In this document: positions 1-64,000 of the stretch, piece after piece | Layout of the letters: each line of letters starts with the position of its first letter | Numbering within the stretch: position 1 is the stretch's first letter | Origin: Octopus vulgaris | Taxonomy: Eukaryota | DNA: 64,000 bases | Assembly (NCBI GenBank): GCA_951406725.2 | Contig: OX597829.1 | Span: 30,256,001 to 30,320,000 of the forward strand | Reading direction: 5' to 3' | Translations under genes and position numbers: made by a program | Notes under the pieces: model-generated | Seen by the model: the letters and a program-made list of their open reading frames with translations, nothing else | What the model was told of the DNA's origin: nothing | The model's database searches: none

Positions 1-288
1 AAACATTTTAATAGTCTGGAAATCACGTAGTATGAAGTAATACAGTGAGATTGTAATACCTGGAAATGTTATTAGTTGCAATGCTGCTTAACTCCAACTG
101 AACCCTGGCTAAAATAGGGTCTAGTTGAGCTTAGTTCTAATTTCTGAGTGCTTATACTTTTCACATGATACAGATGTAGGGAAGAATGCCTCCTAGGGCT
201 GGAACTGAACTTACATTGACTTGCAGACTAACATAATTTAAAAAATTTTTTTTTTTAATATTGTATTTTTTGTTATAAACTTCACTTC

Positions 289-533
289 TTAACTCAGCCC
301 TTTTTGTTACCATTATCACATCACATTACTACATTTCTGTTGAAATACTCAGCCTTTGTTTCAATTAATTCATTATTAGCATAACGAAGAATTTAGTAAA
401 ACAACTTAGTTGTTTGGAATATGAATTAAATGAAATTTTGATGGAAGGTTTTAATTTAGATCACTTTAAAACAGGAAGTCTGTATGACAGAACCAGGGGA
501 AGTTTGAGGCAGATTTGTATCAAAGGAGTTTAA
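289..533 (+). mobile_element. TTAA-flanked MITE family A (piggyBac-like termini), decayed copy
   Basis: Aligns by eye with 2559-2780 (cctttgtttcaattaatt, tttagatcactttaaaacaggaag). Confidence 0.7.
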
Positions 534-1429
534 GAGGCCACAAATTTATGCTGAGTGAATTTTTTAAAACTGGCAAATTAAAGCTTTTAATGTAATAAGT
601 TTGACATTCATGTTTCCTCTGCTAGTACTGTTGTTGTACAGTATAATTAAACTTTAGTTTTTAATTTCCATCATCTATTGTTGTTTTTTTTTTTTGCATC
701 CATTTGATGAATTTGCTAAGCTGTTTCAGTATATCAAAATGGCATCTAACTTTTTTTTTTGAGATCCAATTACTTTATTTCAAGCTTTGGCAACATCTAA
801 TTTCTTGCTGCTATCAACTCAGATAATATGCTATTACATAACCTTTTTTTCCTTAATTGTTTGTTGTTTTTGTTATTGCTTTGCTTATTTGAGATGATCT
901 ATCCACCAGATAAAGATAGCTTCTATACTACCTCAAAGAATAAAACAACTTCACCTTTGGAAAATGAATCCTCAACCCAATAATTCTTTAATTATTCTAC
1001 TACTGAATTCTTTTTTTTTTTTTTTAATTTAATGGTTTACTCAGAGGAGGATTAGCACAACACCCATGATCACTTTCAAAGCTTCTGAATCTGGTGGGAG
1101 GAATTGAGGAAGTTGGCCTTAGACAGAAAATGTGGCCTGGATGTTTACAATAGAATAGACTTTACTACAGGTACCCAAAGGCCAAAATGATGCTGTTAGA
1201 TTGGGTGTCAGTAGTTTGAACTTGTGAATTCTATGCTCCTCTCTTATTTGTTTTTGTCTTTTTTTTTCTTTTTAATTCACCATCCGTAAATAGTTGTGCT
1301 GTTAGCTACAGATTCACTGTAATCACGAGTTCACTGCATTTCTAGCAATGAGAGGGATGGTGTAACCTGGGGATATTTCTCAAGGGAATTTGATTGTAAA
1401 GCAGCAGTTTTTCAGTTTATGCATTTATT

Positions 1430-1843
1430 CTTGTTTTAATGTCCACTTTTCCATGCTTGCATGGATCAGACAGAATTTGTTGAGGCAGATTTTCTATGAC
1501 CAGATGCCCTTGCTGTTGCCAACTCTCACCTGTTACTAAGTAATATTTTCTCATGTCTGGACAACAGTAGATTGTAAATTAATGGGACATCTTTACAATT
1601 ATCACATGGTGTCAAGGCAAGCCCCCCACCTACCATTCTTTCATTCATACATACACTATATATAATACCACACATCTTCCACTAGTATACATTAGTAACA
1701 GATATTAGCTAGAATATGTGTGCTTGTAAGACTGCACAGTTTCCATGCATCTGTCAAGGCTATGGCAGAGGTCATTTGCCCGAGGATCAAACCTGGAAGC
1801 TCATGGTTGTGAAGGGAACTCCTTAACCGCACAGCTAAGCCTG
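1430..1843 (-). mobile_element. tRNA-derived SINE (CORE-like body, RTE-type tail), decayed
   Basis: Reverse complement of head gctgtgcggttaagg...ggtttgatcc...gggcaaatg and of tail gggcatctgg...gcatggaaaagtggacattaaa. Confidence 0.7.
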
Positions 1844-2558
1844 TATCTTACACTCACTTCAATCATTCTTTTCTAGAACTGCATTAAATCCAGCCATCTT
1901 AAACCATTTCCTCTGGTATACAAGTAAAATATAAAAGCAATGGATAATTTTTATAAAATTTTGTTTTGGCCTCCAAAATTATATAATGGACAGATGTTTG
2001 AAACATGTTAGAAAGTAGTTTAAGAGGAGGCAGTTTGTCATTTCAAACATGGACTAAGTGGGGTATTTGAGAAATATGTTTGTTCATTAGCATCATTGTT
2101 TTAATTATCTCACATGTGTTACAATGACCTGCAACACAACATATTGGCAGCATTTAGCTTGTTCTTTCATATTCTTGTCTGTGAAACCCAGTGTTCTGAG
2201 ATCTGACATTATCATTTCTTCCCTTAAGTTCATTTTAAACACTAAAACTGTCTTAGAATAAGCACAAACTCTAAGAAAGGAAAAAGTCTTATGTATCATT
2301 ATTATGTTAATTAATGGATACTGCTAATGTACATGACTACATTATTCCCTATACTTCTTTCTTTTTCTTTTTTTCTCTATAACTTTGTTAGTTTGTTTGT
2401 GACCTTTTGTATCAGTTGGGGGAAATTTTCATTAACTGAATTTAATGACTTTTGATTTTTATTTTGCCATATGTATGTATTGTATATAATTACTGTAAAA
2501 CAAAGATTTAGAAGCAGAAGTTGTGACATAAGATGATAGATATGAGGACTAGAATAGA

Positions 2559-2780
2559 TTAACCCTTTTGTTACCATATCTCTGTTAAACTGTACTGCCT
2601 TTGTTTCAATTAATTTTGAAAATGATGGAGAATTTAGTGAAATAACTGTCATTATTAAGTTGGTGTATGGGACACAAATAGAGAAATTTTGGAAGATTTT
2701 TACTTAGATCACTTAAAAACAAGAAGTTTGTATCATAGAATGAGGGGCAGTCTTAGGTGGGTTGGTATCAAAAGGGTTAA
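2559..2780 (+). mobile_element. TTAA-flanked MITE family A (piggyBac-like)
   Basis: TTAA-CCCTTTTGTTACCA ... TGGTATCAAAAGGG-TTAA: terminal inverted repeats, TTAA on both sides, no ORF. Confidence 0.85.
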
Positions 2781-2984
2781 GCAAGCTGAGGTTGTTGGGC
2801 AAGTGAACGAGTATTATGAAAAAATATAAAATGAATTGTTGGGTTGTAATATTGACATCTAACTTGAAAGATAGAATTAATAGGGAAGGTGATTGATAAT
2901 GGGAAATACCTTATGAGACAGTGTTGAAGAGAAACACAATGAGGAACAGTTAATCTTGCTGATTTAAAAGAATTAGTAAATTCA

Positions 2985-3390
2985 CCATCATCTTTTCTAT
3001 GCTTGTATGGGTCTAGTGGAGATTATGAAGGCAGTTTTTCTACAAATGGATGCTCTTCCTGTTACTAACCTTCACCGATTTTCACACAAGGTAATATTTC
3101 CTTGTAGTTGGACATGTTTTTTTGCTGGATATTAGAAATGAATGATGCTGCTTGTATGATAGTGACATTCAATTATCACTTGATGTCAAAACAAAGAAAC
3201 ACTCACTCAGGAGCACAAGTGCATGCACCCCCCTCTATATGACAGGCTTCTTTCAGTTTCCATTTATGATATCTACTCACAAGGCCCTGATTGGCCCTGG
3301 GTTATGGTAGAAGACACTTGCCCAAGGTACAATACAGTTGAACTGAAGACCATGTGGTTATGAAACCTATATCTCAGCCATGTCCACACC
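2985..3390 (-). mobile_element. tRNA-derived SINE, decayed
   Basis: Reverse complement of ccttgggcaagtgtcttctac ... ccttgtgagtagat ... aactgaaagaagcc, plus RTE-type tail. Confidence 0.75.
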
Positions 3391-3940
3391 TGAATTGATG
3401 TTCAGAAATGAAATTATTTGAGATTTCTTTAGTGAATTTATCATCAGGAATCTATTTAATATTGTATTTTTGTTTTGAAACTCATTGCATTAAATATAAA
3501 TATAAAACAACATCCCTAATTGTATTGCTTTATTTATTATAGTTTAAGAATTTTCTTTAAAGACTTTCCCTGTTTCCATGATCATCACCGAAGAGTGAAT
3601 GTTTTTCAGTTTCCATGCATTCAATGGTTAAGAGAATTTGGTGTAGTGTTGCCAACTTACCTCAGATTTTACTTTGGAAGAGGATTTTGGTCCAACGTGA
3701 CGAGCTACAAAAATCTCTTAAATCATTGACTTATCATAGCAGTAAACTGTCCATGGTATTTGCTTATAGCTTGGGCCATGGGAAGACAAGCATTTTTTTT
3801 GTTTTTGTCATACAAGCAGTGTAGTGGTGGAAGAGATGTAATTATTTCCATTGTATTAAGATTGAGCTTCTAACCAACTTATTAGATCTATGTTAAGGCA
3901 AAGAAAATTAATAATTTTAATTTGGCTGTGTACAAGACTT

Positions 3941-4169
3941 TTAATCCTTTAGCATTCAGATTTCTTTGGTCAAATCTATTGCTTATTTATTCACATTGTC
4001 TTGGTTTAATCACGCATTATCTCATAGCTTTGAAATCTCAATGGTGTGTTTGTATATTTTTAGAATGACATTGTAGGGTCGGTGTAAGAGGCCATATCTG
4101 GCCAGTTTCAACATAAAACAGAATATTCAGGCTGGAAACAGCCAGATTAAATGCTTAAAATGAGTTTAA
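3941..4169 (+). mobile_element. TTAA-flanked MITE family B (piggyBac-like)
   Basis: ttaatcctttagcattcaga ... ttaaatgcttaa; colinear with 53723-53942. Confidence 0.75.
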
Positions 4170-7100
4170 AAATATACCCTCTACTAATCATTGGTGCACC
4201 ATTGAACTGTGATCCTTAGTCTACTCTATAGCTGTTACATTTTCTACTTTTCTTTGATGTTTTTGATTTATTTGCTGGACTCAGTTTTTGTCTTGTCATT
4301 ACTTCTGTACTTTTCCACTAAGGTCTTTTGCATAATATCCTGCCCTCCCAATTTGCAACCCACTGAACTTCCTATTTACTTATCTATCCCTCTTTACTTT
4401 TATAAACTCTGTCACTCAGTCAACACATGTAGCATTATTAAATTCATTACCACTTAATTGTAGGAGCTTTGTTTGTCAATTAGGTTCCGTCCTTTCTTAG
4501 ACTAAATAATGAAATACCAGTAATTGGATTTAGTTTACATACTTCAAGGATTTTAGTTGATCAAATTGATCCCAGTTACTTATTCCAGTCTATTTTATTG
4601 GTCTTTGTCTGACTGCTAAGTTATGAGATGTAGAAGAACACAGCATAAAACTTAAGGCTTGAACATGTGTGTGTGTGTGTGTGTGTGTGTTGGCTTCTGT
4701 TTATTTTTTATTCATGAGGTATGGTCATCCAAATGGTTTAGTAGGCATTTTCCTAGGTGCCATAGTGTAGAATTGAACCTAGAGCTACATGTTTACAAAG
4801 CAAACTTAATCATACAGCCATTCCTGAGCCTATGGATTACAGGTCGTTGCTAAAAGCATTACAGGTTGTTGCTAAGGCCGTAGTAAACAAGTCAGAGTAA
4901 GATTATATCTTAGATGTTGCCATAAAACAAATGGCTGCACTTACAGTTGGACAGGTTGCCTGTCTTAAATATATATTATAAATCAATGATGTTCTATTTT
5001 GATGGATGATTAATTCTGTGGGTTAGGCTCTAGCAATTTTGGTCATTTGCTTTCACTATCTAAAGTAATTTAAGAGATATATTGGTCTTTTAAGACAATA
5101 TTTATGTCTGTTTAGTTAATGTCTTGCAAACAGAAAACTCCTGTATCAGCAGTAGTAGTAGTCATACAGATAGTTAAAAAAATATAGTATCTGGTTGAAT
5201 ATTTGTTATAAGGCTCCTTTCTGCTTGTTGTCTTGTACCTTCTGAAAATGTTGGTGTATTTCTGGGATAAGTCTAATGAGAAATTTTAAAGTAGTGCTAT
5301 TTGGTGCTGGTTGGAAGCCTTGTTTGACAAGGATTTGTTTTAGTTATGGTGCTGATAATTTTACCATATGGAGTAAAAATATACTAACATTTGAGTTTGG
5401 TTGGCTGAAAAATTTGTTAAAGCTGCATTGAAAGGATTATTTCATTTAAAGTTCAGATAAACAGATTAAAGAAACTTGTATGATTTTTAGATGAGATTTT
5501 AATGTGAATTTGATGAGAAACTATTACATGTGCTCTTATAAGTAAACTTAATCATTAACAATTTCAAGTTAAATGATGAATACAAAAATTAGAGTGAGTT
5601 TGTAAGATTTAAATCTCAGAAGGCTAAGTCTTGTAGGAAAAGGCTGCTCAGGTGAAGTTATGTAAACCCCTCTAAACATGGGCTGAAACTTTATCCCCCT
5701 GTTTTGATATTTGGAATGAGTTTTAACCAAGAAATATATTCAGTGTGTTACTAGGTAAAAACACAGTTGCACTGTAAAGACTTATGTTTATTTATTTTTG
5801 AAACTTGTTATATTAAAACTCTACTTAGGTAAATAAGTACCTACTTCATTACTGGTCTTCTTTAACTTCATTTTATCCTGTCTACTTATTTCAAGTTATT
5901 AACCATTTAGCATTTATGATACTATTGAAATTTATATATATATAACACATACACACATGTATACATGCTCTGGCTATTGTGTCACTACTGTTTTTTTCTT
6001 GTTTCTAGCTTCTCATACCCATCCTTATGTAATGTGGGTAACCATGTGCTTGTCCTGCTATCATACTTTAGTCTCTCGACACCTGGCACAAACTCATCCC
6101 CACCTGTTAAATACATTCCTACTCAACTGATGGGATTTTTTCTTTTCTTGGCCTATAACTTACTTGACAACCTTACTAGTGCCTTTGTCATGGGAAAAAA
6201 AAAAAGCATCTAGTACACAATAAAGTACTTATGTTAAGAAGGGAATCCAGCCATAGAAATTATGCCAAAGCTGATGATGAAACTTGATGCATCCTTGGGC
6301 CCATTGAATTTTGTGAAATGCCCAACCCATACCAGCATGGAAAATAGACATTAAATCTTTATATATCTATTTAAACACACACACACACATACTGTTTCTG
6401 TTGCAAATGATATTTGATACCTCATAATTTTTGGCTATGTTATAAGTCCCATTTCAGATATCTTGTATTCTCCATACAATGGCTTTCTGCTTCAGGGTCA
6501 AAAGGTGTACTCCATCTTCCAGCAGTTGCTAATTCTCTTCAAAGATCAGTTGAAATACTTGGAGTATTATTCACATATCTGGGACTGTGATGCTGCTACA
6601 TAAACATTTTGGACCATATTCAAAGAAAGGTCATTCAACTGATAGACATGAAGCCGATCAACGTTTTTGAATTTTTTTCATCCACAGATACGTTGTCTTC
6701 TCTTTGCCTTTCTTATCTCTCCAAAAACCTCTGCCTTTCAGTGATGTTTGGTTCCCTGTCACCTCTACTCAAGCACTCTTGATACCTCATCTCTCCTCTT
6801 ATCATTAATTATATTTTGTCTAGACCCTGCAATTGCCACCAGAATGTCAGCCATCTGAACTCCTCTCCCAGCACAAGCTCTTCCTGCAGCTGCTTGACTT
6901 GCAGCAGTTCAAAGGAGTCTGTGTAAACCAGGATCACTGTTTTAGGATAATAATAATAATAATAAATATTTTTCTAATGGTGAGACTCATTTGATAAAGC
7001 TATAAATGATAGCATGTAGTATATACGGTTAAAAAGTCTCTTGGATTGAAAAAGTTGAAAGATGCTTGTGGGACTTGAACCTGCATCTATAAACATGACA

Positions 7101-7669
7101 TTCTGCTATTATAACCAAAGCAAACCTTTGAATTTTTTCCATCCATTTTAACTTTGCTTTCACCAATGAGACTTGTATGTTGTTTACCTCATGAATTTAG
7201 AAGCTTCAAGAGATATCTCTCAAAGTTTTTATATTCTTATAGCTTTAAAAAATTCTATTTTTTGTGTAAACTCTGGGACTATTACTTACTCTAAATTACA
7301 TCCAAATTGAAGAGTTTTTCAGACTTTTGCTCTGTGTGTTTTCCTAGAATGTCTATCCTCAATAACATATAACGTCAAGATTTGTTAGAATACTTGTACA
7401 AAGCCAGGATACTCATTTTAAAATTATGCAAAATTTAATGTTTTGTTCCTCCTCTCCTCCCCAACCAGTATTAAGTTGAGCTTGTTGTTCCCCTTTTGTA
7501 TAATTCTGGATTCTTCAAATCATGTGGGAGTGAGGAAATTGGTATAATTGAAATTGTGCATGAACTGTAAAGGTGTTTTGCATTTTGTACTTTATTACAT
7601 GTTTCTGGACGTTGTAACTTTTTCAGTTTTTTTTCTTCACATTGATCACTTTTTTCTCTTGGATCTCGA

Positions 7670-7895
7670 TAATTTAGATGATACTGAATTTTTGTTGTGA
7701 TACTTATGTCTTCGTTTCAATTAGTTCAGGAAATAAGGAAGAACTTATTAAAATGACCATGTCATTATTAAACTGGTATTTGGAGCATAAATTAACATGA
7801 ATTTTGGATGGGTAGTTTTAATTTACATCACTTTAAAACAATTTTCATCATAAAATTAAAGGTGGTTTCAGGTGGATTGGTATGATAAGGGTTAA
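7670..7895 (+). mobile_element. MITE family A, decayed copy
   Basis: Same internal motifs (gtcattattaa, tttggagcataaattaacatgaatttt); right end ggtatgataagggTTAA. Confidence 0.7.
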
Positions 7896-8516
7896 GGAGA
7901 TAAAACTTTCTCTCAATCACTTGAAGAATAGTTGCCCCAGACTTAAGGTGGCAACATCACTGGAACTTATTTTTCTGGTGTAGTCAGGGCGAGGACAGAA
8001 CAAACACTTCACCACCCCCACCAGTATCACTACTACAACCATGTCATTATCTCTAAAATTAGCACAAGTGTCACCTTCGTCGTTAATACTACTAACTTTC
8101 AATGGGACTTATAGATTATTGCTCACTGCTAGAAATATCTGGCAAATCTCCCTCCTGGAATAAACATGGTATATTGGAATGTAGTTGCTGGTATGGAGAA
8201 AAAGTTGGTTATAGCTGGAATACTACAATTGATCTCAAGCTTGCTTACTAAGGCCTGTCCTGGAGCTAACCAACAGCACTGTTGCTACTGTAACATAAAC
8301 ACCATTAGTATTTTTTATTACATTTAGTTTTCCATGCTTGCATGATTCAGATGAGAGCACAATGAGGCAGATTTTCTGTAAGTTTCATGTCACTAACCTC
8401 TGCTTAATTTCTCAGTCTAATGAACAAACTGCTCTACCATGGTTTATATAGAAAACTGGAAACAAATGACACTATTTAAGAGACCTTTTGTTGACAAACA
8501 CAATCACATACATGTA

Positions 8517-8550
<34 letters not shown>

Positions 8551-8857
8551 ATAATGATAATAAATAATTTGGATAAATAAGTGTTAGTTGATTAGTGTGT
8601 TTAAAAGTTGAGTAGAGCACCAGCACAGTATAGGCTACCTGTTGTCATCTGTAGTCTGTAGTGAGACCTATCTTCAACTATTTATCTGATGGGTCAGAAC
8701 ATGTGGTACGCAATAAAGATTTAATGCCGAATCCATCTTTTATTTAATATTATATATATATATACACACATACATACATACATACATGTTTGTGATTGTG
8801 TTTGTAAGCTGGTTATGTACACATATACATGTATATACATACATACGCACACACTAC

Positions 8858-9005
8858 AACCTTCTTCAGTGTCCATCTATGAAATCCATTCACAAGACTT
8901 TGGATGCTCCAGAGTCATTGTAGAAGACACCCAAGGTGTCACACAGTAGAACTTAATCTGAAGCCATGAAGGTGTGAAGCAAGCTTGTTGACCACATAGC
9001 CATGT
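8858..9005 (-). mobile_element. tRNA-derived SINE head and body
   Basis: Reverse complement of ggctatgtggtcaac ... ccttgggtgtcttctac ... tgtgaatggattt. Confidence 0.65.
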
Positions 9006-9120
9006 ACCTAGATAAGAGATTTTAAAATACCTATATAATTACTGTGGCTCTCATTAATTTTGTATCATGATGTATATTTTTTCTTTAAGCTTACATAAGA
9101 TACATAACATTAAGAAGAGA

Positions 9121-9426
9121 TTTGTTGGGCTAGGGTGATAATTGTTCATGTGGACTAAGCTGGGATGATGGTTCTTTGGATGGAGCAGGCCTGGGGTACA
9201 ATTCTTTGGATGGAGCAGGTTTGGGGTACAATTTCTTAGCTAGAGCAGGCTTGGAGCACGATTCATTGGATGGAGCAGGCTGGTGGCATGATTCCTTGGG
9301 TGGGGTAGGCCAGGGTGACAATTATGAGGGTGGAGCAGGTTAGGTGATGGTGATGGTGGTGATTATTCAGGCGGAGCAGGCTGATGGTGTGATGATGATT
9401 CTTCAAGTGGCTCCTCTTCTAAGCAG
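9121..9426 (+). repeat. 30-bp period minisatellite with codon structure
   Basis: GGAGCAGG-like core at 9182, 9212, 9242, 9272, 9302 and 9332, plus an off-period copy at 9373. Confidence 0.9.
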
Positions 9427-9776
9427 GTACTTTGAGAAATTCTAAATTAAATGATAGGAAATTAGTACACTGAGTATAAGTTAATAACCATATTAAAGAA
9501 AAAATATATTTGCTGCAATTATTAGAGATGACAGGGTATTGGTTTTTGTATCTTGATACTACTTGCATCTTTCACGGGACAGTTTTCTCTGTATTTCCAG
9601 TTCACTGATTTGTGATTTACTGTGTTAAGGGGTTATGACTCACTAAGTGAACACTTCTGTAACACCCACAACGTATTGTTATGATGGAGTATTAAAGGCT
9701 CTCCTATCGGTATTTTTCTCCTTCAGTCTTGTCTCTTATATTTTTTTAACTAAACATCTGTACACGACATTTACAA

Positions 9777-10301
9777 TTTATAAAATAATAAAAGCCAAAT
9801 TCTGTCTGTTAGTCTGGGACCCCTGTATCTCAGCCTACATTTGCTCTCCATAGACATATACCTTTTAGGAATGGGGATGATCCCAGGATTGAAAATCTCC
9901 CCTTCATTTGGTTTTTGAACATTTAGCATTGGGATCTGATTTAAAAGCATTTGCGTAGATATTTCTAGCAGGTAAAGCTTGGCTAATTCATGCCATCTTG
10001 GTGGTGTTTGTCAGATGACGTCAGAGATTAAGGGGGAGATAAATGACATTTGCTTCATTAATTTCATGTTGAGATGAGAACTTTGAAATAAACTGGCCAA
10101 CAGTTGGAATTCAACTTCGGACTGGAACAATAGAATGATTGTATTACAGAATTAACCTCTGATCAAACACCATTGGGGCATATAGTCATTATAGACTTAT
10201 AGCCATGCTATTTAGCTCTTTTTAGTTTTGGGTTACAGACCCAATTAGCCCTTTGCAGAAGCTAGCATAAAAGTCTGTACGTAGTGTGGCTTTTAAGCTA
10301 G
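9777..10301 (+). mobile_element. Probable non-autonomous Helitron
   Basis: 5' A|t(t)tataaaataataaaagcc...tctgtctgt; 3' decayed hairpin ctgtac-gta-gtgtgg about 8 nt before CTAG|T; no TSD. Confidence 0.5.
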
Positions 10302-11115
10302 TCTCTAGTATAAGAGTAGGTGTATAGTAGGCTCTCATTCAATCATCATCAGCATGTAGCTTGATACATATTACTTAAACAAAATACACAAGGTATGATT
10401 TGTTTGAAAGTTAGGGTGATGTTGGATAACATGCAGGTATGAGCATCATCATCATCATTTAACGTCCGTTTTCCATGCTGGCATGGGTTGGACAGTTTGA
10501 CAGGAGGTGGTCAGCTGAAGAGCTGCCCAGGCTCTAAGATGAATTTTTGTATCTCTATAAAAAAGACAATTCAACTGAAATCTTTTCAGAAATGGTATTT
10601 TGATGGAAGAAAAGTTGTAACTTTGTGATCATATTAGAAATAAAACCTGTGCAACATTCAGCATTCCATTATCAATGAGAATAACACCATGAAACTGCCT
10701 TATTTATAGAATGTTTTGCTGTTGGAAACAGCTGTTCATTGCTTTATGCTGATTTAATGTAAATGCTAGAGAAGAGATTGTTTGTAGGTCTCCTCAGGTT
10801 TGTCATGTTATTGATTGAAAGGTGATAGCTTATTGATTGCTTTTTTTCCCCCATAGAATTATAAGTAGATAAGATAGTACTGAATAAAGATATTCTTCTC
10901 TGAAGTATCACAAAGGTATATATATTTTCATAAAGAACTGTACTTTACTCAATCACTAAAATAGTAATATTCAGATGTTAGTAAGTTTTATCTAAAATCC
11001 ATTCAACTTTCTGTGTAGTGTTGGGTAGGTTAGGGCAAATTCAATTTAGATGGAAGTAGATTTGATTTGATTTAGTTAAAAGTTGTCAATATTTTGAATG
11101 TTTACATAGCTTGAA

Positions 11116-12340
11116 TGAGTCTTCTTCAGTACAGTACTTCACCACAATCATTTTTGTGAGGTTCACCTTTCAGACCAAATCTTACTCTGCTTCAGGTTCC
11201 TTCCACTAGAGTTGCTCTGCATTTATCAGCATTATTGCAGTCTTCTCTTTTTTACCTTTTATACTTGATTTTACTCTCAACTCATTTGTGTATAAACATT
11301 ACACCTTCAACAAAATCTGCTTGTCTTTGCATCCGTCACTGTCCATGTCTTGTTAGCATGCAGTATCACACTTCAGATACTGTAATCAGACCATCTACCC
11401 TTCACTCAGAAAAATAACCTCTTTGTTGCCAGCAGTGGTAATAGCTCTGAATTTTTCAACCTTGTTCTTTGTGTGATTATTCTTTGAAGTTATTTAGATA
11501 ACTGATGCTATTAACTAATATAAGGAGCCTTCTGAACATTTGGAAAATTTTCTTGGATGTTCTCTTTACAAATCGCATACATAGATCCACTACATACAAA
11601 ATCCTTCACTACTTCTCTGCCGGTAATTTCACTACATTTTTGCCCACCTATTGTTATCATTGGGTACATTAAAGTTCCTGCTTCTTCATTCATTTTGCAT
11701 GTCCAACATGGTAATTTCCCAAATGGCAGTCTGTCTTTAATGTTGATTAAAACTTTTGATTTTGTTCAGTTTACTTTGTCTCTTGCTTTCCTATTTGGAA
11801 TTCTCTCTAATTCAGCTATGAGAACTAGGCCATTATTCAAAATTTCCCACAAGCAGCTGGTCTTAAACTCCTGCTATTTCTTGAGAACCATAATAAACAG
11901 AAGTGGAGGAAAGAACTAAGCCCAGATGGACATTTATCTACTTACTTACCTACAAGCTAAATTGCTTGCTGAACTTCTTACAAACTCTCACCTTTGACAG
12001 TGCCTCTGTATATGGCTTGCATAGTTCTCAGAAGTCTTCCATCTACTCCATATTTTGTTAACACCCATCAGATTACAGTGTGTGGTAACTTGTCAAAAGC
12101 CTTTTCCAGGTTGATAAATGCTAAATATAATGGATTGTTTGTCACTATGAACTTCTGTAAATTGTTTCAACATGAAGAAATCAGTGGTACCCTATCCTAG
12201 TACAAATCCACACTGTATCTCACTTAAAGCAAACTCTCTTCTTGATCAGTTATACCATAATTCTTTATTATTTTCACAACTTGGTCCATTTGTTTGTTAA
12301 CCATCTAATTGCTCTAGAAAGTGCTTTTATTTTGTCTCTT
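11116..12340 (-). mobile_element. RTE-clade LINE reverse transcriptase remnant
   Basis: Minus strand near 12070-12135 reads PLYLAFINLEKAFDKLPHTVI*W (RT motif F.DLEKAFD). Downstream decayed RT and C-terminal segments carry stops and frameshifts. Confidence 0.8.
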
Positions 12341-12834
12341 GTAGCTGATGATAACAATACTGCAACACCATGGAATTCACATTGGTACTATTTATTTGAT
12401 TATATTCACGTAAACCATGCCAAAGCTGACCTCACCAGTGCTGGTGCCATGGAAAAGCTCTCATTCCACTCTGTAAAGGGCATTCAGCATGTAAAAAACA
12501 TGCCAAAACAAACAATAAATCTGGTGCAGTCCTGGCTTGCTAGCTCTTGTCAAAATGTCTAACCTATGCCAACATGGAAAATGGATATTAATTGATAATG
12601 ATGATAATAATTCCCTTCAGTAAATATAGTCTTTCCCCGACTAAAACAAAAATTTTGTATAAATTAAAAAAAAATTTTTATGAAGTTCTGTTGCTGAAGC
12701 TTAGTGATTTAAATAGCCTGCTGCACAGCACCTTGAACCTCAGCTTGACTGATTACTTTGTGAGAGGAAAATGGTAGAGTTGCTAGAGAGAAAGTATGCA
12801 GAAGCTTGGTGAGTGTTTCTCTAGGGTGGTGGTT

Positions 12835-12990
12835 TGGTAGAATCATTCGAGCACTTGACAAAATGGCTTGTGATATTTTTCTTTAGCTCTTTACATTCTT
12901 ATTTCAAATCCTGAGGTCAGCTTTATCATTTATTCTTCCAAGGTTGATTAAATAAAATATCAGATGAATATTGGGATCAGTTTTAATCAG
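12835..12990 (+). mobile_element. Decayed copy of the 25188-type SINE
   Basis: tggtagaatcattcgagcac...ctttacattc...ttcaaatcc..gaggtcagcttt...ggttgattaaataaaatatcag. Similar fragments lie near 20800, 28040, 31070-31240, 51765, 57830 and 58680. Confidence 0.6.
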
Positions 12991-15359
12991 CTGTCAATCT
13001 GTGTCAATATGCACTGAGCTAGAACCCAAATTGCCCATCTAACCATGGGCTCCACTAGTGAAGTGACACTGCTTAGAGTACACTGTTGTCAACCCAGTAT
13101 CATCTGTAACATATTGCATACACACACACACACTACAAGTGGATCTCATTTTCTCATTTAAGGGGATAGCAGAAAAGCTTTGTGTGCTTGTATTTGTCTT
13201 AAAAATTGGTGCTGTTTATCTTTGTCTCTTAGTTTGTTGTAGTTCTGATTGTCTAAATGCTTAAAGACATTACTCCAGTGTGACTGCTCTAATGTTTAGT
13301 TCTATGAATAATGTTCTGTTATGCTATCAGAAACATCTTATCACCTTAAATTGAAGTGTCCTATTTATCTCAATGTATTCTATTAAAGCTGGAGAGCCAC
13401 CAAAGAATTAGAAATAATTTGATCAGTTTTAAAATAATGAAAAAATTAGACATGTCTAGGCGGCTTACACTAGCCTTCATCTATTAAGAGAGATAGGGTA
13501 ATTGGATATGTTTTGAAAAGAGTAGTCAAGCAAACATGAAAGAAAAAAAAACCTTCATAGAAATAAAATGAGTGAAAGGAGTGATGCTCTAGCCTGAGAA
13601 TTTTGATGAATGCATTAAAAGAATAGCTCAAAATAGGGTAGTGGATGGGTGCCTTGTTTACTCTCGGGCTACATTAGAAAGATGTGAAAATTGATTTTCA
13701 TGTGCATCTTTAGGAATGTCGATGCTTGTTTTAGATCATGCATGCTTTCTTATTTACAAGTTGATGCCAGAATGTTATCTCTTTTTAGTAACAGTTTAGT
13801 CTGGAAGGAGTGGTTATATTGGTATTCTTCACAAGCCGAGTGAGATAGATGCACTTCAGCTTGAACCATCTGTAAGGCAAAGAAGGATTGGACATAATGA
13901 TTACTGTTGGGCCTAGGAAGGGAGATATAGTATGAGTGAAGAGGAGAGACTAAAGAACAAGTTTAGCTAAAATAACCAGTTTGAATTCATATTGTCCTTT
14001 TTTTTATGCAACTGAACTGCTTTTTCAAATATACAATAATTTTTTTATGTTACTTTTTGTCATTTTTATCAATCTGACTTTAGCATATGATTTACTAACT
14101 TTGATTCTTGAAACTCATGCAATTTGGCAAAAGATATGGTAGAATGCCTTGTAAAAGTTGATAATTAAAAAAGAAAGTCTTTGAGCCACATTTCCAAAAG
14201 CTGGTGCTCATTTTCTAATAGGGAGATTATAAAATTTTGTCCTATGACTTAATGAAATGTAAGGAGAAAATGAATGTAGAAAGCAAGGGCCATCTGCATC
14301 TTATAACAAGAAAATCATTTTATGCTTTGTTTTAGCTTAAAATTTGATACTCAGTTATTAGTGTTATAAAATATTCTGTATTCTTAAGCTTGTGACTTTT
14401 AAAGCTATTTTATAAATACCTTTATAAATGAAAGTTGTTTTATAAAGTACTTCATTACAATTTTGAAATTCTTAAAATAGATGTTGACTCAGAAAACCGG
14501 ATTGTGTTAAAAAAGAATTGATTTATTTTAATGGTTACTGTAAATTATCACAACCATGCCTGTATGGGTTAGGTGAATATATTGTTCAGGCCTTGTTTTA
14601 TAACCAGATACTCTACTTGTTGCTAACCTTGCCTGATTTTCAAGTGAGACTCTCTTATTTTATATCTTTGAAGGTACAAACCCAGCTGACGATTTTGTTG
14701 ACTGGAGAAATGACATTGCCAGTTGTAGTTTGCAAATTTGGAGGAAGCACAAATTTAAACACACCTAAAAATACATTGTGTGTGTGTATGTGTGTGTTTG
14801 TGAGTTTTGTATGTTGAAAATCTGGATATAAATTGAAGATCTGTAAAAATATTTGAAACTTAGCAAAATGGACAGTGTCTGGATGTAGAAAAGCCCCCAA
14901 ACAAGCAGGAACTAAGTACTGTGTAGTCAGTAGTAGATGCAAGAGAGCTCTCTGGATTTTCTGGCATAGTGATGGGAATAGAAGCTTTTAGATGCATCAT
15001 ATATGCTGGATTGTAGATTAAGGACATCTTATGAATCTTATTGTTTCATTAGGTGTAATTAGTATTGAAGTTAATAACAGAATGGTGACTTGAATTTAAT
15101 TATACTAAAAGCATAAGGAACGTCTACATTTTGTTGATAATAAAAGGTTTTTTTCTTTTCCTCACTATGAAAGTCAATGTAGAAACCTTTAAGAAGCATT
15201 ATGCTGTGGTATCAATGGAAGATGGTCAGTGATAAAAGGGAAACTTGTGATTGAATAGGAATGAGTTGTCTGGTTTGATGGATGAAATGTTATATTTTGA
15301 GAAAAACTGGAGGAACTGACTACATATGACTTTTGCAAACTTACTTGATTCTTTGTTCC

Positions 15360-15806
15360 TAACTCTCTCGCCTTTTCCACTGTTTACATCCCCCTCGCAG
15401 TCATCTTCTTGTAACTTGAAGGTATATCCTGACACCTCATCACCACCATTTCTCTCCTTTTCTAGTTGGGTTTGCCATGTTTCTCCTCTACAGCAAGATA
15501 CCTGTTCCTGTCCTCCTATCACACTCTTGCCTCTCAACACCTAACATGAGCCACTTGTTTCAATACTATCCCTCCTCTCATTCAGTCAAGCGGTCTTGTC
15601 TTGCAAGTTGCTTAAGTTAATTTCACTAGTGCCAGTGGCATGCAAAAGCACCTAGCACACTTTGTAAAGTGGTTGGTAATTGGTAGGACATCTACTTGTA
15701 GAAACCATGCCAAAACAGACACTAGAGCTTGACACAGTCTCCTGATCTGTAGTATCTTGTCAAGCTGTCCAATCCATGCTAGCATGGAGTAAGGATGCTA
15801 AATGAA
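15360..15806 (+). mobile_element. Old RTE-type 3' UTR and tail
   Basis: Pyrimidine-rich UTR, agtgccagtggcatgcaaaagcacc, gtagaaaccatgcc, ccatgctagcatgg. Homologous copies lie near 6170(+), 10444(-), 12420(+), 17565(-), 25780(-), 36955(-), 41838(+) and 43846(-). Confidence 0.75.
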
Positions 15807-16734
15807 TGTAAGTGCATGCATGTATGTTAGTCCCTTCAATACTTAACTATTCTGCTTTTTACTGTTTCTCTCATTACACCCTGCTATTATTACTCTTGCT
15901 CTTCCATCATGTCTAGCTCTATCTTTACTATTTTCTTCTCCTTTTCACACTTGCCACTTCCCACCATTCTCTCGCTTCTTGCTTCCTTCCTCCTTAGTTC
16001 ACTTTCTGCAGTCACCATCATTCCTACCCCTTATATCAGTCATGTCCTAATTCCTAATTGAATAAACCAGATAGTAATGAAAACCTTTTTTGTCTTGCAG
16101 AATACAAGACAACCTCAATGGTGCTGGTGCCATAAAACATACCTAGTACACTTTGCAAAATGATTAGAGAAGTAGCAAAGACAACATAGGGTTGAAAGAA
16201 TCCTTTAGTCCTATCCTGTTGAGGATATGACAAACCTTTTTAGTATTTTTACCTTGATAAAATGCACTCAGTACACTCCATAAAAATAGTGTTAGGAAAG
16301 ACATCTAAATCAGTGAGGTGTGGTTGTTGGATACATCAAGGAGAGCAATAGCTACAATTAAGAATGAACTCTGACTGATAATTTATTCAGTGCATTACAG
16401 GAAGGAAAGTGGAAAAAAATAATTTGTGTGTGTGGGTGTGCATATGAGATGAACTTCGAGCCTTTGATTATTTCACACATATTCCAGGAGAAACAGAAAG
16501 TTACACCACCTGCAACACTAGTAAAGTACACATGTAAGTCTGAGGGAATACAAGATGACTATATAGATGATATATGTAGACCCATGCCATTGTTGTAATA
16601 TGGACATGCAATCAAAATCAAAGATGGGTTATCATGAAAGCTCTTCTATCATCACTCTCCTATAAATCCCTTTTGTCACATTGCCTTGCAAATACGGACA
16701 TATTAATGAGCTTTTACTCTTACAGTGTAAAAGG

Positions 16735-17098
16735 CAACTCTTCTTGTGCTGGTGCCAAGATAAAAAATGTCCCCATTACACTCTGTAAAGTGGTTGGCAG
16801 ATGAGTGGTGAAAACAGAGTTAAGAGACCCCTTTAGTTGTGTCTTGTGGAAGACACAACAACCTCTCTAGTGCTGGTGTCATGAATAAACATCCTGAGTA
16901 CATTGTATAAAGTGGTTGTAGTTAGGAAGGGCATCTAGCTGTTGAAACCAAACCAAAAGTGAAAGAAACACAAATAATAGATGATTTTCTGACTCCTCTA
17001 TTATAGCAGTGGCTTCAAGAAAGAAGTTGGTCTGTGATAACTTACTTGTCTTGCTATGCTGGCATACAATGCAGATGAAAAATGATGATGATGATGAA
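16735..17098 (+). mobile_element. Old RTE-type tail with doubled module
   Basis: gtgctggtgcc...tacactctgtaaagtggttg occurs twice, then gttaggaagggcatctagctg and (GAT)n; a related copy lies at 16095-16310. Confidence 0.65.
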
Positions 17099-18102
17099 GT
17101 GGGTTGATTAACCCCAAGCAAGTATGCATGATTGTAGATGTTACTGTAACCACTCCATATTTTTTTAAGGTGTAGTGCACCTAAAACTATATTATTCAAA
17201 GAGTTTTTTTTTGTAATCATTGAGTTGGAGATGTGGCTGCTATTTCTAGTCTATCAAGTAACCATATAATGGACCTATGGAGGGGAAAGAGGGTTTAGGT
17301 GAGAATTTCTCATTTTTGTTACTTCATAAGCATTTTTCCTTTTTTCTCTTGAGATGCAGTATTTAGAATCTTATCTTGCATAGTGCAGTAATTATGATAG
17401 ATTAACATAATGAAAATTGGTAATACCATTTTTAAAAGGATACTTAGTATGCAAAGATTGTGATAAGACTTTTTTCTTGCACTTTGACAGGCATTCTGAT
17501 GCTTATGATAACTTATATCATGCTGCTGTAGTGGCTGGTAGCAGTAGGTATAAACAAGGCTCCCATCATCATCATTTAATGTCCATGTTCCATACTGGTA
17601 TGGGTCGGACAGTTCAACTGGGCTCTGGTGCAAGGACTGCATCATGGTCCATTGTCTACTTTGGCATGGTTTCTACAGCTGGATACCTTTCTTAATGCCA
17701 GCCAGGCTGCATGGTGACCTCACTAGTGCTGGTGACATGAAAACAGCAACCAGAGTATGTTATAAAGTGGTTGAATGTATGAGGGAAGGGGTCAGAGGAT
17801 CTATAAGGTTATTCACATTTTTGAAGAGAGGATTGGTGGGGGTGAGGTGGTGATTGGGGTGCAACAGGGGAGAGAAAATTAGTGATGATGAGGTGTTGCT
17901 GCAAGACAGTATCAAGATATGAATTTTGCATGTTTTGTCTTTTGCGGGTGGGAGACAAGTTTAAATTATCTTATTTTCTTTATTTACACATGAAGTTACT
18001 TTTTCATCTATTCAAGCTCAGTTAAACACTTTGTTACTATATTTCTAACTAAAATACATATCTGGCAGAGTTATGACTGTGTAATTAAGAAACTTTGCAA
18101 CA

Positions 18103-18400
18103 GTGTGGTTTTGGGTTCGATCTTATTGCACAGTACCTTGGGACAACCATCGCCTTGTGAGTGAATTTGGTAGACAGAAACTATGTGGAAGCTTGTGTAT
18201 ATGTGTCTTTGTGTTTGTCTCTCCCTCACTGTTGCTTGACAACCAGTGTTGGTTTGTATATGGCCCTGCAATTTACAATTTGACAGAGATTGATTGAATA
18301 GGTACCAAACTTAAAAAGAAAGTACTGAGGGTAATTTGATTAACTGTCCAGGATGGTGCCCCAGCTAGGTGCAGTCTGGTGACTGACTAAACAACAATAA
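18103..18400 (+). mobile_element. tRNA-derived SINE
   Basis: gggttcgatc B-box, ccttggg, ccttgtgagtgaatttggtagacagaaact, tail ggtgccccagc...gcagtc...gactgactaaac. Confidence 0.7.
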
Positions 18401-18929
18401 ATTTCAGTTAAATAGTAAAAAATTTGTGAACTTAACTGATTACATAAAACAATTTATGACTTAAATTTTGGCATGATTATACAGCTAGATACCCCCCCTT
18501 AACATTAACTGCTTAAGAGTGTCCTGAGTGATTTTTGTTTTCTTTCTGGCACACTGTAGTTCTTATCATTGGAGGGTTTGAAGAGCTCTCCTAAACCCTG
18601 TGTTGTCATTGTTTGATTTGATTTATCAACTACTTCACTGTTTTTCTTTTTCATGATGTCACCATATAGTGAAGTTGCCTTGTAATTAATGTTTATTATG
18701 AATTACTGAAGTTATCAATGTTGGAAGAAAACTATAAAAAGAAATAAATTCACTTATACATATATACATAGGTGCAATAATGAAGAGATTTAGCAGAATT
18801 TACCACTTAGAGATAAATTAACAGGTGAAATTAATAAAATAACAAAAGAAAAAAAAATGAAAACAAGGTAAATTTTAAGATTTAAATTATATATAAAAAT
18901 TGATATTTCATACAAAGTTGTAATGCATC

Positions 18930-19631
18930 CCACTCAGCATAATGTAATCAGCATACAAATTGGATCCTTTTCCCTTCCATCCCATTTTTATTCTGATCCC
19001 CGTTCCTTGTGAGTATGCCCTGGTACTATGCCATCATCTCTTTCCTGCACTCTTCTGTCTTCCACTCTCTCTTTCTCTTGCTCTTCCCCTAGGGTGGATA
19101 GCCATGTATCTTCTTTACAGCAGCACACCTGTTTCTATCCTCATTCCTGATCTTTCACTTCCTTTCTCTTTCTCTCTCTCTCGCACCAGGTAACCATGTG
19201 TCTCCTCTACAGCAAGACATCTGTTTCTGCTTTTCTTTCTCTGTCACACTTGAACCTTTCTTTTTTCATCATCTCACACAAGATCACCTCCTCTAATGCC
19301 TCCTCTCTCAAAGGATCTTTATCTTGCATGTTACTTGGTGATCCTGCCAGTATTTAGTGCCACAGATAAAGCATCCAGTCCACACTGTAAAATGGATGAC
19401 ATTTGAAAGGACATCCAACCGTAAAAACCATGCCAAAACTGACGCTGCCTGTGCTTATGTCATATAAAAAGCACTCTGTCCACCCTTCTGGGCAGTTGGA
19501 GTTAGGAAGGGCATCCAGCTGTAAAAACCATATCAAAACGCAGAAGTCTGGTGCAGGCCTCTGTGTAGCCAGCTCCTGCCAAACCATTTGACTGCTGCTA
19601 ACATGGCAGGTAGACATTAAATGATGATGAT
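18930..19631 (+). mobile_element. Old RTE-type 3' UTR and tail with internal duplication
   Basis: UTR similar to 15400-15600; the module occurs twice; gttaggaagggcatccagctgtaaaaacc; ends gacattaaatgatgatga. Confidence 0.75.
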
Positions 19632-22600
19632 TCAGTTGGTTGCCTACTGGGGGAATATTCCTTTACTGATTGGACATTCTCACCTGTATTCAGATTAGCT
19701 CAATTTAGAGGGTTAGAACTTATGGTGGGGTTTTGCCTTTTTTCCAGCAGATACTTATTTTTTGAATAATCTGTCCTTAATTGCATTATACATTTACTCA
19801 GAACTGCAGATGTTGCATTGCTTTTTAACCTCACAATTTTAAAAGAATTATATCCACTATTTATCTAACTAAGGTATTACTGCCACATATTACTCAGTCT
19901 AACAGCTGTGTAATAATTCATCTTGTTAATCTGATCTTCATCACCTCCATTGTTGTAAATGAGGTTTACAAATGGTCTGCCATTTCCATCTGCATGTAGT
20001 TGAGCACAAATGGATAAATAATTAATTTGCTCCTTGTTTCTGCGTGTGGTTGCTAGTAAATTTCCTTTCTACAATTTATTTAATCTTTGTGTGTATGTGT
20101 TTCTCCATCCAGTGACAGTTTTTTTCTATTAGCAATCAGTTTGATACATCTCTTTTCACAGCTTCTAAGCTTTCAAATTTTGATCAAACTGAACTACTGG
20201 TCAAAAATATATGGCCTTTGTTATGGTGTGAAGTAATAATTTTCAGATCACACCTCCTTTAGGACATGCTGACTTCTACCACTTTCTTTCTTGCATAAAA
20301 AATTAAAAGTACAGCTGTACCCAGTGTTTGCCTCCATCCTTATAATGCCAGAAATGTTTTTGGCCTTGCATGCCTCACCCTCCCTTTGTCATTGGCTAAT
20401 CATTTTCCTTTGTTATTGGTGTACTGATGGTTTTCTTTCATCCACATTAATATATCATTCTAGTTATGATACTGGAAACATCTGGGATCATCAAAGGGTT
20501 AATCTGTAATCCAGGAGTTGAAAATACTGAATAGGTTCCTAATATCCATTATAGTGAGTATACAAAAAAAAACAAAACTTTCATCTAGTGTGAGACCATA
20601 AACTTTTTTGTCTTTGTTCCAATGGACATTTTCTTTAAGCAATTATCACCTGGAACATTTCAATATGTAAAAAATTAAGAAGGAATTAATCAGTTTGATG
20701 TCATCTATAAGACTGTAGTTGGGTCCAGTTTCTTCCATAAGAAAAAACAAGTTTAGAGAGAAATATCTTTAAATTTCAACTTAAGTATTTCTGACTCTTA
20801 GTTTATGTCCTTATGCGGCCAACTTTCATTCTTGGGATGGGATGACGTCTTGATAAAATAAAGTACCAACCAAATATTGAGGTTGACTTGATTAACTAGC
20901 CCCTCCTTTCTAGCATTGTGTCTATGATAAATATTGTTTGCTTTGGATAAAGTACTTCAATTTATTTGGCTATAAACTCATGTCTATTTAATTTAATGTT
21001 ACAAAGTGTCTGGTGGAGAAGGCAGTCCAAAATATATTTTCTGATGATTGAATTATGATTTTGATTCTAAATGCTTTATAGAAATTCATTTCATAGTGAC
21101 TTTTAAAAGAAATGGTTATGGGTTTTAAAAATTGTATGGTATGATAAGAATGTCCTCAACAGACTTGTCTGTCTTTTAGTTTAAAGCTTGATAGTTACTA
21201 CTTTGGATCAACTTTGTGAGCAAGGATAATTTTAGAATATTTTGACATTCCTCTCTGTGACTGTCTCTTTATTTAATGTTTCATGATCCTTTGCCTTCTT
21301 TTTATTTGTAAACCACTTCTTCTCTGATGTATATAACAGACATATTTAAAAACATTGGGACTTGAGAACATATTCACCAGTAACAAAACAGTTACTACAT
21401 ATGGATTACTACTTAAGATGCCTGCATATGAGATGGATAACCTCTTGCTCTCTTCTCATCCCAACGTGCTCCAACCACTATCTCACTGATGTACTACTAC
21501 TTCACTCTGTAAATGGTTTCTCTTTCTGTATCAATGTCTGTCTTCTAGATTATGTACTAAGCACTTATCCAATTCACTCTCTTCAGACATGCAATTCTGA
21601 ACATCATCTTTGTTCATAATAGCCTCTTAAGAAATTAATCTGTAGAAGTTTAAGTAGAACATCAATATTGACCTCATAGTTTTGCAAAGGCTGTAGATGA
21701 TATATCCCTTTTATCAAGTTCAGTACATATGTTAGTATTTTCATTGTAATTTTCTTGATTTACATTTGCTAAATTTCCCCATTTTATATCTTTTTTTTAA
21801 TATATCTAAATTTTTTTTCTCTCTAAACTTCCAGCTTTTTTAGTTTGTTGAAGTAATTTTTTTCCCATCATGGGGATTTGGTTTTTGTCATCTTCTGATG
21901 TTTATATTTTATATTTGTATCTTTTCAGATTTTTTAAAATCAAAACATGCTGTATTTACAGCCTTTTAGTGAATTTGCTTCCTGGTTATAAAAAAAAAAA
22001 TTTTTTTTTTCAATGTTATTGTCATATTTCTGTGCTAATTGAGAAAAGATGTCTTTCTGGTAGACATGTTTTAAATGTTTCTGTAGGTGTTTTATAATAA
22101 TTGTAAATTTACATCACTCTTTGTTCTCTTTCAAAGCATTACAATCATATTCCTTCTACATTAAAATTTTGGGTGGTTTATTCTTGTAATGATTTTTTTT
22201 TCTATCCAAAACAGTTGTAAGTTTTATATTGAGGACAATGGCAGTGTGGTGCATGGTGCAGTAGATACATTTTTTAATTATCTTAATTTTCAAAAATATT
22301 TTCAGGTTTTAGTGTATGAATCATCTGGTAATATTAGTGCTTGAAAAGTTGTTTTGATATTCTAAGTCATATTTTTGTTTTCCGTGATCAACCTGTCAGA
22401 AGCTTTTTTTCTGCTGAATTTAATTTTGTTGAATCATAAGCAATGAGGCTGGGTTTGAGAAAGTGTTATAAAAAGAAAAGGAGCAATAGTTAAAAATCTT
22501 TGAGAAACTCTGTATTAAATTATCAGTTAATCATAGGAACAATTAGTGTGTGTCTATTCTAATTTTGTTTCCTATCATAAATTCAGTTTCTAGTGTTAAT

Positions 22601-25187
22601 CTCATATATTTATCTTTCCTCACTTGAACTCAACATTGTGTTGGAACTTGTCCTTTGACGTTTCAGTTTTATTTTTCTTATAAAATATGTTTATTGGGAG
22701 GTAAATATGTTGGAGGTTTTCAAAATAATGCTCATTAGACATTTAAAACTAAGTTATTGACGTTTGCTTTATCTCTAAGCAGTATATTTCTATGGCTATG
22801 TCAACAATAAATTTTCATATACATAACATTCATTATATCTCTTGATCAATTCTGCTTGTTTCCATGACAAGAAATTGGTAATCAGTCCAGTTGAAAATCT
22901 CAAATTGGTGGGAATTGCTCCGTTATTGTCAGCTGCTTAGTAAAAAGAAAGAAATAACTAGCTAAACTGATAATATTTGCAAAACTCGAGTTGTTTATCA
23001 GTTAATTAGTTTTAACATTAATGTTTATCTGATTTCACAATGATATTAACTGCATGTAAATTTGACATTTGTCTTGAGATAGAAAAATATTTTTCATATT
23101 CAAATTTTTTCAGCAAAAAATATTTTACTGAAGTTGTTTGTCCAATGTGTTGGATTGAAACTTGGAAGGTTTAGAGTTAACATATGAGAATATTGTAAGA
23201 TTTTTAGCAATATACTCCTCAATAGTTCATCAGTTCTAATGTTGCCATAACTTTTGTGACCTAGTCTGCCAATCTGAAAAATGAGTACCAATACAAAACA
23301 TTGGTGGGGAAAAAAAAAGTAATGATTGGTGTAAAAGAAATATAAATATTAAAAAAAAAAGAAGTAAAAATAATCTAAAATGAGGTTGTTAAAAATTTTT
23401 TGGTTTTTGACTTCTGGAAAGATAGCTTAATTTTTTATCATTTTCATGCACATAAAAAATGGTAACCTATAAAGTGCCTCATGAAAGTGTATTTCATTCT
23501 TCATATAGAGATTATGTATCAAGTATAATCTATATATAGCTCTTTAGTAACGGAAAGTTTTTTAAATTACTGGGGAATGCAACTTGGTTAATTAGATGTA
23601 ATCACACCTTAGAGTAGTGAGTTAGACATCTGTATAACCTAGTGAAGATAAATCTTAGATTTAATAGATCTGTTCAATTTGCTGAAGATTTTCCTACATT
23701 TTGATAATCCACTGATAAAGTTGTAAAAAAAACACTTGGGTTAATTATAGTCTAGCTGAATATGTAACAAGTTCTTCATACATTATTTGAAAGTATTTTG
23801 GGAAGATATATTTTTGAGTGCTTAGTTGTGGAATTAAGCCTTCTGTTAATTTTTAAACTGATAGAGCAATTAAATATGCAAACAAATTAGAAATAAAAGA
23901 TTAATTTTTTTTTGTAGTTATAACAGTTGTGCTCTTTTTTTTTATGCTGAATTATTACAATACTAATTGTTCTAATAATTTTTGGATTCAATTAATTGAT
24001 TTAACTGAGATCGTTTTAATTAAGTTCATATTACAAAACATGTTGCTAAAGTTGGAGTTAACCTTGAGAGTGAATGAGGAGTGTGACAGTCTTCTCCATA
24101 TTTACCTATCCTCTACATACTCCCTTATCAATGCCCTTGCTCTCATTTCCTTTTACCTTTAGTCTTGGTCTTCCACTTTTACTTCTTATTACATTCATTT
24201 ACATTGCTTTCATCTTCCTCAGCACATGACCTAGCCATGTCATCCCATTTAACTTTACATCTATCACTCACTCTGTAATTGATTGTTTGGCTTGTCTCTC
24301 TTATTCACTGAACCATTTTCATTTCTATTCTTTCCAGCCATTACGAGTTCATCCCCCATATCTCATGCCTGTAAATCATAGTACCTCTCACACATGGAAC
24401 ATACCCATTTCACTTAGTTTCAGTGACATGCTCCTCATTTACATGCTATTTAATTCCTGCAACTTCTGTGTGTCTCGCATGCTGTCTAACATTAAATTCA
24501 TTTCAATCCATCTTCTCTATTCAGCATACCTCCCTTATAAATGTTTTCACACCTATCTTCATACCATTTCCATAATCCAGCTCAAGATTCCCTCCATCTG
24601 TAGCTTCCCACAACGTTTAATTGTAGCTATCACATCAATAAATAACCCTCTCACATCTTAACATTTTCAATAAACTTACCACTATATATTGTATGTTTAA
24701 TGGAATTTATTCCAATACCTTTCCCGCATTAGTGATTTATAATTACATTAGGCTATATTATTGTATAATGTGAGTTAATCAGGACTTTTGTCATTTTATT
24801 AAATTAATTGATATTTAGAAAACTAATACTAGTATTAGCTTTGGTGACAGTAGATAAGTGAATGAAGTGATAAAAGACCCCCAAAGTCACAAAGTAAAAG
24901 ATTTACTACTGATAACTTGAGAGAAGGCCTAATGCTAGTGATAACTGTATAGCTGAATGATTAGTATTAAATTTTGACATTGTCATAGGTGCATGTGTGT
25001 GTTTGATGGGATATACAAACATGAAGAAATTGAATTCATTATGTACAATGTTTATATTGTTTCACAGTTGAAAAGCTACATCAGTGACTCAAGGACTTAA
25101 AGTTTCATGCTAGAGTATTTAAGTACTCTGGCACAAAACCCTTGGCTTTTGGGTCATTGCTGTAGTTTCTCATCTATAAATAATACC

Positions 25188-25429
25188 TATTTCTTTACTA
25201 CCCACAAGGGGCTGAACACAGAGGGGACAAACAAGGACAGACACACGGATTAAGTTGATTATATTGACCCCAGTGCGTAACTGGTACTTATTTAATCGAC
25301 CCCGAAAGGATGAAAGGCAAAGTCGACCTCTGCGGAATTTGAACTCAGAACGTAACGGCAGATGAAATACGGCTACGCATTTCGCCCGGCATGCTAACGT
25401 TTCTGCCAGCTCGCTGCCTTAAAATAATT
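25188..25429 (-). mobile_element. Young full-length tRNA-related SINE (second family) with 16-bp target-site duplication
   Basis: Minus strand reads ggcagcgagctggcagaaacgttagc...gagttcaaattcc...gtcgactttgcctttcatcctttcggggtcgattaaataagtaccag. CpGs largely retained. ATCTATAAATAATACC is duplicated at 25172-25187 and 25430-25445. Confidence 0.9.
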
Positions 25430-25454
25430 ATCTATAAATAATACCATCACATGC

Positions 25455-25740
25455 ATGGCTGTGTGGTTAAGAGATTTACTTCCCAGTCACATGGTTTACG
25501 TTCAGTCCTACTGTGTGGTCCTGTGAGCAAGTGTCTTCTGCTATAGCCTCAGGCCAACTAAAGCCTTGTGAGTGGTTTTGGTAGATGGAAACTGGAAGAA
25601 TCCTGTCATTTATATGTGTACACATACGTACACACAATTGTGTGCCTCCTTGTCTTGATATTATGGGATGGTTGTAAGCAACTGTCATTGTTGTATAGCC
25701 TTCTGTGAAAACACCTGGCAAGCAGGGAAAAGTGGGCATT
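25455..25740 (+). mobile_element. tRNA-derived SINE
   Basis: ggctgtgtggttaag A-box, gttcagtcc B-box, gcaagtgtcttctgctatagcctcaggcc, ccttgtgagtggttttggtagatggaaactg. Confidence 0.8.
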
Positions 25741-26972
25741 CATCAGATGATGATAATGACCACAATGATAGTGGAACATCTCTCTTCCATACTGGCATGT
25801 GTTGGACTGTTTGACAGAATTTGATAGGTCCAAGGACTGCATTGTACTCTTGTGTCAGCTTTGCCACAGTTTTTATGGTTTGATGCCCTTCCTAATGCCA
25901 AATACTTAGAGTATGCTGAGTGCTTTTTTGTGGCACCAATACTAGTGAGGTTGCCATGCACCTCGTAAGACTAAGATCCTCTTTGACTAAGTGCAGCAGA
26001 TAGGAGAGTGACTATATGCTAGGAGATAAGAGTCTAAGGAAGGGGCAGGAAAAAGTTTCTTACTGCAGAGGAGCTATGTGACTACTTACATTATAGAAAG
26101 GAGGGTGAAAGTAACTGAGTTTGAACTAGAAAAGAATAATACTGGTGATGAGGTGTCAGGGTGAACCTTCAATTTTGAATGTGAATATGTTTTATTAAGA
26201 ATAGTATAATCATGTTCGAGAAAGCTGCCATAGGCATGTAAGAATTTAGATGTTTTTGAACCTGATTTGTGATAAAACAGGCAGTTTGTTTCCATCTATT
26301 CATAGATTGTAGATTCCTTAATATTCTAACAAACATTGAAGATAGTAGTCTATGCAGAAGTATTTTTAAAACATTCAGTCATTTTTGTATGGCCCAGAAG
26401 AAAATCTGATTTTCCATATTGAAAATGTGCACTGTCACTCAGCACCCTGCCTCATGAAGGTCACTGCTATCTTTCACTGCACATACAACCATATGCTGCA
26501 ATCTGTTGGTGTACTACAGAACTAGTCTGAGAACTTTTTGATACCACCTCGTAATTACATCTAAATGCAGTAAAACCTAGTTTAAGAAATGTTAATCCTG
26601 TTAAAAAATTGGGAAATTGTACATAATTTATATATTAGCTAATTTGCATCTTAGGTATTGAAGTAGTTGTATTAACTAGTATACCAAGTTTTATCAGTGT
26701 ATTATGTACTAAACTTGAAATGCTCCATTTATGCATTTCAATTAGTTGAACTTAGTCACTTTTCAACTGTCTTTTACTACAATTGCCAATGAAAGTTTTG
26801 TTGAAAACTGTGTCTGAATTCACAATAAAAAATTTGATCTGTTAATAAATGGAAAAATTTATAAAAGTGATTTACCTAATCTGTCAATCAGTTAGTTTAT
26901 ATATGCCAAATTTTTAAAATATAAAATTTTATCCCCTCTCCATTTCATGGCAAATTTTACTTTGAGAGAAGT

Positions 26973-27183
26973 TTAATCCTTTTGATACTAGCCTGCCTGA
27001 GATCACCTGTAGATCTAATATAAAAAATCCACTGCTTTAAAATTATCTAAATGAAAATCTATCAAAATTTTATGTTAATTTATGTTCTAAACACTGGCAT
27101 AATTATTTTGCTAAATTCTTCATTATTTAAAAAATTGGTTGAAACAAAAGCATGTTTCTACAAAAATATGGTAAAAGAGTTAA
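26973..27183 (-). mobile_element. MITE family A, reverse orientation
   Basis: TTAAtccttttgatac ... atggtaaaagagTTAA; interior is the reverse complement of family A. Confidence 0.75.
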
Positions 27184-29299
27184 CTTGTAGTAACCTGAGA
27201 ATGTGTTGTTTAAGATAAGTCATTTTTTCACCAAGATCTTCAAAATTGACAGCCTTAGATATCTCAATATATTTCAATTTTTCATGTGCTATATACCTAA
27301 TGTGCCTGCATATGTTATTGTGTTTCCATTATATGTTATGTTTATTACATTATATATTATATATATTATTGAATATTATATATTACCACTTCTAATTTGG
27401 TGTCTTAGGGATAAATATACTTTTTTTTTCTCTATCTTATTTAAGGTGTTTTCATTTTGGATTACATAGTGTATTGAAGTAGATAAACCACACTCCACAT
27501 CATTTCCCTGTTGTAATCCTTTACAGTTCACATGAGGTCATGTTGATGTCTTTGAATAAAGAATGAATGTTACAAATGTACTGCACCCCCTCTAAAAATA
27601 TAACTTGTGTCTGCATATATTTTACTGGGTCTGCATTAACTAAGGATTTCAGATATTTGTAGAAGGTTGGATAACTTTCATGCCTCTACATTAGAATGAT
27701 TAGAAAGAATCTAGTAGTTAATATTTCATTGTATTTGTTTAATCTCAGATCAACTTGAATCAAGTAGTCACTCAAATGCATTCCATTTGTGACCACCATG
27801 TCTTTTTATAGATATATATGTAGGAGTACATTATCTAATGGGTCATTGAAATGGCAGTTTTTCTGGCATGTCAAGTGACTACTTAAAAGCTTCTTGTGGT
27901 GGGGTTATTTCATTGTATAGATTTGTATTACAGAATAGAAGCAAACTCACTGTATGTACTTGATTTTGTGTCCACATTTTAATATCTAATGTTTTTCTCT
28001 TCCCTTTTTTAAAAAAAAAAGACCCGTTCTGCTTTAGTTTGTATTGTTTTGAATCTAAATCTCTGTTGACTTTAGTCTTTCTTCACTCTGAAATTGATAA
28101 AATATTTATCTATGAGTTATTGAGGTCAACTATATTGATTATAAAATTTCCTTTTTAAAAAGAAAAAGAAAAATGTTGGTAGAGAATTTAAGTTTAGGCA
28201 AAAGAAATCAATATTTTGATAGATAAACCAGTTGAAAACAATCATTTATTTCCTCATTTCAATTTGTTTGTTACACTCCCTTGGTAAAAACTCACTTCTT
28301 TGGGAAAAAGATAGTATACATGTTGAATTTTATAAAAATAACTTTCTGAACAAACTCTTTAAAAAATGTTTATATTTTTTTCCTTATTTAATTGACTCTG
28401 TTTTCACAGCTTATGAGTAATCGTAATTGTTATTCAGATCTTTTATCCATGACAAGGAAGCTAAATTCTTTGAATAATTGACCTGCTAGAAGGATTGGCC
28501 AAATTATGCCCTGTTGTCTATGGGATGGATGGATACATTAATAAGAGCCTTTACTGAATAAAAGACTGGAAGGTCCCTGCTGGAACAGTTTAAGACTTGT
28601 TCAGTCAATTAATCTGAGGTTAAACAATCAGTAAATCCTTTTATATCATCATCCTTTTAATGTCCACTTTTCCACGTTTGTATGGGTCAGATGGTGTTTG
28701 AGGGAAATTTTCTGTGGCCAGATACCATTCCTGTCACTAACCCTCACTTGTTTCCAAGCAACAATATTTCCTCATGGCCCGGCGTTTGCAGAATATTGGA
28801 AATAATCACACTGCTTGTGTGAGAGTGACAATCATTTTACTACTATCACAGTATATCATGACAATGAGAGACACACTCTTGTACATGTATGTACATGCAT
28901 ATATATATACACACACATACACTTAGTTCTTACACAAAAACTCATACACCTTACACTTTCTTTGTTTCTTTGTGCAGACACAATTTTGAGATTCATTGAC
29001 AGCAAAATTTCACTCATCCATCTTCATCTATTGTAGCTGGTAGTTCGTGGTGGATGAGCATATTATGTTCTATTGCCTCAATGCTTGTTGTTGCAGCCAT
29101 TTCTATAATAGCACTTGGTGAATTACTTCATTATTTCTCCACAAGTGTCCACTGAACTTTTGTCTGAGTTTAGTTAGCTGTAGTTACCTTGGGATTGTCA
29201 CCATATACTGGTTTGATGAATCTATGCTACTTCATAGAATTGAAGGTACTGCCAAAGAAGTGAGGCTACATATGTGCGTGCGCGCGCGCGTGTGTGTGT

Positions 29300-29610
29300 T
29301 TGTGTCAATGAAATACAAACTGAATTCATGCTTTACAGTGTTGAATTGAAGACACTGAATAGTCAGATATTAAAACAAGTTGACACCTTGAAATATCTAA
29401 TCTCTATAATGGAAGCTAGGATTGGAGTGACTTGGACAGCATTAAGAAAATGGATTCATTCTGGAAAAATGATCTTCCAAAATAAAGTTAAATACTATAG
29501 GGCAACTATAGAAAGCTTGTCTATGAAACACAGCTTTGGACTCTCACCAAGACATTTACTAAATGTCTAGATTGAGTATACACCCAGCTGCTCAGAGCAG
29601 CAATAAACAT
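29300..29610 (+). mobile_element. LINE (RTE/RTE-X-like) RT fragment
   Basis: LKQVDTLKYL...RIGVTWTALRK...YRATIES resembles post-RT motifs. Confidence 0.55.
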
Positions 29611-30479
29611 GTGGAAACTGTGTAAATATGTGAAAATGTATGATGTGCTGTGTAGGAGTGTGTGTGTGTATGCGTGTGAATGTGATTTTGTTGCTACTGA
29701 ACTGAAAGTTATTGGCAGCAAGGCAGGGAGACTCGGTGCACTTGTGACATACTTTGTGTGTGTGTGTGTGTATGTGTGTGCATGCATACATTTATAATTA
29801 ACATGCATATGAACACTGAATCATCGAAAGATCTTCCTTGTAATTCTTGAGGGGAAATTCTTATAGACTGTGTGAAAATACACAAAGCTGGGTCATGAAT
29901 GACGTCAGGGGACTATAGGGTACATGTTTCTGTGTCATCATGCTTTATCAACTATAGACACTGAATCTGTCATTCATAACCCACTAAAAACTGATTATTG
30001 TTTTTATCTGTAAATAGCAAATAAATTAGCTGATGTATGCAAAACTGAAACTGGAATGGACCAAAGTTACTCTAAGTAGTTATGATTAAAACAAAGCTGT
30101 GTACATTTATAACACATTCTTGTGCACTCAACTGCAGTACCTGTCTCAGAAGAGGGATTCTTCATGGGTGTGAAAACATGCCAAGCTAGTCTATGAATGA
30201 TGCCATTGGACATAGGAAAAGGGGAGACATGAACACACACTCTCTCCCATCAGTTCTTGACTTAAGTTTTGCAGTCTTGGCACATAAATAATATGACTTT
30301 TTGCCTCAGCATACTAATAAAGTTAAATGAAAATCTACTAAACAAAGGCAGTCAATCGACTTACTAAAGTTTTGGTTTAGATATTTTCCTGTTGTGAGAA
30401 AGAATAACTGAAGTCCTTTTTTTTTTTTTCCTGTGCATAATTATATCCTATTTTGATTGTAGTGCCATGCAAATTCTTC

Positions 30480-30790
30480 TTAACATTGTTTTCATTGTTC
30501 TCCATGGTCTTCCCTACCTTTCATTTTTGCTGCCCACTCCTTTCTTCACTCTGCCCTCCATCCTGCTTTCTCTCTCTTCCCCTCTCTCATTCCCTTTGTT
30601 TCTCTTCTGCCCTTGTCAGTGTAGTTTCTTCTATTCAATGTTTTGCTCATTCCTCAGTTTTCCCTTCTGTATGTGTTACTGCCTCTTTCTGATCCCAATC
30701 ATACTTCTACTTCATTCTTCATTTTCTTCCCTGTTATCTTTTCTTAAAGGGTTTATTCCTTAAATTGTTTCTTCTCATTTCAATCATACA
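30480..30790. repeat. Pyrimidine-rich low-complexity tract
   Basis: Strongly C/T-rich on the + strand; it generates the spurious ORFs 30453 and 30467. Confidence 0.7.
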
Positions 30791-31414
30791 CTTCATTTTC
30801 TGGTTTACTCCAGTTGAAATACTATCTGTTTGATATCTTCAGTTTGTCTTAGGAAAAAAAAAAAAAATTCCATATTCTTTTTATAAATTTATTGACCTTA
30901 ACATTTCTTCATTTTAATATTTCTTGCTCCTAAAAAATTTGCAGTTTTACATTTTTTTTTATACATTTGTATTTTTTATATAATTTTGTATATTCTTAGA
31001 GACTTCTTGTCTTATGACATGCTAATATATTTTACATTTAGTATTAGGATATATATTATATATCCTTCTCTACACTCTGAGTTTAAATCTGGCCGAGATC
31101 AATTTTGCTGTTTATCTTTTTTGAGTTAGTAAAGCACTCAAAGGTGGGAAATCAGTGGTACTGTAAGAATGCTTGACTTGATGCCTTGCAGTATTTGTTT
31201 CACCTTTTTATGTTCTGAGTTCAAATCCTACCATGGTGTGTGGTTGCCTTTAGCAGTGGCTACACTATTGTAGGCATCCAACAAGGTCTCCAGTCTGCGC
31301 AAGCATTTCTCTTTCCCCACCAGTTTCAGAAGCCCTGTAAAGAGTGATAGGCATTGCCTCTCCTCCTCCCCTTCCCCTCACACACACACACACACACACA
31401 ACGACGACGATGAC

Positions 31415-31808
31415 TTGTGGTTAAGAAACTTGTTTCTCAACCATCTGGTTTTGGATTCAGTTCCACTGCATGGCACCTTGGGCAAGTGTTGTCTTCTGCT
31501 ATAGTCTGAAGTTGACCAAAGCCTTGTGAGTGGATTTGGTAGACAGAAACTGAAAGAACCCAACTCATTTTATGTTTTGTATGCACATCATTGTTAGACA
31601 AGCAATATTGTTCATTTTCCAGTCTTCTGTGGGAGTGGGTGGGAGGTGAACTTGTCTGGCCAAGAGGGAAATATTATCTTGCTTAGAAACAACTGAAGGT
31701 TGGCAATAAGAAGGATATCCAGCTGTAGATAATCTGCCATGATAAATTCTGTCTGTCTCATGCAAGTAGGGAAAAGTGGATATTAAAATGATGGTGAATG
31801 ATGATGAG
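31415..31808 (+). mobile_element. tRNA-derived SINE with RTE-type 3' tail
   Basis: tgtggttaag ... ggcaccttgggcaagtg ... ggtagacagaaactgaaaga ... aaggatatccagctgtag ... ggaaaagtggatattaaaatgatggtg. Confidence 0.85.
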
Positions 31809-34800
31809 ATAAAATGTTTTGTGTATGTATGTTTAAATTTGTGTATTGAGATGACTTGTGACTAGTGAGGTCACTCCAAAGTGTAGTAGCAGTGGAAAAG
31901 AGAGAAGACATGTCTGTGGGGAGGGAGGGGGGTTGAGACTGTGTTGGCGATCAGCTTCATGCTAATCAATAAGCAATACTCTATGCTACACTCAATTACA
32001 TTTATCACTTTTTTGTGTGTGTATTATATATTTATCTTCTAGAAACAACCTCATCAGTTACTGCTAGTTTATACCACCATATCCCCTTGGTATGATGAAC
32101 CTCACAGTTTCTGGATACTCAACATTACTAAATTGCATTCAATAAAGTTGAATTTCCTCTTAAAAAAAAAAATATAACAATGGAAATAGCTGCTTTAACA
32201 AGAATGGAAATTTGTTTTAACATCCTAAACATACCTTTTTTTTTTTTTTCATTATAGAATATAATGTGAAATGAAACATTGAAATAATGGTGTTTGTTGT
32301 TGTCAAGTGTAGCTGACAGTGTTGTGGAAAAATTATATTTAAAAAATTGAGTTTAGTATTTGTCTAGAAAGTAAAGATATTTTGAATTAGTAAATCACAG
32401 TAGTCCAAGTTCTGCTAAATTTGGTGGTTTTAGACTGAACAATTATTGTTTCTTCCTCAGAAAATGATGATCAACGTTAAAGAGATAAGGACATAATTTT
32501 GAAAAGTTTTGTGCCAAACAATGGAACAATGCAAGGCTGTGTGATGATACTGCTACTATTTACTTTATTTTTCTCTATAGAGCATTTGATTTTCTTTCAG
32601 CACAGTGACTTTGGACTCCTGCATAGTTTTATGTCAATAGTAGTTTGTTAAATCAGAAGTATTTAAATTTTCACACGCAACTTGAGTATAGCATGCATAA
32701 AATCTGCCAACTGACCATCAAAGAATTGACCTTCACATTCAGTCTTAAAATACAAAGGTCACCAATCATTATTAAACAGTAACTTCTATCATTCTCTCCA
32801 CCTAAGAAATTGATAAGTTTGGGGACAAGTTTCACTTTTGTTGCATTCTGGTTCTTTTTTTGTTCTCAGTCATATAGTAATTTATAAGAAGGTTTGGCTG
32901 TTTGGTTGAGAAATTTGCTTTGCAACCACCATTACCAGCATATTGGGTGTCTCCTATCATAGCTTCTGCTTGAGTGTAATTTGACAAACACTGAAAGCTT
33001 GGTCTTTGCGTTTTCATAAATAATTTCCATCAAAATTTAACATAGTGAAACAGATGGAATCTGTTGAAGCCTGTTACATGGACTGAACCAGTAATTCAAA
33101 AGACAAGCTCTGTTATACTGATTCTTCTGGAGGGTAACATTAGCAGAATGTCTCTATAGTATTTTCAACCAATTAGTTATTAGTACAGTGAATAGGGAGT
33201 TCTACTGATCAAACGGGAATACACCTTGTTGAAACTGGCAGAGGATCCATTTGTGTGTGTGTCCACTAACTTATGACTAAATATGTGTTTATATATGAGG
33301 CTCCTTGAGAAATGATATATTTATGAGTGTGCAATTGTGTTAAGTTGTGATTGATGACCCTGCTATTCATATGCTTCCAATTTGACAGCTGGCAGAAGGC
33401 AAAAAAGCCAGTTGCTCTAGCTATTAATACTAGAGTAAAAGTAAAAACAGTACTGATCATTCATTGAATAGACATTGAAACATGTTTCAAATCACAATTT
33501 AGTGTAGTTTGGAGTGAAATATGTAAATGTATGTGAATGAAATATGTAAAAATATTTAAACACTCTCCAAGAAATATCCACCTTAATGTGGACACACTCA
33601 TCAGAAGTGGAACTGCTATGTTTTTCAGTTAAAAAAAAAAACAAAGAAAACATTCAGTATTTTGGATGGGCAGAACAGTTAGTGTTAGGCAAAATGACTT
33701 ATGGTGTTTCCTAGCAGGGTTAGTATTACTTTTCATCCATCTCAGGTTCAATAAAAATGAAAAAGTACCAGTGAAGTACTGTGGTCAATATAATCCATTA
33801 CTCTATACCCATCCCTCTAAAAAGAAAAAAAATTCTGGCTTTCTGTCAATTTTATAAATGATTATTTTGCAGCATTACAGAGATATTTATTTGAACAGTT
33901 ATTTTGTTACTTACTTTCCCTCATCAGTTGTGCAGACTAAGACAGTGTTGCTTCAATGCATTTTTTTCCAGTCATAAGTATAGCATATTAATCTTTCAAT
34001 CATATTGCCTCTTGTTGGTGACTCAAGTTAACTGTAGAGGCAGGCTTTCTTTTTTCTGGCCAGTGTGAGCTCCTAGTTTAAGGGTGATTGGCTTTTTCTG
34101 TTACATTGCTTCTCGTTATTATTAAACTGAAATAATTAATGTTCATTACTAATTCTGACATTCTCTCTTTAATCTGTTTGTATTCAGGAATTGCTAATAA
34201 TAGATTTCTTAGGATTTCTCTCTCTCACCCTTTCTTACTCATTTTCTCACCCTCTTTTTCACTGTCACTTTCTCTTTCTCACTGTTCCCTCTCTCTCTTG
34301 TGTGTGTGACTAAAATGTAATATTCATGTCTGTCAGTACTAACAAATATTTTCAATTAATTCTGATTGGATATTTAAATAAATGTCTAAAGTTTGAGAAA
34401 TATAAATTGGTTGTGAATTATATATCAGCTCACTTTCATCTTAACCTGAACAAAGCTTGTTTTCACCTGTTAAGATATTTGTACTTTTCCTTTTTAATGT
34501 GTTCACTCTATAGTGTTTGACTTGTTAATTCATAGTAAACTGGCAACCAATTATGTGTATGTGTGCTGATAGATAGATAATGTGTATGTCTTGAGTTTGA
34601 AGAGAGTTGTGTCTTTTTATTTTGTTGTTGGACAATGTATGTATGACTAATCTATTTATTTGATTGTCATAACTGTGTAGGAATGTTTTTAGATTCAAAT
34701 TGGGTTAAAAAAAATACATAAAAGAAATATGTGTTAAAAATAGTTTGACACAAACCTTCAGTTTTATAAAAACTTGAACAGAAATCTTTTGTATAAAACA

Positions 34801-35849
34801 TTTTTGATTTGTATTAGAAAGAAGTTTCTAAAAATGCTTCAATGAATGTAATAATTTAAAAATTTATTGGAGAAATTAGAATTTAGATAAGAACTAAAAA
34901 AAAATCTTTATAGAAATAAGATATTTAGAATTGCAATATTAATCATTTTATAAAATGATAATTTATACATTTTAAATTGATGTTCTCATATTTGGTTTAG
35001 TTATTAATATACCATATTTCTGCTATTTGTGTTTCCTTCACGTCTTACAATGCAGTAATGTCACATGGATAGTTATAATAATTTTTAAAGTCAGATATCA
35101 TACATGGGGTGCATACAGAACAAGAATCCAAACTAGTAATTCTGATTGCTATTGGTTCTCAGCCACAGAACACCTTGTCCCTTTTGATGATGTGTGTTCA
35201 TAATCCATGAATTATGTTTGGTAGGCATCAGTGCATCAGTCATTAATTTGTTTGCTGATTTATTTGAAGAAGAGCTTGTGCTCTTGTGAGATCTGTTGGT
35301 CTGGCAGGGTAGTTTTGACTGAGGAGACACACAATGTGGTTTCTTGAAGTTCCCTTAGACATTGTCTGAAGGGAAGAGGTTATTCTCTGTTGATGAAAAG
35401 TGAGAGATCGGATATTCACATTTGAATCTTCTGGTATGTATTAATGGATATGTTAATCCTGTATATGTAGTTTTCCTAAAATTGAAGTTTAATGCATATT
35501 TGGAATGGTGGTTTTCATTGCAAAATGGTTGCTGGTGTTAAGAGTAATTGTTCAGTATCAGATATGGTGTGGTGTCATTGTAAATAATTTATTTACTTAG
35601 AAGTATGTCTAAACCAGTATAATCACATGCAAAATTATGTAAGAAAAATTGGTAGCTGAATAAAATATGAGTGCCATGGCAATTATATACAAAAGTCAGT
35701 GTAGTGTATAACCTCCAGATATAGATTATGATTATGATTTGTTTTGGAGTTGCATAATCTTTTTATTTTATTTCATTTTTGTACTTGTTTCAGCTTGTAA
35801 GTTATGGCCATCCTGGGGCACAAAGATTAAGGAAAAAAAATGCATTTTG

Positions 35850-36919
35850 TTATTTTGATAGGCTTTTGTTCAGATAAATGAACTAATGTTGCTTATTAAC
35901 AATGCACCTAGCCACCTTCCAATTCTACATCTCTATCTTAATGCCAATTATTATTTTTTTTGCCTCCAAATATGACATCGCTTTTGCAACCAATGGACTA
36001 AGTGTTGTTGCAATTTTTAAAGCCCTTTATTTTACACTACACATTTGCAATGCTGAATGAAGAAACAGACAAAGAAGGGGGACCAACTGTAATAGAATTC
36101 TGGAAAAATTGTAGTAAAAATCATAGAAAAAGCATGGATAATATCACTCAAAAGATTATGAAGGGCATTTGGAAAAAAACTTTGCCCTCAATTATTTTGA
36201 GTGTTTTGAATCATTACAAGAAAATGTACCAAAAGAAACAAATTATAAAGCTGGCAAATAAATTGAATCTCAACGTGTTGGCAAGTGATGTAGATGAGGT
36301 GCTTCAATCACATAGTGATGAACTCAACAACAAAGACCTTATTGCAATGCCAGAGCAGGCAACAATAGAGAGGAAAAGGACACTGTTGATGAAATGCCAG
36401 TTGATGCTTTCATGTTGAAAGGACTCACGGAAGCATTTCAACATTTGGATAAAGCCTTGGAAATTTTTCAAGTACAAGATCCAAATTTTGAACAAAGTGC
36501 AAAAGTTTTACTACCATAACAAATGCTTCTGCGTGTTACCAAGAAATTTATAGAGAGTGAAAAAAAAGCTTCTAACAAACAACTCTAGTCTTGTTTTTTT
36601 ATAAAGAAATCTACAAGTCCGTCTTTGAGTACTTGTGAATCTGTGGTTGTGTCTACAAGTGATGGTGTGCATGAGTCTAGTGAAAGTGATTCAGAAAATG
36701 ATTATAATATTTTTTGACATTATTTTTACTTTATATAAAATATCCATTACATTCACTGTTTTATTGCCATTATAAATTTTATAGGTAAAATATTTTTCTG
36801 GGAACTAATTATGATTTATAACATTGCTACTATGGGAAATTATTGCTCTGCTATACGATCTTTCACCTTATGAGTGCTCTCTAGGAACAAATTAACTTGT
36901 ATATCAAGACGTTACTGTA
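35850..36919 (+). mobile_element. Tigger/pogo DNA transposon fossil (3' part of the DDE transposase plus right end)
   Basis: LLINNAPSH...FLPPNMTSLLQPMD*..VAIFKALY matches pogo DDE motifs (LDNAP.H, LPPN.TS..QP.DQG). DVDEVLQSHSDELNNKDL is Tigger-like. Ends ...gttactg followed by TA. Contains frameshifts and stops. Confidence 0.85.
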
Positions 36920-38184
36920 CAATTCTTTGAGAAAGTAAGTACAAGTATTATACGTCAGTTTTCCATGTTGGCATGGGTTAGATGGGCTGCTACTGCAGTT
37001 GGAATGAACACATAATCGAGGATACTGTCCATCTAAATGGCTTAGTAGACCACATCTGGCATAATTTCTACAGCTGGGTGTCCATCCTAGCTCCAATCAC
37101 TCTATAGAATGTGCCAGATGCATGTTATATCATGGTACCAGCACTAGAGAGGTAGCCTGCCTGCTAAATGTCAAAAGTGACCTCATGACTCCTCATATCT
37201 GCTTGTTTACCAACCTCTTTACAGAGTGAGAGTTACAGACAATACTGATTTGTGGAATGTGTGTTGGGAAACGAAAATACTTAGTATTTTGAGATATGTA
37301 TTTATAGTCAAGGTGATATGGCCAAGAAGATAAGGCAATGATAGAAGGCAATGTCACAGGGGAGATAGTGAGACAGAAAGCCAGGATATATTGGAGAAAA
37401 GGAGTAAAAGTATGATGGCATACAGAAGAAAACAGGGTGATGACAGTCCCTTACCTACCATTTGTTGGAAAGACAGAAACTTACTACAACAATTTTATCT
37501 TTATCTATATGTTTCTTGGAATATTCTTTTATATGTTCCTTTTTGCAGAAACTCCCAAATTTTCATTTTGATACAAGAATTATAATTCTTTAAATATTTT
37601 TTTCTGCATGTGAACTCTTCAAGTTATCAACAATTGCAGAAAAACTAAGTTCATCAAGTTAAGTCAATCAAGATTGCATTTAAGTTGCTTTATAATTTTT
37701 TTCCCCCCTAGAGGTGCATGAAATGGAAATCAGGACCATTTTTGTTTGTTCAAACAAAGGGCTTACAGAAATAGGAAATTGAAAATTCATCATGTGCTCT
37801 ATTTACTGGGAGTTTTGACTTTATATTATTGTTTACAACATTAACATAAGGATGGTAACATGCTGGACACAGCCTAAAGGAATGTGTGTAAATTTACATT
37901 TTAAAAAGCCAAACACTGTATGCATCGTAATTGTAATAAGATTAAAGCAGAAGACATTTGGAGTGTTGTATCTGTATCTACGGCTCTCTGTCATTTGAAT
38001 GTCTTTGTGTTTGCCGGAATGATTACAACTATCTGGTTGCAGCAATAGCCTTATCTCTCTCATCTACCCATTTGCATTGCCAACTGCTGTGTGTTTATTC
38101 ACTGCTTGGTAGGAAGATGTTATATTTCTTTTAATTTCCAAATGTCGCTTGCATTACTTGATGAAAATATCAACTGTGTAATGT

Positions 38185-38408
38185 CTAGTCCTTTAGCATT
38201 CAGATTACTATGTCATATGTAATGCTTGTTTATTGACATTGTTTTGAATTAATCATGCATTATCTTGTAGCTTCAAGATTTCAGTGATGTAATTATTTTT
38301 GTAATGACATTGTAGGGTAGGTGAGAGAGACCAGATCTGGCTAGTTTGAACATAAAACAGGTAGAATATTTGGGTTGGATAAGGCCACTTTAAACGCCAA
38401 AGGGTTGG
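38185..38408 (+). mobile_element. MITE family B
   Basis: cctttagcattcagattac ... tttaaacgccaaagggtt; colinear with 53723-53942. Confidence 0.8.
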
Positions 38409-39067
38409 ACTTATTTTGCACATCCCTTGCTCTTAGCAACAACATTAGACTTTGAAAAGAAAAGCAAGGATCTCATTTGCCACATGGTGAAGGACATTCC
38501 AATTATAGAATTGGGGAGGTCATTCAGACCATATTTTTCTTTTCTCTGATGAGAACTTACTGTGAACATTACTTACAGTGAACATTACTGCTGCCATCAT
38601 CAGTATTAACATCATTAACTTAAAGGCTATATTTTCTTTTTTGCTAAATGATTATCCAGAGATTGAAGACAAGTCTGATGACTATGTTGTTGTAGAAACA
38701 GTTACAAATCTAGCTTGCTCTTTGATTACAGAATCTATAGTTATATTTCTTGGCTTCGTCTTTTAGCTTTTTTAATCATTGCCTTCAATTGAATGCTAGA
38801 AATGTAGCCTTTAGCTTGATATCCTTTGGAATAGCGATTAATATGATTTTATTTTTAAATGAACACCAATATGACTTTACTTTCTTGATATGATGAAATA
38901 CAGTAATTTGATTAATAAATTACTTGCAACCAGTACATTCAACTCGTGTTTGTAAGTTGAGGTTGACAAAACATAACCCAGGAGTCAACATGTATGTCAC
39001 TGAAGATAATCAGACAAACTGATTGAAATAATGCTAGTGGCCAAGTTTAAAAATAGTATGAAAAAAA

Positions 39068-40023
39068 ATAGATCATGTTCAAAGAACAGCATAAACTGAT
39101 CTATCATAAACGCATATGTACACACAGCAACACCCATGCACTCACTCGTCACCTTGTTTCTCACCACCGAATCGAATCAGTGGCAGCCAACCAGTTCAAC
39201 ACCACTCCTTTGCACTCACTTAAATGTAAGTACACATGCACTACCACACACAAAGATACAACCCAACCCATCCCTGCCCCCCACCATTTTTATACTCTCG
39301 TGTCTTAAAAGCCACTTTCCCTATCTCTTTCCACTTCTGGTCACTTCAACTATGTAGCGCACATGTACTTGAACTTTTTCCCAACTCTTTTTTTCCATGT
39401 TATTCTGAGTTTCAAGCTAATACATTCCATGTGTATGTCCTTTTGACTTATGTTGTTTTGTTATTTGTATCTTTAATATTTGATTTTACTGATCCCCAAA
39501 GTACCCCGGATCCTGTTGCCCCCGTGCCGCTGGCACGTTAAAAGCTCGAACCGATCGTGACCGATGCCGGACCCCCCGGCCCCTGTGCAGGTGGCACGTA
39601 AAAGCACCCACTCCACTCACGGAGTGGTTGGCGTTAGGAAGGGCATCCAGCCGTAGAAACTCTGCCAGATCAGACTGGAGCCTGGAGCGGCCCCTGGCTT
39701 CCCAGACCCCGGTCGAACCGTCCAACCCGTGCTAGCGCGGAAAACGGACGTTAAACGATGATGATGATGATGATATATATATATATATAGATCATGTTCA
39801 AAGAACAGCATAAACTGATCTATCAGAAACGCATATGTACACACAGCAACACCCATGCACTCACTCGTCACCTTGTTTCTCACCACCGAATCGAATCAGT
39901 GGCAGCCAACCAGTTCAACACCACTCCTTTGCACTCACTTAAATGTAAGTACACATGCATTACCACACACAAAGATACAACCCAACCCATCCCTGCTCCC
40001 CACCATTTTTATACTCTCGTGTC
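39068..40023 (+). repeat. 237-bp direct repeat (39068-39304 and 39787-40023)
   Basis: Offset 719 bp; only about 3 substitutions visible between the copies. Confidence 0.95.
39305..39786 (+). mobile_element. Young RTE-type 3' UTR/tail copy A
   Basis: CpG-rich ggagtggttggcgttaggaagggcatccagccgtagaaac...cggacgttaaac(GAT)n(AT)n. Confidence 0.85.
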
Positions 40024-40441
40024 ACATAAGAAAACCATCCGAACGTGACCGTAGCCAGTACTGCATCGACTGGCCTCCGTGCTGTGGGCATGTAACAAAC
40101 ACCATCCGATCGTGGCCGTTCGCCAGCCTCATCTGGCACCTGTGTCGGTGGCACATAAAAAACACCATCCGAGCGTGGCCGTCTGGCACCTGTATCAGTG
40201 GCACAAAAAAAACACCATCCGAGCGTGGCCGTCTGCGAGCCTCGTCTGGCACCTGTGTCGGTGGCACATAAAATCACCCACTACACTCTCGGAGTGGTTA
40301 GCGTTAGGAAGGGCATCCAGCTGTAGAAACACTGCCAGATCTGACTGGCCTGGTGCAGCCTTCGGGCTTGCCAGAACCCAGTTGAACCGTCCAACCCATG
40401 CTAGCATGGAAAGCGGACGTTAAACGATGATGATGATGATA
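40024..40441 (+). mobile_element. Young RTE-type tail copy B with internal ~60-bp tandem modules
   Basis: About 4 repeats of caccatccgagcgtggccg...tgtgtcggtggcacataaaaa, then ttaggaagggcatccagctgtagaaac...ggacgttaaac(GAT)n. Confidence 0.85.
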
Positions 40442-40446
40442 TATAT

Positions 40447-40926
40447 AATTCTATATTTAAGAGATGAGGAATTATGTACATTATTTACATTTGACGGATA
40501 TTTGTCCTCATCTTGTTTGTTGTTAACATGGTTTGGCTGATATACCCTCCAGCCTTCATCAGGTGTCTTGGGGAAATTTCGAACCTGGGTTCTCATTCCT
40601 AAGGTAATTTTTTGATATTATTATTAAGGTCACTGCCTGGAATCAAACTCGGAATCTTGGGGTTTGTAGCCTGCGTTCTTAACCACTATGCCACAGCATA
40701 TGGCGTAGTGGTTAAGAATGCGGGCTACTAACCCCAAGATTCTGAGTTCAATTCGTGGCAGTAACCTGAATAATAATAATAATCATAATAATATTGAAAA
40801 ATACCTTAGGAATGAGAACCCAAGTTCGAAATTTTCCCAAGATACCTGATGAAGGCTGGAGGGTAAATCAGCCAAACCGTGTTAACAACAAACAAGATGA
40901 GGACAAATATCCGTCTAATGTTAATA

Positions 40927-40928
<2 letters not shown>
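40447..40928. mobile_element. Head-to-head inverted pair of tRNA-headed elements with hammerhead-like tails
   Basis: Arms 40480-40693 and 40701-40928 are reverse complements around a 7-nt spacer. Each arm has A-box TGGC(G/A)TAGTGG, a B-box-like GAGTT(C/T)(A/G)ATTC and a CTGATGA core. Confidence 0.85.

Positions 40929-40988
<60 letters not shown>
40928..40988. repeat. (AT)n(AC)n microsatellite
   Basis: Directly visible. Confidence 0.95.
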
Positions 40989-40989
<1 letters not shown>

Positions 40990-42641
40990 AAGTGATGGTT
41001 TGTTGCCAACTTACTGTGGGAGTCACAAGAAAGGGAAGAATGCTGCTATTTAGCTCCAAAGCAAATGTTGCTGTTAAGCTTGGGTTATGTTACTCATTTG
41101 TGAAAGTTTTATGTAAACATTGTTACATGTAAAACAGTTCAAATTGTGAATCTTTATCTCAATTTCTTTATTCCTGTCCTCTTTTTTGGTTTTCACTTTT
41201 TCTATGAAAAATAATTTGGCAATCAGTGTTTACATATTTACTTGTTGAAAATAATTCAATTGCAAGTTTAGTAGATTTGGTAACACAAGAAAAATTTCAA
41301 ATATCACAAGAACTCATTCTGTATCAATATTAAGATAGACATTCTAGCATGTTTGACATTTTTTTTTTTTTTTTAGTTTTATGTCCATTTTTTATTTTAA
41401 AAAGAATTAAAAAAAATTTTTTTTGCTTTATTTCTTGGATGAAAGCATTTGAAACTAGGATTCCACCTTGCTGTTTCCTCAACCATAAAGTAATAGTGCT
41501 TGTTTCAGTCATTAGGCAAATTTCAAAATTCATGTACTTTGCTGAGATGCACAGTGAAATTTCTGCTGTAAGGTTTGATCCCCTGACCTTGTGGTTAGTC
41601 CAACAACTAAAGAAGTATCCATTTGAATGATTTAAAGGTTAAATAGGTTTGGTGTCAATCAGTCAGTCAAACTGAAGCAAATAGAATTATGTCTTGTATT
41701 GAGGCAGAATACATTAAACGACCCTAGTGGCCAGTATTATAGCAATGTAGTTTCTTATCTATGAATTATTAATTTTCATTAAAAGAAGAAAAAGAAAAAG
41801 AACATAAGATTTTATTGTTGTAGAGGCATTTTCCCCTGTTCTTGCAAGTCACTTAACAGCCAGTGTACACTGTTAAGTGATTGGCATTAAGGAAAGGCAA
41901 CCAACCATAGAAACTATGCTAAAGCTGACACAGAGGTTCAGCACAGCTCTGTAGTTTGCTAAAACCTGTCAGACCAAATATCCCATACCAGTATAGAAAA
42001 CAGATATTAAAATGATGATGATGTTTTTTTCCAGATTATCATGTATTTGGTGTGTGTTACAATATATTACAATGCAACAATCTGATCAAGATCATCTTAA
42101 CATTTTATGTGTGCTCCAATCCTGTACATTCTAGTGTTAGGTTATCTCACCCCTGAAACCTAATATTTCCAGGTCTGACCCAATTATATCTTCTTTGGAT
42201 TTAAACTATTTGTAACTAGGTCAGCTTGAATGAATCCAACCTAGAGTTAATCAGTAATAATGATCGGCATCTTTTCCGTGATTTCATGGCACATTCATTA
42301 AGTATGCAACATCTATTTGCTTTATATGTCCACAACACTATATTGATCTTTTCAACATACCTCAAGCTAGGTTTTCAAATTACTTTTGTACAGTACTTCC
42401 TGTATATTAATACTGTACATTTAATAGATAATGCTTGGTTTGTTTCTCTATTTGCTATATCTGCATTCATTTATTCAGATTTTTACTGCCATAAAGAAAA
42501 TTAACCTTTTACTTATACATCATATATTCTGCTTTTGACTTGGTAAAAGCAGTTTACTAATTTCACCCATATTATTTTAAATCTAGGCTATATACTACAC
42601 CTAGCTCCACCTACAGTACTAATTCATAACTTAGCTCAGAT

Positions 42642-43520
42642 ATCATATAATGTCCATGTTCCATGCTGGCATAGGTTGGACAGTTTGACTGAAATTGATG
42701 TGTCCAAGGACTGCATTGAGCTCCTATGTCTGTTTTTGGTTGGATGCCCTTTCTAATGCCATTTTACATTATGGACTGGGTGCCTTTTTTGTAGAACCTG
42801 CACTATTGAAATCACAAAAGAAAAAAAAAGTAACCAGTGCCCCACAAGGTGGAAGTGGGTGGGTGGATGATTTGTGTGATTGTTTGGTAAGGTCATTGAG
42901 GAGAAGGCAGACTGCCAAAATAGGCAGGGTGGAAGGAGGGATGAGACGAGTTATGAGGTGAGGAAAATAAAAGGATGCAGAAGAGCATGGAGCAGTGAGT
43001 CACAGGAGCGATAAAGATGATACAGTTGTTGGTGGGATGGGGAAGGATAAGAGAGAAGGAGGGGGAACAGGTAGACATAGTGCATAAGAGGGGAAAGTCA
43101 CTATAACAGATGAAGGACCCAAAATGTAACACTTCCAGAACCCAGTCTTCCTAAAGAGGCTGAGTCTTTTTGAGAATCTCATATTGCCAGAGATCCTGGT
43201 CTTTGTCATCTCTTCAGTCAGGCTCAAGGTCTTGAGGTCAGCTTTCATTACTTCAGCCCCTATCTTCCTGAGTCTTTTGCTGGTTCCAGCAATGTTAAGT
43301 GAATGGCCTTTCCTTATACAGCTGTCCTCATTCATATGCATCACATGACCATATCATCTCAGTCTTCTTTCTTGAACACATCTGATTCTTCTTATACATA
43401 GTTTTTCATTCAGCGCCTTTGTACTAATTATTTCATGCACGCTCACATTGCACATGCAATGAAGTATGTTTGTGTCATTTCTTTTCAATCTCTAGTATTC
43501 TGCATTCAAAGTCCATGTTT
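42642..43520 (-). mobile_element. RTE LINE 3' end (ORF C-terminus, 3' UTR and tail)
   Basis: Minus strand EVMKADLKTLSLTEEMTKDQDLWQY resembles an RTE C-terminus. It is followed by a pyrimidine-rich UTR and the tail ...agggcatccaacc...ccagcatggaacatggacatta. Confidence 0.75.
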
Positions 43521-44677
43521 CAGATAATTTAATTTCTTTTGTTTATGACATTTTTTACCAGCTATTCTTGAGCATCTTGTCAACTTAAAATTCTGGTGTC
43601 CTGTCTGACTGCATAAAGTCTCACTGAACTTTTCAACATGTTATCTGTAACTTCTGCCTATTCTTTTACCATACTTCAGTAAAGGATTTGTGGGTCCTGT
43701 TAGTGATTTGGAAATCTAAGTAATGGTGTTGTAGCTATATGAAGATTGATAATACCGATATTAGATGTGGTCAGTTTTTGGATTAAATGTTTTTCTCTAT
43801 TTCTCTATATCACTTAAAAATGATTTGATAAGTTGACAGTTTTATATCATCATCATTTAATGTCCATATTCCATGTTGGTATAGCTTGGACAATGAGCTG
43901 GAGGACTGCATTGAACTCCAATGTCTGCTTTGGGGTTTCTGTGGCTTCCTAGCACTAACTATTTTACAGTGTACTGGATAGTTTCTTTGTGGCACTGGCT
44001 GCAGTTCGAGTGACCAGTAACTTGCAGGACAACCTCCCCCCCAAACTGAATGAGGTTATAGTAAATGAGGTGTAAATGCCTGTGATGATAGAGGGACAGG
44101 CACAAACGTCTTCCTATAGAGAGATTACATGATAATCTTTAGATGTTAATTATGAAATATTTACAAACTGGTATATATTTTTATGCTTAAATGCTATTTC
44201 TTTTTTTCAATAAATTATGAGGGAGCAGTCCCCATGATCTTTACCGGTACTTACAGATGAGATTGGTTTTGAGTTTGAATATTTGCAGGTGGATCATTGA
44301 GGGACAAACTGGGGCTGAAATGAGAAATTCCAGTGGGTTACAGTTTGGAAAGAAAGGATCCGAGGAATGTTTAGTGTAAGACACAGTAAGGTTGCTAAAT
44401 TGAAGAGAGAAGAGCACCTTAATTGGTCTTTGGTAATGGAGGTATCCTACCAGTCTGTTCAAAGGAGTAGAAGCTGTTAAAAGTAATTGAAAAAATAGAA
44501 ACAGAATGAAGCAGCAAGTCTTTGAGTTGTTGATTGTAGCATGTGAATATTTAGAGAATAACAGTGTGTATGTATATGAGTGTGTATGTACTATTTCCTA
44601 TATGTGAGTAGCTTATTGCATATGAAGTTGCAATTTTTCCTTTTGATATTGTATACCAGTCAGATACTGAAATTAAT

Positions 44678-44903
44678 TTAACCCATTAGCATTTAAATTG
44701 GCCATATCTGGTCCAAATATTCTACTTGTTTTATGTTCAAACTGGCCAGGTCCAACCTCTCGTACATAACCCATAATGTCATTCTAAAAATATACAATCA
44801 CATCACTGAAATCTCAAAGCTCTAAGATATTGCATGATTAATTGAAAGCAGTGTGAATGAATAAGCATTCCATTTGATAGCAACCTGAAGTCTGAAGGGT
44901 TAA
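44678..44903 (-). mobile_element. MITE family B, reverse orientation
   Basis: TTAAcccattagcatttaaa ... tctgaagggTTAA; interior is the reverse complement of family B. Confidence 0.8.
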
Positions 44904-46817
44904 TTGACCACCACCACCACCTTCAACTGCCTCAAATTTTCAGCCTTGCATCTGTGTTAGAAACAATTGTTACATTAATTGTACTCTATTATATACACAC
45001 ACATTCTCACACACATACACTTGACAAAATGTGAAGACTGATAACTAAACTTCAACATGAATCTATGAAACAGAACAGCCTGTAAGGCTCTTTATTAGAA
45101 TTCAACCATTTTTCTTAAATATAAAAGTGTGAATTAAGCAGTTGCTCCCTCCACATTATTTATGTTTAAAAAAAAAGAAGGGATATTTAGATTGAAAGGT
45201 TAAAAATATCTATTTATGTAGTATTAAGTATCTTCAAAGTATTTTCATACTGAGTTTATTGTTGCTCATTTGTAATTGTTCAAGTTCAATAGTTCACTTG
45301 TCTTATGTTTTGTGCATGTTTACCTTACATATAAGATGTAGATTTAATAGGTCACATTTAGATGTATAGTTTTGTGATTTTTCATACTAGAGTTCTTGTG
45401 TCTTTGTTTAACAGCAATTTAGGATTTAAGTAAAAGCTTAGTTATGTTGTGCTATTCTTACAGCTAGCCTTATAATGTCATATGGTATTAGTCTGAAACA
45501 ATGCTGCCTTTCATTGATTACAGTAGAACATTGATCTCTAATCTACAGACTACTTCAGCATTATTGAAATATGTCCACCAATTATTACCTGGGATTCAAG
45601 TTGTATTTGAAAATAGTGTCAAGATCATTGCCTGACCAATCCTCAACTTTGTTTTTGCAAATGTCATTGCAAATGTTAATATTTATAAATTGGAGAAGTG
45701 TTCTATTCAAGCAGATTGTTAGATAATTTGTGTAGTACACTGTCTTTAATTCAGAGGATATTCCAAAATTTTAAGGCTTTTATCATTTTGATTTAATTTT
45801 GCATGACAAAATGCCAAAATTCAAAATCCATTGCCGGTGGTTTAAGGTAAAATAATTAATTTTATTTATTTATTTTTTTGCTAGATTGTCATGCAGAAAA
45901 ATAAGAATTGATCTTGTATCTAAATATGAATCTGGATAAACTGTACTTTGAATTACTTTGCGTTTTGTTTGTTTTATGTTTACAGAAACATTTAAAATAT
46001 AATTTTCAATTTTTCAATATTTATGGAATTTAAAAAAAAAAAAATTCAGTGTTATATTTTTGCTAAATCTTGACTTTTTAAACAATGTCTAAACAAGAAA
46101 AAAAAAAATGTTCAGATGTAGTTTCACATGATTTTTTTTTAATGTTACATACAATCTTCTTTTTACTCTGTCTAAATCACCAGACCTTTCACTTACATCT
46201 TTGCTAAGATGTGATTTGGTTGTAATTGTGAATTGGAACAATGTTTTTCTGAGAGCAGTTGTATAGTTTCAAGTAGACAAATTTTGGGAAGGAAGAACTG
46301 GTAATTTCAATTGTTGGAATGAGAAATATATAATGTATTTTCATTATGCTAATGATTCAATACTTATGAGAAGGTCTTCACCACTGTTACTATTATTAAC
46401 ACAATATATATACTACAGTTTCAATATCTAAACATTTGAAAATGTTTAGATATTGAAACCATAATAAGTATCTTCTATTTTAAAAGGAATATAGGTATCT
46501 GAAGCCAGATATGAATGCAAACTGGCTGTTTACTTTGATAATGGTGAAGGTAAAAAGAAGTTGAACTCAATGGTTAGGGTGCTTTTTCAGTGAAACTGTA
46601 TAAATATTTAACAGGAATACTGAAACAGATTTAAACAGTAACCATTTTACATAGGCCTGACAAACCAATGATGATTTACTATGTAGAGATACAAATCTCA
46701 ATAATCCATTTTATCATTATAAAAGATTTGGTTCAAAATAGCCTAAACAAGCAGAATGGTTATGTCTGGAATACTAAACTATGCAGACCAGATAAAATTA
46801 TTTTTAAGAATACCATC

Positions 46818-46866
46818 CATATGGTGTAGTGGTTAAGAGTGCAAGCTACTAACCCCAAGATTCTGA
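46818..46866 (+). mobile_element. Truncated copy of the tRNA-like head seen in the 40447-40928 element
   Basis: catatggtgtagtggttaagagtgcaagctactaaccccaagattctga is nearly identical to 40697-40745. Confidence 0.75.
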
Positions 46867-47259
46867 CCATCCACTTTGTGATCTATAATTGACCCTTTAT
46901 AAGACCTGTGTAAGCTTCACTAATGTGATTATATAATTGATTCTGACCCATGTATATCTATTATCACAAACTCTAGTCCACTAGCTGGCAGTGTTCTCTA
47001 TGTAAGCTTTCTTGTTCTTTTATCAACTGTCATTGAAATACTATTGTATTCTTTCTCCTGTTTTTTTTTTAGTAAACCACAATGCATGTTTGTTTATAGA
47101 CTTTGGACATAACCAAACTAATCTTTCTTTTCCTCCTGGAACTATTTTCCATTCATCACATTTCTTTGTAGTAAATATCAAGTTCGGATTTTTATTGGCT
47201 ATTCGTCATTCTTTCACCTCCATTTGCTAATCTAAGAAAAGTTCAATAATAATAATTGC

Positions 47260-47473
47260 ATTTGGTTTAGGCATAAGGCCAACAGTTTTGGGGGAGGGTG
47301 TTAGTTTATACCATTGACTCCAGTATTTGATTGTACTTTATTTTAATGACCCTAAAAAAATGGAAAGGAAAAAGTTTCCTTTGGCAGGATTTGAGTTCAA
47401 AATTTTAATGTGAAATGTAAAACTGGAAGAAATGATGCTAAATATTTTGTCTGGTGTGCTAATGATTCTGCCT
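47260..47473 (-). mobile_element. Decayed copy of the 25188-type SINE
   Basis: cattgactccagtatttgattgtactttattttaatgaccc...ggcaggatttgagttc...tgctaatgattctgcc. Confidence 0.7.
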
Positions 47474-48289
47474 TAAAAAATTATATTACTTAGATTTTCT
47501 CTATATTAACAGCTTTTTCTTGACATTTATGTTGTACCATGATATTGTTTAGAAATTGAAGTAGAAAATATTGATTTAACAAAAGGATAAATTGATAAGA
47601 AATTAAGTGGATATTTAATTTATGTGTAAAAAGTACAAGAACATGTGTAGTCAGTCATTCATCATTCATAATGTAGGTTTCTTTTTTATTAAATCTGTAT
47701 TTATGTTGTTAGATCAATTACTCTTTAAAGCTGCACTGTTTTGCCTATGCTACCAGAGACTGATTTGGATGTCATTAGGATGATGTGGTGGTTTTATAAT
47801 TTCAACTTTTCTTAGTCTTGAATCAGAGTTCATTATCTGTGTTGATATTTCCGATTACAGTTAATGTCTGTTCAGTGTGCATGATCTCATTATTTGTATA
47901 GTTTTTTCAGTTACCATGGTATTAATCACAATCAAGGCTAAAGAAGAGAATAGAGAGACGGGTTATAGGCTGTGAGACTCCGCTATGCTGTAGAGTTTTG
48001 AACCATGTTGTGTTTGGTGTCAGCCCATCACCTTCTGATTACCTTCCTTTTTCTCATGCTGTTGGTGATCATAACCCTCTCACTAATACACAAACAAAAT
48101 TAACTTAATTCAAATAAATCCTTTCTGTTGAAAAGTTGTGTAGAGCAGAGGTTGATCCACTGGCCAGATTTTACTTGATTAATACAATAAATTCATTTTT
48201 GAGGTAATTGTAAATATATTACTATTGGTTAGAAAAAGATGATCATGATTTTTTCCTAAACAGACTGACTCTTTGTTCCTGTTTGGTTA

Positions 48290-49050
48290 TCTAAACAACA
48301 AAATTAACCATCAACTCCAGATTTTTACTACCCATAGTCACTTCTTAAAGTTTGGGAAGAATACTAAAAATATTTATATTTGAACTTAAGTTTTGAGGTT
48401 TAGCCTGCCATGCACATCAGCACATTGCTTTCTTACCTATTGTATGTTGTGATTTGAGATATGATTACTCTACCATCATGACAAACACCATGTAGCCATG
48501 TTACCAAAACCTTTCCTTTCCGAATTTGTCTTGAACTTAAGACTTTTTTATAAAGATCATTCTTCTCTATGAAGAATCAGTTTAGTAGTGCTTTCGACCA
48601 TTCTTGTGAGGTCATCAGTACAGAGCAGCTTTCAAGGACATTTAAAATTGGATCTTTACAATGATGCAAAGTTGGTGGCTTAACATAGACTATTGGTACA
48701 CACCTTGCTTAGCATCAAAATGAAAGTTAAACATGTTTGCACAGTTACAAGACCTACATATACTACACCTGAGCTTTCCTTCATTCATCAGAGTACACCT
48801 TGGTGCACTTGATCAACTACCTTCTGAAGGTCAATTAAGGCCAGGTACTAACTAGTTCCATTTACCAAAGTTATTGTCAGTCGTATCATACAGCCAACAT
48901 ATTTCATAGCTAACATAAGTTCAGGTGCCACTTTCTACCTCACTAGTCCTACTTTGTATCTTGTCTCTGAAACAGATTTTTGATTAGCATAGACAGAAGA
49001 GTTGTAAGATATCTTGCTGTTATTGGTAACCTGCTCTTAAAAATCTTAAA
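48290..49050 (-). mobile_element. RTE-clade LINE reverse transcriptase remnant
   Basis: Minus strand: QVHQGVL (GVHQGS motif) near 48795-48815 and CP*KLLCTDDL (CPWELLYADDL motif) near 48605-48642. Confidence 0.7.
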
Positions 49051-49969
49051 AGACAATATTTTCAAATGAATGCTCTGTGAGAAATTACCCTTGTCAATAT
49101 TTACTCAGTGTATATAATAGGGTTTTTTTTTATTATTGATTGCGATAAAACTCTATTGCTATGAAATTCCATATTTTTCAACTCTCAGAGCAGCTCTTCT
49201 GTGTCATTGACTTGTTTTTGCTTATCATCCAGGTGTAGGTTTCCGATTAATGCTAAATTTCTCCTGTACACTTTCATCTACATCACTCACTACAAATTTT
49301 TATTTTCATCTTAGCTTTAACATCCTATTTTCGTTCTTCTAACCTGTTGTTCTTCCTTAATCTCCATTTTCTTTCTTAGCTTTCCTTATCTTGTTATTCC
49401 ATCACTACTTAGGCATTCAGTAGGCAAGATTTTATTTCACACTATGTTGTATCCTTATTCACATACTTTCTAGAATATATTAAGACACATGATTGACCTT
49501 TGCTAATTGTTTACTAATTTCAGGATGTATTCATTTGTTTCTTTGGCTGTTTGCATTCCTCTTGTACAGTCATTGCTCTAAAAGTGTGATCGCACATTTC
49601 TCACATCACCTTTTACTAAAATATAGTCACCCTGAAAGTTAGCGACTTGATACAACTAATGCAAAGAAGTGGTTTGTTGTAGCAAGTATTAGTAACTGCA
49701 CACAATTCAGGAATAAAATTTTTCAATACTTGGGTCATTAAAGGATTCAAGTCTGGTGATCTACATCAATAATGTTTCTGTTGGTTTTAAAAGTCAACAG
49801 ATGATAGAAACCTTAATACTGCTGAGCAGATAGTTGAAGAAAGGCTCCTTTGATTCAATTGTAAATATCTTCTGTATATATATCCTTTAACATAGTTATT
49901 CAGAAATATCCTTACTTACCAGCACTTATAATGATTGAGTTTTATGGATCATTCATCTTCAATCTTTTT

Positions 49970-50168
49970 TTAAAAACTTTTTTGATGCCAACTCACATGG
50001 AACAATTGATTCTATGAAGCAAAGTTCATGTTTAAAGTGATCTAAATTAAAACCTTCCATCAAAATTTCATGTTAATTTAGGTTCCAGATACCACCTTAA
50101 TGAGTTGTCTTAAATCCTGCATTTTCCTAATTTATTGAAAAGTGTATTTCAACAGAAGAAAGGGTTAA
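49970..50168 (-). mobile_element. MITE family A, reverse orientation
   Basis: tttaaagtgatctaaattaaaaccttccatcaaaatttcatgttaattta; ends aaagggTTAA. Confidence 0.75.
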
Positions 50169-51419
50169 TGATTTCAGTCTAGTGCTTACAAGTTTAAAAT
50201 TCTCTGCTTCAGTAAAATCTTTCAGCCTTTTCTTGTCAAACTACTTCTTGTTACTTTTAGATAACATTAATTTATTTGAAACTGAACTTTGACTACCTCA
50301 TTTACTTGCCCAAGTTGGTGCCAATATTCAATGAAATGTTTTAGATTGTCATGTTGTAAACACTGGAGTATTATCATATGTAGATAGCAGCTGTGCATAT
50401 TTTTGGAGAAGTTATTTCTGACCAGGAGCATACTCCATATGTATTGAACCAGCAGCTGCAAGTTTGTGATGGACTCTTTTTTTTAGTTTACTAGTTGGTC
50501 TGTTTATAATAGATGTTGTTCAAATCATCTTAAAATGAGCTGTTATAAAGTACAATTATAGGTATCTGGTAAAAATGAGTCTTGTTTCATGAAGTATTGT
50601 TAGCAGTGTTTCTGTTAACATGACTCTATCCTTCACTGGAGATAAATAGATCAATTTTTCTGCTAAAAACATCTCTGGTGATGATTATTGATTTCTATTC
50701 AATACAGGAATCCTTTTATGCCAGTAATAAGGTAACTTATTGAGAGATTGTCAAAGATACTGCAATTTATGACATTGAATTCGTATTCTGCAATGTGGAA
50801 AGTGTTAGGCTTCTGAAGTACTGTGTCATGAATTATCTTGATGCGAAATATTGTTTAGAGAAACAATATGCTTATTAGTTATGTATTGCTCAAAATTGAC
50901 TTTTTATAAACAGCAGAAGAGGAATGTGGTTGTAAGCACAAATTATCAGTCAGTGACGTAACCATACTGAGACATAAGAAAAGAAACAAGTAGTTATTAG
51001 AGCAGATACGCTAGTCAAAAGCTATACAATCTGTGCAGCAATTGAGAAACTGTTCAATATAATGAATTTATAGAAACTGAAAGGGTCTGTAAAGAATAGA
51101 TTTTATAATAATACGATAAACTGTATTAAAAAAAAAAAAAGATGTCAACCTAATTTTAGATGATGTACTGTTAAATCTCCTCTGTTTAGAAAGTCAATCA
51201 GACTTTCTACTTAATATATGCAGAATACTCACAAAAATGAATTGTGAGGGTTTCAAGACTGTTTGAAAACTTTGTGTTGTTTGTGAGCAGTAGACCAGCT
51301 GAAAATGCTGAGGGATGTATTCAAAAGAATTTATCGACTAGATGTTTATTTATTTTTTTAAAGTTTGTCGAAAGAGATGTGCCAGTGGCTCATGATAGTT
51401 GTGGGCTTCTCGGAGTAAT

Positions 51420-52620
51420 GAGAAAGTTTGAACATCTTACCTGTAGATGACTGTTGGCAGGAAGACAGTTCCAGAGAATGAAAGTGTGGGAAGGAAAGAA
51501 TTGGGTGAAATTTTGGCTAGAGGGTCTGAATGGAGAGCTTATATTTGCAGTTATGAGTTCAGTGTGCAAAATACATAAATGGAGAGAATATGGACTGGAA
51601 ACTGAAGCGGGAGGAAGGCGAATGACATGAAAGTATTAAACATGATTGAAAAATACAATCAAATGAAGGTTGGAAAGAAATAGCAAGGTATAATGAGTTT
51701 GGTAATGAAAATGCTAAAATTTATTGAATGAATAGTATTATATTTTATGATGGCTTGTTATATTGGCAGAAGTGTTAAGGTGACAGGATAAATTTTGTAG
51801 TATTTGGTTATTTTCGCTTTATATTCTGAACTGAATTTTGGTTGGGGTCAACTTCTTGTTTTCTTATTCAGTAAAAAAGAGTATCTAAATTAAAGTCAAG
51901 GTCTTGTGCCCAAGTGAGGAATGATCAGCTATTTGTTAGTTAATGAGGTGATTGAAAGGACTGAACATTGAAGGATCTGGCCAAAAAAAAAAAAAATAAA
52001 ATAAAAGGTTTGTAATAAAATTAAGAAAAAAAAATGTGAGAGGAATGGTAGTGGATTCCATTTTGGTGTTCACCAAGATAAAGAATGCTGTGTACTGTAA
52101 TAGGATATCTACAGATAGGATATCTTGTGTGATAATAACTATTAGAATTCAAAACCTAGAGGATTGGCATCGTCATTTTCAGTTCTGTTTTCTTTTAGTC
52201 TTAGGTTCCACTGTTACAAATTCAAGTAGAAGGAAGAAGTTATGTACTAGAGCCTCATTCAGGTTTTATAATTAGTGAAAACATTAAATTTTGAAAACTA
52301 GGAGGATGTATCATCAGCTAGGATTATTTATAAGAAATGGTAAGTATATAACTAGAAAAAAAGGAAGTGTTATCATAAATCTTGGATTAGATCACTATTT
52401 TGGGAAGTACACAGTTAAGTCTTACGTTGCTGAGAAAGTTTAAAAAGACCAGAACATGTCCCAAGTTGTTTCCCATTCTTGCCAAAATTATTAAAATATT
52501 AATTATTGAGAATATTAGTTTGCTTCTAATTTCTCTAATTAAATTTACAATAGTCAGCATTAAATGGATTAGCTCCTACTTAAGTATTGAACTTACTGGG
52601 AAAGGAAGCGTATTCTAAAA
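51420..52620 (-). mobile_element. CR1/L2/Jockey-group LINE ORF2 remnant
   Basis: Minus strand ILADDTS (YADD motif) at 52300-52325 and NSFLP..FILWNCLPA (SFFP....WN.LP C-terminal motif) at 51457-51505. Confidence 0.65.
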
Positions 52621-53722
52621 GTATGGCATGAAGCACTTATTTTACACAATATTAAGATGTTTTATATTAGTGATCTTTTGACACTCATGATTGACAACCT
52701 ACACTGCCTATGTAACAACTTGATGTCTTTTGTCAGCTACTTTGTTTATTGTACAATCTTATTGAATAAATATATACTAAATTTGGAAATATTTACACCA
52801 AAACATGGTCACTGAAGAACAGCAGCAATTTCTTCAAAACACCTTTAATATACAAACAAAACTACTCTGTTCTTAATATTGCATAGTTTTAATCTTGTCC
52901 ACAAAATTTTACATTTTCACATTCAAACCAAGGAAAATTGTAGCTGTAAGCACCTGTTGATTTTTTATACATTTTCACTGTTAGCTTCTACTTCAGTGGA
53001 TAGTATACTTTAGATCAATGACATCCATTCAGTGGTAGAAATTTTTCTCCTATCTCATCATTGTAGTGTTCTTTCTTCCTGCCTTTCCATACTTCTTTCT
53101 GCTTCAAGCCTTCTGCATGAACAGTTGCATGTGGCGATACCATTGATGTATAGAGAATTGTCTTTTATATGTATTCTTGAATTCTATTTATTTTTATATT
53201 AACTATATTGTTACTCATCCTATTTTATTGTGAGAAGCTCTCACTTAGGGAGATTGACATTATTCATTTCATTTAACAAAGAAGGAATTTGTAGGAGATA
53301 AATTATTAGATAATATTCAACTTGTCTAATTAGGGTCAAGAAGAAGGGATGGGTTGGGGCGGGTTGGGTTAACATTGAGTTTGAGGGTTAAATACCTCAA
53401 AATGTATAACAATAATCTAATTGATAATGAACATTGACATAAGAACAGTGTGTCTTAATGTTTAGAGAGGAAAAAGATTTCTTCTGCATAATTCACTGCA
53501 GGCTTTAAAAGTATATTGAAGGTTTATGAAAGATGTTTCATAAGGAATGGATATGCAATAGAAATAATTAGCTACTAACAATTGGTATTATCTGTTAAGA
53601 AAGAGAGTCTTGAAAAGAAGACAGATGAAAATGACACTTTTAGCTAATCTATAAACCAAGTTAAAAATATTAATGCTAACCATAGTTTTGTTGTTTCAAA
53701 GAGTTTTAAAAATGTATCGATG

Positions 53723-53942
53723 TTAACCCTTTAGCATTCAGATTACTCTGTCAAATGCTATGCTTATTTATTCACATTGTTTTGAATTAATCATGCACCA
53801 TCTTGTAGCTTTGAGATCTCTATGATGTGGTTATTTTTAAAATGACATTGTAGGGTAAGTGTGTGAGACCAGATGTGGCCACTTTGAGCATAAAACAGAG
53901 TATTTGGGCCTGATGTGGCTGGTTTAAATACTAAAGGGTTAA
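53723..53942 (+). mobile_element. MITE family B, best-preserved copy
   Basis: TTAA-CCCTTTAGCATT ... AATACTAAAGGG-TTAA terminal inverted repeat with TTAA duplication. Confidence 0.88.
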
Positions 53943-54243
53943 AATTTTAACATATATTTCTGTAAATTTATTTCCTTATTTTTCTTTTTATTGCTAGGTT
54001 TCTTAAAAGTCTAGCTTTTCAAATCAACTGCAATATATCAATGGAAGTTTTTTCTCTCAAAATACTAGAAAGATGAAATTCATATTTGAACTGAGCAAGA
54101 AAGGAAATGAAACTAAATACCATAATGTATTTCATCAGCCATATCTACTTATTGTTTGCTGGACCATTATATATATGCATTAAATCCTGAAATATTTTGG
54201 AATATTATTTGAATACTAATCAATACGGTTTCCTATTTTTCAG

Positions 54244-54412
54244 AATGCCAAAAAGAAAGCTTCTGCGAATACTGAAAATCATCCTCCTACCACCCAACTA
54301 ACAAAAATAAAATACTCAGGTCCTGCACACATAAAAAAAGACAAGCGTCAAAATTCTTCAAGATTCAGTGTTTCTAAAAACCGAGAACTGCAAAAATTAA
54401 CACCAATGAGGG
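54244..54412 (+). CDS. PPP2R5D: PP2A B56 (delta/gamma-type) regulatory subunit, internal coding exon (N-terminal arm)
   Basis: Acceptor ttttcAG at 54242-43, donor GTttgt at 54413. Translates [56 protein letters not shown]+G, matching the B56delta segment [41 protein letters not shown]. Ends phase 1, which joins the next exon in frame. Missed by the ORF track. Confidence 0.93.
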
Positions 54413-54574
54413 GTTTGTATATAATACTTTGATTACATTCGTAACTTTTAATACCTGAAATATTTTCTGTTGCTATTATCCTGTTAAATGTTTACAGATT
54501 GCATCAGCTATCATTAGAAATACTATTTAGCTATCATGCTGAGTATTGGCAGACATTACTGTAAGTGTCTTATC

Positions 54575-54626
54575 TGTATGTATGTATGTATGTATGTATG
54601 TATGTATGTATGTGTGTGTGTATGTA
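54575..54626. repeat. (TATG)n(TG)n microsatellite
   Basis: Directly visible. Confidence 0.95.
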
Positions 54627-55127
54627 TTTGCTCCTGACATTTTTGTGCATATTAAGTTGAGAAATACTGCATAATTTTATTGATGTAATGATTTTGAAAT
54701 CATAGGATTAAGGACATGTAGATTAACAATGCTAAGAAACAAACATGTCTTACAGTGATTACTTCATATTAAGGTGAATGCTTCATGTTTGACATTACAT
54801 CATCTACATGCTCTCATCATATATGATTGCACACAGGTAAAATGAGTTTTAATCACTCACCAGACAGTGGTTATCCTTTCTGATCAATCAAATTATTTGC
54901 CTTTCTTAATTGAAAATATGCTTTCAGTGGATTGTCACATCATATGTAATATGCACATTCACACTTATTTGTATGTACACATTTACATATGTAGATACAC
55001 ATTCACAAAATTTCTTGCATAATTTCAGTATTGGTAACTCTAGCAACAGCTTTGAAGAATAATTCAATGATAGTACCTCACAAATTTCTTTCGCAGCAGC
55101 ACTACTAGTTCAAGTTGTAGCCATGGA

Positions 55128-55290
55128 CATGTTATTAAGTTCACTTCTCAACTATAAGCTGTTGGGTTTAGTCCCAATGTTAGACCTTCTTCTAACTCAG
55201 TGTTGCCCTGAGTCAACCAATGTCTTATGAGAGCTAATGATCAACAGAGACTGTGTGGAAGCTCACTGTAGGTGTATGTGTGTGTACATG
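55128..55290 (+). mobile_element. tRNA-derived SINE, strongly decayed
   Basis: ttattaagttcacttctcaac...gggtttagtccca...ccctgagtcaaccaatgtcttatgagag...ctgtgtggaagc followed by (TG)n. Confidence 0.5.
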
Positions 55291-56636
55291 AATGTCAATA
55301 TTCCATGGCTTCACTGTTCACTGGTTCACTGCCTGTAGCATCTGTTTATCTCTCTTGCATATATGTTCTCTCAAAAGAAACTAGATAACTAGCATCCTTT
55401 AGTATCTCACGCACTCAAAATTGATTCCACTTCAGACAGTTATATGATACTGTACTTGGCATTTTTTTCTTTTGATGATGCACAAGTCTTCTTGTAAGAG
55501 TATGCTGATAGATATCGGTACAATGAGTCAACGTAATGGCAAGTACAGCACCATTTGCACTCAACAAGTTTGTATATATGCCTCTTGAGTTCGTAAAACC
55601 TGGATATCCAAAAGTTACCTTTGTCTATGCCCATCTTATATGAGGAGGAACAGCAAGAACATCTGATTATTCTTTGTTCTATTGTATACAGCATAGTCAT
55701 CATTACAAGTAAATGGTGTTCTTTTATTGCTAACAAAGAAGGAATATGTGCACTGGAGGAGAAAGTGAACAACATTTAAGAATTTCTTGTATTTATGTCA
55801 CAATGAAGGCAAAGAAAATTTCTTGGTCTTACTAACTCACCAACATGTGTTACTCTTTTATTCCTAACTCTACTGAAGTAACATCCAAGAACAGAAAGAA
55901 GAATTAGCCAATCTCCTCAATAAGAACAAACGTGTCTCTTTCATCCTAGAGCAGCCATATCATTACAGCTGGATTTTTACAACTGATGGTTGATGTCTGG
56001 TAGCCACTTTTTTTTCTCAAAACGTTTGCAACCAGCAGAAACACAATACTGCACTTTTGGATAGGAAGTAATTGCAGCATACTTTGCCATGAAATGCTTT
56101 TGTCACATGCTAGATAGTTGTGTATTTATTATTTACCTTATCCTACTTTCAATATACCAGTGACAAGGAAGACTAAATCTGTCACATGTTCACTTGTCAG
56201 CTTACTTTATACAAGTATTTAATATTAAAAGATATATTTGTGTCTCAATCAAAATATATTACTGTGCAAAGTAAGCTGGTCAGTTAATGTGTTATTATTT
56301 ATCTAGGCTACTTTCTAATGCATAAAAACAAATTTAAACCTTCTAAAAAGATAAAAGAACAAAAAAATCTTATTTTTAAAATAGGGAGATAGTGTAAGGT
56401 GGTGAATGTTTAGTATTATAGTTCTAAAATAGACTTAGTAACCAAACTATATTTCCATTTTGTTTTGAATTCATTCTTAAGGTATTTTCAGCTGAAAAGA
56501 TCTATTTATCATATGACAGGATTTAAAATTCTCATATGGTGCAAGAAAAATATTTCTTTTTATTTATTCTTAAGATATTCCCATTTATGAAAATGTTTTG
56601 TCAAAATATTTTCAGTTAACATTTGAATGTTTATAG

Positions 56637-56836
56637 ATGCTCCTTTGACTGAACGCGAACAGCTGTTCATCCAAAAAATCCAGCAGTGTGGTGTTTTGTT
56701 TGACTTTGTACAAGACCCACTAAGTGACTTAAAATGGAAAGAAGTAAAACGGGCTGCTTTAAATGAAATGGTAGAATATGTTTCACAAAACAGAGGTATA
56801 TTGACTGAACATATATATCCTGAAGCAATACAGATG
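56637..56836 (+). CDS. PPP2R5D: PP2A B56 subunit exon (200 bp), start of the B56 HEAT-like domain
   Basis: tatAG acceptor and GTttgt donor. (D)[66 protein letters not shown] is a typical B56 sequence; it lies inside ORF 56627..56941. Confidence 0.97.
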
Positions 56837-56991
56837 GTTTGTATTTCAAGTAACTTTTTAATTTTTTACATACATATTGTAAGAATTTTCTTCCTGGCTT
56901 GCTTATTTATATTGCTTTTTTTCTTTTTTGCATTTTGCTAAATTATATCTAAAAAAAAAAAAAAAGACCCTGTCAGATTGCATATTGGACA

Positions 56992-57432
56992 CTAACCCTT
57001 TTGAGATACTCCTGGTTCTATGATACAAGCTTCCTGTTTAATCATTTTACTGCGGAAATCAGATATATCCACTCAAAATTTCATTACTTTTAACAGCAGA
57101 AAGCAGTTTGATATACCAATCTATCATTTGTTGAGGATTGTCATGTTTGAAACTGTTTTTTGTTGAGATATAACAAGTTCATTGAATTAATGTGACTTGC
57201 AGACAAAAATCAATTCTATTTTTTGGTAGCTAGACATCATTACTGTAATAATCTGAAATTTAATTTCTCAGTTAAAGACTTAAAATGGTTTACTTAAAAC
57301 TTTCCTTCAAAATTTCCATGTTAATTTATGTTCCAAACACTAGTTTGTCATTTTACAAAATTCTTCAGTATTTTGAAAATTGAAACCAGAGCTGTGTATT
57401 TTAATAGGGATATAAAGCAACAAGAGGGTCAA
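56992..57432 (-). mobile_element. MITE family A, reverse orientation, interrupted by ~230 bp of other sequence
   Basis: ctaacccttttga...ggttctatgatacaagcttcctgttt at the left end; the family resumes near 57280 (cttaaaactttccttcaaaatttccatgttaattta) and runs to gagggtcaa. Confidence 0.6.
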
Positions 57433-58229
57433 TATACCTAACAGTGTTATATTTTATTTATCTATCCATTATTTTAAAAAACCTACTGATCTGTTAGAAC
57501 ATAGTGTAAATAAAAATAAATAACTAAAACTATATCTGCAAATAAACCTTAATTTATCAAACATAGCTGATAGTAGAGAGAACATTAAAATATTCAAATC
57601 AGTGTTACTATTTCTAATTTATTATTGTGAAATAGTAACCAAGAACTTGCTTCTAATATTGTTGCTAGCTGCATGTTTTGTGTCACCTATGAAAATATTG
57701 ATTCTTGTACCTAGTAGTTGTAAGATATTTGATTTATGAACAAAGAAAGTCAGTTAACACCAAAGGTTTTTAATCTCTGCATCAGTGTCATAACTTTTCT
57801 TTTATCATAATCTATATCCTTGTTAAGGACAACTTTCAGCACTAGTGGAGCATCAGACAAAATTCCCTGCAGGTTTTGGTTACATCTTTGTATGTGTTGA
57901 GTTGAAATTCTGCTCATTTACACTTTCTTTTTTTATTCTCTGGGATGCATAGAATACCAGTCATTTGTTGGGGTTTTTTCTCCTTTAGTCAGAAGGAAAA
58001 GCATTGTCCCAGGTCTGTTACAGGCCATCATGATCCATTGTTACGAGGGAGGAATGCACCCTTAAACCAAAGGTGTGGCTGAATTCTTGCAACAGAGTGG
58101 ACTCTGCTAAAGTACCTAAGGCGGTAATGTTAAACTGAGCAATGGATTAAGTTTATTACTACCTTTGATACCACTAATACACTGCTCTGGATAGTTTATT
58201 ATTATTATTGTTATTATTATTATATTGAC

Positions 58230-58400
58230 CACTCATCATCATCTAGTGTTTGAAAGCGGGGTTTTGTGCCTGTTAACGGATGTGGCCAGAATACCTCAAT
58301 GTCATAGCAACTGCCCTCACACCATCTCGCCATCTTGCCCGGTTTGGGGTGTTCTCCATTCTCAAGCCAACCCTCCAATATAGAGGGTTTTCACCTTCCT
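58230..58400 (-). mobile_element. RTE LINE ORF C-terminus and 3' end
   Basis: RVGLRMENTPNRARWRDGVRAVAM matches the A.DR..WR C-terminal motif of RTE ORFs; a gatgatg tail follows. Confidence 0.55.
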
Positions 58401-59435
58401 TTTCGAAGTAGGCAGGTGCAGCCCACCTCAACCTTTGGGCTGGCTGGTGCCCATTCTCCTTTGCTATCATGTGGCTTTTTTGGAGCTGGATTTTCTATGG
58501 GGAGCATGCCCTTGCTTACCCCCAACCTCAGTTTCTAGACATGAGTGGTCCCGAGACCAAGGCCTCTACCACGATTTTTTAAGAAATGTGATAGAAAACT
58601 AGTTCAGGAAAGCAGGGACACTACTCCATGAGACCTCTTTCAGGGGCCCCTTACCACTGAAAGTTTAAAAAATTTGAAAGGATTGAATTCAGAAGGTAGA
58701 GAATTGTAATAAATAATGTGAGATGCCCTGTCTGACATTCTAACAACTCTGCCAATTCATTACCTTAATAGAATCCTTCTCCTGTGATCCAGGGTTAATG
58801 TCAGAAATTATCAACCAAATATCAGTATGCTGTATTATTACTTAGACATTTATGGCAAATAAGATTTAATTTTTAAACTTCTTTACATTTTTAAAATTCA
58901 TGTTTTCCACAGTTACTCTGTGAAAAATACAAATTTCAGTATTAAATCAAATATATATATATAAACACACACACACACACACGTGTGTGTGTATTTAACA
59001 TCTGTTACCCATGTCATGTTGACTTTTTGTATACAAAAATTGGCACAAGTACTAGCAAACATGCTCTCTAATCACTCTTGCTATCTTTTAAAGATGTAAT
59101 GCACTCTAAGCTTTCTTTAGATTAACGCATTCTACATCCTTCATCAGCTTCCAAAGATGCATAACAAACTGCAACATCATAGATGCCCTTTTACAGTTCT
59201 CTTATTTGATTTCAGAATTTAGAGCTATATTTTAAGTCAAATTTTTGTTGCAGTTTACTTAATCCATGTTTTAATGCTTTTTTGTTTTTTGGAATAGAAA
59301 CTTCTTTGAGTTCAGATATTTAGCTATTCAAAATCAAATACAAATTCATGATGATGACGATTGTGTATGTATGTATGTATGTGTGTGTGTGTATATATAT
59401 AAAAAATATATTGAAAAATTTTTGTTATTTTTCAG

Positions 59436-59546
59436 TTTGCTGGAAATTTATTTAGAACATTACCACCTTCCTCAAATCCTAGTGGAGCTGAATTTGATCC
59501 TGAGGAAGATGAACCAACTCTAGAAGCTGCTTGGCCACATTTACAG
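59436..59546 (+). CDS. PPP2R5D: PP2A B56 subunit exon (111 bp) with acidic loop
   Basis: ttttcAG acceptor, GTtttt donor. [37 protein letters not shown], phase 0/0. Confidence 0.97.
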
Positions 59547-60046
59547 GTTTTTATACTTTTAATTATACTGGAAATTTAAACTTAGATTAAAAAAACAGAT
59601 TCAGTCAATTAGATTGCTATTCTGGCAACTAAAGATTTGAAACCTTATGGTACTCCTATAAGCCGTACCTGTACTCTTTTATAAAATATAAGTGTAATGT
59701 TGAACTAAGTTTTGGAATATTTAGTATTAATTCCTTTCTTTTCCATGCTTTCTTGATGGTTTCAGTTTGAATTATAGTCAATATTGTTCTACTAAAACTA
59801 CTTGTAAGATTTGAATATATTGAAATCTGATGTAATTAGTTTCATGGTCATTTATTAGTTTGATTAAGCACATTGGAAACAAAGTAACAATAATTAATTC
59901 CTGTTGAAATGGTGTATAACTGAGGTCAAAATATGGACTATTTTGTCATAATTTGTTGGATTCAGAATTAAAATGTCTTGATAAAATTTCATTAGTAATC
60001 TAAGTATTTGAAAGTTTAAATTTAATTATACTGTGGAATTAATGTC

Positions 60047-60275
60047 TGAATCCTTTTAGCATTCACATTAGTCTGTCAAATGTAATACTTATTTATTCAA
60101 ATAGTTTTGAATTAATCATGCATTATCTTGTAGCTTCAAGATTTCAATGATGTGATTGTTTATTTTTACACTGACATTGTAGTGTAGGCTGGGAGGTCAG
60201 TTCTAGCCAGTTTGAAAATAAAAACAGGTAGAATATTAGGGCCTGATGTGGCCAGTTTAAATTCTAAAGGGTTAA
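60047..60275 (+). mobile_element. MITE family B
   Basis: tccttttagcattcacatt ... ttaaattctaaagggTTAA. Confidence 0.8.
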
Positions 60276-60394
60276 ACAACCAAATATTACATTGTTGAAA
60301 TTGTTATCACTTTTTTTTGGTTCTATAAAAATGACAGTGCTCATTGTCTTTTTTTTTTAAACTTCTATAAGCAGTTCCTAAAAAATTTAACTGA

Positions 60395-61112
60395 TGAGGG
60401 ATTGCTAGTTGCTATGTCATATAAGATAAATAATATTTATACATTGAAATGCTTAACATAACAGGAATGTAATACAAGAAATTTATCTTTTAGTCAAGAG
60501 GGAAAGTAAAGTTTACAACCCTTTACAAAATCTTTGAGATTGGATTGGTAAGAATAAGTCAGAGAGATATCCTCTGACTGGAGACCTGACTTGAATGCTT
60601 GCAACAGTGGGCTCTGTTAAAGGTACCAAGACTTGAGGGATTGCTAGTTGCTATGTCAGACAAGATAAATAATATTTATACATTGAAATGCTTAACATAA
60701 CAGGAATGTAATACAAGAAATTTATCTTTTAGTCAAGAGGGAAAGTAAAGTTTACAACCCTTTACAAAATCTTTGAGATTGGATTGGTAAGAATAAGTCA
60801 GAGAGATATCCTCTGACTGGAGACCTGACTTGAATGCTTGCAACAGTGGGCTCTGTTAAAGGTACCAAGACTTGAGGGATTGCTAGTTGCTATGTCAGAC
60901 AAGATAAATAATATTTATACATTGAAATGCTTAACATAACAGGAATGTAATACAAGAAATTTATCTTTTAGTCAAGAGGGAAAGTAAAGTTTACAATCCT
61001 TTACAAAATCTTTGAGATTGGATTGGTAAGAATAAGTCAGAGAGATATCCTCTGACTGGAGACCTGACTTGAATGCTTGCAACAGTGGGCTCTGTTAAAG
61101 GTACCAAGACTT
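60395..61112 (+). repeat. Tandem triplication of a 239-bp unit
   Basis: Units start at 60395, 60634 and 60873; about 3 substitutions in total. Confidence 0.97.
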
Positions 61113-61157
61113 AGGTCAAATACCAAAAGGCCTTTAATTTGATCTTCTAACAATTTC

Positions 61158-61625
61158 ACCATCCTACTGCCCTTAATCAGTGCCTTTTTTGTTGAAGTTT
61201 GATCTGTACAGTTGAAATGTAAAGTTGATCTTAGCAGGATTTGAACTCAGTGCAAATAGTCAGACTGTTTAAAGATTCCGCCAATTTGCTAAGTAAACCA
61301 ACCCACTGCCCTTGATCAGTGCCTTTTTTGTTATAGTTCAGTCTGTACAATTGAAATATAAAGTTGAATTCAGCAGGATTTGAAGTTGGTGCAGATAGTC
61401 ATGCCAAATACCATGACAGTTTAAATATCTGACAGTTTAAAGATTCCACCAATTTGCTAGTAAACCAACCCATTACCCTTGATCAGTGCTGTTTTATTGC
61501 AGTTCAATCTGAGTTGAAATGCAAAGTTGATCTTAGCAGGATTTGAACTCAGTGCAGATAGTCAGACTAAATACCATGAGACATTCTACCTGATAGTTTA
61601 AAGATTCTGCCAATTTGCTAAGTAA
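61158..61625 (-). repeat. Three degenerate tandem copies (~140-167 bp) of a SINE fragment
   Basis: Units start near 61158, 61297 and 61464. Each has aaagttga..cagcaggatttgaa and gattccgccaatttgc, homologous to the 25188-type SINE head on the minus strand. Confidence 0.8.
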
Positions 61626-61773
61626 GTTTTGCTTTGTGCCAGGTGATAAGTTTTCATACATGCTTGGTTGTGTATCCATCCATAACAAATAGAAGCTGAA
61701 ATTTGAATTCTGTTCCTTTTAGTCAACATAAAAGATAAATTTTTTTTGCAAATTATTTTTTCTTCTTTTTCAG

Positions 61774-61866
61774 CTTGTATATGAATTTTTTCTACGGTTC
61801 TTAGAATCTCCAGATTTTGTACCTAACATAGCAAAACGGTATATAGATCAAAAATTTGTATTACAG
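61774..61866 (+). CDS. PPP2R5D: PP2A B56 subunit exon (93 bp)
   Basis: Long pyrimidine tract plus cAG, GTaatt donor. [31 protein letters not shown]. Confidence 0.97.
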
Positions 61867-62391
61867 GTAATTTGCATATTTTCTTTTATATTCGAAGTAT
61901 AAACAAGGTGGACCAGGTCTTATTTAAGACGCCTTACTAATACACTTACATGATATTTTTATCTATTTCACATTTTATATATGCTATTTACAATCCATAT
62001 GTTCTGTTTACTAAACAAATATAGCATTAAAAAAGAAATACCAAAATTACACTTATGTTTTGTTGTAATATTCAGCATATCCAGTTTCTGTAATGAGAAT
62101 ACACTGAGACAGAATTGTAGTTAGAAATAACTTGATATATTTATCTTACCAAACTTTGTCTATATTGTTTTCCTATAAAATGTATTGCAAAAGTTAATTT
62201 GGTCAGTTAAATGTCTACTTTTTGAGTTTACAGTTTATTGATCCTAAAAATATTCTTTTGGCATAAATAGAAGCAAATGTAGGAAATGTTAAGAAAAGTA
62301 TTAAATTTAAAAGATAATTGGTTAATTCTTTTACATATGGATAAATTTGATTTAGAAAGTGATATATAGATGATTTTTTTTATTATTATAG

Positions 62392-62523
<132 letters not shown>

Positions 62524-62789
62524 TAAGATTTTGTTTTTATTGAATTTATTCTAAAGAAATCAACATTTCAGTTGACATTTATACATAGATCTTTTTGTTG
62601 CTATTTTTCATATTTTTCATCTTAATAGTTAAATTTGTTAATTGACTGAAATCCAAAATAATTGTTTACATACCTGTTAATTTTTTTTATAACACAACAT
62701 CAGTGTTCATTTTGTAAATGTTAACATTTGAATAACAACTAAAATTTACCTAAAAAGGAAATAGGACTCTACAACTATTTGAGAAAGGA

Positions 62790-63300
62790 CTGTACTCTGC
62801 ATGCAAAGAAGGTATAAATAGAAATTGTAAATGATGTATTCAGTATAAACTATGGATGCACAAGGGGCTGGTTGACATAAGGCAGGCTTTGTGCATTTCC
62901 TATGCACTGGAGTAGTTAACAGTGAAGATGCATGTGATACATTCCTTCAAATGCACAGAAGACTTCCTAGAAATAGTTGATAGCTTTTATTACCTGTTTG
63001 ACTTAATAAGCAATGGTGGATGCATGTGTTTCAAGAGCATAGTGGTGAGAGTGAGAATAGGTTGGAAAAAGTTAAGGGAACTACTGTGTTATGCTATGTG
63101 GTAGCATGAGATGGGTGGAGTGTATACTCTTCTGGATACATAATCTTGGTGCGTATGAATGATGGTGCATAAATGAACTGAAAAAAGTTAGAGCAGTCAA
63201 GTATTGTATGAAGAGGGAAGACTATGCTGAGACAGGTTGTACTGGATTACATGTTGCAGGTAACACTTAGAGCAACTGTGAAAGCTTATATAAATCTCCG
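62790..63300 (+). mobile_element. RTE LINE RT fragment
   Basis: LEIVDSFYYLFDLISNGG...RVRIGWKKLREL resembles the RTE segment E.V..F.YLG......R...W..F (ORF 62922..63104). Confidence 0.7.
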
Positions 63301-63485
63301 AGTTTTTTTTTCAGTAGAAATCTTATACTTTATAAGGTTATAATTTGTTTACTATGGCATTGAGATGTCTTTTTATTTCAAGTAGCATTCAATATGTGTA
63401 GATTATAACTTCATTTCCCTCATTATCAATTATAAATTTTCAATTAGTGACTGACAATCAGGAGAAAATTGTAAAATCAATTACA

Positions 63486-63842
63486 TGGTTGTGTGGTTAA
63501 GTTTGTTTGTCAACCACATGGTTTTGGGTTCAATTTCTCTGTGAAGCACCTTGAACTTATGTTCTCTACTATGGCTCCAGGCTAAGTCTTGTAAGTGGAT
63601 TTGGTAGACAGAAACTGAAAGGAGTATTCATGTGTGTATGACTGCCTAAAACAAGTATCACCATCATACAACCAGTGTTCTTTTGTTTCCATTCTTCTAT
63701 GAAAACATATCTGAGAAATATTACCTAACTTAAAAAATAGGTGAGGATTGGTAACAGGGAAGGCATCCATAGGAAATCTGTTTCAACGAATTCTGTCTGA
63801 ACCATGCAAGCAAGGAAAAAGTGGACATTAAATGATGATAAT
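63486..63842 (+). mobile_element. tRNA-derived SINE with RTE-type 3' tail
   Basis: ggttgtgtggttaag...gggttcaatt...ggatttggtagacagaaactgaaagg...gggaaggcatcc...ggaaaaagtggacattaaatgatgat. Confidence 0.85.
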
Positions 63843-64000
63843 GTGAAATGCAAGTGGCAAAATGGCGATAAGCCTATTTAAAAAGAGGATGGATTAAGTT
63901 TGCATTGTAGCATAGTGTGTGGAAAGTATAGCTGTGGTGTTCAAAAGTTGTTGTGAAGCAGCTAATCCTTTTTGTATTTACATTTTTAACTTTACTTGAA

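Follow-up and report, generated by a model that had tools for sequence, protein, structure and literature searches.

A window of 64,000 nucleotides from Octopus vulgaris (contig OX597829.1, positions 30,256,001 to 30,320,000; all window coordinates are counted from its first letter) contains a palindrome in which each arm joins a tRNA-like head to a hammerhead-like core. The initial annotation, made from the letters alone, read it as a non-autonomous, Pol III-driven retroelement that had borrowed a Penelope end. The question raised by the locus is what kind of element leaves such a structure, and how its two arms came to lie head to head. We consider it likely that the palindrome represents two solo pLTRs of an autonomous Penelope/Poseidon-type element, probably placed there by one insertion, and that the tRNA-like head probably marks the start of the element RNA. 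The mode of transcription of Penelope-like elements (PLEs) and the origin of their tandem and inverted structures are still largely open, and the octopus family constitutes a large, clean sample.

Structure of the palindrome

The 7-nt spacer at 40694-40700 is flanked by inverted arm segments at 40473-40611/40797-40935 (93%) and 40616-40693/40701-40778 (86%), and the identity between the arms is 84.6% over 228 nt. CTGATGA is found at 40846-52 on the forward strand and at 40562-56 on the reverse strand, in each case with A-GGCTG-10 nt-CAGCC-AAAC directly 3′. The arms, the spacer and both cores lie where they were first placed. The head-to-head arrangement is also as first described, but the arms are unequal, since a 30-nt tail is present on the left arm only and the right arm ends without one at about 40928 (Table 1).

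Neither of the two hammerheads is intact. In left and right arm alike, G12 and A15 are changed and, by comparison with the family consensus, the GTT triplet that precedes the predicted cleavage site is gone. The GAAA motif is damaged in the same way in both arms, as had been observed; the damage reads, however, as G>A plus A>C together with the missing GTT and not as the lack of a G. The prediction that this copy is inactive is borne out by these changes. The exact core lesion occurs only three times in the genome, two of these being the window arms and the third L275 (G000:C16:28963400-28965400), itself a head-to-head pair, which lies 1.3 Mb from the palindrome on the same contig, has unrelated flanks and is not a duplicate of the window locus. 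Both window arms have four derived changes in common and, given these, they likely come from one source or have undergone gene conversion, as the shared lesion had suggested at the outset. The window copy almost certainly consists of two dead solo pLTRs of a Penelope/Poseidon-type element, placed head to head.

Table 1. Features of the palindrome and of the related head fragment in the window
Feature	Position	Strand	Basis
Left arm: solo pLTR with long (tailed) 3′ end	40449..40695	-	Alignment to family consensus
30-nt Penelope-type tail, left arm only	40449..40477	-	Bimodal 3′ ends; one-arm-only rule in 63/68 pairs
Left type I hammerhead of minimal form, broken by changes in GAAA and loss of GTT; doubles as coding sequence for part of the ORF N-terminus	40525..40567	-	Consensus comparison
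First ATG of the 835-aa consensus ORF, left arm	40594..40596	-	Consensus ORF
Left tRNA-Arg-like head; A box 40693-40683; B box 40648-40639, one CpG change	40627..40695	-	Comparison with host tRNAs and consensus
Head-to-head junction: remnants of quasi-palindromic leader and first head bases	40694..40700	.	Inverted-repeat and consensus alignment
Right arm: solo pLTR, 3′ end short (no tail) and continued by a (TA)n tract	40696..40928	+	Alignment to family consensus
Right tRNA-Arg-like head; A box 40701-40711; B box 40746-40755, two changes	40696..40767	+	Comparison with host tRNAs and consensus
(AAT)n linker, length variable	40770..40795	+	Sequence, family alignment
First ATG of the consensus ORF, right arm	40812..40814	+	Consensus ORF
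Right minimal type I hammerhead, same breaks as left	40841..40883	+	Consensus comparison
Separate head-only fragment (+4 to about +50), no linker or hammerhead, between two CCATCCA direct repeats (46811-46873)	46818..46866	+	92% identity over 49 nt

The insertion site is a (TA)n tract at the end of another repeat, because of which the target-site duplication of this pair is unreadable. The host repeat occurs in two copies within 39057-40440, about 670-720 nt apart; it contains tandem units of 50-67 nt and finishes in a (GAT)n tail, and the palindrome is located at that of the second copy.

ARAGORN called no tRNA in the window, and with a relaxed threshold on the head gave only a mis-folded call. 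Rfam returned no hammerhead or tRNA match, either in 39500-48000 (at E<=10) or in five loci, and a PDB sequence search yielded 0 matches. Since there is no library match, the identification of the tRNA-like and hammerhead parts rests on direct comparison. The source of the Rfam miRNA matches is palindromes and (TA)n.

Two other structures in the window were noted in passing. A hammerhead-like string at 48590-48625 on the reverse strand contains CTGATGA, an overlapping GACC/GGTC hairpin and GAAA in a non-canonical register and is unrelated to the palindrome family. A small AT-rich palindrome with 40-nt arms (80% complementary) lies at 46398-46479.

Size of the family and its hammerhead

One arm was used to query the genome (2.80 Gb, 227 contigs), which gave at least 5009 candidate copies, 40 of them scored. 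An exact 32-mer across the intact core has 2788 genome matches, compared with 0 for the reversed control. From these two results the unit is not a chance arrangement, and the dispersal first proposed from the head fragment at 46818 is confirmed. Non-CpG divergence among the copies is about 4%; combined with 22-mer counts this puts the estimated numbers at roughly 20,000 for tail-bearing arms, 9,000 for heads and 2,000 for ORF ends. The unit is present in sequencing runs under five organism labels, and contigs from four of these cover head, hammerhead and ORF.

The majority sequence of 31 aligned copies is GACAC-CTGATGA-A-GGCTG-10 nt-CAGCC-GAAAC-GTT-GTGTT, which is an intact minimal hammerhead by the definition given in PMC4209133, with five possible stem I pairs. 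The motif that had been recognized in damaged form in the window is present whole in the family, including the GAAA behind CAGCC and the capacity for stem I pairing. Minimum free energy folding of the consensus monomer did not recover the hammerhead fold.

Both core motifs and GTT are retained in 78 of the 187 arms that cover the core, in a sample biased by its anchors. The form without GTT, predicted to be uncleavable, accounts for 37 of 188 typed arms (likewise a biased sample) and results from an in-frame loss of 3 nt, for instance at window positions 40878 and 40530. The loss was considered as a scar of reverse transcriptase (RT) jumping across cleaved RNA; the GTT-less arms (8/26) are scattered in a poorly resolved ORF tree. 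When GTT state was compared with ORF sites, one site leaned towards linkage (p 0.0009 of 134 tests). The deletion is also in frame, and it may mark a subfamily or be a recurrent event such as an RT jump.

The autonomous element and its pLTR

At four loci the common upstream flank, when translated, yields the final part of an RT and endonuclease ORF. A search with the end of this ORF located the head after the stop codon in 29 of 30 loci (L101-L104 being near-identical duplicates), while the thirtieth keeps only the first bases; the interval from stop to head consists of a 23-nt spacer and a 6-nt leader. In a search with the start of the ORF, the unit directly preceded it in 20 of 30 loci, and 90 exact tail-to-ORF junctions were counted. 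The link to Penelope, at first drawn from the hammerhead and the inverted arms, is upheld by this position of the unit as a pLTR adjoining an RT and GIY-YIG ORF.

The element cycle of 2664 nt comprises, in order, the leader, the tRNA-Arg-like head, (AAT)n, the ATG, the hammerhead, the short end, the 30-nt tail, the RT and GIY-YIG ORF, the stop codon, the 23-nt spacer and the next leader. The consensus ORF is 835 aa long; its ATG lies inside the pLTR, 19 nt behind the (AAT)n linker, and the frame passes through hammerhead and tail. The peptide encoded by the hammerhead (TPDEG...PKRCV) aligns with two relatives that are 57-58% identical; the stretch is absent from a 72% relative as annotated. 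The relatives P0001 and P0166 are 65-75% identical. A natural piece of 569 aa has an RVT_1 match with an E value of 2.7e-6, just under the curated cut-off, and 2923 homologues. The 123-aa C-terminal piece has no match to Pfam GIY-YIG, and the putative endonuclease is read from its motifs and from homologues, some of which are annotated PF01541.

The Poseidon element of Anolis carolinensis likewise has a single ORF with RT and C-terminal GIY-YIG domains that starts in the pLTR and overlaps the hammerhead, and two 3′ ends about 30 nt apart (PMC11167929, in the parts available). In that element the ORF is described as beginning at hammerhead stem II, and reverse transcription as starting inside the RNA at the sites that bound the tail (PMC11167929). 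The short octopus unit is taken as a pLTR because its layout matches that of the Anolis element. Judged by this layout, the "SINE-like" unit is the pLTR of an autonomous element of Penelope/Poseidon type that resides in the octopus genome itself. The initial reading was right in assigning a tRNA-like head and a Penelope end to one unit; it does not stand as regards a separate SINE with a borrowed tail, since the head belongs to the pLTR of the autonomous element, 29 nt past the stop codon and about 125 nt before the start codon.

A young GIY-YIG family of 781 aa was rejected as the partner, its 3′ end sharing only words of 14-15 nt with the unit. It is a separate PLE (L081-L090, e.g. G000:C16:33682200-33687200), Neptune-like, with many intact RT and GIY-YIG frames and a Cys linker between RT and endonuclease, unlike the 835-aa consensus, which has none. 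Lack of a Zn-finger-like linker at this place is one mark of the Penelope/Poseidon clade and RT phylogeny the other; membership of the 835-aa element in the clade is probable. At its 3′ end the 781-aa family carries a minimal hammerhead whose core shows the U3-A8 variant known from PMC4209133. At L069:2700-3170, behind a Neptune-like copy, two arms of about 230 nt form an almost perfect inverted repeat; each arm contains CTGATGA, and the repeat is unrelated to the palindrome family. In the P0006 cluster, named members about 53% identical are from the barnacle Amphibalanus amphitrite, and most other animal matches are at 37-45%; the barnacle similarity could reflect horizontal transfer in the clade.

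Formation of head-to-head pairs

The expectation that inverted dimers would be frequent proved correct. A head-to-head pair was found in 77 of 171 loci (29/70 of the head-anchored and 17/30 of the core-anchored loci), and copies are mostly solo or head to head, with direct neighbours only occasional (e.g. L042, L046). The 3′ ends of 252 distinct arms are bimodal, 117 being short, 108 long and 27 other. Apart from nine pairs unclassed for tail state, the 30-nt tail is on one arm in 63 of the 68 classifiable pairs, on neither in 4 and on both in 1 (p 4e-14). Target duplications of at least 11 nt (11-17 nt) accompany 37 of 68 pairs, compared with 3 of 600 shuffled, mismatched flank pairs. The geometry of the pairs is the same for arms of up to 2 kb.

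The GTT state over 45 pairs was long/long in 28, mixed in 13 and short/short in 4. These are near independent draws, so the arms often come from different templates or the deletion arises per arm. Arms within a pair share derived changes about four times as often as random arms (35/5970 sites versus 0.0014 per site; 55 comparisons, some loci counted twice).

The insertion signatures and the 3′ part are of PLE type and not those of a SINE mobilised by a LINE; an inverted copy and a one-ended tail are given as PLE hallmarks by Craig et al. (PMC8557442). We propose that the RT-endonuclease would cut both strands at an AT-rich site, and that each DNA end would prime reverse transcription inside the element RNA shortly past the hammerhead, the short start site serving one end and the tailed site the other. 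Each cDNA would reach the 5′ end of the RNA or stop early, and a head-to-head joining of the two would follow. The 280-nt SINE-like unit would arise from initiation at the 5′ pLTR of an RNA that carries the ORF. For Anolis Poseidon, cutting and extension of both strands have been described in vitro (PMC11167929); in the octopus family the counterpart is the head-to-head pairs, seen from sequence. Paired insertions with one tailed and one tail-less end, duplications of 11-17 nt and often different templates fit this two-strand cutting and extension from two internal start sites (PMC11167929).

That the palindrome is a MITE, or a fold-back copy of one cDNA, is highly improbable: the changes common to the window arms and the fourfold sharing within pairs would suit such an origin, but the outer ends are fixed at two sites while the inner ends vary, the tail is one-armed, GTT differs between the arms in 13/45 pairs, and the geometry holds up to 2-kb arms. 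This origin is disfavoured for the family, though single loci such as this one could have it.

The tRNA-like head and the 5′ edge

Of 30 host tRNA genes, representing six amino acids only, tRNA-Arg(TCG) resembles the consensus head most (49 identities over 74 nt, z 7.2), followed by tRNA-Arg(TCT). The A and B boxes of the consensus head are canonical. A cloverleaf was not recovered for the head, and the acceptor stem is mismatched. Divergence among the copies is 4.2% in the A box, 3.2% in the B box and 3.3% in the middle of the head; the boxes are no better conserved than the middle, as would be expected of dead copies, and this lends no support to Pol III.

The head coincides with a sharp edge. 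Exact 22-mers occur 802 times in the ORF (at about -150), 831 times in the spacer (-28..-7), 3604 times in the head (+29..+50) and 8215 times behind the AAT linker, the copy number being flat upstream and then rising in a 4.3-fold step at the head. The starts of 71 head-anchored arms (from the first 70 of the 3604 places, all on contig 1, with two pairs that look duplicated) fall at -7..+4 in 39 cases, at +6..+23 in 18, at -20..-62 in 3 and beyond -96 in 11; at finer scale, 19 lie at -2..+4 and 20 at -4..-7. A start at -6 places the A box at +14, the usual spacing in SINEs. Only 8 of the 90 copies with a tail-to-ORF junction reach the head, where 5 end at -8..+4 and 3 at +30..+32, with none beyond. 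Three of the 30 ORF-start loci (L256, L268, L272) continue through the head into the upstream ORF end, which means that not every template started at the head. The interval from -18 to +10 is taken up by a hairpin, and in about 7 of 29 ORF-linked copies it is altered or has lost bases; for these reasons the pile-up of 5′ ends could be structure-induced. Short inverted stubs of the head are found at many 5′ junctions.

Transcription of the element

The sense strand of the consensus is free of TTTT over the whole 2.66-kb cycle, and among the copies no position has TTTT in more than 8%. The deficit has a p value of 0.012-0.032 under null models, and other nulls give 0.005-0.23, with the weakest result under Markov models trained on the element itself. 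In single decayed copies there are 0.44 TTTT runs per kb, compared with 3.0 in other PLE copies of the same genome with equal T content (27 and 14 stretches). Among related elements from metagenome contigs, TTTT is missing from 1 of 61 coding stretches of at least 1.4 kb and from 0 of 32 stretches that extend through the 3′ UTR to the hammerhead; no pair of A and B boxes was seen among 79 relative loci. One relative without a tRNA head (L280) nevertheless has a TTTT-free coding stretch of 2 kb, and runs of G are likewise absent from the consensus as well as from 18 of 61 controls. As a sign of Pol III transcription, the absence of TTTT appears suggestive, not decisive.

Raw RNA-seq reads (three runs of one study under another species label, about 6% per read set) cover the two strands at equal depth, and the depth tracks copy number. 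The same three runs contain no pile-up of molecule starts or ends, but since their strandedness and size selection are unrecorded this has no bearing on Pol III or cleavage.

We lean towards the view that the A and B boxes of the head are a captured Pol III promoter which would set the 5′ end of the RNA. A bolder possibility, which we put forward tentatively, is that the whole coding PLE would be transcribed end to end by Pol III from a captured tRNA promoter in the pLTR, with TTTT lost over the 2.66-kb cycle, so that one RNA would be the mRNA that encodes the 835-aa RT-endonuclease and also the template from which the thousands of SINE-looking solo pLTRs are copied. Pol III RNAs are uncapped, and translation would need another route. 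If Pol III does make the full RNA, this would be a natural long Pol III-made mRNA in a retrotransposon, and because the consensus ORF is intact the idea is directly testable.

The alternative that survives best, although we find it somewhat unlikely, is that the head is a passive passenger, a tRNA SINE that once inserted in the pLTR. The element would be transcribed by Pol II from tandem or flanking promoters, and the hairpin or self-complementary leader would stall RT or make it snap back. This would be in line with the hairpin and its local deletions in ORF-linked copies, with the inverted head stubs and with the existence of read-through copies, as well as with the characterised Penelope promoter, which is internal and TATA-less with a downstream promoter element (PMC2377424). 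It requires, however, that about 74% (39/53) of RT passes terminate within the same 11 nt, beyond the tRNA fold. Moreover, the stubs copy the head and not the upstream template, which suits a template end, and the absence of TTTT over 2.66 kb is left unexplained. Cleavage of a long Pol II transcript by RNase P at the tRNA-like fold is very doubtful as the origin of the 5′ end, for although the 19 of 71 arms starting at -2..+4 lie near a mature tRNA 5′ end, the 20 at -4..-7 start upstream of the expected cut, and the acceptor stem and cloverleaf are as deficient as described above.

Is there a separate SINE lineage?

It may also be asked whether the short units form a true SINE lineage that amplifies independently, with Pol III transcripts of its own moved in trans by the Penelope protein. 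We judge this unlikely. Head-starting units do outnumber ORF-linked ones by about 3:1, the A and B boxes are present with no internal TTTT, and 13 of 71 heads (L131-L200) have no hammerhead tail, most of these ending in (AAT)n like a simple SINE. These tail-less heads may show what the donor of the head looked like, or may be copies that broke at the microsatellite. Against a lineage of its own, comparison of 74 head-starting with 40 ORF-linked arms revealed no distinguishing variant (71 tests, best p 0.011, in a small sample), and for this reason an independent non-autonomous lineage lacks support. The main recurrent indels of the coding part (3 and 9 nt) are in frame. The template of Anolis Poseidon needs the first 172 nt of the ORF (PMC11167929), whereas the solo units stop at about ORF nt 120-155. 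Finally, some short units carry extra ORF sequence behind the tail, from which it follows that ORF-bearing templates exist. The tRNA head blurs the border between SINEs and autonomous elements, and a pipeline could call the terminal repeat of a coding element a tRNA SINE.

Comparison with known elements

The 5′ part of the octopus pLTR, a tRNA-like head with A and B boxes followed by the (AAT)n linker, differs from that described for Anolis Poseidon, as do the sharp 5′ end of the copies and their TTTT-free sense strand (PMC11167929, in the parts available). The hammerhead resembles the minimal ones reported from metazoan PLEs in its CUGAUGA, extra base before stem II, GAAA, 2-bp palindromic stem III and 5-bp stem I; there, too, most motifs are single and dispersed, with some opposite-strand pairs 100-700 bp apart (PMC4209133). 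By a symmetric reading, stem II has 5 bp in the octopus hammerhead, unlike the set described in the available part of PMC4209133, and the octopus family also has the GTT-less variant; the intact form is predicted to cleave after GUU, the GTT-less form not at all.

By the SINEBase definition (PMC3531059), the unit is like tRNA-derived SINEs in being short and dispersed, with a tRNA-Arg-like head bearing A and B boxes and a 3′ part in common with an autonomous retroelement. In contrast to SINEs as defined in that source, the partner is a PLE and not a LINE, the head lies inside the autonomous element, and no independent subfamily was seen.

Three octopus families, OK, OR1 and OR2, were reportedly described as tRNA-derived SINEs by Ohshima and Okada in 1994. 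OR2 carries the CORE label (PMC4758252). The unit may conceivably be identical with OK, OR1 or OR2.

SMalpha of Schistosoma has been linked to Pol III. Like the octopus unit, it is SINE-like and has a type I hammerhead; the available text of PMC8490949 names no autonomous PLE as containing it, whereas the octopus unit is placed as a PLE pLTR. In the TRIMp3 elements Cassandra, Helenus and Ajax, a putative Pol III promoter derived from a small RNA is likewise located in the terminal repeat of a retrotransposon, but these are non-autonomous LTR elements of up to 1.3 kb, compared with a PLE with an 835-aa ORF (PMC10886601). Non-LTR retrozymes (bioRxiv 10.64898/2026.07.22.740005) and non-autonomous PLEs such as MRC1 (PMC8557442) are similar in being short, non-coding, pLTR-related units spread by PLE machinery. 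The retrozymes are described as head-to-tail tandems, unlike the octopus copies with their solo and head-to-head arrangement, and the word tRNA is absent from the main text of that preprint (bioRxiv 10.64898/2026.07.22.740005).

Full-text searches of openly accessible literature found, among the papers listed, neither a PLE with a tRNA-derived head nor a tRNA SINE mobilised by a PLE. A tRNA-Arg-like head with A and B boxes at the 5′ edge of a pLTR has no parallel among these papers, and a borrowed Pol III promoter at that place would be new for the PLE class. A repeat library table for Octopus vulgaris includes 190 Penelope-like families, and the element may already have an entry in that library (PMC13282606, in the part available), in Repbase or in Dfam.
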